Part shown: positions 1 through 9,864 of the stretch, one piece after another
Layout of the letters: every line of letters starts with the position of its first letter
Position numbering within the stretch: the first letter of the stretch is position 1
Origin: a virus
Lineage: Duplodnaviria; Heunggongvirae; Uroviricota; Caudoviricetes
IMG/VR virus record: IMGVR_UViG_2663763339_000002
Coordinates: 1 to 9,864 of that record
Length of the DNA stretch: 9,864 nucleotides
Strand: one strand, 5' to 3'
Program-made: the position numbers and the translations under genes
The notes under the pieces: model-generated
Told to the model about the DNA's origin: nothing
The model's input: only the letters and a program-made list of their open reading frames with translations
The model's database searches: none

Positions 1-291
1 TTAACGTCGTAACCGCTCCGGCTTCTTCCAGTGGTAAGTAATTTTTTCTTTCTCCTGGTACATCTGCACGCGGCGACGGTAGGCCAGCAACTCGAGAACT
101 CTGGTTCGTATATCGCGCATATCCACGCCGTTAAGCTCGATACCGTCACGGCGCATCACCTCAGCCACCACACGCGCGTAATTTTCTGCTATCACGCTGT
201 CTGGCTGCGTGGCCTCCTGTTTGCCTGCTGCTTGGCTGGCTCCGGTAATGCGGCGAATCATTTTGAGCATTTCGGCTTCGGTCATTGTCAT
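1..291 (-). CDS. Hypothetical protein, 96 aa, translationally coupled to the upstream small-terminase gene
   Basis: ATG at 289-291 overlaps the TGA of the upstream gene (ATGA junction on the minus strand); stop TAA at 1-3. No motif recognised. Confidence 0.5.
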   Translation of the reverse strand: MTMTEAEMLKMIRRITGASQAAGKQEATQPDSVIAENYARVVAEVMRRDGIELNGVDMRDIRTRVLELLAYRRRVQMYQEKEKITYHWKKPERLRR

Positions 292-773
292 GCCTGTTTT
301 GCATCCTCATTCACTGCGTCATTTTTTACCATCCGGCTGATAATCTGATTACACAAATCATCAATAATTGACTGCACTCTGTTTACTGCCATCGGTTTAA
401 GCCCTGCATCACGTGCCAGAATACTGGGGAGTTTTGCCAGTTCCTTGCTTACGATTTTTCCCCATATAGCCATCTCTTTTCGCGCATCATCGGCGGGTAT
501 GAGTTGCGCCGTTTCCTGTTCGAACTTAAGACGCTCACGCTCAGACTGATACCAGGCTTTGCGCTCATGTGCATCCATTTCGCCTTCTGCAACCGGCGTT
601 GGTAATGCCAGAAATGCCGACACAATATCTGCCACCCGGTAGAGCTTTAACTTGTCATGTCCTCCGGCGGGCTGGATGTTTTGCAGTCTTGCCGCCGCAG
701 TCTGACGACATATTCCCGCTATCGCCGCCAGTTGGTTAATGTTCAGCATCAGATTTTTCAGTTCTCGATCCAT
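288..773 (-). CDS. Small terminase subunit, lambda Nu1-like N-terminal winged-HTH (alternatively a packaging-redirection protein of the same fold)
   Basis: Start re-picked at ATG 771-773 (MDRELKNL...), preceded by GGAGGGGG; the ORF-track start at 830 has no RBS. N-terminus LNINQLAAIAGICRQTAAARLQNIQPAGGHDKLKLY parallels Nu1 (QLADIFGASIRTIQNWQEQGMPVLRGGGKGNEVLY), recalled from memory. Confidence 0.65.
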   Translation of the reverse strand: MDRELKNLMLNINQLAAIAGICRQTAAARLQNIQPAGGHDKLKLYRVADIVSAFLALPTPVAEGEMDAHERKAWYQSERERLKFEQETAQLIPADDARKEMAIWGKIVSKELAKLPSILARDAGLKPMAVNRVQSIIDDLCNQIISRMVKNDAVNEDAKQA

Positions 774-926
774 ACCCCCTCCGGAATGTTTTAAACATGC
801 ATCTTGCGAACAACTTTCAGAAGAGGTCAAAAAATGTGCTATATGTTGAACACAAAATAAGCAAAATTAACATACCAAAAATAAAATTCGTTTAAATTCA
901 ATACATTGAAAAGATGATGATGATGA

Positions 927-1007
927 ATGAAAATGCAAAAACTAGCCTTTTTCCGCGCCGCTCCCGCCCCGTGGTAAGGCCACTACACCGGGAGGACCCG
1001 TAAAAAA
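927..1007. repeat. Copy A of a conserved 81-bp intergenic element (copy B at 3451-3532)
   Basis: Direct alignment of the two copies at a constant offset of 2524 gives 4 mismatches in 81 positions. Contains nested dyad CTCCCG...GTGG-N5-CCAC...CGGGAG. Confidence 0.85.
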
Positions 1008-1023
1008 GGCGGCTATCGCCGCC
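1002..1023 (-). terminator. Intrinsic terminator after the protease-capsid gene
   Basis: Minus-strand RNA reads GGCGGC-GAUA-GCCGCC followed by UUUUUU (plus-strand A6 at 1002-1007), 8 nt after the stop at 1031-1033. Confidence 0.6.
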
Positions 1024-1030
1024 CTTGTTG

Positions 1031-2947
1031 TCATGCTCCACTCGATTTCAGTAGTCCACGATAATCGAGGGCCGCAACACCTGCATCTATGCGCACCTTC
1101 CAGGCGACACCATCAACAGTAAAGCCCTCCTGCTCCTCGAGATATGGCGTATCAATACCATCAAGATAAGCGACCTCTATCGTGTCCATCCCTTTCGCTG
1201 CGGCTACATACCACTCCTTGTTATTGTTCTTATCAAGACGTGGCTCAACAATAACTTCAGCCATATCTTTCACCACGTTAATGATGCCTGGGTTCTGATT
1301 GATAGTGCCCTCACCATCAACCGGAAAGAGTGATGACGATGACAGAATGGCGCGATGTGCGGCAGACTCCAGCGCGGCGGGGACCAGGACAAATGCGGGG
1401 GTAATATTCAGCGAATCACCGTTAGCGTCCTCCTGGAGGCGCATTAGCTTACGGGCTTCGTTAAGTCCCTCCATGTCCATATCCTTCGCAATAAGATTTT
1501 TATGATCGGCATGGAATAGCGCCTTACCATCCGTGAATTTGCCATTGCCGGTTAACAGGAGATACACCAGATTACCTACTGTTCTGGCGGCTGCACGCCC
1601 CATCGCCATGGGGATTGTAGTTAACTGGGTCAGGTCATCGTTAATAATGGCCTGGCGGGTAACAGAAAAAATATTCCCGTATGTGGCCAGCGCAATAGGT
1701 ACGCCCTTGTCACTGGTAGTAATGTATTTATATTCCGCGCCTTCCGGTACTTTATCCAGTTTTGAAAAACCATTCAGGCCAACGCGTTTTGCCTCGTGAA
1801 AGTTTGAAAGCGATCCGCTACGCGTCCACTTCTGGAACGTTTCGCCGCTGTCCTGCCAGCCTTTCAGCACTGATTTTTCAGCACCGCCAGCCAGAATATG
1901 AGAAAAATCACTGCTGCTGTGTGTAAAAGCTGCATTAACGACCTGCGAACGATTTAAAAAACCGCCAACACTGATACCACGATCGACCAGTGACGCCTGG
2001 GCCATTTCAAAAAGGCTCATCATCGCGTAAGGATTGCCACGCTCAGGACGCTCATACCCAAGACGGGAATAAAGGCCCTGGCGAATCGCATCGCCTGTTA
2101 TGTTCCCGTTTCCGGCATAAATATGAGACGGGATATTTTTATTTGTTGGTGTGTGGTTTTTACCCATTTCGTTAAGCAGACGTTCCCGGGCCATTTCCAG
2201 CGTACAGGATGCATCTTCAAGGCACGACATTTTGATCCCGTCGTACTGGTTGCCGAACACGCTAAAAATTTCTTTAATGCCGTTAATGCGCTCCTGGTCG
2301 CCTGTAATGGTGTTTTTTGCCTGTGATTTCGGCGGGGTAATCATTCCCTTAATGGTTTCCGGCATATGTAAAAAATCTCCTGTGCGTTTCGATTCAATTC
2401 GCGCCATTACTCTGACAGATGGCAACAATTCATCAGCAAAACCGTGCTTAAGGCATTCTTTCCCGTCCATCCAGGTTTCATCTTCCAGCATGGCGGCAAT
2501 TTCCTGTGCTGATTTGCCCGTTTTTCTGGCATAAGCAGGGATTAACACGGTTTCCACTTTATCCAGCAAATCAGCATAATCACGCATATCGCCAGCATTT
2601 CCGCCAGAGATACCCCACGGCTTATGGATCATCATCATGGCGTTCTCCGGCATAACAACGCGATCGCCTGCCATTGCGACGACCGAAGCCATTGAAGCCG
2701 CCACGCCATCGATATAAACCGTAATGTCTGCCGGATGATTCCGTAGCAGGTTATAGATGGCGATGCCTTCAAACACGTCACCGCCAGGCGAATGGATCCG
2801 TAGGTCGATATGTGAAACATCGCCAAGGGCTTTCAGATCTTCCGAGAACTGCTTCGCGGTAATACCGAAGCCGCCAATTTCTTCATAGATGGATATCTCC
2901 ACCGTTCCACGCACATCCGCCGCCTTAATGGAAAACCATGTTTTCAT
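1031..2947 (-). CDS. Prohead maturation protease (ClpP/S49-like) fused to a phage major capsid protein, 638 aa
   Basis: N-terminal about 180 aa carry ClpP-like motifs (IDLRIHSPGG, GVAASMASVVAMAGD, MMMIHKPWG). The C-terminal roughly 400 aa are assigned as major capsid protein by position and overall resemblance, not by a named motif. RBS AGGAG before ATG 2945-2947. Confidence 0.85.
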   Translation of the reverse strand: MKTWFSIKAADVRGTVEISIYEEIGGFGITAKQFSEDLKALGDVSHIDLRIHSPGGDVFEGIAIYNLLRNHPADITVYIDGVAASMASVVAMAGDRVVMPENAMMMIHKPWGISGGNAGDMRDYADLLDKVETVLIPAYARKTGKSAQEIAAMLEDETWMDGKECLKHGFADELLPSVRVMARIESKRTGDFLHMPETIKGMITPPKSQAKNTITGDQERINGIKEIFSVFGNQYDGIKMSCLEDASCTLEMARERLLNEMGKNHTPTNKNIPSHIYAGNGNITGDAIRQGLYSRLGYERPERGNPYAMMSLFEMAQASLVDRGISVGGFLNRSQVVNAAFTHSSSDFSHILAGGAEKSVLKGWQDSGETFQKWTRSGSLSNFHEAKRVGLNGFSKLDKVPEGAEYKYITTSDKGVPIALATYGNIFSVTRQAIINDDLTQLTTIPMAMGRAAARTVGNLVYLLLTGNGKFTDGKALFHADHKNLIAKDMDMEGLNEARKLMRLQEDANGDSLNITPAFVLVPAALESAAHRAILSSSSLFPVDGEGTINQNPGIINVVKDMAEVIVEPRLDKNNNKEWYVAAAKGMDTIEVAYLDGIDTPYLEEQEGFTVDGVAWKVRIDAGVAALDYRGLLKSSGA

Positions 2948-3138
2948 AGCCAGGCTCCTAACGTTGCCTTGTACCAGTATTCAACCGCGCTGCGTGTGAT
3001 TTGTCCTTTCGTGGGTACTGGCATACCCGGGTGATTCTCTTTGATGAACTGCTGATAGCGTTCGATCTTCTCCATCGTTCCGGTGTCTATGTGCACAGTG
3101 GCACTTTTACCCGGCTTTCTGGTGTTGTTCTCTGGCAT
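2944..3138 (-). CDS. Small hypothetical protein, 64 aa, translationally coupled to the protease-capsid gene
   Basis: Start re-picked at ATG 3136-3138 (MPENNTRK...) preceded by GGAGG; ATGA overlap with the downstream start. Possible beta-strand-then-helix (TVHID...MEKIERYQQF). Confidence 0.5.
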   Translation of the reverse strand: MPENNTRKPGKSATVHIDTGTMEKIERYQQFIKENHPGMPVPTKGQITRSAVEYWYKATLGAWL

Positions 3139-3239
3139 AAATCCGCCTCCGTTTTGATTAACGGGCATCATTATTGATCGATAAAAGTGGTAGATAAACA
3201 TATTTCTATCATAAAAATAGATTAATCAGATTCAGACGC

Positions 3240-3263
3240 AAAAAAAGCCGGAAAAAATCCGGC
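3240..3263 (-). terminator. Intrinsic terminator-like hairpin inside the leader of the capsid unit (candidate attenuator)
   Basis: Minus-strand RNA reads GCCGGA-UUUUU-UCCGGC followed by U7 (plus-strand A7 at 3240-3246); about 100 nt upstream of the 64-aa gene start. Confidence 0.5.
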
Positions 3264-3450
3264 ATAAATATCCCGCCATCTGAACACGTTTTGATACAGG
3301 CAACTCCACCAGGCAGGTGAAAAACTGATTTATTTATATATTTCAATTAATTGCAAACTGGTCTAATGACAGGAGAGAAAAAAAATTGTACAGGTGAAGA
3401 CGGAAATAATTTTTAATTATCAATAAATTATCGCACATGCTGCCGCCGCC

Positions 3451-3532
3451 ATGAAAATACAAAAATCAGCCTTTTTCCGCGCCGCTCCCGCCCCGTGGTA
3501 AGGCCACTCCACCGGGAGGACCCGTAAAAAAA
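3451..3532. repeat. Copy B of the conserved 81-bp intergenic element
   Basis: See copy A; same orientation, abuts the terminator after ssb. Confidence 0.85.
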
Positions 3533-3548
3533 CCGGGAAAATCCCGGC
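3526..3548 (-). terminator. Intrinsic terminator after the ssb-like gene
   Basis: Minus-strand RNA reads CCGGGA-UUU-UCCCGG followed by U7 (plus-strand A7 at 3526-3532), 17 nt after the stop at 3565-3567. Confidence 0.55.
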
Positions 3549-3564
3549 TTCTGTCACTCGTTGC

Positions 3565-3987
3565 TTAAAACGGTATGTTATCCCCGTACGGATCATCATT
3601 TCCCGCCTGTTGTTTTGCCCTGTTCAGTGCATCAGTGGCCTGCCCCTGTTGGCCTTTTTTGCCGCCCGGTCGCGCCGTTCGCGCACTGATTACGCTGTCT
3701 GCGATAACCTGCCAGCCCTGCCGCGTTTCGCCGTTCTGGCCTGTCCACTGGCTTACCTGCATGTTACCCGCCACGCTCACGAGTTCGCCTTTGTGGTGCT
3801 TTGCCAGTGCGTCGGCCTGTCTGCCAAACGCCAGGACGGATAACCACATCGTCGCCGTTCCGTCATCGGCCTGGCTGCACGGCAGGGGAACCGCCATACT
3901 CGCCATCGCCATTTGTGTCCCTTTGCTGGTGGTCTTTAACTGCGGGTCAGCCACCAGCCGCCCGTAAGCCGCTATCTGTGCTGTCAT
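3565..3987 (-). CDS. ssb: Single-stranded DNA-binding protein (SSB-like), 140 aa
   Basis: N-terminal OB-fold pattern (IAAYGRLVADPQLKTTSKG; WTGQNGETRQGWQVIADSV) and C-terminal acidic tip ending DDPYGDNIPF, compare bacterial SSB DDDIPF. ATGA overlap with the upstream gene. Confidence 0.7.
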   Translation of the reverse strand: MTAQIAAYGRLVADPQLKTTSKGTQMAMASMAVPLPCSQADDGTATMWLSVLAFGRQADALAKHHKGELVSVAGNMQVSQWTGQNGETRQGWQVIADSVISARTARPGGKKGQQGQATDALNRAKQQAGNDDPYGDNIPF

Positions 3988-4235
3988 GCTGTCTGCTCTC
4001 CGGTTTTAACGTTGATGGTTGTCACCAGTTCCGCTTCGGCAATCTCCCGTTCTGTCAGCGTGGCAAAGTTTGCCGCCGCCGTGGTCATGAATGCGCTTAT
4101 CAGTTCGGGATGTGCTTTCGCGTATCCTTCTCCGGCGTGGCGGTCTATCGTTCTGATTGCCACCTTTAAGGCGTGCTCTGTCATGTCTAACGCTTTATAT
4201 TTTGGTGCTGTCTTATCTCTGGTTTTTCTTGTCAT
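3984..4235 (-). CDS. Hypothetical protein, 83 aa
   Basis: Start re-picked at ATG 4233-4235 (MTRKTRDK...); the longer track ORF to 4367 would translate the iteron repeats. Coupled to ssb by ATGA. Confidence 0.5.
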   Translation of the reverse strand: MTRKTRDKTAPKYKALDMTEHALKVAIRTIDRHAGEGYAKAHPELISAFMTTAAANFATLTEREIAEAELVTTINVKTGEQTA

Positions 4236-4237
4236 GC

Positions 4238-4448
4238 GCCCACCTGTGCCCACTTTTTCTGCCCACTTTTCATGGTTTCCCACTTCGTCCCACCTGGGAT
4301 TTTGTGGTTTTATATCGTACTGTTTCATAAGTATTTTTTTAGTGCCCACTTTTTGGGATGTATACACGTGGGAAAGTGGGCGATTTTGTTAAATTCCAGT
4401 TAAATTACCCACTACTCCCACTTTTAACGCCCACTTTTTACAGTGGGT
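4238..4448. repeat. Iteron cluster with AT-rich spacer: candidate origin of replication
   Basis: At least 8 direct copies of (G)CCCAC(TTTT) (starts about 4238, 4248, 4261, 4279, 4289, 4344, 4408, 4417, 4429) and inverted copies (GTGGG near 4368, 4376, 4444), with an AT-rich stretch at 4296-4340. Lies immediately 3' of rep. Confidence 0.6.
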
Positions 4449-5844
4449 GAACATCATCCCCATCGACGCAAATCACGCCGTCTTTTTCCAGTTTGGCTAA
4501 CCATCGTTTAAGGTGTTTTGTGTCATATCCCAGCTTTTTCATGTCATCACGTAGCAGCGGGATCGTACATTTATCACCATGCTGTATACGCGACCGGATA
4601 CAACCCCATAAAGCCGTGTGATTTTCCGTCTTGTTCCCGGCCTCCTCTATGCGCTCCAGTTCAGCAGGGGCGCGGGGAACGTCAATCACCACCATGGACA
4701 CAATCTCTTCGCCATCTGTATCGGTGAACACCTCCACGCTTTTAAGATCGTATGCACTCTCTTTTGGCTCCTCTGCGTCCTTCATCTTCGTACACGCCGC
4801 CACCAGTGCTGTAACCTCTGAATTTTCCCGGCTGATTCGGTACTCTGCATCAAGCGCGGCACGGAATGCGCTGGAACCGCGCGCCCCCTTTGTTTCATCC
4901 TTGCCGGAATGGTGAACCACCAGCACCGTGGCCCCTGTGGCCTGCTTTATCGCGTCACACCCCTGGATAAATGCGCCCATATCGCGGGAATCATTTTCAT
5001 CATTTCCACCAAAGCAACGGGCCAGCGTGTCGATCACAATCAGCCGCACATTTTCGCCCGTTCTGCTCTTAACAAGTCCGGCAGTCCTGATAACCTGCTC
5101 CACATAGTCAGGCGATGCGGGGAAGACAGGCGCGTTAACGATGCACAAATCTGTAACCACCTTGTCATGGGTTATCTCCCACGCCTTAACGCGGCGTTTT
5201 ACGCCTATACTGCCTTCGCCAGCGATATAGATAACAGCGCCCTTACTTACCCTGCGGCCTCCCCATGCCATACCTGTGGCAACATGGCACGACCAGGAAA
5301 TAGCCAGGAACGATTTATAAGAACCGCTGGCCCCGTAGGTGCTGCATAATGACTCAGCCGGAATAAGCCCCTTAATTACGTAGCTTTGCTGCGCGTCGAA
5401 TCCCTCAGAACCCCATGAGATGGGAAGTGTGATTTTTCGCTTTCCACCATTCATGACCAGACTTTCCCCGCGTTCCCAGGTTTCTTTAAGCCGCGGTAGT
5501 TGCTCGCTCCAGTCCTCCAGCAGTTCGAAATTCTCTGAAAGTAACCGTGCTTCCTGGACACCTGCGATCGCCAGTTTGGTGGCAATGGTCAGCATCTGCA
5601 TATCGTCCAGGTTTCCGGCGCGTATGACCTTTGCTCTGTATCGTCCTTCATCAACAATCTGTAAATTGTCCAGTTCGCTTAACTGATAACGGCCCAGGTA
5701 AACCGGAGGGATGGGATCGCCTGCTTTTTGGGCCTGTGCAATCATGTAATGTTCTGCAAAGGAGTGAGCATTATCACCCGCAAAAATAACCGCCTCAGTG
5801 TGTTTATCTTTCGGTAACAGTTTTACGTTCGGTGCCAGTTTCAT
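4438..5844 (-). CDS. Replication initiator, RecA-like (AAA_25-type) ATPase, 468 aa
   Basis: P-loop-like YGASGSYKS, Walker B-like VRLIVIDTL, sensor TVLVVHHSGKD; basic C-terminal region may be a DNA-binding domain. ATG 5842-5844 overlaps the upstream stop. Iterons directly downstream. Confidence 0.8.
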   Translation of the reverse strand: MKLAPNVKLLPKDKHTEAVIFAGDNAHSFAEHYMIAQAQKAGDPIPPVYLGRYQLSELDNLQIVDEGRYRAKVIRAGNLDDMQMLTIATKLAIAGVQEARLLSENFELLEDWSEQLPRLKETWERGESLVMNGGKRKITLPISWGSEGFDAQQSYVIKGLIPAESLCSTYGASGSYKSFLAISWSCHVATGMAWGGRRVSKGAVIYIAGEGSIGVKRRVKAWEITHDKVVTDLCIVNAPVFPASPDYVEQVIRTAGLVKSRTGENVRLIVIDTLARCFGGNDENDSRDMGAFIQGCDAIKQATGATVLVVHHSGKDETKGARGSSAFRAALDAEYRISRENSEVTALVAACTKMKDAEEPKESAYDLKSVEVFTDTDGEEIVSMVVIDVPRAPAELERIEEAGNKTENHTALWGCIRSRIQHGDKCTIPLLRDDMKKLGYDTKHLKRWLAKLEKDGVICVDGDDVHPL

Positions 5845-6155
5845 TTTGCCTTTCCCCGTTCACGAATAATTTCACGTACTGCCTTAATGCGTTCCATACC
5901 TGTAACGCGCATGATTCTGTCGATGTCGCTTAAGTCCGCTGGTGGTGCTTTGCTTACCAGGGTGAATTCACTCTCAAAACGCATATGTGACGACACGCAG
6001 GGATGCGCATAACCTTCGCGGATATATGTCACCCGATAAGCACTCACCGTTTTTACCGTTATCTGACTTCCGTAGTTATCCCGGAAAATATCGCCGGGGC
6101 GGATTTCAGGCCGAGCGGGGCCGCTGGCAGTAAAGCCAGAATTTTTCTTTTTCAT
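5841..6155 (-). CDS. Hypothetical protein, 104 aa
   Basis: ATG 6153-6155 with RBS-like AGAGGAA; coupled to rep by ATGA. Confidence 0.6.
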   Translation of the reverse strand: MKKKNSGFTASGPARPEIRPGDIFRDNYGSQITVKTVSAYRVTYIREGYAHPCVSSHMRFESEFTLVSKAPPADLSDIDRIMRVTGMERIKAVREIIRERGKAK

Positions 6156-6160
6156 GGTTT

Positions 6161-6370
6161 TTATTCCTCTGCGCGGGTCTTGTCGTGTATTTCCATAACC
6201 GCGTTTAATTCATCAATAACCGGGGTTAACAGAGTGCTGAAAGCAGAAAATAAATCCCCCCCCTGTTCGGCATGAACTTCGGTTAATTTAATTAATACCG
6301 CTTTCATTTCCAGTGCCCGGTTTAATGCATTCTCAGAATGAATAAGAACATCGAAAGGGATTTTATCCAT
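6161..6370 (-). CDS. Hypothetical protein, 69 aa
   Basis: ATG 6368-6370 preceded by GGAGGA; stop TAA at 6161-6163. Confidence 0.55.
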   Translation of the reverse strand: MDKIPFDVLIHSENALNRALEMKAVLIKLTEVHAEQGGDLFSAFSTLLTPVIDELNAVMEIHDKTRAEE

Positions 6371-6596
6371 GGCTTACATCCTCCGGGAATTTTCTTCTGT
6401 AACGCGCCTCTGCAACATATTCCGCATAGTCCGACGCAATATTGAGAATCTCCGCACCCTCTGACCTGTAGCCACTGGTACTGATAAGGAAAAATGCGGC
6501 TTTCATCATGCCGGCAACGCATAACAACGCATCGTCTGTATCTTCCGGTGCGCCATCAAATTCCTGTTTCATGGCATTAAAACGATCATCACGCAT
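6363..6596 (-). CDS. Hypothetical protein, about 77 aa (start uncertain; GTG 6612-6614 and ATG 6606-6608 are alternatives)
   Basis: The track ORF begins at a GTG; ATG 6594-6596 is preceded by a G-run that could act as an RBS. Overlaps both neighbouring genes by 8 nt. Confidence 0.45.
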   Translation of the reverse strand: MRDDRFNAMKQEFDGAPEDTDDALLCVAGMMKAAFFLISTSGYRSEGAEILNIASDYAEYVAEARYRRKFPEDVSHG

Positions 6597-6828
6597 AACC
6601 CCCCCCATTTTCACAATCAGTAATCAGGATGGCTTTAGCCTCATTCAGCGCCATATCAGCACTAAGTTGCATTACAGCCAGTGAGTGAGGAACGAAAGCC
6701 CCGGCATATTCTGTTTCAGTGGTGGCGTGCTTATGCGCTTTGTCTGCGATAACAGAAATATCAATCAGCGCATCCATCAGCGTTCTGATAGCTTCGGCGG
6801 CTGCGTCCGGACGGGTGTTATTGCACAT
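6589..6828 (-). CDS. Hypothetical protein, 79 aa
   Basis: ATG 6826-6828 preceded by strong RBS AGGAGG. Confidence 0.55.
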   Translation of the reverse strand: MCNNTRPDAAAEAIRTLMDALIDISVIADKAHKHATTETEYAGAFVPHSLAVMQLSADMALNEAKAILITDCENGGGYA

Positions 6829-7024
6829 GGCGTACCTCCTGACGAATACGGGCGGCGAATACCATCACGCAACCATCAGGAGATTGCTGGCGCGCTTCCT
6901 GTTCGCTGGTGGCCTCAATGGTAATCACGCGCGGTTGTGCCGTGCTCAGGGCGATAAAACGCCAGATGTATTTATTCAGGTTGTACGAGTCCCGCCCTTG
7001 CGGGTGTCTGGTATAATTTCTCAT
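6818..7024 (-). CDS. Hypothetical protein, 68 aa: the C-terminal part of the 354-aa track ORF; the rest of that ORF is judged spurious
   Basis: Internal ATG 7022-7024 preceded by GAGG; the downstream 68 aa have ordinary composition whereas the upstream part is Cys/Ser/Arg-rich and overlaps the plus-strand genes. Confidence 0.35.
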   Translation of the reverse strand: MRNYTRHPQGRDSYNLNKYIWRFIALSTAQPRVITIEATSEQEARQQSPDGCVMVFAARIRQEVRHVQ

Positions 7025-7104
7025 AGCTGCCTCGATACGCTTTCTATCGTTGGTAGTTAGACGCCCTGCATGTGTTGCGAGCACTGCGGGGCGTTGCTCT
7101 TTTA

Positions 7105-7156
7105 GGTGTATTTCACCTCTGCTTTTTAATTTACTCACTGGTGAAATACACTTCAA
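7105..7156. promoter_or_regulatory. Divergent control region: two inverted operator-like copies with a candidate minus-strand promoter
   Basis: GGTGTATTTCACC (7105-7117) and GGTGAAATACAC (7140-7151) are reverse complements and each is internally symmetric (GGTG-N5-CACC). Candidate minus-strand -35 TTGAAG (7151-7156) and -10 TAAATT (7128-7133) with a 17-bp spacer covering the second site. Confidence 0.45.
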
Positions 7157-7217
7157 GCCTTTTTTTATCATTTTTTTTGCGTATACTGACATACACCAAT
7201 TTTTAGGAGATCCAGAA

Positions 7218-7397
7218 ATGGCAACTGGTGCAAAGAACGCAAAATCACAAATGACAACTGTCAGAATCCCACATGAAGTAATGGATGATATTGAGCAACT
7301 TAAAGAACCTGGCGAAAGTACCGCTGGTTTTTTAGTTACTGCCGCAAAAGGCGAGATCAAACGCCGCCAGCGTCGCAAGGCCAAAGAGCAGGAGTAA
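7218..7397 (+). CDS. Small ribbon-helix-helix-like DNA-binding protein, 59 aa (candidate element regulator)
   Basis: ATG 7218-7220 preceded by AGGAGA; TTVRIPHEVMDDIEQL fits a beta-strand-then-helix pattern; basic tail KRRQRRKAKEQE. Fold is inferred, not searched. Confidence 0.6.
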   Translation: MATGAKNAKSQMTTVRIPHEVMDDIEQLKEPGESTAGFLVTAAKGEIKRRQRRKAKEQE

Positions 7398-7454
7398 CCA
7401 TCACCAGCGCCGTGGTGTGAGTAACTACGGCGCATTGCTATGCAGGACAACACA

Positions 7455-7628
7455 ATGACCGATAAAGAATTGACCAAAACATTATCACCGACACGGAAAA
7501 GACGGCGCAGAAAGATAGAGCATGAATCAGAAAGATTCGCGCCATGTGCTTTTGCCCTTGAGCAATTCCTTAAAGAGTACAGGGAAAAGCGCTCATTGCA
7601 GGTATGGCAACGAACTGAACCAGACTGA
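7455..7628 (+). CDS. Small basic hypothetical protein, 57 aa
   Basis: ATG 7455-7457 with AGGA 7 nt upstream (alternative ATG at 7440); RKRRRRK stretch; followed by a plus-strand terminator. Confidence 0.4.
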   Translation: MTDKELTKTLSPTRKRRRRKIEHESERFAPCAFALEQFLKEYREKRSLQVWQRTEPD

Positions 7629-7707
7629 TTGCATTGCCCACCAGCCGCAAATGTGGCATTGTTGGCGATGCTCATGCGTTGGGGATAACGCGAAATTTGT
7701 GTCGCAG

Positions 7708-7736
7708 GGCCACCGTGACTGGTGGCCTTTTCTTTG
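7708..7736 (+). terminator. Intrinsic terminator ending the plus-strand two-gene unit
   Basis: Perfect 7-bp stem GGCCACC / GGTGGCC with a 6-nt loop, followed by TTTTCTTTG. Confidence 0.6.
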
Positions 7737-7773
7737 CCTGTTATCCGGCAATAGTGGCGCTTCTTCACACAGT

Positions 7774-7856
7774 TGATATAATTCCCCTGCACTGATCCAA
7801 TTTTTTCGCAGCAGGTTAATTGTTCGCAAGGGCGCTCCGGTAACGGGGCGCTTTTT
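7774..7856 (+). ncRNA. Candidate small RNA unit: extended -10 promoter plus intrinsic terminator with no ORF between
   Basis: TGaTATAAT at 7774-7782; hairpin GCGCTCC-GGTAAC-GGGGCGC (7832-7851) followed by TTTTT; no ATG or GTG between. Convergent with the 3' end of alpA. Confidence 0.25.
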
Positions 7857-7886
7857 GTTATGTGCATCGCGTTACGCCTCACACCA

Positions 7887-8093
7887 TTACGCAGCCGTTC
7901 CGCGCGCTTCTTCCTCGCGCTCTTTCAGCCAGGCCAGCACTTCATCTTCATACCAGCCAACACGACGCAGACCGATTTTGAAGCCTTTCGGGAATTTTCC
8001 GGCGTTGATCATGTCCTGTAGCGAACTGTCTGCCTTGATGCGCAGAATATTTTTTACTTCCTGACGGGTAAGTATTTTTCTGATTGTTTCCAC
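7887..8093 (-). CDS. alpA: AlpA-family phage transcriptional regulator, 68 aa
   Basis: GTG start at 8091-8093 (no in-frame ATG covers the HTH). FPKGFKIGLRRVGWYEDEVLAWL matches the AlpA signature recalled from E. coli CP4-57 AlpA (VGWIEAEIDEWL). Confidence 0.8.
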   Translation of the reverse strand: METIRKILTRQEVKNILRIKADSSLQDMINAGKFPKGFKIGLRRVGWYEDEVLAWLKEREEEARGTAA

Positions 8094-8162
8094 TATGTTT
8101 TACCTCGTTAATCCGGCGTATTCCGGTGATAAATACGGTAAAACAGGGCAGGGCGGGAAAAA

Positions 8163-8194
8163 CAGTACCCACCGTTTTAAAACGGTACTCACTG
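8163..8194. promoter_or_regulatory. Palindromic operator-like site upstream of alpA
   Basis: Perfect 16-bp palindrome ACCGTTTTAAAACGGT (8171-8186) inside a larger imperfect dyad CAGTAC...GTACTCACTG. Confidence 0.4.
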
Positions 8195-8228
8195 TTTTTT
8201 ATCTCATTGATTACGCTTTTCTTTCTGC

Positions 8229-8258
8229 AAAAAAATAGCGACCGCAAGGGGCCGCTAT
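8229..8258 (-). terminator. Intrinsic terminator after the 80-aa ORF
   Basis: Minus-strand RNA forms an AUAGCGGCC...GGUCGCUAU hairpin followed by U7 (plus-strand A7 at 8229-8235), 5 nt after the stop at 8264-8266. Confidence 0.5.
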
Positions 8259-8263
8259 TGTGA

Positions 8264-8506
8264 TTACCGTTTCCACTTCTTAGGCCGCCCACCGCATTTA
8301 AGGCTGGTGGGTCTCAGCACCTTGTCGATGCTTTCAGCCAGGTTTTTCGATGCGCCACGTGAGCGCAAAAAACTGACTACCTCGTGTTTTGTGGGGGCTG
8401 TTGATTTGTCTTCCGGATCGTATGTTGACCAGAATTCACGATTTGCCATTAACGCCAGTTGCAGCCCTTCGCCGCAAGCAGGGGATACCTTTTCATTGAA
8501 AAACAC
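8264..8506 (-). CDS. Hypothetical protein, 80 aa, between integrase and alpA; basic C-terminus GRPKKWKR
   Basis: GTG start at 8504-8506 with AAGGAG 8 nt upstream (alternative ATG at 8447-8449 has no RBS); own terminator downstream. Confidence 0.5.
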   Translation of the reverse strand: MFFNEKVSPACGEGLQLALMANREFWSTYDPEDKSTAPTKHEVVSFLRSRGASKNLAESIDKVLRPTSLKCGGRPKKWKR

Positions 8507-8622
8507 CTGGATAGCTCCTTGAATTTCATGATTTGGGTGACTCCTCTCTGTATTGGGTGGGTTGTGGCGATTATACGATGGTTTAGCATGGTTTGCATCG
8601 CTTTTACTGGTTTTTTGTACAG

Positions 8623-9864
8623 TTACACGGCACGGATACCCCTTTTACCACTGGCTATGGTCACTCCGGTAGCTGCGGCCTCTACAAATTCCCCCCACCA
8701 GCGCATAAGCACCACGCGCTTTTCCAGGTAGTTACTTCGGTTATATGCTCGCCTTACCTCGTTTGTGTCCACGTGTGCGAGTGCGGCCTCGATTACGTCC
8801 GGCTCGAATCCTTCCTCGTTCGCTGCTGTACTGAATATGGCGCGTAATCCGTGAGACACCAGCACACCAGCGTAACCCATCCGGCGCAATGCGGCGTTAG
8901 CGGTCTGGCTGCTCATTGGCAGCATCGGGTTTTTAAGGCTGGGAAAAACGTGTTCCCTGTGTGCGCTGATTGGCTTCATGGTTTCCAGTACAGCCATAGC
9001 CTGACCGCAAAGGGGGATCACGTGGTCACGGCGCATCTTCATGCGTCCGGCTGGAATCGTCCATGTTTCGGCATCGAGATCTATTTCTTCCCAGCGTGCG
9101 GCGGCTGCTTCGGCTGGGCGTGCTACGGTCAGCAGTTGCCACTCAATCAGCAATCTGGTTTGCCGTTCTATGCTGGCGACCGATAAATCGTGCATTAGCT
9201 GCGGTAGCTGTTCCGGTCGGATGGTTGGCATGTGCTTTTTGGTGGGTGAGGGGAATGCCTTGCGGACGTTCGCGGCGGTGTTGATGTCAATCAGCCCACT
9301 GTTGGCAGCAAAATCCATCACTTCATTGATGCGTTGTAAAACGCGTTTCAGGGTTTCCAGGTTGCCGCGTGCTTTAATGGGTGTGAGTATCTCAACAAAG
9401 CGGCGAGCTGTGAGGGTATCTATTGGCGTGTTTCCGATGTACGGGAATACGTATTTTTCCAGGGATCGCCAGATATCCTTAATCGTGTTGTAAGCCAGAT
9501 TCTGGCCTTTTTTCATCTCGTACCAGTCCGAGGCAACTTTTTCGAACGTGTTGCCCTTTTTCCGACTCTCTGCTTCACGTTTCCGGCGTTCGTGGTCCTG
9601 TGGGTCAACTCCCTTCGCTATGAGTGACCTGTATTCATTCCGTCGTTCTCTGGCATCGGACAGGGAAACATCATTCAGCGATCCGAGGCTGATGATAGTC
9701 CGTTTTTTATCTGCCGGGCGGTAGTACGTAAAACGCCAGATTTTTGATCCGGAGGGTTTCACCAGAAGAAATAATCCTCCGCCATCCTGCAGGGTGTATT
9801 CCTTTTCCCCTGGTCGTGCGTTTTTGATCTCCGTAATAGTTAGTGGGGTGGTTTTTCGTGCCAT
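8623..9864 (-). CDS. int: Tyrosine site-specific integrase, P4 / CP4-57 IntA family, 413 aa
   Basis: N-terminus MARKTTPLTITEIKNARPGEKEYTLQDGGGLFLLVKPSGSKIWRFTYY is the typical arm-binding domain of P4-type integrases; catalytic-region motifs (TVARP, HGLRAIF, RAYNRSNY). ATG is the last 3 nt of the window. Confidence 0.9.
   Translation of the reverse strand: MARKTTPLTITEIKNARPGEKEYTLQDGGGLFLLVKPSGSKIWRFTYYRPADKKRTIISLGSLNDVSLSDARERRNEYRSLIAKGVDPQDHERRKREAESRKKGNTFEKVASDWYEMKKGQNLAYNTIKDIWRSLEKYVFPYIGNTPIDTLTARRFVEILTPIKARGNLETLKRVLQRINEVMDFAANSGLIDINTAANVRKAFPSPTKKHMPTIRPEQLPQLMHDLSVASIERQTRLLIEWQLLTVARPAEAAAARWEEIDLDAETWTIPAGRMKMRRDHVIPLCGQAMAVLETMKPISAHREHVFPSLKNPMLPMSSQTANAALRRMGYAGVLVSHGLRAIFSTAANEEGFEPDVIEAALAHVDTNEVRRAYNRSNYLEKRVVLMRWWGEFVEAAATGVTIASGKRGIRAV

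Follow-up and report, generated by a model that had tools for sequence, protein, structure and literature searches.

The prototype of the cos-type PICIs of Escherichia coli, EcCICFT073, carries two functional copies of cos (PMC6092414), and in this island the Rpp protein redirects the packaging of the helper phage (PMC6739421). PICIs of Gram-negative hosts with capsid homologues, two cos sites, Rpp, and sometimes a terS homologue have already been described (PMC6092414, PMC6739421, PMC10111431), and the cos-type PICIs of E. coli have been understood through one mechanism, the binding of Rpp to a lambda-type small terminase subunit (TerS). The SaPIs are satellites without a large terminase subunit (TerL), in which a homologue of the helper TerS directs the island's own DNA to the helper motor (summarised in PMC6092414). 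Here, we compare with these systems a window of 9,864 nt (the whole stretch of DNA that was analysed, to which positions refer unless another record is named), in which the rppA slot of EcCICFT073 is filled by a gene for a 161-aa protein, followed by a 96-aa open reading frame (ORF).

A PICI of the EcCICFT073 Family at the tRNA-Pro Site

Bases 1–1030 of the window are 100% identical to the chromosome of E. coli RM8082, a strain from cattle faeces, in whose annotation the island is bordered by tRNA-Pro/yejM on one side and by a yejO pseudogene on the other. The 3' end of tRNA-Pro carries a 14-nt att core, GGCACGAGAG(G/T)ATT, which is found again about 0.6 kb to the left of the window. The presence of the core at both places sets the length of the element at about 10.7 kb and makes the 96-aa gene its last gene, after which come about 0.6 kb of noncoding island DNA, attR, and yejO. 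The window is nearly all of this PICI, which belongs to the EcCICFT073 family. All island genes are on the minus strand of the window, and their annotated order is integrase, AlpA-like HTH protein, Icd-like genes, DUF4222, RepA-type helicase, SSB, a fusion of ClpP protease and major capsid protein (MCP), a DUF1441 protein, and the 96-aa ORF.

As in EcCICFT073-type PICIs of about 10–15 kb, an integrase, an alpA-like regulator, and pri/rep are arranged in one direction and flanked by att. The likeness to EcCICFT073 itself extends over int, alpA, the icd-like genes, DUF4222, pri/rep, ssb, a capsid homologue, cos (two copies also in the RM8082 island), a wHTH packaging protein, and a last gene of 93–96 aa. 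The two islands differ in the genes that face the helper and in their cos sites. In particular, the packaging protein of EcCICFT073 is RppA (c1503) and the capsid genes are gpE and gpD, whereas here we found a near-full-length paralogue of a DUF1441-type TerS and the ClpP/MCP fusion; cosN is here GGGCGGGAGCGG; the second cos of EcCICFT073 is found in inverted orientation between rppA and the last gene, whereas here it is direct and lies upstream of the capsid gene; and the last gene is here translationally coupled to the TerS gene. The fusion gene (1031–2947, minus strand) is the second helper-matching gene of the module, and its product is 57% identical to the fusion protein of phage Ayreon. 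Relative to Ayreon, 28 residues are missing from the linker at the protease–capsid junction, which might bear on capsid size.

The annotated genes between attL and attR include no TerL, portal, HNH, or head–tail connector gene. An earlier note on this DNA had asked whether the 161-aa protein and the small ORF behind it were an autonomous terminase or a device for hijacking helper packaging, and the search for a large terminase to the left of the window and throughout the island, which found none, decides for the latter. Nor is the full capsid and packaging set of a cf-PICI present, a protease/capsid fusion and TerS alone being encoded. That the 161-aa protein serves as the autonomous terminase of a capsid-forming PICI needing only the tails of a helper, as the island's own fusion gene and TerS homologue might suggest, is refuted by this gene content, and we give that reading next to no credence.

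Several further observations concern the ends of the island. The integrase gene (8623–9864) is frameshifted according to PGAP in RM8082 and is an uninterrupted 413-aa ORF in the window; the 413-aa protein aligns end to end with the 412-aa integrase of another island (23% identity). A 26-bp direct repeat, CGTATAGCT(A/T)AACGTGTAGCTAAAAA, is found just within both island ends (15463–15488 and 25927–25952 of locus L001), and its copies are possibly arm-type sites of the integrase. The 485 bp to the left of base 1 of the window (L001 15516–16000, noncoding) are 87.6% conserved with L006, an island at another att site, and directly past the stop codon of the 96-aa ORF they hold five GTGAC repeats with an exact spacing of 10 bp. 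Four such repeats are present in L006 and four, further downstream, in L010; most other islands have none.

Two cos Copies and a Phage-Like cosB

On the minus strand upstream of the 161-aa gene, a cosN-like 12-mer (GGGCGGGAGCGG, then CGCGG) lies at 958–969; the lambda left end reads GGGCGGCGACCT and then CGCGG. A cosQ-like GGGTCCT (993–999, minus strand) is placed 23 bp upstream of cosN, and lambda cosQ is GGGTCCT at the equivalent place. This position agrees with the alignment of PICI cos sites in PMC9026076. The stretch from cosN to the TerS start (786–957, minus strand) is cosB-like: it is homologous to that of mEp460-type phages and prophages and co-varies with TerS residues 1–60. From cosQ to the TerS ATG, a stretch of 240 bp, the island matches the DNA ahead of terS in phages 606R10 and Ayreon at 77–79% identity. 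A terminator-like hairpin, GGCGGCGATAGCCGCC followed by T6 (1002–1023, minus strand), sits between the stop of the capsid gene and cosQ, and a simple scan of the coding strand found no sigma-70 promoter.

A second, direct copy of the 86-nt cosQ–cosN block is located at 3451–3536 (minus strand), between ssb and the capsid gene, with 93% identity to the copy at 927–1012; its cosN is at 3482–3493 and its cosQ at 3517–3523. A phage-like cosB is absent after this copy, and only the 927–1012 copy runs into cosB. The same two copies are present in islands L006 and L018. No other evidence for a packaging role is as strong as the cos sites (958–999 and 3482–3523), which the earlier note does not mention.

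The two direct 86-nt blocks flank the capsid gene, each right after a terminator-like hairpin; were both cos copies cut, a molecule of 8.2 kb that lacks this gene could be packaged. At about 43 kb, four units of the island correspond in size to a helper genome. No helper prophage resident in RM8082 was identified; matches at two places in the RM8082 record had been considered as a sign of one and were rejected, the second place probably being the island's second cos copy.

The arrangement of cos varies among related elements. Some islands combine a lambda-type cos and a TerS of the Nu1 family with an mEp460-type cos (GGGCGGGAGC) in inverted orientation directly upstream of the 96-aa gene (L007 107–142 and 1017–1051; L008 13107–13142 and 14017–14051), so that cos sites for two types of helper are found in one island; gene callers at times run the 96-aa ORF on through this inverted cos (P0095, P0242). 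In the Ayreon record (L005), the cosQ-like block (677–710), which underlies a CDS annotated as "late gene regulator," and the post-cosN block (861 onward) are about 150 bp apart, unlike in 606R10 and the islands, where these blocks are contiguous, and the record begins 25 nt before terS, not at cosN.

A DUF1441-Family Paralogue of Phage TerS

The 161-aa gene occupies 288–773 on the minus strand (ATG 771–773, stop 288–290). The earlier note had preferred this ATG to an automatically called start at 830, and we arrived at the same start: the Shine–Dalgarno region (774–785, minus strand), as read from the sequence, has GGAGGGGG at 1–8 nt upstream of the ATG, an MD.ELK start is present in all 30 of the 30 aligned homologues, and PGAP annotates the identical protein. 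Since the TTG at 830 falls within conserved noncoding cosB DNA, the ATG at 771–773 is the right start.

The protein matches Pfam DUF1441 (PF07278) over residues 10–148 (3.5e-33, 115 bits, cut-off 35.1) and phrog_141, "terminase small subunit" (1.1e-56). It is 74% identical over residues 1–153 to the annotated TerS of mEp460, Ayreon, and phi458, and more distant TerS homologues were found in records of Stx-converting phages. The earlier note was thus right to see in a satellite a protein resembling small terminases and, in tight coupling with it, a small ORF. In phages and prophages, the order around the homologue is cos, terS, a gene for a 700-aa GpA-type TerL, gpW, a lambda-type portal, and a ClpP/capsid fusion, and in the phages and in prophages with closer alleles the TerL start overlaps the terS stop. 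As in mEp460, Ayreon, and phi458, the island gene lies directly downstream of a homologous cosQ–cosN–cosB, and the island has its N-terminal and cosB alleles in common with some E. coli prophages. The difference lies in what follows, as in the phage members of DUF1441/PHROG 141 terS is adjacent to a GpA-type TerL gene, whereas in the island, with cos present upstream, TerS is followed by the 96-aa gene.

The earlier note had assigned the N-terminus to a Nu1-type winged HTH, which holds at most at the level of the predicted fold and falls at the level of the sequence family. The AF2 model (pLDDT 77) shows a wHTH with the order strand–helix–helix–strand–strand–helix over residues 9–56, and then helices. 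Foldseek with this model returned local, nonsignificant matches only, to MerR-type wHTH domains and to 6hn7_B. At E ≤ 0.1, no Pfam match to Phage_Nu1 (PF07471) was obtained, and neither phmmer nor profile searches of the PDB gave a match, to Nu1 and Rpp included; the PDB holds at least one entry from the Rpp paper, the Rpp–TerS entry 6hn7 deposited with it. The hhalign comparison with a Nu1-family alignment was colinear over 127 columns and weak (probability 3%, E 0.015). With lambda Nu1, the protein shares a gene position immediately downstream of cosB, a predicted N-terminal winged HTH, and, in its phage homologues, a TerL of the GpA family; however, it belongs to another Pfam family, has no significant sequence relationship to Nu1, and is about 20 residues shorter. 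"Nu1-like" is thus, for the 161-aa protein, an analogy of fold and position without family membership.

Domain Mosaic of the Satellite TerS

We compared TerS and cosB (taken from +45 to the ATG) in the islands of RM8082 (tRNA-Pro), L006 (smrA/abgR), L012 (thiM/rcnR), and L018 (clpS) with those in prophage L016 and phage 606R10. Residues 1–60, the putative wHTH DNA-binding module, co-vary with cosB. Three of the islands and prophage L016 form a first class, with 87–98% identity in residues 1–60 and 86–97% in cosB (88–97% in cosB when islands are compared with L016); phage 606R10 forms a second (69–75% and 69–71%; to the islands, its cosB is 69% identical), and island L018 a third (52–60% and 54–58% to all others). 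This covariation, which is not a biochemical demonstration, indicates that the N-terminal wHTH of the 161-aa protein would read the adjacent cosB. The module and cosB are common to at least one prophage lineage, and the protein would therefore give no private specificity against that lineage.

Conservation between islands and phages is highest in residues 61–100 (76–92% identity), and residues 71–87 are nearly invariant across the aligned DUF1441 family. Residues 101–161, in contrast, sort by element type, with identities of 90–97% between islands, 98% between phages, and 48–51% between island and phage, and the island type of this satellite-specific C-terminal half was found in none of 50,697 phage records. 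The acidic C-terminal tail of every phage-type homologue, across genera, is missing in the island protein, TEAGADDEEELQQEE of the phages being replaced by KNDAVNEDAKQA in the islands. Between island and phage, dS in the C-terminal half is about 1.7–2.1 and omega about 0.2, which indicates that the split is old and that both forms are constrained. The 161-aa protein is just 2–4 residues shorter than phage TerS and keeps the family-invariant C-terminal positions P116, L119, R121, D122, V133, Q134, and D138. In SaPI TerS, the DNA-recognition part differs from that of the helper. The RM8082 island reverses this paradigm, as its predicted DNA-recognition part is common with prophages and its C-terminal half is satellite-specific. 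Like SaPI1 and SaPIbov1 with their TerS-S, it encodes a homologue of a helper TerS in a satellite without TerL, whereas the SaPIs use pac/headful packaging and the type here is cos.

Both genes are real and maintained. Among island copies, dN/dS of the 161-aa gene is about 0.2 (0.07 for the closest pair, L006/L012), and that of the 96-aa gene is 0.12–0.49, the highest value (0.49) again being that of the pair L006/L012; values mostly of about 0.1–0.3 indicate purifying selection on both. That the genes are a remnant in decay, left from the head module of a lambdoid prophage and without current function, might be suspected from the presence of just two phage head/packaging genes in the island and from the frameshift that PGAP reports in the integrase. 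However, the capsid–cos–TerS–96-aa block occurs at four att sites with different integrases and replication genes, and about 192 complete E. coli genomes contain the DUF1441 and 96-aa pair. Its gene order is fixed and unlike that of phages, the C-terminal half is a conserved satellite-only allele, and dN/dS is about 0.1–0.3 except in one 96-aa pair (0.49). We therefore regard such a remnant as very improbable.

Proposed Packaging by a Helper Large Terminase

We propose that the two genes form the 3' end of a PICI module for helper exploitation, and that the 161-aa protein is probably the satellite's cos-recognition subunit, dependent on the GpA-type TerL of a helper. As the island has no TerL or portal of its own, the protein would have to present island concatemers to a helper TerL of the GpA family, which would then cut cosN and package island DNA, the satellite-specific C-terminal half presumably handling the helper machinery. 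In the favoured form of this proposal, the 161-aa protein would engage the helper TerL directly, as SaPI TerS does, in competition with the helper TerS, and the satellite-specific half would keep the satellite and helper subunits non-equivalent. Direct use of TerL is favoured because the protein is of full length and has kept the family-invariant C-terminal positions. Several observations count against the overall proposal: the reversal of the SaPI pattern, with a DNA-binding module and cosB that a prophage lineage also has; the loss of the acidic tail; the hairpin upstream of the pair and the negative result of the simple promoter scan; the negative outcome for a resident helper in RM8082; and the frameshift that PGAP assigns to the integrase.

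Alternatively, the protein could act in the manner of Rpp. Without binding TerL itself, it would then form mixed oligomers with the helper TerS via the conserved central region, so that the C-terminus of the helper TerS would bring TerL to the island cos while helper packaging is poisoned. There is precedent for this in the Rpp proteins, which have no TerL-binding C-terminus and need the helper TerS (PMC6739421; PMC9026076). Like the 161-aa protein, Rpp is encoded in a Gram-negative cos PICI, downstream of a capsid homologue and cos, and rppA has the same gene position in the same island family. The high conservation of residues 61–100 between island and phage makes co-assembly possible, and the loss of the acidic tail that every phage-type homologue has could mean that the 161-aa protein is unable to bind TerL, which would favour this alternative. 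Against it, RppA shows no sequence similarity to the 161-aa protein (BLASTP yields no alignment), a shortening by only 2–4 residues leaves the invariant positions of the C-terminal motif in place, and a heteromer with a helper of the L016 type, which has the same DNA-binding module and cosB, would leave specificity unchanged. Rather than a small derivative of the Rpp kind, the 161-aa protein is a paralogue, of nearly full length and with 74% identity, of a genuine phage TerS. We consider Rpp-like action a serious alternative, though clearly the less likely one. Candidate helpers are suggested by the common cosB and DNA-binding-domain alleles and by the prevalence of the phage-type terS–terL junction.

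The Terminal Gene of the Island Family

The islands of this family end with the 96-aa ORF (1–291, minus strand; ATG 289–291, stop 1–3). Its ATG and the stop of the TerS gene overlap in the sequence ATGA, and it would be translated by coupling to that stop; a tight junction of this kind is found in three further islands of the DUF1441 type. A 94-aa version, starting at an in-frame ATG (283–285), is the one annotated by PGAP and in most database entries. The earlier note had found no recognisable function for this ORF, and our searches agree, as they gave no Pfam, NCBIfam, or PADLOC match and no significant PDB sequence match, and the protein falls in PHROG 1561, whose function is unknown. The AF2 model, of low confidence, consists of three helices, and a fold search with it returned no significant match. 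The C-terminal Y.WKKPERLRR is invariant in a seven-sequence alignment of the family; the L012 copy reads WRKPEHLRR. Derivation from the N-terminus of TerL, as a decoy, was rejected, there being no BLASTP match to the Ayreon TerL, and so was a phage origin, there being no tblastn match in 50,697 phage records.

The family is narrow (36 representatives at 50% clustering), and a scan of species-representative genomes returned one locus only, in Shigella flexneri. In E. coli, the gene is present in 1,458–1,612 of 5,426 complete genomes (about 27%), with up to six copies per genome, and the DUF1441 and 96-aa pair in about 192. The protein is 74% identical to the product of the last gene of EcCICFT073, which comes immediately after rppA. 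In O157:H7 and in other islands, the gene is preceded by that of a Nu1-family "terminase small subunit" of 180 aa. A homologue with 47% identity is again the last gene of a PICI-like island, where the gene before it encodes a 175-aa protein with an N-terminal match to TerS PHROG 57. By this distribution, the ORF is not a dedicated partner of the 161-aa protein: four unrelated TerS-like families precede the gene (Rpp, Nu1-type, DUF1441-type, and a fourth wHTH protein), and across the family it is the last gene behind each of them. Covariation of its alleles with TerS type was looked for and rejected, the two C-terminal allele types being distributed independently of TerS type. It is the conserved terminal gene of every EcCICFT073-type island that we examined.

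Two candidate DNA features near the gene did not prove general. The GTGAC repeats were rejected as a general binding site of the 96-aa protein, since most islands lack them, and an array of TAAC...TTGAT motifs was rejected as a general feature because it is not universal. In L020 (7760–8000), a more distant island type, the 175-aa TerS-like gene is separated from the 96-aa homologue by a spacer with five copies of AAAGTGTCAA, which may be a packaging or operator site.

Published experiments on the prototype bear on the role of the protein. When the post-ori genes of EcCICFT073 were expressed alone, only c1503 (rppA) blocked lambda (PMC6739421), and EcCICFT073 with c1504–c1507 replaced by cat still transferred at about 1e6–1e7 TFU/ml (PMC10460865). 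Judging from gene order, this replacement would take out the 93-aa last gene, and the gene thus appears to be dispensable for transfer of the prototype. Together with the family context, these data argue that the 96-aa protein has no partnership specific to TerS, that packaging can probably proceed without it, and that it is not among the core packaging subunits. Its role would be independent of TerS type, and it may be an accessory factor whose target is either a component that all helpers have or the end of the island itself. A more specific reading, which we consider quite doubtful, sees a two-part device in the 96-aa protein and the satellite-only C-terminal half of TerS, the 96-aa protein being a common adaptor or modulator with the invariant basic tail WKKPERLRR. 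If so, it would couple unrelated cos- or pac-recognition proteins (Rpp, Nu1-type, DUF1441-type, and phrog_57-like) to a packaging component of the helper, such as TerL or portal, which would explain its fixed position behind every TerS-like gene.

Implications for Satellite–Helper Relationships

Literature searches on DUF1441 and on the helper terminases of PICIs and Stx phages found no description of the DUF1441/ClpP-capsid version of the module, of a satellite-specific C-terminal half of TerS, or of a universal terminal gene. The satellite-only C-terminal half is a new observation. The same PICI chassis has exchanged a whole helper-interface cassette, consisting of the capsid gene, cos, and the packaging protein, and has thereby been fitted to another large group of helpers, a second one, formed by the lambdoid prophages with DUF1441/GpA terminases. 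About 1,350 of 5,426 complete E. coli genomes, or about a quarter, contain the phage-type junction of the terS 3' end and the terL 5' end with an identity of at least 95%. The combination of a helper-like DNA-binding module with a satellite-only C-terminal half provides a handle on which part of a cos-type TerS contacts DNA and which part the motor. The 96-aa gene, present in about 27% of complete E. coli genomes, is a worthwhile target by itself, and the TerS mosaic predicts which prophages would be able to mobilise given islands.

Follow-up and report, generated by a model that had tools for sequence, protein, structure and literature searches.

[quoted passage not shown] Considered as a whole, the results are best explained by an SSB that would serve replication of the satellite as a generic SSB recruiting the host replisome, a reading that we hold to be probable. 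The product is regarded as ordinary because its tail retains every residue known to matter in partner binding. The finding is also known in kind, since the protein is present in RefSeq and earlier work had already assigned SSB genes of Gram-negative PICIs to a replication category, where they sit together with mapped origins (PMC10111431). As a discovery the gene carries little weight, being annotated as an SSB in RefSeq, detected in over a quarter of the complete genomes of E. coli, and belonging to a gene class known from PICI replication modules.

Identification and predicted fold of the island SSB

The ssb open reading frame is intact, with an ATG start preceded 8 nt upstream by the Shine-Dalgarno sequence GGAGAG, and encodes 140 amino acids followed by a stop codon. 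The translation, which begins with MTAQIAAYGRLVADPQ and ends with QQAGNDDPYGDNIPF, is identical to RefSeq WP_000126638.1 according to the ORF list and the PGAP annotation of E. coli RM8082. The product matched Pfam PF00436 (SSB; E 4.1e-16) with 59.4 bits, where the cut-off is 26, and NCBIfam TIGR00621 with 61.3 bits, where it is 53.95; both matches are far above chance. Further matches were PHROG 44 'single strand DNA binding protein' (E 5.7e-40) and, at E <= 0.01, 27 different SSBs of solved structure in the PDB. The initial annotation had proposed an SSB ending in DDPYGDNIPF at this position; the exact tail and family profiles above cut-off confirm it, with the gene lying on the minus strand. 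A literature search for experimental work on this protein or on any PICI SSB found none. Regarding base composition, ssb has a GC content of 0.60 and a GC3 of 0.67, compared with a GC content of 0.50 for the window and GC3 values of 0.47-0.62 for the other island genes measured. The gene is thus a compositional outlier, with the highest GC3 among the island genes measured, which hints at a separate history.

The AlphaFold2 model, built from 104 homologues with a mean pLDDT of 76, predicts an OB-fold ssDNA-binding domain at residues 1-103 (3679..3987, minus strand), an assignment shared by Foldseek. The pLDDT is 83-93 per 10-residue block over residues 1-100, and the strands (2-11, 16-19, 25-36, 44-54, 69-82, and 88-101) together with the helix at 55-62 reproduce the classic pattern of a five-stranded barrel with a capping helix. 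When the model was compared with the PDB using Foldseek, the best 50 matches were all bacterial SSBs, with a TM(target) of 0.65-0.78. Among them are SsbA from S. aureus (7ym1_B, with E 1.3e-9 and a TM on target of 0.76) and from B. subtilis (6bhw), as well as the K. pneumoniae SSB (7f2n). The OB fold, on which the initial annotation had staked its claim, is therefore predicted with confidence. Most of the chain from residue 104 to the C-terminus has a pLDDT below 50, including positions 104-121 and 128-133, and the helix modelled at 117-127 is of low confidence. Residues 104-130 (3598..3678, minus strand) form a short, basic linker with a net charge of +4 that is predicted to be disordered.

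For comparison purposes we used the chromosomal SSB of E. coli (1EQQ/1EYG), whose query sequence was confirmed as a full-length match to 1EQQ. Both proteins combine a single OB fold with a disordered linker and have Ile-Pro-Phe at the end of an acidic tip. They differ in length (178 aa in E. coli against 140 aa in the island) and share 26% identity over 100 aa, and the linker of the E. coli protein is long and rich in Gly, Gln, and Pro, in contrast to that of the island SSB. Of the four aromatic residues of E. coli SSB that stack on ssDNA (W40, W54, F60, and W88), three are present in the island protein: W48, F54, and W81 correspond to W54, F60, and W88 in the alignment, with conservation of 90% or more across the island SSB family. 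Trp40 is replaced by Gln39, and His55 of the E. coli protein by Leu49. On the basis of family profile, modelled OB fold, aromatic residues, and tail, the predicted product is a genuine SSB of the bacterial SSB family.

The C-terminal tip

The tip DDPYGDNIPF (3568..3597, minus strand) comprises residues 131-140 of the translation and has a net charge of -3. The last nine residues read DPYGDNIPF in the island protein and MDFDDDIPF in the host SSB. Compared with the host hexapeptide DDDIPF, the island tip (GDNIPF) shows two changes, Asp to Gly at -6 and Asp to Asn at -4, whereas the aromatic residue at -7 (Tyr in YGDNIPF, Phe in the host FDDDIPF), Asp(-5), and Ile-Pro-Phe are kept. The general layout of an SSB tail is thus present, with a disordered linker, an acidic tip, and a hydrophobic-Pro-Phe ending, in a form that is not the exact host hexapeptide. 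In characterized SSB docking, the side chain and carboxylate of the terminal Phe occupy a hydrophobic pocket, binding depends on the penultimate Pro, as the ssb113 mutation P176S demonstrates, and the Ile and flanking acidic residues are also involved, with the Asp residues touching a basic ridge (PMC3159472, PMC3632105).

Conservation at the tip was assessed among 104 close homologues, 76-98% identical, which are cluster representatives and not independent events. F140 (-1) and D136 (-5) were invariant in all 104, I138 was found in 99, P139 in 101, and G135 in 86, and position 134 was Tyr, Phe, or Trp throughout. By contrast, the column of N137 (-4) contained N in 50 homologues, D in 21, G in 20, E in 11, and S in 2; its entropy of 1.88 bits was the second highest of the whole SSB. 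Clustering a wider clade of short SSBs at 50% gave a sample of 150 representatives, of which only 4 had DDDIPF at the end and 22 had IPF. In this clade, 66 tails combined an acidic residue at -5 with Phe at the end, and their residue at -4 was E in 19, P in 13, D in 12, A in 9, G in 3, N in 2, and S in 2. Across the wider clade, Phe predominates at -7, with Tyr in some tails, and Asp or Asn at -6; position -5 is Asp, -4 is variable, and -3 is Ile or Leu, and the terminal Phe usually follows a Pro. Satellites of other Enterobacterales encode more divergent tails, such as ...PPFDDEAPF, ...PLYDDDF, ...PFNDEPEF, and ...QHEDDF.

Judged by these alignments, the tip is non-canonical only with respect to the host hexapeptide, is typical in its own family, and is nearer to the host motif than the tips of many relatives. 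The initial annotation was right that the tail departs from DDDIPF, but the departure is nothing special: the docking residues are kept and -4 is highly variable in the family. Both -6 and -4 vary freely in this SSB family; the Gly and Asn found there are most probably near-neutral or serve fine-tuning and do not switch the partner, and the pattern of conservation does not favour the suggestion that the tail changes partner specificity. With two acidic residues in its last nine positions, where the host has four, the island tip could bind basic-ridge sites more weakly.

Variation also reaches the penultimate residue in related islands. The SSB of an E. coli O157:H7 island located between phoQ and roxA (locus L002, 8919-9329) ends in DDPYGDDISF, with Ser in place of the penultimate Pro, and a few further SSB alleles in the databases end in ISF or LSF. 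The same change, Pro176 to Ser, defines E. coli ssb113, a conditionally lethal mutation of the host gene that compromises the binding of partners (PMC3159472, PMC3632105). What is a mutant in the host is a standing polymorphism in the satellite SSB family, although the allele in the window keeps the Pro. Because the natural ISF alleles share the ssb113 change, binding to host partners may not be strictly required. Satellite SSB tips, with their standing Pro-to-Ser alleles, thus amount to a natural mutational scan of the SSB C-terminus, which shows the residues that are kept (Asp-x-Ile-Pro-Phe and the aromatic at -7) against those that vary.

The island as a PICI-type satellite

The window and the E. 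coli RM8082 chromosome share 99.98% identity, with two 1-base indels between them (window 9740-9864 and ~6270; RM8082 locus L001, 18441-18444 and 14948-14972). In RM8082 these indels frameshift int and a small ORF, both of which are intact in the window. The element in RM8082 is an island of ~10.5 kb, with tRNA-Pro/yejM on one side and yejO on the other, and is flanked by the 16-bp direct repeat AACGTGTAGCTAAAAA, whose copies lie 10.46 kb apart, beside tRNA-Pro. The integrase, the direct repeats, and the tRNA-Pro site in RM8082 agree with the earlier description of the SSB as island-encoded.

All of the genes described here lie on the minus strand. The integrase (8623-9864; NF007246, 560 bits) is followed by an AlpA-type regulator (7887-8093; Pfam), an Icd-like gene and small ORFs, and then the DUF4222 gene and the remainder of the replication module described below. 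Past the terminator of ssb, the order continues with an AT-rich gap, orf64, a gene encoding a ClpP-protease/major-capsid fusion (1031-2947), a DUF1441 small terminase gene (terS), and orf96. The marks by which a PICI can be recognized were found in this arrangement: a size in the range of ~10-15 kb, a terminal tyrosine integrase, att repeats, an AlpA-type regulator, and an initiator of its own followed by an iteron origin around an AT-rich region (a feature taken from PMC6092414). Genes for hijacking (terS and the capsid homologue) are present, and most structural and lysis genes are absent; portal, terL, connector, HNH, tail, and lysis genes were not found in the island using Pfam, NCBIfam, annotation, and PHROG. 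By these testable features of its gene content, the island is classified as a Gram-negative PICI-type phage satellite, and its gene plan agrees with the Gram-negative PICI plan (PMC6092414). Membership in the capsid-forming group (cf-PICI) was considered and rejected, because portal, terL, and connector genes, along with HNH genes, are absent from the island.

When compared to known satellites, the island shares int, the AlpA-type regulator, the initiator, and an iteron origin 3' of rep with PICIs of the EcCICFT073 type (PMC6092414), and it resembles Gram-negative PICIs in having an SSB gene followed by phage-derived capsid and terS genes (PMC10111431, PMC6092414). It differs from the EcCICFT073 type in its ClpP-protease/capsid fusion, its DUF1441 terS, and its AAA_25 initiator, which has no primase domain. 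The DUF4222-RepA-orf-SSB block recurs in the O157:H7 island, where its SSB is 70% identical to that of the window; there, the block is followed by separate capsid and decoration genes, as in EcCICFT073. Regarding the helper, the capsid fusion and terS of the island (window 288-2947) are 56% and 69% identical at the amino acid level to their counterparts in phage mEp460 (Gifsy-2/cdtI-type head genes). This kinship, in an island without portal or terL, indicates that the helper is likely a lambdoid phage of the mEp460 head type.

Organization of the replication module

The replication genes are arranged on the minus strand as DUF4222, the RepA/AAA_25 helicase, the iteron origin, orf83, and ssb, with overlapping or short junctions. 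The rep-ori-orf-ssb order reported in the initial annotation was recovered here, with every gene on the minus strand and the repeats clustered between the RepA-type gene and orf83. The DUF4222 gene (5841..6155; Pfam DUF4222, E 8.4e-18) has a stop codon that overlaps the start of rep, which places it directly upstream of rep in one co-directional run, and the DUF4222-rep order recurs in the O157:H7 island. The rep gene (4438..5844, minus strand) encodes a RepA-family initiator/helicase with an AAA_25 domain at residues 146-317 (Pfam, E 3.4e-43; PHROG 2850) and, according to Pfam, without a primase domain.

Directly 3' of the rep stop codon lies a putative replication origin (4238..4437, no strand assigned) composed of at least nine RGTGGG iterons. 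The exact heptamer AAGTGGG occurs seven times on the two strands of the 9864-bp window, all within 4249-4436 (188 bp), compared with an expectation of ~1.19 in the whole window; a count of seven was reached in 0 of 200 shuffles. The figure of at least nine iterons includes near-copies; one of the iterons is inverted, and two groups flank AT-rich spacers. At the aligned sites, the O157:H7 island (L002, 9578-9780) has GTGAG or GCGAG where the window has GTGGG, with AAGTGAG as the counterpart of AAGTGGG, the G to A change being identical at eight positions, including the inverted copy. The origin spacer is otherwise well conserved between the two islands, and their RepA proteins are 63% identical. 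The same change across the iteron copies is as expected of iterons that co-evolve with their initiator, and the layout fits origins mapped in E. coli PICIs (PMC6092414). From this arrangement we infer that 4238-4437 acts as a replication origin. The GTGGG and GTGAG islands could serve as a clean natural test pair for initiator-iteron specificity.

The N-terminal region of RepA (residues 1-139; ~130-139 aa) shares 43-51% identity with the N-terminal parts of initiators from other species, found at L003 3629-4048, L014 2822-3217, and L025 3831-4184. In the two of these loci that were scanned for domains, L003 (DUF927) and L025 (D5/DUF5906), the helicase domain is unrelated to AAA_25. Shared N-termini on unrelated helicase types suggest that this region is a portable, swappable origin-recognition domain that would bind the iterons.

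Between the origin and ssb, orf83 (3984..4235, minus strand) encodes a protein of 83 aa belonging to PHROG 1231. Its stop codon overlaps the ssb start (ATGA), which implies translational coupling of the two genes. The 178 homologues of orf83 come nearly all from Escherichia or Shigella and are all annotated as 'hypothetical'. Its AlphaFold2 model is helical, with a pLDDT of 68.5; Pfam and NCBIfam searches returned no match, and a Foldseek search of the model against the PDB returned no meaningful one. In one database entry (P0001, 220 aa), orf83 is fused in frame with the SSB. A scan of 3100-4600 for sigma-70 promoters found none.

Distribution of ssb and its proposed role

By megablast, ssb matched 1529 of the 5426 complete E. 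coli genomes, where it is annotated as 'single-stranded DNA-binding protein'. The match covered at least 80% of the gene in 973 genomes, with up to six copies per genome, and the ORF is intact in most of these 973. Likewise, in 39 loci from other Enterobacterales, a large initiator gene is usually found a few hundred bp upstream of the SSB gene; the genera represented include Escherichia, Klebsiella, Enterobacter, Leclercia, Buttiauxella, Citrobacter, Edwardsiella, and Rosenbergiella, among others. The initiators of the ten loci scanned with Pfam contained DUF927 or D5_N/DUF5906/Pox_D5 domains, with or without Zn-ribbon/Toprim primase domains, so that related SSBs pair with three unrelated types of initiator when the AAA_25 protein of the window is included. 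Across these ten loci, no one-to-one relation was observed between the type of tail and the type of initiator. In E. coli the ORF that overlaps the ssb start is orf83, and in other lineages it is PerC-like, ProQ/FinO-like, or unknown; the idea of a conserved small partner gene before ssb was rejected on this account. An SSB that travels with unrelated initiators and neighbours best fits a generic role in coating ssDNA and recruiting the replisome. The distribution is thus best explained if satellite replicons carry the SSB as a generic component and not as the dedicated partner of one island protein.

Under this generic role, the island would be switched on by the helper phage, after which RepA, following the precedent of other PICIs, would bind the iterons and open the AT-rich spacer. 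The island SSB, made together with the orf83 product through translational coupling, would coat the exposed single strands via its OB fold, a step for which the fold and the stacking aromatics were shown computationally. Its flexible tail may offer the ...D-x-I-P-F motif to sites with a hydrophobic pocket and a basic ridge, such as those of DnaG primase, Pol III chi, and PriA. Such contacts would let a helicase that lacks a primase domain build a host replisome, and surplus SSB would cover the surge of ssDNA while island and helper replicate together.

Alternatively, the tail DDPYGDxIPF could be tuned to an island protein (the RepA helicase, or the product of orf83 or DUF4222) and not to host proteins. 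The SSB of phage HK620 provides a precedent, as its NDYPPF tail recruits the phage's own Sak4 annealase and so shows that a variant tail can function (PMC5928155). Like the island SSB, it belongs to an E. coli mobile element, has an OB fold, and carries a non-DDDIPF tail ending in Pro-Phe, but its gene has a recombinase as a neighbour, whereas the island SSB ends in Ile-Pro-Phe and has replication genes as neighbours, with no annealase found. The coupling of ssb to orf83, the helicase without a primase domain, and the good conservation of Pro(-8), the aromatic at -7, and Gly(-6) in the E. coli family would also suit a cognate partner. Nevertheless, the E. albertii locus L003 has the same type of tail (...DDPYEDEIPF) with a DUF927 initiator and no detected orf83 homologue. 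The pairing of the SSB family with three unrelated initiator families and varied upstream small ORFs speaks against such tuning as well, and the best-conserved residues of the tip are those that dock host partners. We therefore consider a dedicated island partner unlikely.

A role in interference appears decidedly unlikely. The satellite SSB would here outcompete the SSB of host or helper, or titrate SSB-interacting proteins and slow the helper, or else evade or trigger a defence that senses SSBs, and the variability at -4 and -6 and the ISF alleles would be marks of an arms race. Interference with helpers is characteristic of PICIs (PMC6092414), only one column of the SSB is more variable than -4, Pro-to-Ser alleles exist, and the GC3 of ssb, at the top of the island genes measured, hints at a separate history. 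However, ssb sits inside the replication operon and not among interference or accessory genes. Position -4 is also variable in the wider clade, which is not restricted to satellites, and this fits weak constraint better than positive selection. A related proposal, which we regard as very improbable, is that -4, -6, and occasionally the penultimate Pro are under diversifying selection in satellite SSB tips. If this were true, the tip would set which SSB-interacting proteins of host or helper are recruited or starved, or might help the island to evade defence systems that sense foreign SSBs, and GDNIPF would be one functional state of an arms-race polymorphism and not the result of neutral drift. 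Should the tail polymorphism alter the choice of partner, it would bear on the competition between satellite and helper for the host replisome.

Finally, it is highly doubtful that ssb is a dispensable passenger that hitch-hiked with a phage replication module while the host SSB suffices: the rep-ori of EcCICFT073 alone drives plasmid replication in E. coli (PMC6092414), and truncated or fused ssb alleles occur in databases, but most of the 973 genomes with at least 80% coverage have an intact ORF, the OB core and tip are strongly conserved, and the place of ssb after diverse initiators is conserved across many genera. A reading of ssb as a decayed remnant was rejected on the same intact ORF and conserved core and tip.

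The region between the replication and packaging genes

The replication operon is closed by an intrinsic-terminator-like hairpin with a U7 tract (3526..3552, minus strand), located 13 nt after the ssb stop codon. RNA folding of 3570-3440 (minus strand) gave a CCGGGA/UCCCGG stem followed by UUUUUUU, though a simple terminator scanner did not list this hairpin. A second terminator-like hairpin at 3237-3263 (minus strand), formed by GCCGGATTTTTTCCGGC and a T-run, was observed just upstream of orf64 and the late capsid genes. With both hairpins, two terminators would separate the replication and packaging modules, which hints that the late genes are switched on via antitermination or a helper-dependent promoter. 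An Rfam scan of the whole window gave no match at E <= 0.1, and no known RNA therefore lies between ssb and the late genes.

The island also contains an 81-bp direct repeat, 95% identical between its two copies. One copy (3451-3531) lies just downstream of the ssb terminator, while the other (927-1007) lies between the stop codon of the capsid fusion and terS. The same element occurs in lambdoid phages in the gap between the lysis genes and terS, namely in mEp460 (~118-190 bp before terS), in Stx2 phages, and in HannyBb, and window positions 343-1001 are collinear with terS of mEp460 and its upstream 192 bp. Given the place of the element before phage terS, the terS-proximal copy looks like part of a phage-type cos/packaging region. 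The isolated copy at 3451-3531 could be a scar of capture or a second signal.

What the first reader, a model, noticed from the sequence alone, without database searches (positions are those of the whole stretch)
4238..4448. Iteron-type origin between rep and the 83-aa/ssb genes
At least eight direct and three inverted copies of a GCCCACTTTT-like motif flank an AT-rich core immediately 3' of the Rep gene, the classic layout of a Rep-dependent origin. The ORF-track reading frame across this region (N-terminal extension of the 83-aa gene) is therefore probably not coding.
Basis: partly seen in the sequence, partly recalled or inferred. Interest (0 to 1): 0.5.

Follow-up and report, generated by a model that had tools for sequence, protein, structure and literature searches.

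The report
Iteron replication origin of a PICI-type island
The 200-bp gap after the replication gene of this E. coli phage-satellite island is very probably its replication origin, an ordinary layout for such islands, and related islands point to one amino acid in the replication protein that appears to set which repeat it reads.

Summary
Window 4237-4449 holds 12 CCCAC cores, 9 on the + strand and 3 inverted, against 15 in the other 9.6 kb; 2000 simulated sequences never exceeded 5 per 210 bp. They surround an AT-rich core (4298-4342) and start at the stop codon of a 468-aa RepA-family (AAA_25, RecA-fold) helicase.

In 166 related loci the same slot carries repeat arrays, and the repeat core changes in concert across all copies (GTGGG, GTGAG, GTGGGGG, GTGCGGC). 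The core tracks one Rep residue, H444 here, just before the recognition helix of a predicted C-terminal winged helix: His or Lys with G, Asn with A, no contradictions. It is the only Rep column that fully predicts the class.

The N-terminal extension of the 83-aa gene is not coding. The experimentally studied cf-PICI EcCIEDL933 has an unrelated Rep body and unrelated iterons (TAACCCGCA) in the same slot, next to an 88%-identical 83-aa protein.

This matches the published SaPI/PICI origin layout. A catalogued PICI at the same yejM/tRNA-Pro site (EcCI11128) has the same Rep family.

Verdict: interpretation supported, in silico only. It is a new member of a known kind, of modest interest. One of the three inverted copies (4439-4449) is probably chance.

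The parts
4438..5844 (-). rep: 468-aa RepA-family helicase-initiator. It has an N-terminal ~130-aa domain, an AAA_25 RecA-fold ATPase (Walker A GASGSYKS at residues 171-178) and a C-terminal winged helix.
   Evidence: Pfam AAA_25 E=3.4e-43. phrog_2850 over the full length. PGAP name 'helicase RepA family protein'. Weak sequence match to RSF1010 RepA 1g8y, E=0.0015. Foldseek hits to T7 gp4, RAD51 and KaiC.
4441..4659 (-). Rep C-terminal domain (residues 396-468): predicted winged helix. The recognition helix is residues 445-454 (4483-4512). His444 is encoded at 4513-4515 (GTG on + = CAC).
   Evidence: AF2 model of the C-terminal domain alone: pLDDT 84.7, three helices plus a beta hairpin. All top Foldseek hits are winged-helix DNA binders: DtxR prob 0.96-0.99, Fur, PcaR, histone H1, MCM8 WH. 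Residue 444 is the only Rep column with normalised mutual information 1.00 with iteron class.
4406..4438 (+). Rep-proximal iteron set: three direct copies (TACCCACTACT 4406-4416, CTCCCACTTTT 4415-4425, CGCCCACTTTT 4428-4438). On the gene-sense strand they read AAAAGTGGG.
   Evidence: Orthologous positions switch GTGGG to GTGAG in concert in relatives.
4439..4449 (-). Doubtful 'inverted copy' CACCCACTGTA inside the last rep codons (His-Pro-Leu-stop).
   Evidence: It does not covary with the other copies and is variable (ACCAC, GCCGC, CCCGA, CCCTC) in relatives of either iteron class. Probably not part of the origin.
4383..4405 (.). Minor AT-rich spacer (ATTTTGTTAAATTCCAGTTAAAT).
   Evidence: The 30-bp window starting at 4380 is 70% A+T. 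An AT-rich spacer is present at this position in most aligned relatives.
4364..4382 (-). Two inverted iterons (CGCCCACTTTC 4382-4372 and TTCCCACGTGT 4374-4364).
   Evidence: (I1, I3, I8). The outer copy covaries (CCCACTTT to CTCACTTT) in all relatives; the inner one is less conserved.
4359..4366 (.). Conserved palindromic centre TGTATACA between the inverted iterons and the central direct iteron.
   Evidence: TGTATACA or TGTATATA in 10 of the 11 aligned origins, and GTATATATA in L010, whatever the iteron class. Palindrome I1. Function unknown.
4343..4353 (+). Central direct iteron TGCCCACTTTT, followed by its partial inverse (TTGGGA).
   Evidence: It covaries in relatives; in several Asn-type origins the partial inverse changes too (CCCAAAAAGTGGG to CTCAAAAGTGAG in L008, L009 and L145).
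4298..4342 (.). AT-rich core, the proposed DNA-unwinding element. It contains the conserved GTTTCATAAG / TTTTTCAAT block and a T7 run.
   Evidence: 30-bp windows starting at 4300-4310 are 73-80% A+T, the richest stretch of the 4200-4490 scan. Conserved in position across relatives. No DnaA box or IHF consensus at up to 1 mismatch.
4237..4297 (+). Rep-distal iteron set: five direct copies (CGCCCACCTGT 4237-4247, TGCCCACTTTT 4247-4257, TGCCCACTTTT 4260-4270, TTCCCACTTCG 4277-4287, GTCCCACCTGG 4287-4297). Start-to-start spacing is 10, 13, 17 and 10 bp. The first copy overlaps the SD-like AGGTGG of the 83-aa gene.
   Evidence: Concerted G-to-A switch in relatives. The SD overlap is read directly from the sequence (inference).
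3984..4235 (-). 83-aa conserved protein of unknown function (phrog_1231), always the first gene after the origin. Its apparent 44-codon N-terminal extension (GTG at 4367) is not coding.
   Evidence: phrog_1231 profile positions 1-82 of 83, E=1.1e-49. PGAP start. Upstream frame closed in many relatives. 88% identical in EcCIEDL933, which has unrelated iterons, so it is not the iteron reader.
3565..3987 (-). Island-encoded single-stranded DNA-binding protein, part of the replication module.
   Evidence: Pfam SSB E=4.1e-16. phrog_44. Found after the 83-aa gene in many relatives.

Best explanation
Window 4237-4438 is the replication origin of a ~10-kb phage-inducible chromosomal island (PICI-type satellite) integrated at tRNA-Pro next to yejM in E. 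coli.

Proposed mechanism:
1. The island's Rep is a RecA-fold (AAA_25, RSF1010-RepA-like) helicase with a C-terminal winged-helix domain. It binds the 9-11-bp iterons (gene-sense AAAAGTGGG, core GTGGG) through the recognition helix at residues 445-454.
2. His444, at the N-cap of that helix, reads the fourth core base (G).
3. Rep molecules bound to the five distal, three central and three proximal iterons assemble into hexamers on either side of the 45-bp AT-rich core (4298-4342) and melt it. They load themselves as the replicative helicase, without DnaA boxes.
4. The island's own SSB, encoded two genes downstream, coats the unwound strands.

What is shown: the repeat array and its statistics; its conservation in position; concerted iteron change; perfect covariation with residue 444; the predicted winged-helix fold; cassette exchange of Rep plus iterons.

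What is inferred: binding, melting in the AT-rich core, self-loading, and independence from DnaA.
For: - Density: 12 CCCAC cores in 210 bp against at most 5 in 2000 simulations.
- Conservation of the slot: the region directly after rep is the most repeat-rich 225-bp window in 141 of 166 related loci from Enterobacterales and two marine gammaproteobacteria.
- Concerted change: orthologous iterons switch together while spacers stay similar.
- Covariation: Rep residue 444 against dominant core gives His with GTGGG in 58 of 60 loci, Asn with GTGAG in 61 of 66, Lys with GTGGG(GG) in 25 of 29, and the RKS insertion type with GTGCGG in 7 of 8. The remaining loci have no array and none contradicts.
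- Specificity of that column: among the aligned columns of the last 330 Rep residues, over 112 distinct sequences, it is the only perfect predictor; the next best scores 0.60.
- Recurrence: helix pairs identical except His/Asn occur (EMKHFRRWLYK and EMKNFRRWLYK; EMKHFSRWLRK and EMKNFSRWLRK), and Asn with GTGAG recurs in Xenorhabdus and an Oceanospirillaceae MAG.
- Fold: the C-terminal domain is predicted as a winged helix at pLDDT 84.7, with residue 444 just before helix 3.
- Cassette exchange: EcCIEDL933 has a DUF927 Rep and at least 11 TAACCCGCA iterons in the same slot. Its 83-aa protein is 88% identical to the window's, and the Rep N-terminal domain is shared, so neither reads the iterons.
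- Literature: SaPI Reps read 5-6-nt iterons, 6-12 of them directly after rep and around an AT-rich region, through a C-terminal winged helix (PMC9371898). E. coli PICI origins have the same layout, and the EcCICFT073 rep-ori was shown to replicate (PMC6092414).
- Alternative site for packaging: a cos-like site lies elsewhere, at 3290-3524.
Against: - No experiment: binding, melting and replication are untested for this Rep family in any paper I could find.
- The residue 444 codon lies only about 75-290 bp from the iterons, so physical linkage and shared ancestry inflate the covariation. The sequences are not independent samples.
- The full-length AF2 model is poor (pLDDT 63.9). Foldseek E-values for the small C-terminal domain are weak (0.06-0.3), although the probabilities are high.
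- Iteron orientation differs from the SaPI description. Here nearly all copies point the same way, and only a central pair is inverted.
- 12 of the 166 loci show no clear array.
- The first iteron overlaps the ribosome-binding region of the next gene, so part of the array may also have a regulatory role.
Confidence: 0.85

Rival explanations
1. The array is a Rep-binding (or other protein-binding) operator. Its main job would be to control transcription or translation of the downstream 83-aa/ssb/packaging genes, or copy number by handcuffing. The origin would lie elsewhere.
For: The leftmost iteron overlaps the SD-like AGGTGG and ends 3 nt before the ATG of the 83-aa gene. rep, the 83-aa gene and ssb are co-oriented with no terminator on that strand, so bound Rep could act as a roadblock. 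Iteron-binding initiators of plasmids commonly autoregulate as well (established knowledge).
Against: No sigma-70-like promoter was found in 3900-4700 on either strand. The AT-rich core flanked by repeat sets is not needed for an operator. No other repeat cluster that could serve as the origin exists in the window. The published PICI origins sit exactly here (PMC6092414, PMC9371898). A regulatory side role is not excluded.
Confidence: 0.07
2. The repeats are bound by a protein other than Rep: the 83-aa protein, the DUF4222 protein, the AlpA-like HTH regulator, or a host or helper-phage factor.
For: The 83-aa and DUF4222 genes always flank the rep-ori cassette. One position of the 83-aa protein (Ala/Gln against Glu at residue 10) also differs between the nine GTGGG and GTGAG loci first compared.
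Against: The 83-aa protein is 88% identical in EcCIEDL933, where the iterons are unrelated (TAACCCGCA). DUF4222 proteins are identical (WP_000770163.1) in loci with GTGGG (L004, L006) and GTGAG (L008, L010) iterons. Only Rep residue 444 predicts the class perfectly, including in distant genera.
Confidence: 0.04
3. The region is the island's packaging (cos/pac) signal or another recombination site, not an origin.
For: Satellites need a packaging signal, and terminase small subunits often bind repeat arrays (established knowledge). The island encodes a DUF1441/TerS-like protein.
Against: A separate AT-rich intergenic stretch (3290-3524) matches the genome ends of lambdoid phages at 88-89% identity (records HannyBb, Tritos, cdtI) and holds a perfect IHF consensus at 3418-3430. 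That is the better cos candidate. The repeats covary with Rep, not with TerS: the packaging genes differ among loci that share iteron types.
Confidence: 0.02
4. The repeats are chance or compositional, or the stretch codes for an N-terminal extension of the 83-aa protein (127-aa ORF 3984-4367).
For: The frame is open from GTG 4367 in this window.
Against: The density is far beyond chance. The frame is closed 1-10 codons upstream of the ATG in many relatives. The family profile fits the 83-aa form end to end. PGAP annotates 83 aa.
Confidence: 0.01

Closest known systems
SaPI / PICI replication origins (SaPIbov1, SaPI1; E. coli EcCICFT073), as described in PMC9371898 and PMC6092414
   Same: The origin lies immediately 3' of the initiator-helicase gene. 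It has 6-12 short iterons with a 5-6-nt core, in sets around an AT-rich region, with some copies inverted. The initiator is itself the helicase and carries a C-terminal winged helix that sets origin specificity. There are no DnaA boxes. The element is a ~10-kb integrase-bearing satellite island. A catalogued PICI at the same yejM/tRNA-Pro site (EcCI11128) has the same Rep family.
   Different: The motor is a RecA-fold AAA_25 (RSF1010 RepA / SF4-like) ATPase, not the AAA+ superfamily-3 clade helicase of the SaPI Reps. Nine of eleven credible iterons point the same way, with one central inverted pair, rather than opposed sets on each side. There are two AT-rich spacers. Function is untested for this allele.
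cf-PICI EcCIEDL933 replication module (bioRxiv 10.1101/2022.09.08.507074)
   Same: Same gene order: DUF4222, Rep, iteron-filled gap, 83-aa protein (88% identical), SSB. The Rep N-terminal ~127 aa is 46% identical. That island replicates after helper induction, according to the paper.
   Different: The Rep body is a 710-aa DUF927 protein, unrelated in its helicase and C-terminal parts. The gap is 370 bp with TAACCCGCA iterons in both orientations.
Satellite phage P4 alpha protein with ori/crr
   Same: One polypeptide combines helicase and origin binding, the latter through a C-terminal winged helix. It reads short (8-bp) repeated sites, in a satellite of enterobacterial phages (my own knowledge, plus the discussion in PMC6092414).
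   Different: P4 alpha is a primase plus SF3-type helicase. P4 needs a second repeat cluster (crr) kilobases away, and no second cluster exists in this window. The iteron sequence is different.
RSF1010/IncQ RepA helicase with oriV
   Same: The helicase core is homologous (AAA_25; 1g8y at E=0.0015). The origin is iteron-based with an adjacent AT-rich region (established knowledge).
   Different: In IncQ plasmids a separate initiator (RepC) binds 20-bp iterons, and RepA has no DNA-binding C-terminal domain. Here helicase and origin reader are fused and the iterons are 9-11 bp.

Membership tests
PICI/SaPI-type origin | Located immediately 3' of the rep (initiator-helicase) gene | tested here: met
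   The first iteron (4430-4438) overlaps the rep stop codon (4438-4440). The position is the same in 141 of 166 relatives.
PICI/SaPI-type origin | Six to twelve short iterons with a penta- or hexanucleotide core | tested here: met
   There are 11 credible copies with core CCCAC (12 counting the doubtful one).
PICI/SaPI-type origin | Iteron sets flank an AT-rich region | tested here: met
   Five copies lie at 4237-4297, the AT-rich core (73-80% A+T) at 4298-4342, and six copies at 4343-4438.
PICI/SaPI-type origin | [quoted passage not shown] | tested here: inconclusive
   Two inverted copies (4364-4382) face the direct copy at 4343-4353 on the rep side of the core. The five distal copies all point one way. 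The arrangement is similar but not identical to the SaPI description in PMC9371898.
PICI/SaPI-type origin | Rep carries a C-terminal winged-helix domain that determines origin specificity | tested here: met
   The predicted fold is a winged helix. Residue 444 at the recognition helix covaries perfectly with the iteron core. Binding itself was not tested.
PICI/SaPI-type origin | A rep-ori fragment drives autonomous replication, and deleting the origin abolishes it | not testable with these tools
   This needs the plasmid maintenance assay used for EcCICFT073 (PMC6092414).
PICI (Gram-negative lineage) | A ~10-15 kb island at a specific att site, with integrase, an AlpA-type HTH regulator, a co-oriented replication module and packaging-interference genes | tested here: met
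   The island has an integrase, an HTH regulator, Icd-like genes, DUF4222, Rep, SSB, a protease-capsid fusion and a DUF1441/TerS-like gene, between tRNA-Pro/yejM and yejO. The yejM-luxR site and EcCI11128 are listed as PICI in the supplement of PMC6092414. Phage induction was not tested.
SaPI Rep protein family (AAA+ superfamily-3 clade helicase) | The ATPase belongs to the AAA+ superfamily-3 helicase clade | tested here: not met
   The only Pfam hit is AAA_25 (RecA-like). The nearest solved structures are RSF1010 RepA, RAD51/XRCC3 and T7 gp4. It works like a SaPI Rep but is not a homologue of its motor.
Classical iteron plasmids (pSC101, R6K, RK2, P1, F) | 17-22-bp iterons, an initiator without helicase activity, and DnaA boxes or IHF sites in the origin | tested here: not met
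   The repeat unit is 9-11 bp. The initiator candidate is a helicase. No DnaA box or IHF consensus at up to 1 mismatch lies in 4237-4438.
P4 ori/crr | A second cis-acting repeat cluster (crr) is needed besides ori; the iteron is TGTTCACC | tested here: not met
   There is no second cluster of the motif in the 9.9-kb window, and the motif is different.

The most novel reading that the evidence does not exclude
This Rep family would be a distinct class of self-loading initiator-helicase: a RecA-fold, IncQ-RepA-like motor fused to a winged helix, convergent with the AAA+ superfamily-3 clade Reps of SaPIs. A single residue at the N-cap of the recognition helix would set origin specificity (His or Lys for G, Asn for A at core position 4). 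A one-nucleotide codon change plus concerted iteron turnover would then create new, mutually non-interfering replicon types among co-resident satellites. Hybrid origins (L145, L149, L154) and a natural core deletion (L143) would be snapshots of that turnover.
Probability: 0.5. Interest if true: 0.5.

Novelty: new member of a known kind. Interest (0 to 1): 0.3.

Why it matters
The result gives a precise, testable origin annotation for an island family present in a large share of E. coli genomes: the rep/ssb segment (window 3500-6200) matched 1787 of 5426 complete genomes. It also shows that the apparent 127-aa ORF is an artefact.

The comparative data add a simple specificity rule (residue 444 against the iteron core). 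They also show that Rep and origin travel as an exchangeable cassette between conserved flanking genes. This bears on how several satellites coexist in one cell without cross-talk between replicons, and on building satellite-based vectors.

It does not change the picture of how PICI origins are organised.

Tried and rejected
- Promoter and terminator scan of 3900-4700: no promoter; one weak terminator-like hairpin on the non-coding (+) strand only.
- Rfam scan of the whole window: nothing.
- Folding the region as single-stranded DNA: z = -1.1, not significant, so no support for a hairpin-type (ssi or rolling-circle) origin.
- DnaA-box and IHF consensus searches: none in the origin.
- Whole-protein AF2 model: poor (pLDDT 63.9). 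Its Foldseek search gave only weak RecA-like hits, so the C-terminal domain was modelled on its own.
- Sequence searches of the C-terminal domain against PDB and NCBIfam: nothing.
- Phage collection search: no phage carries this rep-ori. Only the TerS-like gene and the cos-like stretch match phages.
- Literature: I found no paper describing iterons for the RepA-family (AAA_25) Rep of E. coli islands. Figure 2a of PMC6092414 may show some, but figures are not held.
- Look-ups that failed: NC_011745 (ED1a) is not in the collection, and a first guess at the EDL933 coordinates missed the island.

Full report
**Context**

The window is 100% identical to the chromosome of E. coli RM8082 over the 2.7-kb rep/ssb segment compared. 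It covers most of a ~10-kb island between tRNA-Pro/yejM and yejO.

All the main genes lie on the minus strand:
- integrase (8623-9864)
- an HTH regulator and Icd-like genes
- a DUF4222 protein (5841-6155)
- a 468-aa 'helicase RepA family' protein (4438-5844; Pfam AAA_25, E=3.4e-43)
- an 83-aa protein (3984-4235; phrog_1231)
- SSB (3565-3987)
- a ClpP-protease/major-capsid fusion (1031-2947)
- a DUF1441/TerS-like protein (288-830)

The supplement of Fillol-Salom et al. 2018 (PMC6092414) lists PICIs at this 'yejM-luxR' site. One of them, EcCI11128, carries the same Rep family followed by a ~200-bp gap and the small gene.

**The observation**

The 202-bp gap 4236-4437 is filled with CCCAC cores. 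Nine are on the + strand (starts 4239, 4249, 4262, 4279, 4289, 4345, 4408, 4417, 4430). Two are inverted (GTGGG at 4368 and 4376), and a third inverted core at 4443 lies just inside rep. Five copies are perfect CCCACTTTT.

The rest of the window has 15 cores in 9.6 kb. In 2000 Markov-1 simulations the densest 210-bp window never held more than 5, with a mean of 2.7.

The copies leave a 45-bp AT-rich core (4298-4342; 73-80% A+T in 30-bp windows) and a shorter AT-rich spacer (4383-4405). The array begins on the rep stop codon and ends 3 nt before the ATG of the 83-aa gene.

One caveat concerns the inverted copy at 4439-4449. It lies in the last rep codons and does not change with the others in relatives, so I do not count it as an iteron.

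**Coding or not**

The open frame from GTG 4367 is an accident of this variant, for three reasons:
- PGAP annotates 83 aa.
- The 83-position PHROG profile is matched at positions 1-82 by the short form.
- Among 81 related loci, the frame upstream of the ATG is closed 1-10 codons before it in many. In 13 loci the stop lies two codons upstream of the ATG.

**Comparative test of the origin idea**

I collected nine E. coli loci, 80 loci from one genome per species and 80 from IMG/VR. 166 of these could be analysed.

- In 141 of the 166, the 225 bp after rep is the most repeat-rich window of the locus. The median count of the best 6-mer is 7 there, against 3 in 2618 control windows.
- The gap keeps its length (192-203 bp in E. 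coli) and its architecture, but the repeat core differs between loci: CCCAC, CCCCAC or C(C/T)TCAC.
- Aligned origins show that copies at orthologous positions change together. Spacers can stay nearly identical; compare L007 with L145.

Concerted change of a dozen dispersed short sites is what a change in the specificity of one trans-acting reader would produce.

**Who reads the repeats**

In the Rep alignment the C-terminal ~70 residues contain the motif K-[H/N]-F-x-R-W-L-x-K-L.

Across all loci, the residue before the Phe predicts the dominant core:

| Rep residue | Dominant core | Loci |
|---|---|---|
| His | GTGGG | 58 of 60 |
| Asn | GTGAG | 61 of 66 |
| Lys | GTGGG(GG) | 25 of 29 |
| RKS insertion type | GTGCGG | 7 of 8 |

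The remaining loci have no clear array, and none contradicts the rule.

Among the aligned columns of the last 330 Rep residues, in 112 distinct sequences, this column (His444 in the window) is the only one with normalised mutual information 1.00. The next best scores 0.60.

Several observations argue against simple linkage:
- Helices identical except for His/Asn occur with the matching iteron change.
- The Asn/GTGAG pairing recurs in Xenorhabdus and in an Oceanospirillaceae MAG.
- The N-terminal domain comes in two allelic types that do not follow the iteron class.

His or Lys with G, and Asn with A, are the usual side-chain/base preferences (established knowledge of protein-DNA recognition).

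AlphaFold models place residue 444 immediately before helix 445-454, the third helix of a three-helix-plus-hairpin domain. pLDDT is 77-89 for this domain in the full model and averages 84.7 for the domain alone. Foldseek finds only winged-helix DNA-binding domains at the top: DtxR at probability 0.96-0.99, then Fur, PcaR, histone H1 and the MCM8 WH domain. E-values are weak (0.06-0.3), as expected for 70 residues.

**Excluding the neighbours**

The cf-PICI EcCIEDL933 has the same order: DUF4222, Rep, gap, 83-aa protein, SSB. Its Rep is a 710-aa DUF927 protein, and its 370-bp gap holds at least 11 TAACCCGCA repeats in both orientations.

- The 83-aa protein is 88% identical to the window's, so it cannot be the iteron reader.
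- The first 127 residues of the two Reps are 46% identical, while the rest is unrelated.
- Identical DUF4222 proteins (WP_000770163.1) occur with both GTGGG and GTGAG origins.

Rep body and origin therefore move as one cassette between conserved flanks.

**Other readings**

- Promoter or terminator: no sigma-70-like promoter and no gene-strand terminator lie in 3900-4700.
- RNA: no Rfam family matches.
- Hairpin-type origin: the single-strand structure is not significant.
- Host-factor origin: no DnaA or IHF sites lie in the origin.
- Packaging site: the better candidate is 3290-3524. It matches the genome ends of lambdoid phages at 88-89% identity and contains a perfect IHF consensus at 3418-3430.
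- Regulation: a secondary regulatory role remains possible, because the first iteron overlaps the SD-like AGGTGG of the 83-aa gene.

**Comparison with what is known**

The layout is the one described for SaPIs. There, 6-12 penta- or hexanucleotide iterons lie immediately downstream of rep, around a central AT-rich region. They are read by the winged helix in the C-terminal domain of a self-loading helicase (PMC9371898).

[quoted passage not shown] They showed rep- and ori-dependent plasmid maintenance for EcCICFT073 (PMC6092414).

The differences here are:
- The motor is a RecA-fold AAA_25 ATPase related to RSF1010 RepA, not an AAA+ superfamily-3 clade helicase.
- Iteron orientation is mostly uniform.

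The region is not a classical plasmid iteron origin: the units are short, there are no DnaA boxes, and the initiator is a helicase. It is not P4-like in the strict sense either, since there is no second crr-like cluster.

**Verdict**

The feature is a new, well-resolved member of a known kind of origin, and its function rests on inference from sequence comparison. The residue-444 rule and the cassette exchange are the only parts I could not find in the literature available to me. They deserve a simple mutational test.

Noticed in passing
window 3290-3524: An AT-rich intergenic stretch between ssb and the 85-aa ORF matches the extreme genome ends of lambdoid phages at 88-89% identity (HannyBb, Tritos, cdtI; record positions 1-204). 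It contains a perfect IHF consensus at 3418-3430. It is probably the island's cos site.
   Followed up: partly
window 5464-5844 (Rep residues 1-127); L173:44039-44420: The Rep N-terminal ~127 aa is 46% identical to the N-terminus of the unrelated 710-aa DUF927 Rep of EcCIEDL933. It also exists in two allelic types that do not follow iteron class. It looks like a shared adaptor domain of unknown function on two different helicase bodies. No Pfam or NCBIfam family matches it.
   Followed up: partly
L173:46193-46511 (E. coli EDL933, cf-PICI EcCIEDL933): The 370-bp gap after the DUF927 Rep holds at least 11 TAACCCGCA/TGCGGGTTA repeats in both orientations, next to AT-rich stretches. This is the probable origin of the experimentally studied cf-PICI. 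The cf-PICI preprint does not mention iterons (its text has no match for 'iteron').
   Followed up: partly
L143 (IMGVR_UViG_2541047774_000008), 3' of rep: A natural deletion. Only three or four iterons remain and the 83-aa gene follows directly, as if recombination between the proximal and distal iteron sets had removed the AT-rich core and the central iterons.
   Followed up: partly
L145, L149, L154 (IMG/VR), 3' of rep: Hybrid origins. An Asn-type Rep sits with GTGAG iterons near rep and in the centre, but with several GTGGGG copies in the set next to the 83-aa gene. This suggests recombination inside the origin, or unfinished iteron turnover.
   Followed up: partly
window 3984-4235: The 83-aa protein (phrog_1231) is strongly conserved (88% identity) between islands with unrelated Rep and origin. 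It is always the first gene after the origin, usually followed by SSB. Its function is unknown; it may be a replication accessory protein.
   Followed up: partly
window 6818-7882 (- strand ORF, 354 aa, GTG start): This long ORF is probably spurious. RefSeq annotates instead an Icd-like gene, a YlcI/YnfO-family gene on the + strand, an icd-like pseudogene and an HTH regulator in this stretch.
   Followed up: no
window 8623-9864: The integrase ORF is intact here (413 aa, with all arm-binding, central and catalytic domains found by Pfam). RefSeq marks it as a frameshifted pseudogene in the RM8082 record.
   Followed up: no
window 288-2947: The morphogenesis content of this ~10-kb island is minimal: a ClpP-protease/major-capsid fusion and a DUF1441/TerS-like protein, with no portal or large terminase. 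Relatives with the same rep-ori carry quite different capsid modules.
   Followed up: no

Follow-up and report, generated by a model that had tools for sequence, protein, structure and literature searches.

RSF1010 RepA (PDB 1g8y, 1nlf and 1olo) is a bare helicase core of 279 aa with a RecA fold, in which the motifs follow the order Walker A Lys, motif 1a Glu, Walker B Asp, His-His and Arg, and in which Walker A takes the canonical form GGAGKS. In T7 gp4 and mitochondrial Twinkle, a Toprim primase is joined to a RecA-fold SF4 helicase. The glycine of the GK[ST] signature is treated as near-obligatory, and it underlies both annotation by motif and verdicts of 'dead ATPase'. In MCM proteins, which are AAA+ enzymes, Ala or Ser occupies the place of the second Gly of Walker A, so that replicative hexameric helicases active without a Gly before the Walker Lys do exist. 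In a PDB-wide data set, Walker A residues 4-7 were found to alternate between alpha-R and alpha-L backbone conformations, and position 6, just before the Lys, is exclusively Gly (PMC11959459).

The rep product described here has the RecA-fold core and the motif order of RSF1010 RepA, whereas its Walker A contains GSYKS, with a Tyr in place of the second conserved Gly. Unlike MCM, with its AAA+ fold and its small residue, it thus combines a RecA fold with a bulky aromatic residue. Whereas RSF1010 RepA is a core only, rep adds a tentatively Toprim-like N-terminal domain, a linker signature, a predicted winged-helix C-terminal domain and its own adjacent iterons. Unlike T7 gp4 and Twinkle, it has neither a Zn ribbon, nor the conserved Glu and DxD, nor a Toprim signal at the sequence level, and it has an extra C-terminal domain resembling DNA-binding domains in addition to the Tyr for Gly in Walker A.

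The core gene set of PICIs consists of an integrase, an AlpA-type regulator, a primase or replicase, a capsid-related gene and a small terminase, carried on about 10 kb devoid of tail and lysis genes (PMC10085698). The window, that is, the whole stretch of 9,864 nucleotides that was analysed, contains almost all of an island of about 10 kb located between tRNA-Pro/yejM and yejO. All island genes listed, from int through the DUF1441 gene, lie on the minus strand. They include the integrase (8623-9864, 413 aa, intact in the window), the AlpA-type regulator (7887-8093), Icd-like and other small genes, the DUF4222 gene (5841-6155), rep (4438-5844), a small ORF (3984-4235), an SSB gene (3565-3987) belonging to the replication module of rep, a fusion of a ClpP protease with a major capsid protein (1031-2947), and a DUF1441 protein (288-773) matching small-terminase PHROGs and therefore called TerS-like. 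The island thus carries int, AlpA, a replicase, the capsid/protease fusion and a TerS-like gene, as in the published PICI definition, and by its gene content it is a PICI-type phage satellite at tRNA-Pro.

The window matches the E. coli RM8082 chromosome (NZ_CP043825.1) except for two single-base homopolymer differences outside rep, C8 versus C7 at ~6256-6263 and T5 versus T4 at ~9737-9741, with the extra base in the window. The poly-C difference alters a small ORF at 6161-6370, and the integrase ORF at 8623-9864, intact in the window, is labelled 'frameshifted' in the RefSeq annotation. A GTG-start ORF of 354 aa at 6818-7882 (minus strand) is probably no real single gene; RefSeq places several small genes across it (an Icd-like gene, YlcI/YnfO on the opposite strand and a partial icd-like pseudogene). 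The stretch at 3200-3560, between the SSB gene and the capsid operon, is low in GC (~41%) with AT-rich inverted repeats (e.g. 3328-3352 / 3404-3428), and could be a promoter or regulatory region or a packaging site. Islands that share the int-AlpA-DUF4222-rep-ori arm differ in their capsid/packaging arms, which points to modular exchange between satellite types. The capsid/packaging arm includes the ClpP-protease/MCP fusion and the DUF1441 TerS-like gene in the window (288-2947), lambda gpE/gpD/Nu1-like genes in the related island L010 (8955-11374), and an HK97-like capsid, an S78 protease, a portal and tail-related genes in L008 (7854-13419).

The rep gene (4438-5844, minus strand) encodes a RepA-type helicase (AAA_25, RecA-fold) of 468 aa, presumed to be the initiator, and its product, already annotated as 'helicase RepA family protein' (WP_032214701.1), is a member of a known family. 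Indeed, Pfam AAA_25 matches aa 146-317 with E=3.4e-43 and 148 bits against a cut-off of 27, and RSF1010 RepA (1g8y) matches rep with E=5.7e-5 by sequence and E=3.2e-12 by profile. The latter is the only solved relative found by sequence or profile search of the PDB, and the profile search returned no solved structure from the clade with Tyr or Phe in Walker A (Y/F-type). RepA-type helicases use a residue set made of the motif 1a Glu, the Walker B Asp, the motif H3 His and an arginine finger (PMC8965321), and each of these can be located in rep on the minus strand. Motif 1a, IYIAGEGS (5209-5232), contains the catalytic Glu210 (E in 147/150 representatives) and pairs with 'IYLPAED' of RepA, Walker B, LIVIDTL (5023-5043), contains Asp272 (D in 148/150) and pairs with 'LMVLDTL', and motif H3, LVVHHSGK (4900-4923), contains His311 and His312 (H in 148/150) and pairs with 'IVFLHHASK'. 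The sequence ARGSSAFR (4861-4884) is the candidate arginine finger region, in which Arg322 is near-invariant (R in 146/150) and Arg328 is R or K, either being a candidate for the trans Arg. The first-pass annotation had described the Walker B-like and sensor-like motifs as normal, and this holds, with Glu210, Asp272, His311/312 and Arg322 all present.

The Walker A motif, or P-loop, of rep is GASGSYKS (aa 171-178; 5311-5334, minus strand). Lys177 and Ser178 are canonical, and the GxxxxGK[ST] pattern is broken at a single place, the second Gly, replaced by Tyr176 (codon TAT, 5317-5319). A scan of the 468 aa of rep for [AG]xxxxGK[ST] found no other candidate, nor any GK[ST] elsewhere, and every other K[ST] in the protein lacks a Gly-rich context. 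In the phmmer search against the PDB, 'ygasgsyks' of rep pairs with 'vspggagks' of RSF1010 RepA (1g8y), so Tyr176 coincides with the Gly of GKS. The motif scan and the RepA alignment therefore bear out the earlier claim that GASGSYKS is the sole P-loop-like motif and has Tyr for Gly. The alignment with AAA_25 and RepA profiles that the first-pass annotation had proposed as a check was run here, and every alignment puts the motif at aa 171-178, never placing the true Walker A elsewhere.

The motif G[AP]SGSYKS is kept in all 120 homologues among the matches listed (54-99% identical), 114 having GASGSYKS and 6 GPSGSYKS. Three elements with Reps 54-63% identical encode the P-loop peptide unchanged, with different but synonymous codons (GGG/GGC, TCT/AGC/TCC, AAA/AAG and TCG/AGC/TCA). 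Because the motif is retained throughout these close homologues and the codons around it vary only synonymously, Tyr176 is more than a chance occurrence, and sequence comparison indicates that it is neither an error nor a sign of decay.

A search of 1.8 billion cluster representatives (50% clustering) yielded 31,821 relatives at E<=0.001, the best 150 of which were aligned to the helicase core. In 147 of these best 150, the residue before the Walker Lys is G in 55, Y in 45, F in 34, L in 7, C in 2, R in 2, T in 1 and S in 1. Tyr or Phe thus occurs in 79/147 representatives and another non-Gly residue in 13. The closest relatives of rep in this set are nearly all Y/F-type, and Gly is commonest among the more distant ones. 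Lys177, Ser/Thr178, Glu210, Asp272, His311/312 and Arg322 are near-invariant in Y/F-type and G-type representatives alike. Of the two options left by the earlier annotation, a Walker A that is non-canonical in the family or altered ATP binding, the first is therefore supported, for the Y/F members; Gly prevails among the more distant relatives and is present in RSF1010 RepA. Since the same deviation is found in 92/147 otherwise clear members, the canonical Walker A does not delimit the RepA/AAA_25 family. A rough NJ/Fitch reconstruction, weak as it is based on ~190 columns, has the residue switch at least 21 times between G, aromatic and other states, so the position before the Walker Lys appears evolutionarily labile in the family rather than fixed once. 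A single origin of the aromatic state is not supported by this reconstruction.

Other features accompany the aromatic state. The linker directly before the helicase core carries the clade signature LPxxxG[SF]xG[YF]D, which reads LPISWGSEGFD in rep (aa 140-150; 5395-5427, minus strand) and occurs in 61/89 non-Gly versus 2/52 Gly representatives. Pro162 also co-occurs with it, as do small residues at position 212, shortly after the catalytic Glu. These clade features may reflect shared ancestry rather than compensation.

Pfam scans of the 89 non-Gly representatives revealed replicative domain architectures. The DnaB N-terminal domain (DnaB_N) precedes AAA_25 in 19 of them, Zn_Ribbon_Prim and Toprim_3 are combined with AAA_25 in P0121, P0123 and P0125, the helicase domain of P0121 being 61% identical to that of rep, and Prim-Pol/PriCT_2 with AAA_25 is also encountered. 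Non-Gly motifs are found in phage proteins such as the primase/helicase of the lytic Jerseyvirus SalM-TTS6, a Salmonella phage (GESGTYKSF), the DnaB-like helicase of a Vibrio phage (GPGGSYKSF) and gp147 of mycobacteriophage Wanda (GRWGTSKSF). The primase-helicase fusions examined, that of the lytic Jerseyvirus included, show no helicase domain other than the Y/F-type one. Corynephage BFK20 gp43, Caulobacter phage GB2A and mycobacteriophage Saguaro gp56 were considered as characterised examples of the Y type and were discarded, all having the canonical Gly. A literature search found no description of the Y/F Walker A variant and no assay of any Y/F-type member.

The N-terminal domain of rep (aa 1-125; 5470-5844, minus strand) is alpha/beta with a fold that is tentatively Toprim-like and catalytically degenerate. 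The earlier annotation had left an N-terminal domain of roughly 190 aa unassigned. Its lack of assignment stands at the sequence level, where Pfam has no hit, whereas its size does not, as the helicase core starts near aa 146, which leaves ~125 aa followed by a linker of ~20 aa. Pfam applied to the isolated domain at E<=10 detected nothing, neither a Zn ribbon nor Toprim, and hhalign with the Toprim domains of the closest primase-helicase relatives as targets gave no significant match (10 columns, probability 0.7%). A fold search of BFVD with this domain returned only an uncharacterised phage protein of 112 aa (E=4e-4). The Zn ribbon and the Toprim catalytic residues, a Glu after strand 1 and DxD after strand 3, are absent from rep: it has 'IFAG' with an invariant Ala22 where relatives show 'AEG', and residues 78-81, after strand 3, are not conserved. 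Because these catalytic acidic residues are lacking, the domain is probably a leftover without catalytic function, comparable to that of animal Twinkle.

The same 125-aa domain heads DUF927/'DNA primase family' proteins of enterobacterial sister islands (P0285, P0301 and others). In the E. coli islands H9 and H10, a DUF927-type protein replaces the RepA-type helicase between flanks that are otherwise 95% identical. In many database entries, the bare N-terminal domain is named 'DNA primase' despite having no Toprim catalytic residues, and the domain shared with the DUF927/'DNA primase family' proteins probably explains these labels. As applied to the N-terminal domain, the label is not supported by the sequence.

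At the other end of the protein, the C-terminal domain (aa 397-468; 4441-4656, minus strand) is predicted to have a helix-helix-helix-strand-strand arrangement, i.e. a winged-helix topology. In the full-length AF2 model, built from an alignment of 25 sequences, the C-terminal ~70 aa form three helices and a hairpin at pLDDT 81-91, whereas the helicase core and the P-loop are unreliable (pLDDT <50 for aa 129-174). Foldseek matches of this full-length model in the PDB are weak and belong to the RecA family. With the isolated C-terminal domain, Pfam at E<=10 gave only a non-significant match to MCM5_C (E=0.21), and a PDB sequence search gave nothing. This domain is the presumed iteron reader.

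Like SaPI and enterobacterial PICI replication modules, in which pri-rep lies next to an iteron ori, the island has iterons directly downstream of rep. The presumed origin (4239-4447) starts at the rep stop codon and contains 11 copies of RGTGGG in both orientations, five of them being exact AAAGTGGGC, which flank AT-rich stretches. The 216-bp stretch thus holds 11 copies and the remaining 9648 bp of the window 9, the expectation for the origin stretch being 0.2 (P ~5e-16). An array of this layout also adjoins the rep stop in L010 (Rep 63% identical; 7400-7604, repeat AAAAGTGAGG) and in L008 (Rep 54% identical; 7418-7611, repeat AAGTGCGGCA), so that the iteron sequence changes together with Rep. 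A short-repeat cluster and an AT-rich segment are thus found next to rep, with a repeat specific to the Rep variant, as is typical of iteron origins. This is the layout expected of an initiator-helicase with a presumed cognate iteron origin. The difference from other PICI modules lies in the helicase, which is of the RepA/AAA_25 type in this island, sister islands having DUF927/'DNA primase family' proteins at the same locus. The DUF4222 gene precedes rep in the window, in L008 and in L010, and in the window its stop overlaps the rep start (ATGA); this conserved pairing and the overlap suggest a translationally coupled partner. A complete replication module can thereby be defined for the island, comprising DUF4222, the presumed initiator-helicase, the iteron origin and SSB.

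Taken as a whole, rep is probably the initiator-helicase of a PICI-type satellite and likely an active RepA-type enzyme (SF4, RecA-fold) with a lineage-specific aromatic Walker A, for which the near-invariant catalytic residues and the fusions of Y/F-type domains to replicative N-terminal modules argue. We infer that it hydrolyses ATP, unwinds DNA, assembles into a hexamer and binds the iterons, and likewise infer what Tyr176 does. In the proposed mechanism, the Walker A variant G-x-[SP]-G-x-[YF]-K-S would have an aromatic residue in the canonical Gly position as a trait of the lineage, and Tyr176 would be accommodated by the local structure of this lineage without disabling the loop. Lys177 and Ser178 would serve as ligands of the phosphates and Mg2+, with Glu210 as the activator of water. 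Asp272 and His312 would join an Arg acting in trans, either Arg322 or Arg328, to make the site complete at the subunit interface, as in RSF1010 RepA. The RGTGGG iterons that begin at the rep stop codon would be recognised by the predicted winged-helix domain at the C-terminus, and the RecA core would then load and unwind. The N-terminal domain would be non-catalytic, with the host or the helper providing the priming.

One alternative reading is a sequencing error or a pseudogene lesion in the motif, or a Walker A located elsewhere in the protein. The two homopolymer differences from RefSeq elsewhere in the window indicate that assembly errors exist, but both lie outside rep and this reading is refuted, its probability being negligible: the 120 homologues have either the identical motif or GPSGSYKS, all alignments place Walker A here, and no other K[ST] has a Gly-rich context. 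Another reading is that Tyr176 cripples nucleotide binding and that rep is a pseudo-ATPase marking the origin and recruiting host DnaB or the helicase of the helper phage. The exclusive use of Gly at position 6 in solved P-loop NTPases (PMC11959459) would be in line with such a loss, as would an island that has its own SSB and depends on a helper for other functions. In a dead ATPase, however, drift of the catalytic residues would be expected, whereas they are near-invariant across the 147 representatives. Loss of ATPase is unlikely because K177, S/T178, E210, D272, H312 and R322 are so maintained in both types. Y/F-type domains serving as sole helicases in the fusions examined, the lytic Jerseyvirus among them, and P-loop variation that is synonymous only in the three elements also oppose this reading, which is accordingly improbable. 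The near-invariant catalytic residues and the place of such a domain in the primase/helicase of a lytic phage suggest that a Tyr/Phe loop is compatible with ATPase activity.

The aromatic residue might also be adaptive rather than neutral, altering the chemistry or regulation of the site through nucleotide preference, the rate of ADP release or coupling to the arginine finger of the adjacent subunit. Its dominance over a large block of the family, in which small or aliphatic residues are rare, would fit such a role, and so would its co-occurrence with the LPxxxG[SF]xG[YF]D linker, the small residue at 212 and Pro162. The large number of state changes (at least 21) and the occurrence of L, C, R, S and T at the same place rather describe a tolerant position than a finely tuned one, and the accompanying features may be due to mere shared ancestry, which makes an adaptive role rather unlikely, although less so than a crippled site. 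An active helicase with a lineage-specific Walker A remains the preferred reading.

What is new here is how widespread and how conserved the aromatic Walker A is, together with the tentative degenerate Toprim-like N-terminal domain and the delineated origin. The gene itself is ordinary, and it is the loop variant that is notable for biochemistry: across a large set of helicases from phages and mobile elements, the Tyr P-loop is a conserved feature and no defect. Y/F-type helicases of phages, satellites and mobile elements would be mistaken for inactive enzymes by a regex-style test for Walker A. The Y/F clade is also a natural test case for the degree of deviation that a P-loop nest can accept. 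The significance of these observations is modest and would be greater if a structure showed a re-shaped P-loop. It is possible, though the suggestion is a tentative one, that the Y/F-type RepA helicases are a large, naturally occurring class of P-loop NTPases that are active with a bulky aromatic side chain where Walker A otherwise has an alpha-L glycine. If so, the Tyr would be strained within the nest or else the phosphate-binding loop would have a different shape, the aromatic ring might contribute to catalysis or to coupling between subunits at the hexamer interface, and one solved structure would revise the accepted rules of P-loop sequence and geometry.

Follow-up and report, generated by a model that had tools for sequence, protein, structure and literature searches.

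A conserved small-ORF cassette with variable poly-G tracts upstream of the replication gene in an AlpA-type E. coli phage satellite

Introduction

The left operon of phage P4 runs in the order vis, cI/ash region, epsilon, orf151, cnr and alpha; alpha is under Cnr regulation, and Rho-dependent termination is governed by whether the leader is translated. Poly-G contingency loci are found in Neisseria, Haemophilus and Campylobacter, and to our knowledge simple-sequence contingency loci are unusual in E. coli. In the immI region of phage P1 (c4 RNA - icd - ant1/ant2), Icd is described in the P1 record as 'apparently required for expression of ant', and two overlapping proteins, Ant1 and Ant2, are made from the next gene and function together as a complex (PMC8546580). 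The alpA gene of E. coli PICIs is induced by helper phages, and the AlpA protein switches on both its own promoter and a fusion to a downstream ORF (Fillol-Salom et al. 2018, PMC6092414). In ECOR61, the phage gene orf24 triggers cell death; suppressors carried insertions in an Icd-like gene and in the two small hypothetical genes that follow it, whose coordinates overlap, and the effect required all six linked genes, a primase among them, and disappeared on removal of the Icd-like gene (Silas et al. 2023, bioRxiv 10.1101/2023.04.06.535777).

We analysed a stretch of 9,864 nucleotides (the window; IMG/VR record IMGVR_UViG_2663763339_000002), which is a ~10-kb PICI-type satellite integrated at tRNA-Pro of E. 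coli and bounded by tRNA-Pro/yejM on one side and yejO on the other. The gene content of the island (at tRNA-Pro) is int, alpA, rep, ssb, a capsid-protease fusion and DUF1441. As in EcCI-type Gram-negative PICIs, int, alpA, the replication gene and the packaging genes are co-oriented, the size is ~10 kb and the att site is chromosomal. A first-pass annotation had singled out five small ORFs upstream of rep as a possible undescribed system. We assign a probability of about 0.5 to the reading that these ORFs form a conserved early cassette of an AlpA-type E. coli phage satellite of the PICI family, translationally chained into the replication helicase.

Results

All five ORFs were found on the minus strand at the positions given earlier, and the coordinates and junctions agree with the description of a tightly packed group at the head of a satellite replication operon. 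The features of the region, from the upstream end of the chain to its downstream end, are as follows.

7887 to 8093, minus strand: alpA-type HTH regulator (PF05930 at 4.5e-8), upstream end of the chain
7025 to 7882, minus strand: stop-free leader in the ORF1 frame (GTG at 7882, ATG at 7867), starting 4 nt past the alpA stop
7218 to 7397, plus strand: ylcI/ynfO-family gene (NF041551 at 9e-18; called by PGAP; strong third-position pattern)
7101 to 7156, unstranded: 17-nt inverted repeat with a 22-nt spacer, in the ylcI/ORF1 intergenic region
6818 to 7024, minus strand: ORF1, 68 aa, Icd-like (NF033153, BLASTP to P1 Icd, third-position excess)
6589 to 6828, minus strand: ORF2, 79 aa (phrog_5146, or N-half of phrog_2512), with AGGAGG 7 nt upstream
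6599 to 6606, minus strand: poly-G tract 1, G8 in the window, at the ORF2/ORF3 junction
6545 to 6630, minus strand: ~85-nt block around tract 1, invariant even at synonymous sites
6363 to 6596, minus strand: ORF3, 77 aa from its ATG (phrog_24341, or C-half of phrog_2512; third-position pattern)
6161 to 6370, minus strand: ORF4, 69 aa, helical, the variable 'slot 4', intact in the window, with GGAGG upstream
6256 to 6263, minus strand: poly-G tract 2, G8 in the window, inside ORF4
5841 to 6155, minus strand: ORF5, 104 aa, DUF4222, with GAGGA upstream
4438 to 5844, minus strand: rep, 468 aa, RepA-family (AAA_25) helicase, downstream end of the chain

ORF1 and ORF2 overlap by 11 nt, ORF2 and ORF3 by 8 nt, ORF3 and ORF4 by 8 nt, and ORF5 and rep by 4 nt (ATGA); ORF4 and ORF5 are separated by a 5-nt gap. 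The ribosome-binding sites are mostly good, as had been noted: in addition to those listed for ORF2, ORF4 and ORF5, ORF1 has GAGG 5 nt ahead of its ATG, and both this Shine-Dalgarno sequence and the ATG are conserved. We found the ordered five-gene cassette again in 80 IMG/VR loci, as well as in RefSeq E. coli genomes. In ORF1, ORF2 (strongly), ORF3 and ORF5, the substitutions that distinguish relatives fall mainly at the third position of codons. The ORFs are therefore more than chance, and each of the five is a conserved gene. The two ORFs previously ranked as the least certain, of 68 and 77 aa, are both well supported, and PGAP calls the identical 77-aa ORF3 gene (83 aa if begun at the GTG at 6614). 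ORF4 is the least secure of the five, because it has too few substitutions for a codon test and because, among 12 distinct relatives, 7 carry a frameshift in it.

The block at the ORF2/ORF3 junction was found in 737 of 5,426 complete E. coli genomes, among them O157:H7 and Nissle 1917. The species-representative genomes yielded a single further locus, in Escherichia ruysiae, and the ORF2-3 family is therefore essentially confined to Escherichia. Against a phage collection, blastn gave no match, and tblastn with the five concatenated proteins gave one weak match, to the Icd region of vB_KppS-Ant. As sequence the cassette is already known and not rare; many hundreds of E. coli genomes carry annotations of it, so that the word 'undescribed' does not apply at that level. 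The earlier statement that none of the ORFs has a recognisable domain is partly wrong, since ORF1 and ORF5 belong to recognised families.

ORF1 scored 70.3 bits against NCBIfam NF033153 (cutoff 25, E 1e-19), compared with 52.6 bits for P1 Icd itself, and BLASTP aligned ORF1 to P1 Icd with 35% identity across 49 aa (E 7e-8). Going by these matches, ORF1 and the Icd of phage P1 are true homologues, and ORF1 might act as a growth-arrest or cell-division effector. Rfam searches returned only terminator-hairpin noise and no C4/CI-type RNA, both over the whole window at E<=1 and upstream of ORF1 (6950-7950) at E<=10. PDB sequence searches with ORF1, ORF2-3, ORF5 and YlcI gave nothing meaningful, and none of the products compared with PADLOC-DB v2 (those of the five ORFs, their fused form, rep, ylcI, the long ORF) matched a defence model at E<=0.1.

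The open frame that contains ORF1 spans 354 codons, about 300 of them upstream of ORF1 and reaching back to alpA. In 45 distinct loci this frame has 3.4 stops per 300 codons, compared with 16.7 and 16.9 in the other two frames, and in most loci it begins beside the upstream AlpA-type gene; in some loci (e.g. L002, L007) it is closed within ~150 codons upstream. Leader stretches that do not overlap plus-strand genes showed no third-position bias and no protein-like constraint, and the long ORF did not match Pfam Ash. The ylcI gene is divergent from ORF1 and lies antisense inside the leader. By eye, the inverted repeat flanks a weak promoter-like site (TTGAAG-17-TAAATT) on the minus strand; a consensus promoter scan of 5700-8700 found no sigma-70 site. 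We propose that a helper phage would induce alpA, with transcription then running from alpA across the leader into ORF1, that the leader is probably translated, and that onward expression from ORF1 to rep would proceed by stop/start coupling. The stop-free leader appears to be undescribed in the literature searched.

At the other end of the chain, ORF5 matched PF13973 with 64.1 bits over residues 16-67 (gathering threshold 27), and PF13973 is carried by all ORF5 homologues among the matches listed. The protein is modelled as a Tudor/KOW/SH3-like barrel with C-terminal helices; for a small phage protein, this DUF4222 fold is a generic one. An ORF5-type gene overlaps the replication gene in 147 of 156 loci, its stop overlapping the start of whichever replication initiator comes next, and in Kosakonia a DUF4222 gene stands upstream of a D5-type primase-helicase. 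ORF5 may be an accessory of replication initiation. Co-variation of its C-terminal tail with the Rep type was rejected, because the same 104-aa type precedes RepA helicase, primase-family, DUF927 and D5-type proteins.

The description of five separate small ORFs has to be revised for the second and third. By profile comparison, ORF2 and ORF3 are the two halves of one narrow helical family (phrog_2512); stand-alone members of the C-half family begin at profile position 78, which corresponds to the ORF3 ATG, and most stand-alone members of the ORF2-3 family are simply separate genes. P0001 is the fused form of the pair, with proteins 100% identical. Since they are found fused in some genomes, ORF2 and ORF3 may act as a single physical unit. 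The AF2 model of ORF2 is a helical hairpin of low confidence, and a Foldseek search of the PDB with the ORF2-3 AF2 model (weak, pLDDT 65) returned only generic helical bundles (E > 0.8, TM < 0.4). Profile, PDB, Foldseek and PADLOC searches detected no relatives of known function for ORF2-3.

The length of tract 1 sets the state of this pair: G7, G10 and G4 give the fused form, and G8, G9 and G11 the split form. Lengths span G4 to G12, interrupted runs included. In distinct IMG/VR contexts we counted G7 in 17, G8 in 29, G9 in 17, G10 in 4 and G11 in 2, and exact matches among the 737 block-bearing complete E. coli genomes were G7 383, G8 204 and G9 182. Tract length differs in 7 of 9 locus pairs with no more than 4 substitutions per 800 nt of flank, and near-identical loci can be two bases apart (G7 versus G9). 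ORF4, which matches phrog_2196 over its full length (9e-8), carries G5, G7, G8 or G9 at tract 2 in relatives, giving the 69-aa product or truncated products of 47 or 52 aa, and a divergent intact homologue exists without the tract. Both tracts are thus coding homopolymers with frame-changing length polymorphism among close relatives, the sequence pattern of contingency loci, and they could create heritable cassette variants inside a lineage. The literature searched contained nothing relevant on poly-G phase variation in E. coli satellites, and the slippage tracts appear to be undescribed there.

It is quite possible, although we doubt it, that the tracts are neutral mutational hot spots and the cassette a set of ordinary early accessory genes. 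The G-run would then be retained as a Shine-Dalgarno-like element for ORF3 and a Gly-Gly linker, with slippage as a by-product, the fused and split forms would be equivalent, and frameshifted ORF4 alleles would be decaying copies of a dispensable gene. All three frames of tract 1 are common, none is dominant and their proportions vary between samples; that every state is common fits neutrality equally well as adaptive switching. ORF3 also keeps its own ATG in every tract state, and two G8 runs in the window are not significant by themselves (at least two matches in 17 of 200 shuffles). Slot-4 frameshifts track the presence of runs, because alleles without long runs are almost always intact (51/53). 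Other observations speak against neutrality. Synonymous breaks of tract 1 would be easy, yet only 7 of 76 IMG/VR contexts are interrupted, and the tract lies inside the ~85-nt block without synonymous variation, whereas neighbouring codons vary freely. Two elements of the block, the start codon of ORF3 (ATG) and, in the +1 frame, a TGATGA double stop, are invariant across all tract states. In frameshifted ORF4 alleles both halves are still 92-97% conserved, and three different slot-4 alleles each bear a run (of G, T or A) with frameshift variants there.

Discussion

We favour a conserved early cassette, running from alpA through the small ORFs into rep, as the explanation of the locus. Its biological role, helper interference or anti-defence, is something that we infer: since ORF2-3 occupy the slot of P1 Ant1/Ant2 and P4 epsilon, they would most likely be aimed at the helper phage or the host.

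A plausible, if unlikely, alternative makes the cassette primarily an abortive-infection or superinfection-exclusion device, in which a toxic Icd-like effector is restrained or activated by the small proteins and is set off once a protein from an incoming phage disturbs the operon. The dependence of orf24-triggered death in ECOR61 on the Icd-like gene and its linked genes (bioRxiv 10.1101/2023.04.06.535777), the identical gene order and overlaps in the window, and the typical association of homopolymer switches with functions that are costly or toxic all point this way. The likeness is one of layout, however, the ECOR61 small ORFs (61 and 63 aa) differing in size from ORF2-4; ECOR61 reconstitution was weak in a laboratory strain, and none of the PADLOC models matched. 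Moreover, the cassette is tightly bound to the replication gene in every locus, and a role in the life cycle is therefore suggested.

An extension of the favoured early-cassette reading, which we put forward tentatively and consider improbable, is that the operon runs through two devices together, homopolymer switches and a stop-free translated leader. At least two switches would stochastically rewire the cassette within a lineage, making ORF2-ORF3 one protein or two and turning slot 4 on or off, and would hedge efficient satellite spread against a costly or toxic growth-arrest (abortive-infection) activity. The ~0.9-kb leader would be stop-free only so that ribosomes trail RNA polymerase from alpA through antisense ylcI into icd and shield the transcript from Rho; translation of a function-less sequence would thereby gate satellite induction.

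It is very unlikely, in our estimate, that any allele yields both forms because the G-run causes programmed ribosomal frameshifting or transcriptional slippage, genomic tract length only tuning the fused:split ratio. In favour of this, G-runs are shift-prone, the block around the tract shows no nucleotide variation, and the overlapping Ant1 and Ant2 of P1 offer a precedent for two products that act as a complex. A slippery G-run is indeed present, but no stable structure was found downstream of or around the tract, with no significant RNA fold near it (z-scores 0.08, -0.12 and 0.44). The required shift would depend on the allele (+1 for G8, -1 for G9), most stand-alone family members are separate genes, and the invariance of the block leaves no covariation to assess.

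It is hardly credible that errors in homopolymer sequencing or in assembly account for the length differences and that the split or truncated ORFs are artefacts: RM8082 does match a 1,260-nt query at 1,259 bases (99.9% identity) and is one base shorter, with G7 instead of G8 at tract 2 and hence a 47-aa ORF4, in an assembly whose frameshifted integrase also hints at indel errors, but the G4 to G12 range with interrupted runs, the exact occurrence of G7, G8 and G9 each in 182-383 of 737 complete genomes, the two-base differences between near-identical loci and a code flanking tract 1 that is built to work in all three frames all stand against it.

The junction block marks the cassette in about 1 in 7 complete E. 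coli genomes, and the early cassette that we favour sits between AlpA, the activator that the helper induces, and the replication gene, which is the least understood stage of Gram-negative PICI biology. Its 'hypothetical proteins' become concrete leads: a joined or split ORF2-ORF3, a homopolymer-switched slot 4, and an icd that ends a stop-free frame from alpA. If the tracts are true switches, they would constitute a simple-sequence contingency system in an E. coli phage satellite, of which no report was found in the literature searched.

Among known systems, the ECOR61 operon is the closest experimental precedent. In that 'prophage' cell-death system, in a layout like the one here, an Icd-like gene extended at its N-terminus precedes a run of overlapping small hypothetical genes and then a primase gene; its small ORFs are of 61 and 63 aa, its trigger is a T7-like accessory gene, and homopolymer tracts were not reported there. 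EcCICFT073-type PICIs have the same order (int - alpA - small ORFs - pri/rep - packaging genes), are likewise ~10 kb long and use a chromosomal att, and the work on them left the small ORFs as hypothetical (PMC6092414). The island differs from them in that its RepA-type helicase lacks a primase domain and that it encodes a ClpP-protease/major-capsid fusion as well as a DUF1441 protein.

In P1 immI, icd heads the operon as ORF1 does here and overlaps the next gene (ant1) by 4 nt, compared with 11 nt in the window. C4-type antisense RNA or its target sites were not detected in the window, the ORF1 frame is open for ~300 codons upstream, and the genes further along bear no relation to Ant, with a replication helicase at the end of the operon; ORF2-3 show no sequence homology to P1 Ant, and the parallel is positional only. 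The P4 operon likewise places an AlpA/Vis-type regulator ahead of a leader/immunity region that carries a long-ORF annotation; small ORFs overlapping by 8 nt come next, and a ~105-aa gene immediately precedes the primase-helicase, with epsilon (helper derepressor family, PF25738) in the slot equivalent to ORF2-3. Homology to the P4 early genes epsilon, orf151 and cnr was rejected, and this parallel too is one of position. None of the five window proteins matched PF25738 or DUF5375, P4 cnr is DUF5375 and not DUF4222, the P4 leader ORF belongs to the Ash family, hhalign of A1 against P4 orf151 gave a probability of 2%, orf151 does not match the ORF2-3 profile, and BLASTP of ORF5 against P4 cnr gave no alignment. 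With contingency loci the cassette shares coding homopolymers whose length differs among close relatives and alters the reading frame. The element here is a phage satellite, however, and tract 1 converts one fused protein into two coupled ones instead of turning expression off.

A conserved five-ORF cassette between alpA and rep

The window is organised as a Gram-negative phage-inducible chromosomal island, a class in which the helper-induced activator is AlpA (PMC6092414). The genes of the island are all encoded on the minus strand and follow the order integrase, small ORF, alpA, the five small ORFs under study (ORF1-ORF5), rep, small ORF, ssb, capsid fusion and DUF1441 gene:

9864-8623, minus strand: integrase, followed by a small ORF
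8093-7887, minus strand: AlpA-type regulator
7218-7397, plus strand: ylcI/ynfO-family gene, within the ~0.85 kb between alpA and the five ORFs
7024-6818, minus strand: ORF1, 68 aa
6828-6589, minus strand: ORF2, 79 aa
6596-6363, minus strand: ORF3, 77 aa
6370-6161, minus strand: ORF4, 69 aa
6155-5841, minus strand: ORF5, 104 aa
5844-4438, minus strand: rep, RepA-family (AAA_25) helicase, followed by a small ORF and ssb
1031-2947, minus strand: 638-aa ClpP-like prohead protease/major capsid fusion, 3' of ssb in gene order
288-830, minus strand: DUF1441 protein, last in the island gene order

Portal and large terminase genes are absent from the window despite the capsid fusion and the DUF1441 protein; the related islands of O157:H7 and Nissle 1917 instead encode a major capsid protein on its own, along with a head-decoration protein and a small terminase. 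A 1,260-nt query containing the five ORFs (window 5841-7100) matched E. coli RM8082 at 99.9% identity, in a ~10-kb island located between tRNA-Pro/yejM and yejO. The integrase is annotated as frameshifted in RM8082 (L001 6238-7478) and is an intact 413-aa protein in the window (8623-9864), which may be a genuine difference or may reflect an indel error in that assembly. The tRNA-Pro/yejM site of Nissle 1917 likewise holds a related island (L174, NZ_CP022686.1 937780-948000), with an extra small gene 3' of icd, a primase-family Rep and eight Gs (the split form) at the ORF2/ORF3 junction; this probiotic strain would lend itself to experiments as a host.

The five consecutive ORFs that the first-pass annotation placed upstream of rep are real and conserved, and the ordered cassette was found again in E. 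coli genomes of RefSeq and at 80 IMG/VR loci, in combination with various integrases and att sites and with replication proteins of the RepA-helicase, primase-family or DUF927 type. All five ORFs have a purine-rich ribosome-binding sequence, and ORF1/ORF2, ORF2/ORF3 and ORF3/ORF4 overlap by 11, 8 and 8 nt, respectively, ORF4 and ORF5 are separated by 5 nt, and ORF5 and rep overlap in an ATGA. Substitution rates among relatives at codon positions 1/2/3 were 0.062/0.068/0.113 for ORF1, 0.100/0.103/0.248 for ORF2, 0.157/0.133/0.304 for ORF3 and 0.056/0.048/0.094 for ORF5, a coding-like pattern in four of the five; ORF4 had too few substitutions to be judged by codon position. There is thus good support for the 68-aa ORF1 and 77-aa ORF3, which had been regarded as the least certain, and the weakest case is ORF4. 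Nor does the earlier statement that no domain is recognisable in any of the five hold for ORF1 (NF033153) or ORF5 (DUF4222); the cassette is a common and partly named one.

ORF2 and ORF3 are joined or split by a hypervariable G-tract

Sequence comparison shows that ORF2 and ORF3 belong to a single family as its N- and C-terminal halves, with a G-tract of variable length at the join. On the 154-residue PHROGs profile phrog_2512, ORF2 aligns to positions 1-76 and ORF3 to 73-153, and a fused 154-aa protein (P0001) that is 100% identical to ORF2 plus ORF3 is found in other E. coli. Searched exhaustively with a profile, 1.84 billion representative proteins yielded only 62 relatives, most of them stand-alone N-halves or C-halves starting at the ORF3 methionine; among species-representative genomes the family occurred in Escherichia ruysiae only.

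The junction is a run of G, tract 1, within an otherwise constant GATTGTGAAAATG(n)TTATGCGTGATGATCGTTTTAAT. Lengths of G7, G10 or G4 fuse ORF2 to ORF3, G8 (the window) or G11 lead ORF2 into a TGA-TGA double stop overlapping the ORF3 ATG, and G9 gives the third frame. In 76 distinct IMG/VR contexts the tract was G7 in 17, G8 in 29, G9 in 17, G10 in 4, G11 in 2 and interrupted in 7; in 737 complete E. coli genomes with the block, a tally of exact matches to G7, G8 and G9 only gave 383, 204 and 182, respectively. When locus pairs with ≤4 substitutions in 800 nt of flank were compared, 7 of 9 differed in tract 1 length, once by two bases. Tract 1 is therefore much quicker to change than ordinary sites, and the pattern is not explicable by sequencing error.

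Over ~85 nt around tract 1, from about eight codons before the end of ORF2 to about codon 15 of ORF3, synonymous variation is nil, and the codons beyond vary freely. No significant RNA structure was found in this block. Since the identities of ORF2 and ORF3 vary independently from locus to locus, the block may double as a recombination linker. Because the halves occur fused, we infer that ORF2 and ORF3 act as one physical unit. The AF2 model of ORF2-ORF3 is all-helical with modest confidence (pLDDT 65), and no fold match was found for it.

In some loci (L061, L064, L066 and others) the ORF2-like and ORF3-like genes stand about 366 nt apart with another small gene in between, and in P0365 and P0420 a different small domain (GR.T.YVE.G...) is attached to the halves, showing that small modules shuffle freely in the cassette. 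The representative search also yielded P0373 (844 aa), with 14 near-identical ~58-aa repeats weakly matching the ORF3 C-terminal motif, which is probably an assembly or tandem-repeat oddity.

Homopolymer frameshifts recur in slot 4

ORF4 fills slot 4, the variable gene position between ORF3 and ORF5, and contains a second G8 run (tract 2, 6263-6256, minus strand). Of 12 distinct sequences related to this allele, seven have a frameshift at the run, leaving products of 47 or 52 aa, and the other five encode the intact protein of 68-69 aa; both halves of the frameshifted copies are still 92-97% conserved. Tract 2 is G7 in RM8082 and G8 in the window, which explains why the RM8082 match to the 1,260-nt query differs in length by one base. 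Two further allele types occupy the slot: a 66-aa type with a T7-T9 run, frameshifted there in 4/14 distinct sequences, and a 77-aa type, usually without a long run, that is intact in 51/53 and shows a single tract-associated frameshift, at an A8 run. The homopolymer-switch pattern is thus not limited to the allele of the window. These other alleles, whose frameshifted variants break exactly at a T7-T9 or A8 run, are seen in L064, L077, L136, L025 and L057, among other loci. Two G8 runs in one window are statistically unremarkable (0.37 expected; at least two matches in 17/200 shuffles), and the argument rests on the comparative data.

ORF1 is an Icd homologue preceded by a stop-free leader

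ORF1 scored 70.3 bits against NCBIfam NF033153 (cutoff 25), a model that P1 Icd itself matches at 52.6 bits, and aligned directly to phage P1 Icd with 35% identity over 49 residues (E 7e-8), identifying it by sequence as an Icd homologue. In P1, icd lies downstream of the C4 antisense RNA and shares 4 nt with ant1; the P1 record describes Icd as an inhibitor of cell division that ant expression apparently requires. Like P1 icd, ORF1 heads its operon and overlaps the next gene (ORF2). Unlike in P1, no C4/CI-type RNA was detectable in the whole window or the alpA-icd region.

The frame of ORF1 is open upstream to 7882, 4 nt downstream of the alpA stop, giving 354 codons from a GTG at 7882 (first ATG at 7867) and running antisense through ylcI. 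In the 300 codons 5' of ORF1, 45 distinct relatives averaged 3.4 stops in this frame, and the other two frames averaged 16.7 and 16.9; 87% of these relatives had ≥150 open codons immediately 5' of ORF1, and the open frame usually starts adjoining or overlapping the upstream AlpA-type gene. Yet the leader parts free of plus-strand genes showed no third-position bias (rates at positions 1/2/3 of 0.248/0.236/0.236 for 7217-7025 and 0.139/0.103/0.082 for 7882-7629). The frame is thus kept stop-free without protein-like constraint, and the reading we favour is that it would be a translated leader. Ribosomes translating it would stay behind RNA polymerase from alpA to icd, from where stop/start coupling would carry translation onward to rep.

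Further features lie around ylcI:

7101-7156: inverted repeat of 17 nt with a 22-nt spacer, in the ylcI/ORF1 intergenic region
7440-7628, plus strand: 62-aa ORF downstream of ylcI, in the same phase
7706-7729 and 7828-7855, plus strand: two terminator-like hairpins after the 62-aa ORF, facing alpA

The ylcI gene is divergent from ORF1, and the inverted repeat flanks a weak promoter-like site, TTGAAG-17-TAAATT. On visual inspection, the N-terminus of YlcI (TTVRIPHEVMDDIEQL) resembles a ribbon-helix-helix DNA binder, so YlcI may be an island repressor; PDB and Pfam gave no support for the ribbon-helix-helix reading. The 62-aa ORF and hairpins suggest a small transcription unit that is convergent with and antisense to the alpA-to-icd leader.

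ORF5 is coupled to replication genes of unrelated types

ORF5 is a DUF4222 protein by profile match. AF2, run on a 36-sequence alignment, confidently predicts a five-stranded small barrel (pLDDT about 90), with helices after it. In 147 of 156 loci the ORF5 stop codon shares an ATGA with the start of the next long ORF, and its counterpart in Kosakonia precedes a D5-type primase-helicase with the same arrangement. These arrangements tie ORF5 to replication initiators of unrelated types.

Comparison with known systems

No PADLOC defence model matched the cassette proteins. Satellite P4 is laid out in the same way, from vis through the cI/ash region, epsilon, orf151 and cnr to alpha, and also has 8-nt overlaps; no homologue of ORF2-5 was found among its proteins. 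The cassette resembles in gene arrangement (Icd-like gene, small ORFs, replication gene) the ECOR61 locus, where two small genes that overlap and a primase gene come after an Icd-like gene (Silas et al. 2023, bioRxiv 10.1101/2023.04.06.535777). There, suppressor insertions fell in the Icd-like gene and the two small genes, and cell death triggered by a phage accessory protein needed all six genes (bioRxiv 10.1101/2023.04.06.535777). The helper-interference or anti-defence role guessed for the five ORFs in the first-pass annotation is still a plausible conjecture, for which ECOR61 offers a precedent in the literature. Relative to the literature searched, three features appear to be new: a hypermutable tract whose length joins or separates ORF2 and ORF3, the slot-4 gene with its recurrent homopolymer switching, and the leader that is free of stops in the frame of the Icd-like gene.

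Follow-up and report, generated by a model that had tools for sequence, protein, structure and literature searches.

A candidate ribbon-helix-helix repressor of the YlcI/YnfO family and its three co-varying promoter sites in Gram-negative PICIs

Ribbon-helix-helix (RHH) repressors whose operators overlap promoters are a known device, represented by Arc and Mnt of P22, CopG and omega. Bases are contacted in Arc by Gln9, Asn11 and Arg13. The Stl proteins are of the helix-turn-helix type, are larger, and are released when they bind a protein of the helper phage. In icd-ant coupling, downstream expression needs translation through the region. The omega repressor binds heptad arrays cooperatively (2bnw).

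The closest analogue of the switch described here is immI of P22, which combines the RHH repressors Arc and Mnt with the divergent promoters Pant and Pmnt and the sar antisense RNA. P22 immI controls an antirepressor, whereas the locus studied here would control a satellite replication operon. Arc and Mnt act on one composite operator as a dimer of dimers or a tetramer, whereas here we found three separate 11-13-bp sites lying 22-36 and 45 bp apart, and beyond the fold no sequence-family relationship of YlcI to Arc or Mnt was detectable. Omega (inc18 pSM19035) differs in its contiguous 7-bp heptad arrays, whereas the three sites of this locus are isolated and have palindromic arms around a variable 5-bp core. 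This locus resembles P1 c4-icd-ant and P4 CI control in its Icd-like first gene and in the predicted control of that gene's leader by RNA; C4 and CI are, however, processed from the sense transcript, whereas the structured RNA of this locus lies on the strand opposite to the operon.

In SaPIs and Gram-positive PICIs, the gene of the repressor Stl or Rpr is placed beside int and divergent from the excision/replication operon (PMC6092414), and the same placement was found here. An earlier note on this DNA had likened the layout to master-repressor control in other satellites. The divergent position agrees with that analogy, but the nearest counterpart is the RHH control of P22 immI and not the helix-turn-helix Stl of SaPIs. 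In contrast to the Stl systems, the candidate here is a predicted RHH protein of 59 aa, int and alpA are on the other strand and co-oriented with the operon, and AlpA-dependent induction would operate in parallel. As judged from sequence comparison, the position of YlcI and the geometry of its putative operators fit a PICI master repressor.

Gram-negative PICIs have been described as unidirectional, with AlpA as the activator. In EcCICFT073, AlpA is switched on by the helper phage and required for PICI induction, activates its own promoter, and alone suffices for excision and replication, and the authors stated that the global repressor of Gram-negative PICIs is unclear (PMC6092414). Enterobacter cf-PICIs list YlcI/YnfO together with Icd, and the one satellite paper found to name the protein calls it a 'prophage-associated protein' (PMC13612085). 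In the literature on YlcI/YnfO, Icd-like satellites, EcCICFT073 and cf-PICIs, we found no function assigned to the YlcI/YnfO protein. The 'putative repressor' of EcCIMP1 was also considered, and turned out to be a PerC/ANR-like protein unrelated to YlcI. Gram-negative PICIs and cf-PICIs are abundant and mobilise virulence and defence genes.

The island and its divergent switch

The window, which is the whole stretch of 9,864 nt analysed here, is an exact match to the chromosome of E. coli RM8082, where it forms a PICI-type satellite island of ~10 kb between yejO and tRNA-Pro/yejM. It was compared with Gram-negative PICIs of the EcCICFT073 type, for which we considered the absence of tail and lysis genes, a length of ~10-15 kb and a specific attachment site. 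The island agreed with this type in having int with an adjacent AlpA gene, a replication module, a capsid fusion, a DUF1441 gene and the tRNA-Pro site. Its gene order is that of EcCICFT073, and int, alpA, the icd-like gene, DUF4222, a replication protein, SSB, a capsid gene and a small terminase-like gene are common to it and to EcCICFT073/cf-PICIs. It differs in having a RepA-type helicase and a ClpP-capsid fusion, where CFT073 has a primase and a separate capsid gene.

All clear genes but one are on the minus strand. The integrase gene (8623-9864) is an intact ORF of 413 aa in the window and is flagged as frameshifted in RefSeq, and the island may be mobile or not. A small ORF lies between int and the gene of the AlpA-family regulator (7887-8093; PF05930, E 4.5e-8), which is upstream of the early operon, co-oriented with it and convergent with ylcI. 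A strong terminator-like hairpin (8259-8234, minus strand) separates the int-side genes from alpA, implying a separate promoter for alpA. The leftward early/replication operon begins with the Icd-like gene (6818-7024 in its 68-aa form; NF033153, E 1e-19; phrog_6196; RefSeq), followed by several small genes and DUF4222. The same strand carries the genes for the RepA-type helicase (4438-5844), SSB (3565-3987) and the ClpP-protease/major-capsid fusion (1031-2947), and the DUF1441 small-terminase-like gene.

The sole clear plus-strand gene in the window is the ylcI-like ORF of 59 aa at 7218-7397, the candidate repressor gene, which is preceded by the Shine-Dalgarno sequence AGGAG at 7205-7209. Another plus-strand ORF (7440-7628), which matched phrog_21027, had no homologue among the other loci and for that reason was not counted in the switch.

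The 59-aa protein matched NF041551 (YlcI/YnfO) over residues 9-50 with 64 bits against a cut-off of 30 (E 9e-18), and the RefSeq name of WP_000190457.1 gives the same family. The model of the protein has the strand-helix-helix fold of RHH proteins. In its N-terminal strand, residues 13, 15 and 17 are hydrophobic and residues 10, 12, 14 and 16 polar, which is the alternation of an RHH strand; Ser10 and Arg16 are invariant. The hhalign program placed residues 11-32 on residues 8-29 of Arc (P 0.0035), so that residues 12, 14 and 16 fall on Gln9, Asn11 and Arg13. The fold was predicted as a monomer, and the palindromic GTG/CAC arms of the sites described below fit a two-fold symmetric binder. Other searches with this protein returned no RHH family in Pfam at E up to 0.1, only sub-threshold noise, no sequence relatives in the PDB at E up to 10, a best Foldseek match of E 2.4, and no homologue by tblastn in 50,697 phage records.

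Upstream of ylcI, the earlier note had pointed to two operator copies, GGTGTATTTCACC (7105-7117) and GGTGAAATACAC (7140-7151), and both are present exactly there. The first, which we call O1, has the form GTG-N5-CAC with the core TATTT. The second, O2, is better delimited as the 13-mer GGTGAAATACACT (7140-7152), which is the reverse complement of O1 at 12 of 13 positions. In a repeat search, the pair extended to 17-nt arms (7101-7117 and 7140-7156) that are 88% complementary with 22 nt between them. The two copies had been described as internally symmetric, which holds for the GGTG/CAC(C) arms of each, but the 5-bp core is asymmetric. A third site, O3 (ACTGACATACACC, 7185-7197, core ACATA), had been missed. 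GGTG-N5-CAC occurs in the window only at O1 and O2, and no further copies of the sites beyond chance were found elsewhere in it.

The sites are placed on two divergent promoters. The leftward one has, on the minus strand, the -35 TTGAAG (7156 to 7151) and the -10 TAAATT (7133 to 7128) that had been proposed from the sequence, separated by a 17-bp spacer. The ylcI promoter has TATACT as its -10 (7182-7187, plus strand) and a weak, T-rich region in place of a recognisable -35. From these elements we infer starts near 7121 and 7194, respectively. O2 occupies the first 11 bp of the leftward spacer, and its final C doubles as the last base of the -35. O1 would fall within the predicted leftward transcript, at about +5 to +17, so that the placement given earlier, one copy in the promoter spacer and the other past the start, is upheld. 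O3 covers the last two bases of TATACT and the predicted start of ylcI, and this fusion is 31 bp upstream of the ATG. A generic sigma-70 consensus scan of 6800-7500 and 7350-8350 called no promoter, the leftward and ylcI promoters included; the assignments therefore rest on the conservation described in the next section.

Conservation of the sites and co-variation with the protein

Relatives of the 59-aa protein formed 179 clusters across Enterobacterales. By scanning one genome per species, 77 loci were found via the protein, and the 200 nt upstream of each homologue were compared after grouping by the N-terminal strand residues. Three copies of GTG-N5-CAC were present in every strand group. 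In 48 loci that could be compared without gaps, the centre of O2 was at -72 and that of O3 at -27 relative to the ylcI ATG, with an invariant spacing of 45 bp. The conserved columns were the GTG/CAC arms, TCAA beside O2, TAAnnT 17 bp on, a T-rich tract, the nearly invariant GTATACTG of the TATACT/O3 region, and the Shine-Dalgarno sequence; the N5 cores were the variable columns. The leftward promoter is thus conserved in these loci as TTGAnG (TCAA on the plus strand), a 17-bp spacer and TAAnnT. In related loci, O1 is at the leftward -10 or start, O2 is against the leftward -35 and O3 is fused to TATACT.

The position of O1 was less strict. Its centre is 35 bp from that of O2 in the window, and 22-26 or 34-36 bp in related loci; these spacings are not phase-constant, so cooperative binding cannot be assumed. 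Among 54 loci with three recognisable sites, O1 was direct to the other two in 31 and inverted in 23. The inversion described in the earlier note is therefore true of the window, but the orientation is not conserved. In a distant branch (L067-L078; Serratia, Gilliamella, Xenorhabdus and Pectobacterium) with longer homologues and an ...IRFP strand, the same three-site layout was seen with 12-bp sites and a 6-bp core, for example GTGCATAAACAC.

The variable cores changed together with the protein. The mean N5 distance within one locus was 0.38 of 5. Between loci it was 0.43 of 5 when residues 12 and 14 were shared, and 3.51 when they differed there. The correlation of operator distance with residues 12 and 14 (Spearman 0.59) was the highest of the segments tried, compared with 0.42 for the whole strand (residues 10-17) and 0.11-0.35 for the N-terminus, the core-facing strand residues, either helix and the tail. 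At least 14 core classes were present among the 54 loci with three sites. AAATA/ACATA occurred with the strand QMTTV, AACAC with LQVSV, TCAGC with KKLEA, AATCG with QQLNA, TGGCC with QALKA or QSLKS, and TCTTA with QSVTA, QSVTV or QSITV. The code of residues 12 and 14 was not one-to-one, as Lys12/Ser14 was found with GCACC in L028 and with a TCGGA-like core in L024.

Because the operator adjoins the gene, linkage alone would give some co-variation, and recombinants were therefore sought. L049 and L056 share a left flank of 1.3 kb including icd (96.5% identical), L036 and L058 a right flank of 2.5 kb (93%), and L018 and L048 a right flank of 2.1 kb with alpA and int (94%). In each of these pairs, both the cores and the YlcI strand differ. 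Flanks of the mosaics overall were 90-96% identical over 0.6-2.5 kb. The junctions, at about -180 to -140 and about +140, indicate that the exchanged unit consists of the three sites and the N-terminal ~45 residues. Short of a formal phylogenetic test, the mosaics and the concerted change at all three sites speak against linkage as the sole cause.

A Salmonella locus (P0120) provided a prediction in advance. Its protein has the strand LQVSV, with helix 2 and tail identical to those of the window protein, and from its strand class AACAC cores were predicted. The locus carries GGTGAACACCACC, GGTGAACACCACG and CTGAACACCACC, in which GTGAACACCAC is present three times as predicted.

The module was also found in EcCICFT073 itself (L083 9440-9870, which is NC_004431 ~1380440-1380870, E. 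coli CFT073). There the ylcI homologue C_RS30120 is divergent from the icd-like C_RS30125, the strand is QALKA, and the sites are GGTGTGGCCCAC twice and CTGTCCCCCACC, with the cores TGGCC, TGGCC and TCCCC. Both locus tags seem to have been added to the annotation at a later date. Within the literature searched, the proposed role of the protein is new, as are the layout with three sites, the cassette by which specificity is exchanged and the presence of the module in EcCICFT073.

Genomes with 2-4 such elements always held different operator/strand classes. These were Xenorhabdus innexi (L015, L028, L031 and L066), X. mauleonii (L017, L035, L048 and L061) and 11 other genomes, and the chance of all co-resident classes being different was ~0.02 by rough arithmetic that takes no account of the tree. 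Different classes in co-resident elements are the pattern expected of immunity groups, as far as sequences can tell.

In six loci (L028, L033, L050, L060, L061 and L066) the N-terminus is ...D(N/H)(V/I)NNKS and not MATG.KNAKS, and the arms are CTG...CAG and not GTG...CAC. The comparison suggests that the N-terminal tail reads the outer bases of the sites.

Proposed repression and other readings of the sites

We consider it likely that the YlcI/YnfO-family protein is an RHH repressor of the early/replication operon that also regulates itself, acting through the three GTG-N5-CAC sites. The 59-aa RHH-like protein had been named as the candidate repressor from the window alone, and promoter placement, co-variation, mosaics and the blind prediction now give this proposal comparative support. 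From the sites and their positions on promoter elements, the predicted RHH fold and a co-variation with ylcI only, we infer binding and the direction of regulation. A YlcI dimer would read the three sites of 11-13 bp. O2, in the spacer against the -35, and O1, just after the start, would jointly block the leftward early operon, that is, the icd-like gene, the small genes, DUF4222, the RepA helicase and onward. The third site, over the -10 end and start of the ylcI promoter, implies autoregulation, which would be negative. Sites on core promoter elements are the geometry of repression, and the protein was therefore read as a repressor that would limit its own synthesis. Arg16, which does not vary, probably reads the conserved arms, and strand residues 12 and 14 probably read the variable N5 core. 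Each ylcI cassette would form its own immunity class.

Expression of alpA alone induces EcCICFT073 (PMC6092414), so that the repressor, if real, would not be the only or dominant control. AlpA may drive transcription from upstream that runs antisense through ylcI, across the switch and into the early operon. Such read-through would bypass the repressed promoter and interfere with ylcI. Two intrinsic terminator-like hairpins on the plus strand between ylcI and alpA (7706-7729 and 7828-7855) would end ylcI transcripts before alpA, and the terminator scan found no comparable minus-strand terminator between alpA and icd. Since alpA is on the same strand as the operon and this terminator is lacking, a bypass by read-through is plausible.

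Other readings of the sites were weighed against repression by YlcI. The sites might be bound by AlpA, the Icd-like protein, a different protein of the island, or a factor from helper or host. For AlpA, which regulates these islands, DNA binding is known (PMC6092414), and phrog_6196 and phrog_1743, which the Icd-like protein matches, are labelled 'transcriptional repressor'. However, the cores differ between L049 and L056 although the icd flank is shared, and between L018 and L048 although the flank with alpA and int is shared, and the ylcI strand differs too in every mosaic pair. The existence of at least 14 core classes, with the three sites of a locus changing together, could not be explained by a host or helper factor, and we regard binding by any such other factor as quite improbable. 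That YlcI binds the sites and is something other than a simple repressor, such as an activator, an architectural or recombination-directionality factor or a centromere-like binder of the ParG or omega kind, is unlikely. The sites are on core promoter elements at near-fixed positions in 48 loci, which is the classic geometry of repression, ylcI is placed where the master repressor of Gram-positive PICIs sits, and the sites number only three and form no array.

The inverted repeat could also act as a hairpin in nucleic acid, such as a terminator, an attenuator or a processing site. The 17-nt arms could pair, GCCTTTTTTT comes next on the plus strand, and a generic scan flagged each copy as a weak terminator-like hairpin. 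But an O1-O2 hairpin is ruled out as the functional unit by the 31 of 54 loci in which O1 is direct to O2, the third copy and the fixed 45-bp spacing of O2 and O3 have no role in it, and the conserved RNA structure of the region is elsewhere, at 7033-7095. We judge this reading very improbable. As for a chance occurrence in an AT-rich spacer, short repeats are common and O3, with 3 mismatches, is not significant by itself within the window; yet only ~0.012 matches to a 13-mer with at most one mismatch are expected per window on both strands by simple arithmetic, and tens of divergent loci repeat the arrangement of three sites with other cores, so that chance is hardly credible.

If YlcI/YnfO is the repressor, a family without an assigned function gains a role, and the quiescence of these islands gets a mechanism that is testable in EcCICFT073. 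If so, the operator/strand classes, of which there are at least 14, would be immunity groups and predict co-residence or cross-regulation of islands, and the pairs of strand residues and 5-bp cores would be data for an RHH recognition code and for orthogonal repressor-operator pairs. In leftward operons of related islands (L079-L081, the Salmonella loci of P0120), proteins with Phage_ASH (PF10554) and 'Derepression' (PF25738) domains were found, and the repressed operon may accordingly include helper-derepression functions of the P4 type.

A stop-free frame across the switch and a predicted structured RNA beside it

The switch had been described as a region between the RHH gene and the operon, and it is not simply intergenic, as a stop-free frame and a structured RNA run through it or next to it. 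The frame (6818-7882, minus strand, 354 aa) starts with a GTG 4 nt after the alpA stop, runs antisense to ylcI and through the whole switch, and continues into the Icd-like domain. Over the 201 nt upstream of ylcI, the frame that continues the one antisense to ylcI was stop-free in 52 of 63 non-redundant loci, where dinucleotide shuffles gave an expectation of 0.9; the other two frames were stop-free over the same 201 nt in 1 and 0 of the 63. Its median open length was 288 codons, compared with 24 and 6 in the other frames, and as a rule the long ORF begins where the preceding gene stops or overlaps that stop.

The N-terminal extension of the frame had no homologue in the other loci, and no codon-position bias was found in it (52:53:55 in three aligned pairs, and 19:26:19 with four E. 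coli relatives added). Two E. coli relatives have the frame broken inside the switch. In RefSeq its annotation is inconsistent and varies between Icd-like proteins of 68, 104 or 157 aa and 'icd-like' or 'BRO-N' pseudogenes. Judging from these sequences, what is selected in this frame seems to be the absence of stop codons, not the sequence of the protein. Our best guess is that translation-coupled read-through explains the stop-free frame. By analogy with icd-ant, translation through the switch region may be needed for downstream expression.

On the plus strand, an RNA of ~80 nt antisense to the icd leader and ribosome-binding site was predicted at 7009-7103 from its fold and compensatory changes. 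A perfect extended -10, TGGTATAAT, is at 7009-7017, and TAnnnT hexamers are at the equivalent place in other loci, even with different overlapping codons. Hairpin 1 (7033-7049) has a loop complementary to the icd Shine-Dalgarno sequence, and hairpin 2 (7060-7095) is followed by a U-rich tail that extends to 7103, just before O1. The plus-strand fold was the more stable one in 56 of 58 loci (mean -22.9 against -16.8 kcal/mol), and G.U pairs over the 58 loci numbered 146 on the plus and 18 on the minus strand. RNAalifold gave two hairpins with compensatory change in 17 of 22 pairs. We also considered hairpin 7060-7095 as part of the leader of the leftward mRNA, which was rejected because the G.U asymmetry assigns it to the plus strand. 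A search of the whole window against Rfam, on both strands at E up to 1, returned no C4, isrK, CI or other family, only one spurious lncRNA match. The conserved fold predicts that the RNA would be antisense to the icd ribosome-binding site, which is reminiscent of the sar RNA of P22 immI.

It is possible, though we put it forward tentatively, that the repressor cassette is nested antisense in the stop-free frame such that ribosome-coupled, AlpA-driven read-through escapes Rho and the local controls, which together would form a toggle. The nested cassette would comprise ylcI, both promoters, the three operators and the antisense RNA. Ribosomes would follow RNA polymerase on AlpA-driven transcripts, and the read-through would evade both repression at the promoter and control of the ribosome-binding site by the antisense RNA, while colliding with ylcI transcription. 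If true, this toggle of convergent transcription would be how the helper phage, via AlpA, overrides the master repressor of a Gram-negative PICI. The stop-free frame and the antisense RNA suggest more layers than in any satellite switch that we found described.

The 851-bp stretch around the module (6800-7650) was matched in 1653 of 5426 complete E. coli genomes. Just 3' of ylcI, 7399-7646 was found with 95-99% identity in ~800 E. coli genomes, among them O157:H7, O55:H7 and Nissle 1917. This segment is conserved more widely than the neighbouring DNA, and its annotation varies.

Follow-up and report, generated by a model that had tools for sequence, protein, structure and literature searches.

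A conserved promoter–terminator unit downstream of alpA in an Escherichia coli phage-inducible chromosomal island is a candidate antisense small RNA gene

The stretch of DNA analysed here (the window, 9,864 nucleotides) matches the E. coli RM8082 chromosome at 100% identity, where the insertion adjoins tRNA-Pro and yejM. Gram-negative phage-inducible chromosomal islands (PICIs) were recognized by int together with alpA, a replication module, capsid or packaging genes, a length of about 10 kb and a position beside a tRNA or another conserved site, and the RM8082 annotation lists tRNA-Pro, int, alpA, an Icd-like gene, a RepA helicase, an SSB and a protease-capsid fusion. On the minus strand, the window carries int (8623–9863, from the annotation), a small ORF (8264–8449), the gene for the PICI activator AlpA (7887–8093; annotation, Pfam Phage_AlpA E = 4.5e-8), the Icd-like gene (6818–7024; NCBIfam), and genes for a RepA-type helicase, an SSB and a protease/capsid fusion, along with several small ORFs. 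EcCICFT073, the experimental prototype of these islands, has the same layout, with int, alpA, a convergent orf and ylcI, then an Icd-like gene and a primase. The element is a PICI with capsid genes, organized like EcCICFT073, and not a P4 relative in the strict sense; the P4-family label given to it in a first-pass annotation of the sequence is not upheld. In EcCICFT073, overexpression of AlpA alone is sufficient to trigger replication (PMC6092414).

A strong minus-strand intrinsic terminator (8234–8259) separates int and the small ORF from alpA, so alpA must have its own promoter, which fits the autoregulation of AlpA in EcCICFT073 (PMC6092414). About 65–105 bp upstream of the alpA start codon lies a 42-bp near-palindrome (8158–8199) made of two abutting 21-nt arms that are 81% complementary, a likely regulator-binding site in the alpA promoter region. 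RefSeq marks the integrase as frameshifted; in the ORF list its 413-codon frame is open to the window end, so any real defect must sit at the edge of the window or outside it.

Facing alpA, the plus strand encodes ylcI (7218–7397; NCBIfam YlcI_YnfO_N, 64 bits against a cutoff of 30) and orf62 (7440–7628, from the annotation), which match PHROG families at 2e-20 and 1.5e-15. The two form an operon directed at alpA and ending at a terminator, T1 (7706–7735, plus strand, hairpin 7706–7729), found in the terminator scan. Other islands have a different hairpin sequence at the place of T1, followed by TTTGTTTT. An Rfam match to isrD (E = 8.5) was rejected, being merely the T1 hairpin. Codon periodicity could not tell which strand of ylcI is coding, since the two overlapping frames share their third codon positions. 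Between the Icd-like gene and ylcI, the leader contains a 17-nt inverted repeat (7101–7117 and 7140–7156; arms 88% complementary and separated by 22 nt) that resembles an operator or RNA hairpin.

The 258-nt gap between orf62 and alpA contains a promoter–terminator unit on the plus strand. Its extended -10 element, TGATATAAT (7774–7782, with TATAAT at 7777–7782), is a perfect consensus, and the pattern TGNTATAAT occurs twice in the window vs. 0.26 copies expected from shuffled sequences. The -35 position of the unit reads GTGGCG (3/6), a poor match that explains why a two-hexamer promoter scan missed this promoter; a good -35 is not required by an extended -10 promoter. The other perfect extended -10 in the window, TGGTATAAT (7009–7017, plus strand), lies inside the first codons of the Icd-like gene and faces ylcI. 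It could be the ylcI promoter, and its transcript would be antisense to the icd start. Beginning 46 nt after the -10 of the unit is a second intrinsic terminator, T2 (7828–7859, plus strand), in which 7828–7839 pair with 7844–7855 around a GNRA loop (7840–7843) and a T-run occupies 7852–7859. The T2 hairpin (7828–7855) has 12 pairs, 7 of them G-C, a GTAA loop and the tail TTTTTGTT; it ranks first among the 29 terminator-like sites in a scan of the window, and the distance from the -10 to the hairpin core is 49 nt.

Transcription from this promoter would start near 7789, judging from the position of the -10, and end at 7856–7859, for a predicted primary transcript of about 68–71 nt (7789–7859, plus strand). 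Between the -10 and the end of T2 (7783–7859) the plus strand contains no ATG or GTG, and its single TTG (7820) opens a 7-codon frame without a ribosome-binding site. The first-pass annotation had proposed an extended -10 at 7774–7782, a strong plus-strand terminator about 50 nt further on, an intervening stretch free of start codons, and a placement between the terminator of the plus-strand operon (here T1) and the 3′ end of alpA; each of these holds, and its estimate of the RNA size agrees with the geometry. The sequence thus has the generic attributes of a small RNA gene, with its own predicted promoter, a same-strand terminator at the distance usual for small RNAs and no translatable ORF. 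The predicted RNA (7789–7859) folds at -23.9 kcal/mol (z = -2.46); for the opposite strand the values are -13.7 kcal/mol and z = -0.20. Its 5′ part (7789–7806), which ends in a U-rich run, is the most variable stretch among homologues. A weak stem-loop, SL2 (7810–7824; 7810–7814 with 7820–7824, loop GUUAA), follows inside the conserved CGCAGCAGGTTAATTGTTCGCAA. Across homologues, 95% of the SL2 alignment cells are paired, with no double-sided change, and because it is lost in some variants SL2 is weakly supported as a structure.

Of 5426 complete E. coli genomes, 306 (~6%) contain the stretch by BLAST, and in none of them is it annotated as RNA; if the RNA is real, these genomes share an unannotated RNA family. 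Among 170 related loci gathered from IMG/VR and genomes, the unit forms the right half of a conserved block of about 226 nt (7634–7859, plus strand) that is common to PICIs with different int/alpA modules, including EcCICFT073, which carries it at 93% identity with the same -10 and the same terminator. For CFT073 the predicted RNA maps to about 1,380,081–1,380,011 of NC_004431.1, on the minus strand. Most BLAST matches stop exactly at 7859, the last T of the T2 tail, past which different alpA modules or a Bro-N gene follow, island by island. The block as a whole folds at -86.1 kcal/mol on the plus strand (z = -3.05) and at -70.2 kcal/mol on the minus strand (z = -1.29). Its most variable bases are those just before (7747–7771) and just after (7783–7806) the -10, which itself reads TGATATAAT in 31 of 32 distinct units and TGATATAAC in the remaining one; the distance of 49 nt to the hairpin core is likewise kept in 31/32. 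Because the homologues are so closely related (roughly 85–100% identity), the constancy of these nine bases is suggestive but falls short of proof. In one natural variant the hexamer is TATAAC, a change expected to weaken the promoter.

The T2 hairpin is preserved through sequence change. One pair has changed on both sides, from C-G to A-U, and a second, entirely different set of arms, GGCGGCUCC...GGGGCCGC, maintains the hairpin in a shifted register. All 24 distinct T2 variants fold at -16 to -24 kcal/mol on the plus strand vs. -7 to -14 kcal/mol on the minus strand, and the G-U pairs are valid on the plus strand only. Each of the loop sequences seen (GUAA, GCAA and GGAA) is a GNRA tetraloop, and the T-run is invariant among the anchored variants. 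With the alignment register kept fixed, 92.6% of cells are paired and a double-sided change occurs in one pair, a modest covariation that is expected of such close relatives. Taken with the modularity described below, the comparative support for the unit goes well beyond chance, and the unit can be regarded as an unannotated, conserved candidate small RNA gene, of a kind of RNA that is already known.

Among the gathered islands, the parts of the unit also occur separately. In one locus (L065), the unit (~7747–7859) is intact, with promoter, RNA body and terminator, beside an unrelated left flank. Five islands that we call type C (L067, L083, L142, L143 and L159) lack T1 and TGATATAAT and have instead a different promoter, TTGCCC-17-TATCAT (9/12), and a different 5′ hairpin joined to the shared middle hairpin and T2; their predicted RNA is about 82 nt long (z = -3.65). 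In types D and E, the segment ahead of T2 has the look of a genuine minus-strand coding sequence. TATAAT and TAAAAT boxes in types D and E were rejected as independent support for a promoter because they are located in this segment. A set of 80 islands was collected through the Icd-like protein, without reference to the block: the full unit is present in 43, T2 occurs without this promoter in 19, and T2 is missing from 18. The terminator by itself must therefore account for some of the conservation, and the unit is dispensable for this type of island; it is common and mobile, but optional.

These distributions bear on the main alternative, that T2 is a fail-safe second terminator guarding alpA and int from antisense transcription out of ylcI-orf62, with TGATATAAT silent or irrelevant. 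Tandem terminators are common, and in types C, D and E, which lack TGATATAAT, T2 is the sole terminator after the plus-strand genes, and T2 clearly doubles as an operon terminator; type B islands manage with a T1-like terminator alone after orf62. A terminator with an irrelevant -10 nonetheless leaves unexplained why a perfect extended -10 persists in 31 of 32 units amid varying flanks and at a fixed 49-nt spacing, why the unit of L065 moved together with its promoter into another left context, and why type C has a different promoter at a similar distance before the same terminator. We consider this alternative rather unlikely, and favour, tentatively, an RNA gene. The conserved 53 nt (7807–7859) could also be the shared junction of exchangeable modules, kept as a recombination linker.

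If the RNA is made, it might act in trans, as an Hfq-type regulator or an ‘anti-sRNA’ directed at host or helper-phage RNAs. Its size of about 70 nt, variable 5′ part, conserved 3′ part, internal U-run and intrinsic terminator would suit this role, and the prophage small RNAs of enterohaemorrhagic E. coli (51–60 nt; AgvB and AsxR) are very short, with conserved 3′ and variable 5′ parts, and lie convergently downstream of a gene (PMC4104026). AgvB and AsxR differ in that they belong to lambdoid prophages, lie downstream of PR′ and act in trans on core small RNAs, whereas the RNA of the unit has no such predicted target. Against a trans role, RNAduplex predicted no targets within the window better than those of shuffled controls, a k-mer search of the window gave a single 11-mer on an unlikely strand, and no complementary stretch of at least 10 nt was present in a plausible window transcript other than at the cis site. 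The 5′ end, the usual seed, is moreover the least conserved part, and the RNA has no sequence relation to any Rfam family; searches of the window and of four related loci at permissive thresholds returned nothing relevant. With targets sought inside the window, trans action seems unlikely. Outside E. coli, BLAST of the block against GenBank phages gave no match, an exact 22-mer from the RNA was absent from 185,579 species representatives, and a protein-anchored scan of species representatives yielded three loci, none with the right-hand unit and its promoter. A literature search returned no small RNA near alpA, in PICIs or in CFT073, and no paper on the unit.

The strand opposite the unit is itself unusual. 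The unit lies inside a stop-free minus-strand frame of 354 codons (6818–7882), in phase with the Icd-like gene, whose first possible starts are GTG at 7882 and ATG at 7867, the latter preceded by GAGG. From icd to alpA this frame has 0 stops in 287 codons, vs. 13 and 19 in the other minus-strand frames, and none of 20000 shuffles left a 287-codon frame open. In 73 distinct upstream regions, the in-phase frame is typically open for 220–412 codons, the other frames closing after 1–11, and about 9 of the 73 variants carry an early stop. The frame is also open in Escherichia ruysiae (279 codons), Klebsiella pneumoniae (297) and Tenebrionibacter (193); loci with the frame include L003 (2993–4405), L168, L169 and L170. 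For the K. pneumoniae locus, no DNA similarity to the block, ylcI or orf62 of the window was detected; the Tenebrionibacter and E. ruysiae loci share only ylcI with the window, together with the terminator core in E. ruysiae. RefSeq annotates 7399–7867 as an ‘icd-like’ pseudogene in RM8082 and, elsewhere, a 470-aa ‘Icd-like protein’ in one genome and a pseudogene (Bro-N) in others. Homologues of Icd-like are almost always gene-called as 67–118 aa forms and are uninformative on the long frame. The nesting of Icd-like in this frame resembles that of P4 kil, which lies in phase within eta downstream of an alpA homologue.

This frame raises the possibility that the block is conserved for a minus-strand protein, the N-terminal part of a long Icd-like or Bro-network protein, of which the promoter and hairpin would be by-products. 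The openness of the frame in most homologues and in three other genera or species, the 470-aa RefSeq protein, and the segment next to T2 in types D and E that looks truly coding are consistent with such a protein. On the other side, substitutions in the block fall on the three codon positions 39/33/32 and so have no codon periodicity, the 286 residues upstream of Icd-like match no Pfam, PHROG or NCBIfam family and the product is rich in Cys, Ser and Arg, and the compensatory changes of the T2 arms swap the peptide encoded opposite the hairpin for an unrelated one of equal length. The early stops noted above also speak against a protein. What seems to be preserved is the openness of the frame, not its product. 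We regard a protein explanation as improbable; an open frame for translation would be compatible with an RNA gene and no replacement for it. In six of the gathered loci (L121, L144, L115, L161, L140 and L168), the ~230-nt segment between ylcI/T1 and T2 reads as a plausible minus-strand protein domain (...EGADHRYYSTPEMQNILLQNAVGHAVRKAKNFAGGATDAILSGRQVLINLMSDFVLD) that shares its phase with the long frame and the peptide opposite T2.

The first-pass annotation had supported its small RNA reading with the immunity RNAs of P4-family elements. That reading stands as far as an ORF-less, independent plus-strand unit is concerned, which fits both the sequence and the comparison among islands, and falls short in the P4-family label and the precedent. 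P4 CI and P1 c4 arise by processing from the strand that carries the operon under their control. In P1, where the RNA acts on the leader of the antirepressor operon, translation of the icd frame decides whether transcription continues. Both RNAs are cut from the leader and pair with short repeats, whereas the unit has its own predicted promoter and terminator, and its structure and terminator lie opposite alpA, icd and the replication genes, so the precedent does not transfer directly. The P4-type small RNA silences by acting on the leader of the replication operon, where translation of the leader frame (eta/kil) decides whether transcription continues (PMC10111431, PMC4825925). Some ‘Bro zones’ of PICIs do contain C4/isrK-type RNAs (PMC10111431), and the island has an Icd-like gene as does the P1 c4-icd-ant operon, but a relative of P4 CI or P1/P7 c4 processed from a minus-strand alpA-to-replication transcript is very improbable and is already contradicted by our tests: the C4 (RF01695) and isrK models gave no match in the window up to E = 10 or, up to E = 1, in EcCICFT073, K. 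pneumoniae, E. ruysiae and L083, structure is present on the plus strand only, and no seqA/seqC-type repeats complementary to the RNA were found. Repeats that would connect the unit with the alpA promoter were also sought, and none turned up.

The class of mechanism that best fits, by analogy, is that of the cis-antisense RNA genes lambda OOP and P22 sar. OOP is a 77-nt RNA that has a constitutive promoter of its own and ends at an intrinsic terminator; it is transcribed against the early operon and is complementary to the distal part of the cII mRNA. The promoter of the sar RNA (~69 nt, P22 immI region) points into the operon that sar controls, and the RNA pairs with the translation start region of the next gene. 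Like OOP, the unit would specify a short RNA from its own promoter and terminator, opposed to the transcript of a regulator, and, like the region of the unit, the immI region encodes ribbon-helix-helix type regulators. OOP and the predicted RNA have no sequence similarity, and they differ in what they cover. OOP overlaps the 3′ end of the cII coding sequence and sar covers the ant ribosome-binding site, whereas the predicted RNA does not overlap the alpA coding sequence, ending 27 nt short of its stop codon, and covers the sequence after alpA; it overlaps neither the coding end nor the ribosome-binding site of the gene it would regulate. In many islands, a Bro-N gene or its remnant intervenes and the RNA is over 240 nt away from alpA. 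What it overlaps everywhere is the long stop-free minus-strand frame from alpA to Icd-like. In the window, it is complementary to codons 3–26 of that frame (counted from the ATG at 7867), in ETEC-2264 and CFT073 it lies well inside the frame, deeper than here, and in L003 it corresponds to about codons 82–135. Since the RNA meets the frame at different points in different islands, blocking translation initiation cannot be its general mode of action.

No minus-strand terminator was found after alpA in the window scan, so transcripts from the AlpA-activated promoter would run into the region of the unit on the other strand. This, together with reporter data from EcCICFT073 (PMC6092414), suggests that the alpA transcript may extend through 7859–7789, a stretch to which the predicted RNA is, by its position, perfectly complementary. 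Our leading reading, to which we give somewhat less than an even chance, is that the unit is a small, independently transcribed non-coding RNA gene that is cis-antisense to alpA read-through transcripts. The promoter element, terminator, conservation, modularity, strand asymmetry, lack of a plus-strand ORF and complementarity to the alpA-distal transcript can all be read from sequence and comparison; synthesis of the RNA, its start site and its effect are what we infer from them. In the proposed mechanism, a constitutive sigma-70 extended -10 promoter (7774–7782) would start transcription near 7789, and the one-directional T2 would end it at about 7856–7859, releasing an RNA of about 70 nt in which a variable 5′ part precedes a small conserved hairpin in the middle and the hairpin of the terminator. 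In this island, the RNA would pair with the first ~25 codons of the frame joining alpA to Icd-like and the replication genes, acting as an antisense brake in cis. Pairing, along with head-on transcription from the unit promoter and the ylcI operon, would block translation of the read-through RNA or trigger its cleavage, so that basal alpA transcription is kept from the replication genes, and the strong AlpA-driven transcription that follows helper-phage induction would overrun the brake.

The unit is directly downstream of alpA and, if the replication genes are reached by read-through, on the path of AlpA-driven transcription. It is thus a candidate brake keeping such E. coli islands silent at the control point of Gram-negative PICIs, and its presence in EcCICFT073 makes it directly testable there. 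A broader and more speculative proposal, which we think unlikely as a whole, is that E. coli PICIs are silenced by cis-antisense RNAs (this one and possibly another from the left half of the block) that gate the passage of ribosomes through a long leader frame, kept open with its sequence unconstrained, which couples alpA to Icd-like and the replication genes. Where translation fails, Rho would end read-through, and AlpA-driven transcription and translation would break through after helper induction. If true, this would amount to P4/P1-style immunity (RNA, leader translation and termination) rebuilt with an opposite-strand antisense gene, and the gating RNAs would fill the place of the missing ‘repressor’ in Gram-negative PICIs.

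The left half of the block (7634–7735) consists of a promoter-like pair, a hairpin (7675–7692) and T1, and it may, from this arrangement, be a second small transcription unit producing a ~65-nt RNA that ends at T1. The possible promoter (7634–7662, plus strand) comprises TTGCCC (7634–7639), a 17-nt spacer and CATTGT (7657–7662), the last a weak -10 in the window. Six different spacer/-10 combinations preserve the geometry TTGNCC-17-NATNNT; one of the six is from K. pneumoniae, with a T1-like terminator after the element.

Follow-up and report, generated by a model that had tools for sequence, protein, structure and literature searches.

A conserved array of two tandem 20-bp dyads upstream of alpA in an Escherichia coli phage satellite, and its reading as a putative operator

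The stretch of DNA considered here, called the window throughout, is 9,864 nucleotides long and belongs to a phage satellite of E. coli, of the PICI or capsid-forming PICI kind, that is integrated at tRNA-Pro. When an 801-bp query surrounding the element described below was compared with complete genomes it proved 100% identical to E. coli RM8082, in which the island lies between tRNA-Pro/yejM and yejO. The genes and signals closest to the element are as follows.

8623-9864, minus strand: int, a tyrosine integrase with an arm-binding domain that targets tRNA-Pro; first gene of the module
8264-8506, minus strand: orf80, a conserved gene of 80 aa with a basic GGRPKKW tail
8227-8259 (stem 8234-8259, then T7), minus strand: T1, a strong intrinsic terminator (-14.3 kcal/mol) that ends the int-orf80 unit
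8111-8145, minus strand: block 2, with a candidate weak -10 (TACCGT, 8140-8135), a predicted start at about 8128 and the motif CCGG-N6-CCGG (8113-8126)
7887-8093 (start GTG, 8093-8091), minus strand: alpA, 68 aa, a Phage_AlpA winged-helix regulator (PF05930, E = 4.5e-8)
7218-7397, plus strand: ylcI (YlcI/YnfO, RHH-like), about 0.8 kb from the element

The PHROG annotation of alpA is 'excisionase and transcriptional regulator'. Further on, the window encodes Icd-like proteins, DUF4222, a RepA-type helicase, SSB, a fusion of ClpP-protease and major capsid protein, and DUF1441. Right after the alpA stop there is a GC-rich hairpin (7828-7855) with a run of T when read on the plus strand and of A when read on the minus; this would be the terminator of the convergent plus-strand ylcI unit.

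The small gene orf80 is found constantly between int and alpA and falls into no Pfam, PHROG or NCBIfam family. Its named homologues come from E. coli only, and a search of 5.8 billion proteins returned 13 clusters. A structural model of the product has a three-helix fold (pLDDT 77), and its basic tail, GGRPKKW(K)R, is disordered and similar to an AT-hook. The gene may be comparable to the small int-adjacent gene that is needed for excision in Vibrio PICMIs (PMC10803314). One record attributed to Cooperia oncophora (P0013) contains a 90-aa protein in which orf80 (N-terminal half) is fused to AlpA (C-terminal half), and this is a deletion or assembly chimera of the present island in a contaminated nematode assembly.

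The role of alpA as the master switch of Gram-negative PICIs has been established in several studies (PMC6092414; 10.1101/2022.09.08.507074; PMC11773190; PMC10803314). In EcCICFT073 and EcCIMP1 the helper phage induces the alpA promoter region independently of SOS, and AlpA boosts its own promoter; in EcCIMP1 the helper was seen to induce this region even without AlpA (PMC6092414, PMC11773190). For EcCIEDL933, alpA was shown to be required for induction and transfer by the helper phage (bioRxiv 10.1101/2022.09.08.507074). These papers on PICI alpA activation, which date from 2018 to 2025, neither name the phage factor nor map a cis-element (PMC6092414, PMC11773190, PMC10803314, 10.1101/2022.09.08.507074).

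Between T1 and alpA a perfect 16-bp palindrome, ACCGTTTTAAAACGGT, occupies positions 8171-8186, and both the sequence and the coordinates are exactly those given in the original prediction, which had been made from the letters of the DNA. It is the sole perfect palindrome of at least 12 bp in the window. It lies 78-93 bp upstream of the alpA start, where about 80-95 bp had been proposed, and 48 bp on its other side separate it from the T1 stem, which bears out its placing just downstream of the terminator of the int/80-aa unit. When the 9.9-kb window was shuffled 1000 times with its dinucleotides preserved, 15.6% of the shuffles contained a perfect palindrome of 16 bp or more, so that the 16-mer by itself is weak evidence and not significant. 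The larger imperfect dyad within which the 16-mer had been said to lie was also recovered. An inverted-repeat search returned 22-nt arms (8158-8179 and 8178-8199) that are 82% complementary, and the 42-bp dyad that they form is the top dyad of the window in a 21+21 scan and was equalled in 1 of 300 shuffles. It is this larger imperfect dyad, and not the 16-mer, that is the significant object. The same 40 bp can be described as a tandem direct repeat of two 20-bp units, each AAAACRG-N6-CYGTTTT, whose meeting point is the perfect 16-mer.

8158-8199: extended dyad with A5 and T5-6 ends, 17/21 complementary, with the 16-mer at its centre
8159-8178: unit A, AAAACAGTACCCACCGTTTT (AAAACAG-TACCCA-CCGTTTT), an imperfect 20-bp dyad on the side nearer alpA, with hardly any variation
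8179-8198: unit B, AAAACGGTACTCACTGTTTT (AAAACGG-TACTCA-CTGTTTT), the distal 20-bp dyad, more variable among relatives

Counted by hand, units A and B are identical at 17 of 20 positions. The array thus described has four half-sites about 10 bp, or about one helical turn, apart. It holds four ACNGT cores, spaced 9, 11 and 9 bp from one another; the core is self-complementary, which makes its orientation ambiguous, and its flanks alternate. The array is the only cluster of at least three ACNGT cores in the 18.8-kb locus L001, which comprises the island, its flanks and both island ends, and no second copy was found in the island, whether at the att sites, in the promoter region of icd/ylcI or at any other place. 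The A5, T4A4 and T6 tracts of the array are spaced about 20 bp apart, and GC at the element is 35% as against 50% for the window.

The absence of obvious sigma-70 hexamers upstream of alpA, which formed part of the original prediction, was confirmed in two ways. A consensus scan of 7800-8700 returned 0 sites, and a PWM scan from T1 to the alpA ribosome-binding site gave a best score of 2.2, whereas the best scores of random 221-bp pieces of the window have a median of 5.9. The one promoter candidate that is conserved, at the same position, in both of the clades compared below is TTTTTC-16-TACCGT in block 2, which is weak (PWM score 2-3). The start predicted from it would place the centre of unit A at about -40.5 and that of unit B at about -60.5, a geometry that is void if this weak candidate is wrong. 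Block 2 also contains CCGG-N6-CCGG, which has a 10-bp periodicity and lies, on the minus strand, directly upstream of the alpA Shine-Dalgarno sequence. A YCGG-N6-YCGG motif precedes the alpA Shine-Dalgarno sequence in most related loci of Pectobacterium, Edwardsiella, Erwinia, Brenneria, Pantoea and Escherichia sp. (L069, L071-L080), in which the remaining upstream sequence looks unrelated to that of the window. The motif may serve AlpA as a site of autoregulation, or it may form a hairpin in the 5'-UTR (-6 kcal/mol).

A related int-orf80-alpA region is carried by 442 complete E. coli genomes. In 294 of these it belongs to a clade that is about 70% identical to the window and includes ATCC 25922 and O157/O55 strains; it appears to represent the EcCIEDL933-type islands of the O157/O55 strains. 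A further 49 IMG/VR loci were fetched with the block 2 pattern, a retrieval that was blind to the array, and pooling these with the earlier loci gave 22 distinct versions of the region. Identity between the two clades was distributed as follows.

8158-8203, array: 39-40 of 46 positions identical (85-87%)
8111-8145, block 2: 32 of 35 identical
8146-8157, spacer between array and block 2: 4 of 12 identical
8204-8233, upstream flank: 13 of 30 identical
terminator T1: 11 of 30 identical; the 70% clade has a different, non-homologous hairpin here
alpA third codon positions: 43 of 69 identical (62%)

The array is therefore conserved between the clades above the neutral level, at 85-87% as against 33-69% for neutral sites, with the spacer, the flank and the terminator at 33-43%. 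Conservation extends to the layout of the region. While the sequence of the 12-bp spacer between array and block 2 is free, its length is the same in all 22 variants, as is the half-site spacing within each 20-bp unit; the half-sites of unit A are themselves invariant, and free variation within each unit is limited to the central 3-4 nt. The distal half-site of unit B is variable among relatives, and the whole of unit B is precisely deleted in 2 of 60 loci (L027 and L059), an exact loss of the kind expected from recombination between direct repeats. These two IMG/VR loci retain a single dyad together with apparently intact alpA, orf80 and int, and so constitute a natural one-unit test.

The central palindrome fares differently in this comparison. 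In the commoner clade (EcCIEDL933-like, ATCC 25922, O157/O55) the corresponding 16-mer reads ACCGTTTTTAAACGGT and is imperfect, and the gap at its centre, TA in the window, is TT in that clade and a single base in L009. The 16-mer is thus perfect only in the clade of the window, and is imperfect or gap-shortened in the 70% clade and in L009; inverted half-sites at a fixed spacing are a property of each 20-bp unit and not of the 16-mer. The symmetry and the gap of the 16-mer vary and the spacing of the units does not; what is conserved is therefore two 20-bp dyads whose distance to block 2 stays constant. The original prediction that the palindrome is a likely regulator site is upheld in part, in that a conserved, non-random cis-element is present, but the perfect 16-mer is not its conserved unit.

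Which genes travel with the array is also informative. Among the 49 array-bearing loci int and alpA are present in all 49 and orf80 in 48, compared with 31 for ylcI, 15 for the RepA helicase (repA) and 7 for a capsid gene. The array is co-inherited with int-orf80-alpA, and the replication and capsid modules are swapped around it; it is common to classical and capsid-forming islands that have the same int-orf80-alpA module. From the sequences compared, it appears to be lineage-specific, that is, particular to the tRNA-Pro int-orf80-alpA module. In L009 (E. coli 2013C-3033) a 400-bp insertion parts the array from T1 and orf80, and the array is still next to alpA. The insertion (about 1880-2290) holds four direct repeats (iterons), ATGTTGTCTCAAAA, and a long AT-rich stretch, and is origin-like.

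We suggest that the array is a putative protein-binding operator that controls an activator-dependent alpA promoter, and give this reading a probability of roughly 55%. The 40-bp array would consist of two tandem 20-bp dyads directly upstream of an alpA promoter that is intrinsically very weak. A sequence-specific DNA-binding protein would occupy the units, probably as two dimers or as four co-operative monomers on one face of the helix. Bound at about -40 and -60, it may bring RNA polymerase to the promoter, which lacks a usable -35, or stabilise it there, such that alpA would be silent until the binder appears. The binder would be AlpA, for which positive autoregulation is documented, or an inducer from the helper phage. 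This reading is favoured by the conservation of the array above synonymous sites, by the repetition of dyads on one helical face, and by the fixed distance to block 2, which holds the sole weak promoter match common to both clades. The constancy of the spacer and of the half-site spacing suggests that geometry is constrained at the level of DNA, while the replacement of T1 by an unrelated hairpin, during which the array kept its sequence, points to selection on sequence and not on folding alone. A regulator site combined with activator dependence is also the most economical explanation because the published alpA promoters need a helper factor and AlpA. Activator dependence had been proposed at the outset, and the lack of a detectable sigma-70 promoter and the published PICI genetics both agree with it; the array would accordingly act in activation and not in repression. 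The idea of a dimeric regulator likewise survives in altered form, as each 20-bp unit would fit a dimer and a dimer centred on the 16-mer is less likely, given that its gap and symmetry vary.

As to the identity of the binder, a rough division within the operator reading would be two chances in five for AlpA, just over one in three for a helper factor and one in four for Orf80 or a host factor. Parsimony favours AlpA, since it is encoded in cis, is co-inherited with the array and has documented autoactivation, although if it is the binder the absence of a second array means that it has no other site of such kind in the island. There is room for a helper factor because the array is lineage-specific whereas CCGG-N6-CCGG recurs upstream of alpA across genera, and because AlpA proteins of similar identity, those of the CFT073 type, have unrelated upstream regions. 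Orf80, with its predicted three-helix fold, its basic GGRPKKW tail and its lack of a family, may be regarded as a further candidate. The possibility that the array is specifically a helper-sensing operator bound by the helper inducer, with AlpA autoregulation occurring through CCGG-N6-CCGG instead, is one we consider rather unlikely.

Several observations count against the operator reading in general. The array has no second copy in the island, and no similar motif was found in the helper phage HK106. AlpA proteins that are 71-73% identical (CFT073 type) are preceded by completely different upstream regions, and the 2 of 60 loci that lack unit B show that the full array is not indispensable. 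In addition, conserved arms with free positions in an internal loop would fit an RNA hairpin equally well, and this applies to most of the pattern.

The last point bears on the main rival, in which the array, read on the alpA-sense strand, is an attenuator or a further intrinsic terminator weaker than T1 that would back up T1 and insulate alpA from int-orf80 read-through. Here int-orf80 is taken to be constitutively expressed, and for induction transcription would have to be antiterminated or to begin downstream of the hairpin. A terminator scan flags the dyad, which is correctly oriented for this role and follows T1 at a distance of 48 bp. RNA from the minus strand is able to form a 17-pair hairpin followed by U5, with a folding energy of -17 kcal/mol when the A/U tracts are included and -11 for the core (z about -3). 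In each clade folding is stronger on the minus strand than on the plus strand (-18 versus -13 in L002, -15.7 versus -10.5 in L009), because G-U pairs become C-A mismatches on the other strand. Across 13 variants 95.5% of cells are paired, and there is one compensatory pair, G-U to U-A. Covariation can, on the other hand, hardly be assessed, as 12 of the 17 pairs never vary; the remaining pairs comprise one two-sided change, three with mismatches only and one one-sided change (G-U/A-U), and the covariation score was reached by 5 of 500 shuffles. The stem is AU/GU-rich (about 6 G-C among its 17 pairs) and has a 2x2 internal loop, and its short U-tract of 5 is followed by CCC; the adjacent T1 reaches -14.3 kcal/mol and ends in U7. 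Variants place mismatches in the stem (A-G in L056, G-A in L003), and half of the stem is deleted in two loci. T1, the true terminator, has diverged completely, and the array has kept its sequence. A terminator would also leave the fixed-length spacer to block 2 unexplained, and a candidate promoter upstream of the hairpin is present in one clade only. Termination as the function of the array seems to us unlikely on balance; a dual role as operator and terminator is possible.

The array might instead serve a nucleoid protein (H-NS/Hha, Fis or IHF) as a stretch of curved AT-rich DNA, in silencing or in an architectural role that would keep alpA off, but we think this improbable. Control of alpA genes by H-NS and Hha has been reported in Shewanella and E. 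coli K-12, for CP4So and CP4-57 (PMC7379572), and the low GC of the element relative to the window and its phased A5, T4A4 and T6 tracts would suit such a site. The conservation, base by base, of half-sites that contain C and G (CAG, CCG, CGG, CTG) is, however, not needed for this, the dyad and tandem layout is more specific than curvature demands, and no convincing match to a Fis or IHF consensus was seen by eye in the array sequence. Very much less probable is binding by the RHH protein of the island, YlcI/YnfO, which had been put forward as a protein to test. An RHH dimer would fit a dyad and the gene is nearby, and nothing else speaks for it; 18 of the 49 loci with the array lack ylcI, the gene is not annotated in L003, L004, L008 and L009, and its own promoter region has GTG-N7-CAC repeats that vary from island to island while the array stays constant. 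In the divergent ylcI/icd-like promoter of the window (7106-7200) these repeats are GGTGTATTTCACC and GGTGAAATACACT, with a possible third, GACATACACC; in other islands they read GTGTAAGACAC, GTGTCGGACAC, GTGCATCGCAC and others, and the set looks like immunity-type operators for the YlcI/YnfO RHH protein. It is equally hard to credit that the array has no function and arose as a palindrome by chance or was left behind, as a neutral remnant, by a tandem duplication. Perfect 16-mers do occur in 16% of shuffles, the core ACCGTTT-N1-2-AAACGGT is found in many unrelated viral contigs and is common by chance in viral metagenomes, and unit B can be lost; against this stand an extended dyad reached by 1 of 300 shuffles, 85-87% identity where neutral sites have 33-69%, and the fixed spacing.

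Read as an operator, the array offers a concrete and testable candidate for the DNA site at which a helper phage switches on alpA, and hence an entry point to how Gram-negative satellites sense their helpers. It could be used for pull-down of the inducer, for reporter mutagenesis and for prediction of helper range. Were the array to be specifically helper-sensing, it would be a ready bait with which to identify the inducer, and the helper specificity of each lineage would be explained by it. If it is only a back-up terminator it is an ordinary feature.

Among known islands EcCICFT073, EcCIMP1 and EcCIEDL933 resemble the window in gene order (int ... alpA), in the family of the master regulator and in the kind of island. 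The upstream region of CFT073-type alpA differs in that its sequence is unrelated to the array and in that it contains a recognisable TTGACT-N18-TATTCT promoter and other repeats. In the CFT073-type loci L011-L015 these include direct repeats of GGAGCCAATTT, the palindrome TTGGTTCCTAATTGG, and CCCATTATTTAAAGTTAGAAG in 2-4 copies.

With regard to other classes of element, Rfam gave no match for the array region, no related motif was found in the phage collection, and the sites of LexA (CTG-N10-CAG), CRP (GTGA-N6-TCAC) and lambda CII (TTGC-N6-TTGC) were not found in 8094-8263. The array shares with Rho-independent terminators of the tandem or bidirectional type an A-tract, a hairpin and a U-tract, a position after the end of a transcription unit, and better folding of the sense strand. 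It differs from them in its AU/GU-rich stem, its internal loop, its short U-tract, its conserved sequence and its fixed distance to a promoter block.

Like 186 Apl, lambda Xis, P2 Cox and P4 Vis, AlpA is one of a broad class of small winged-helix proteins. Winged-helix recombination directionality factors such as 186 Apl bind co-operatively to several weak sites one turn apart and are often transcription regulators too (PMC7498355). Their arrays have a one-turn periodicity like that of the four ACNGT cores, but consist of co-oriented direct repeats and are duplicated at att, whereas in the present array the flanks alternate and the 18.8-kb locus holds no att array. The distal end of unit B (8190-8202) has an 11-nt identity, CTGTTTTTTAT, with the Xis X2/Fis site region of lambda (27659-27671; L067, 160-172). 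Both copies are embedded in 20-bp direct repeats, and HK106 encodes an Xis of the lambda/HK022 type; the identity is probably due to chance.

The late promoters PLL and Psid of P4 carry an Ogr/Delta-responsive dyad, TGT-N12-ACA, near -55, to which an activator encoded by the helper binds, and lie upstream of the alpA homologue vis. This Ogr/Delta site is absent from both strands of 8094-8263, and the array differs further from the P4 arrangement in that the helpers of these islands are lambdoid and not P2-like and in that it has two tandem dyads in place of one. Nevertheless, within the context of the P2/P4 satellites (PMC10111431), the P4 late promoters are the closest functional analogue of the array, being helper-responsive and activator-dependent, lacking a good -35, and having a dyad some 50-55 bp upstream of the presumed start.
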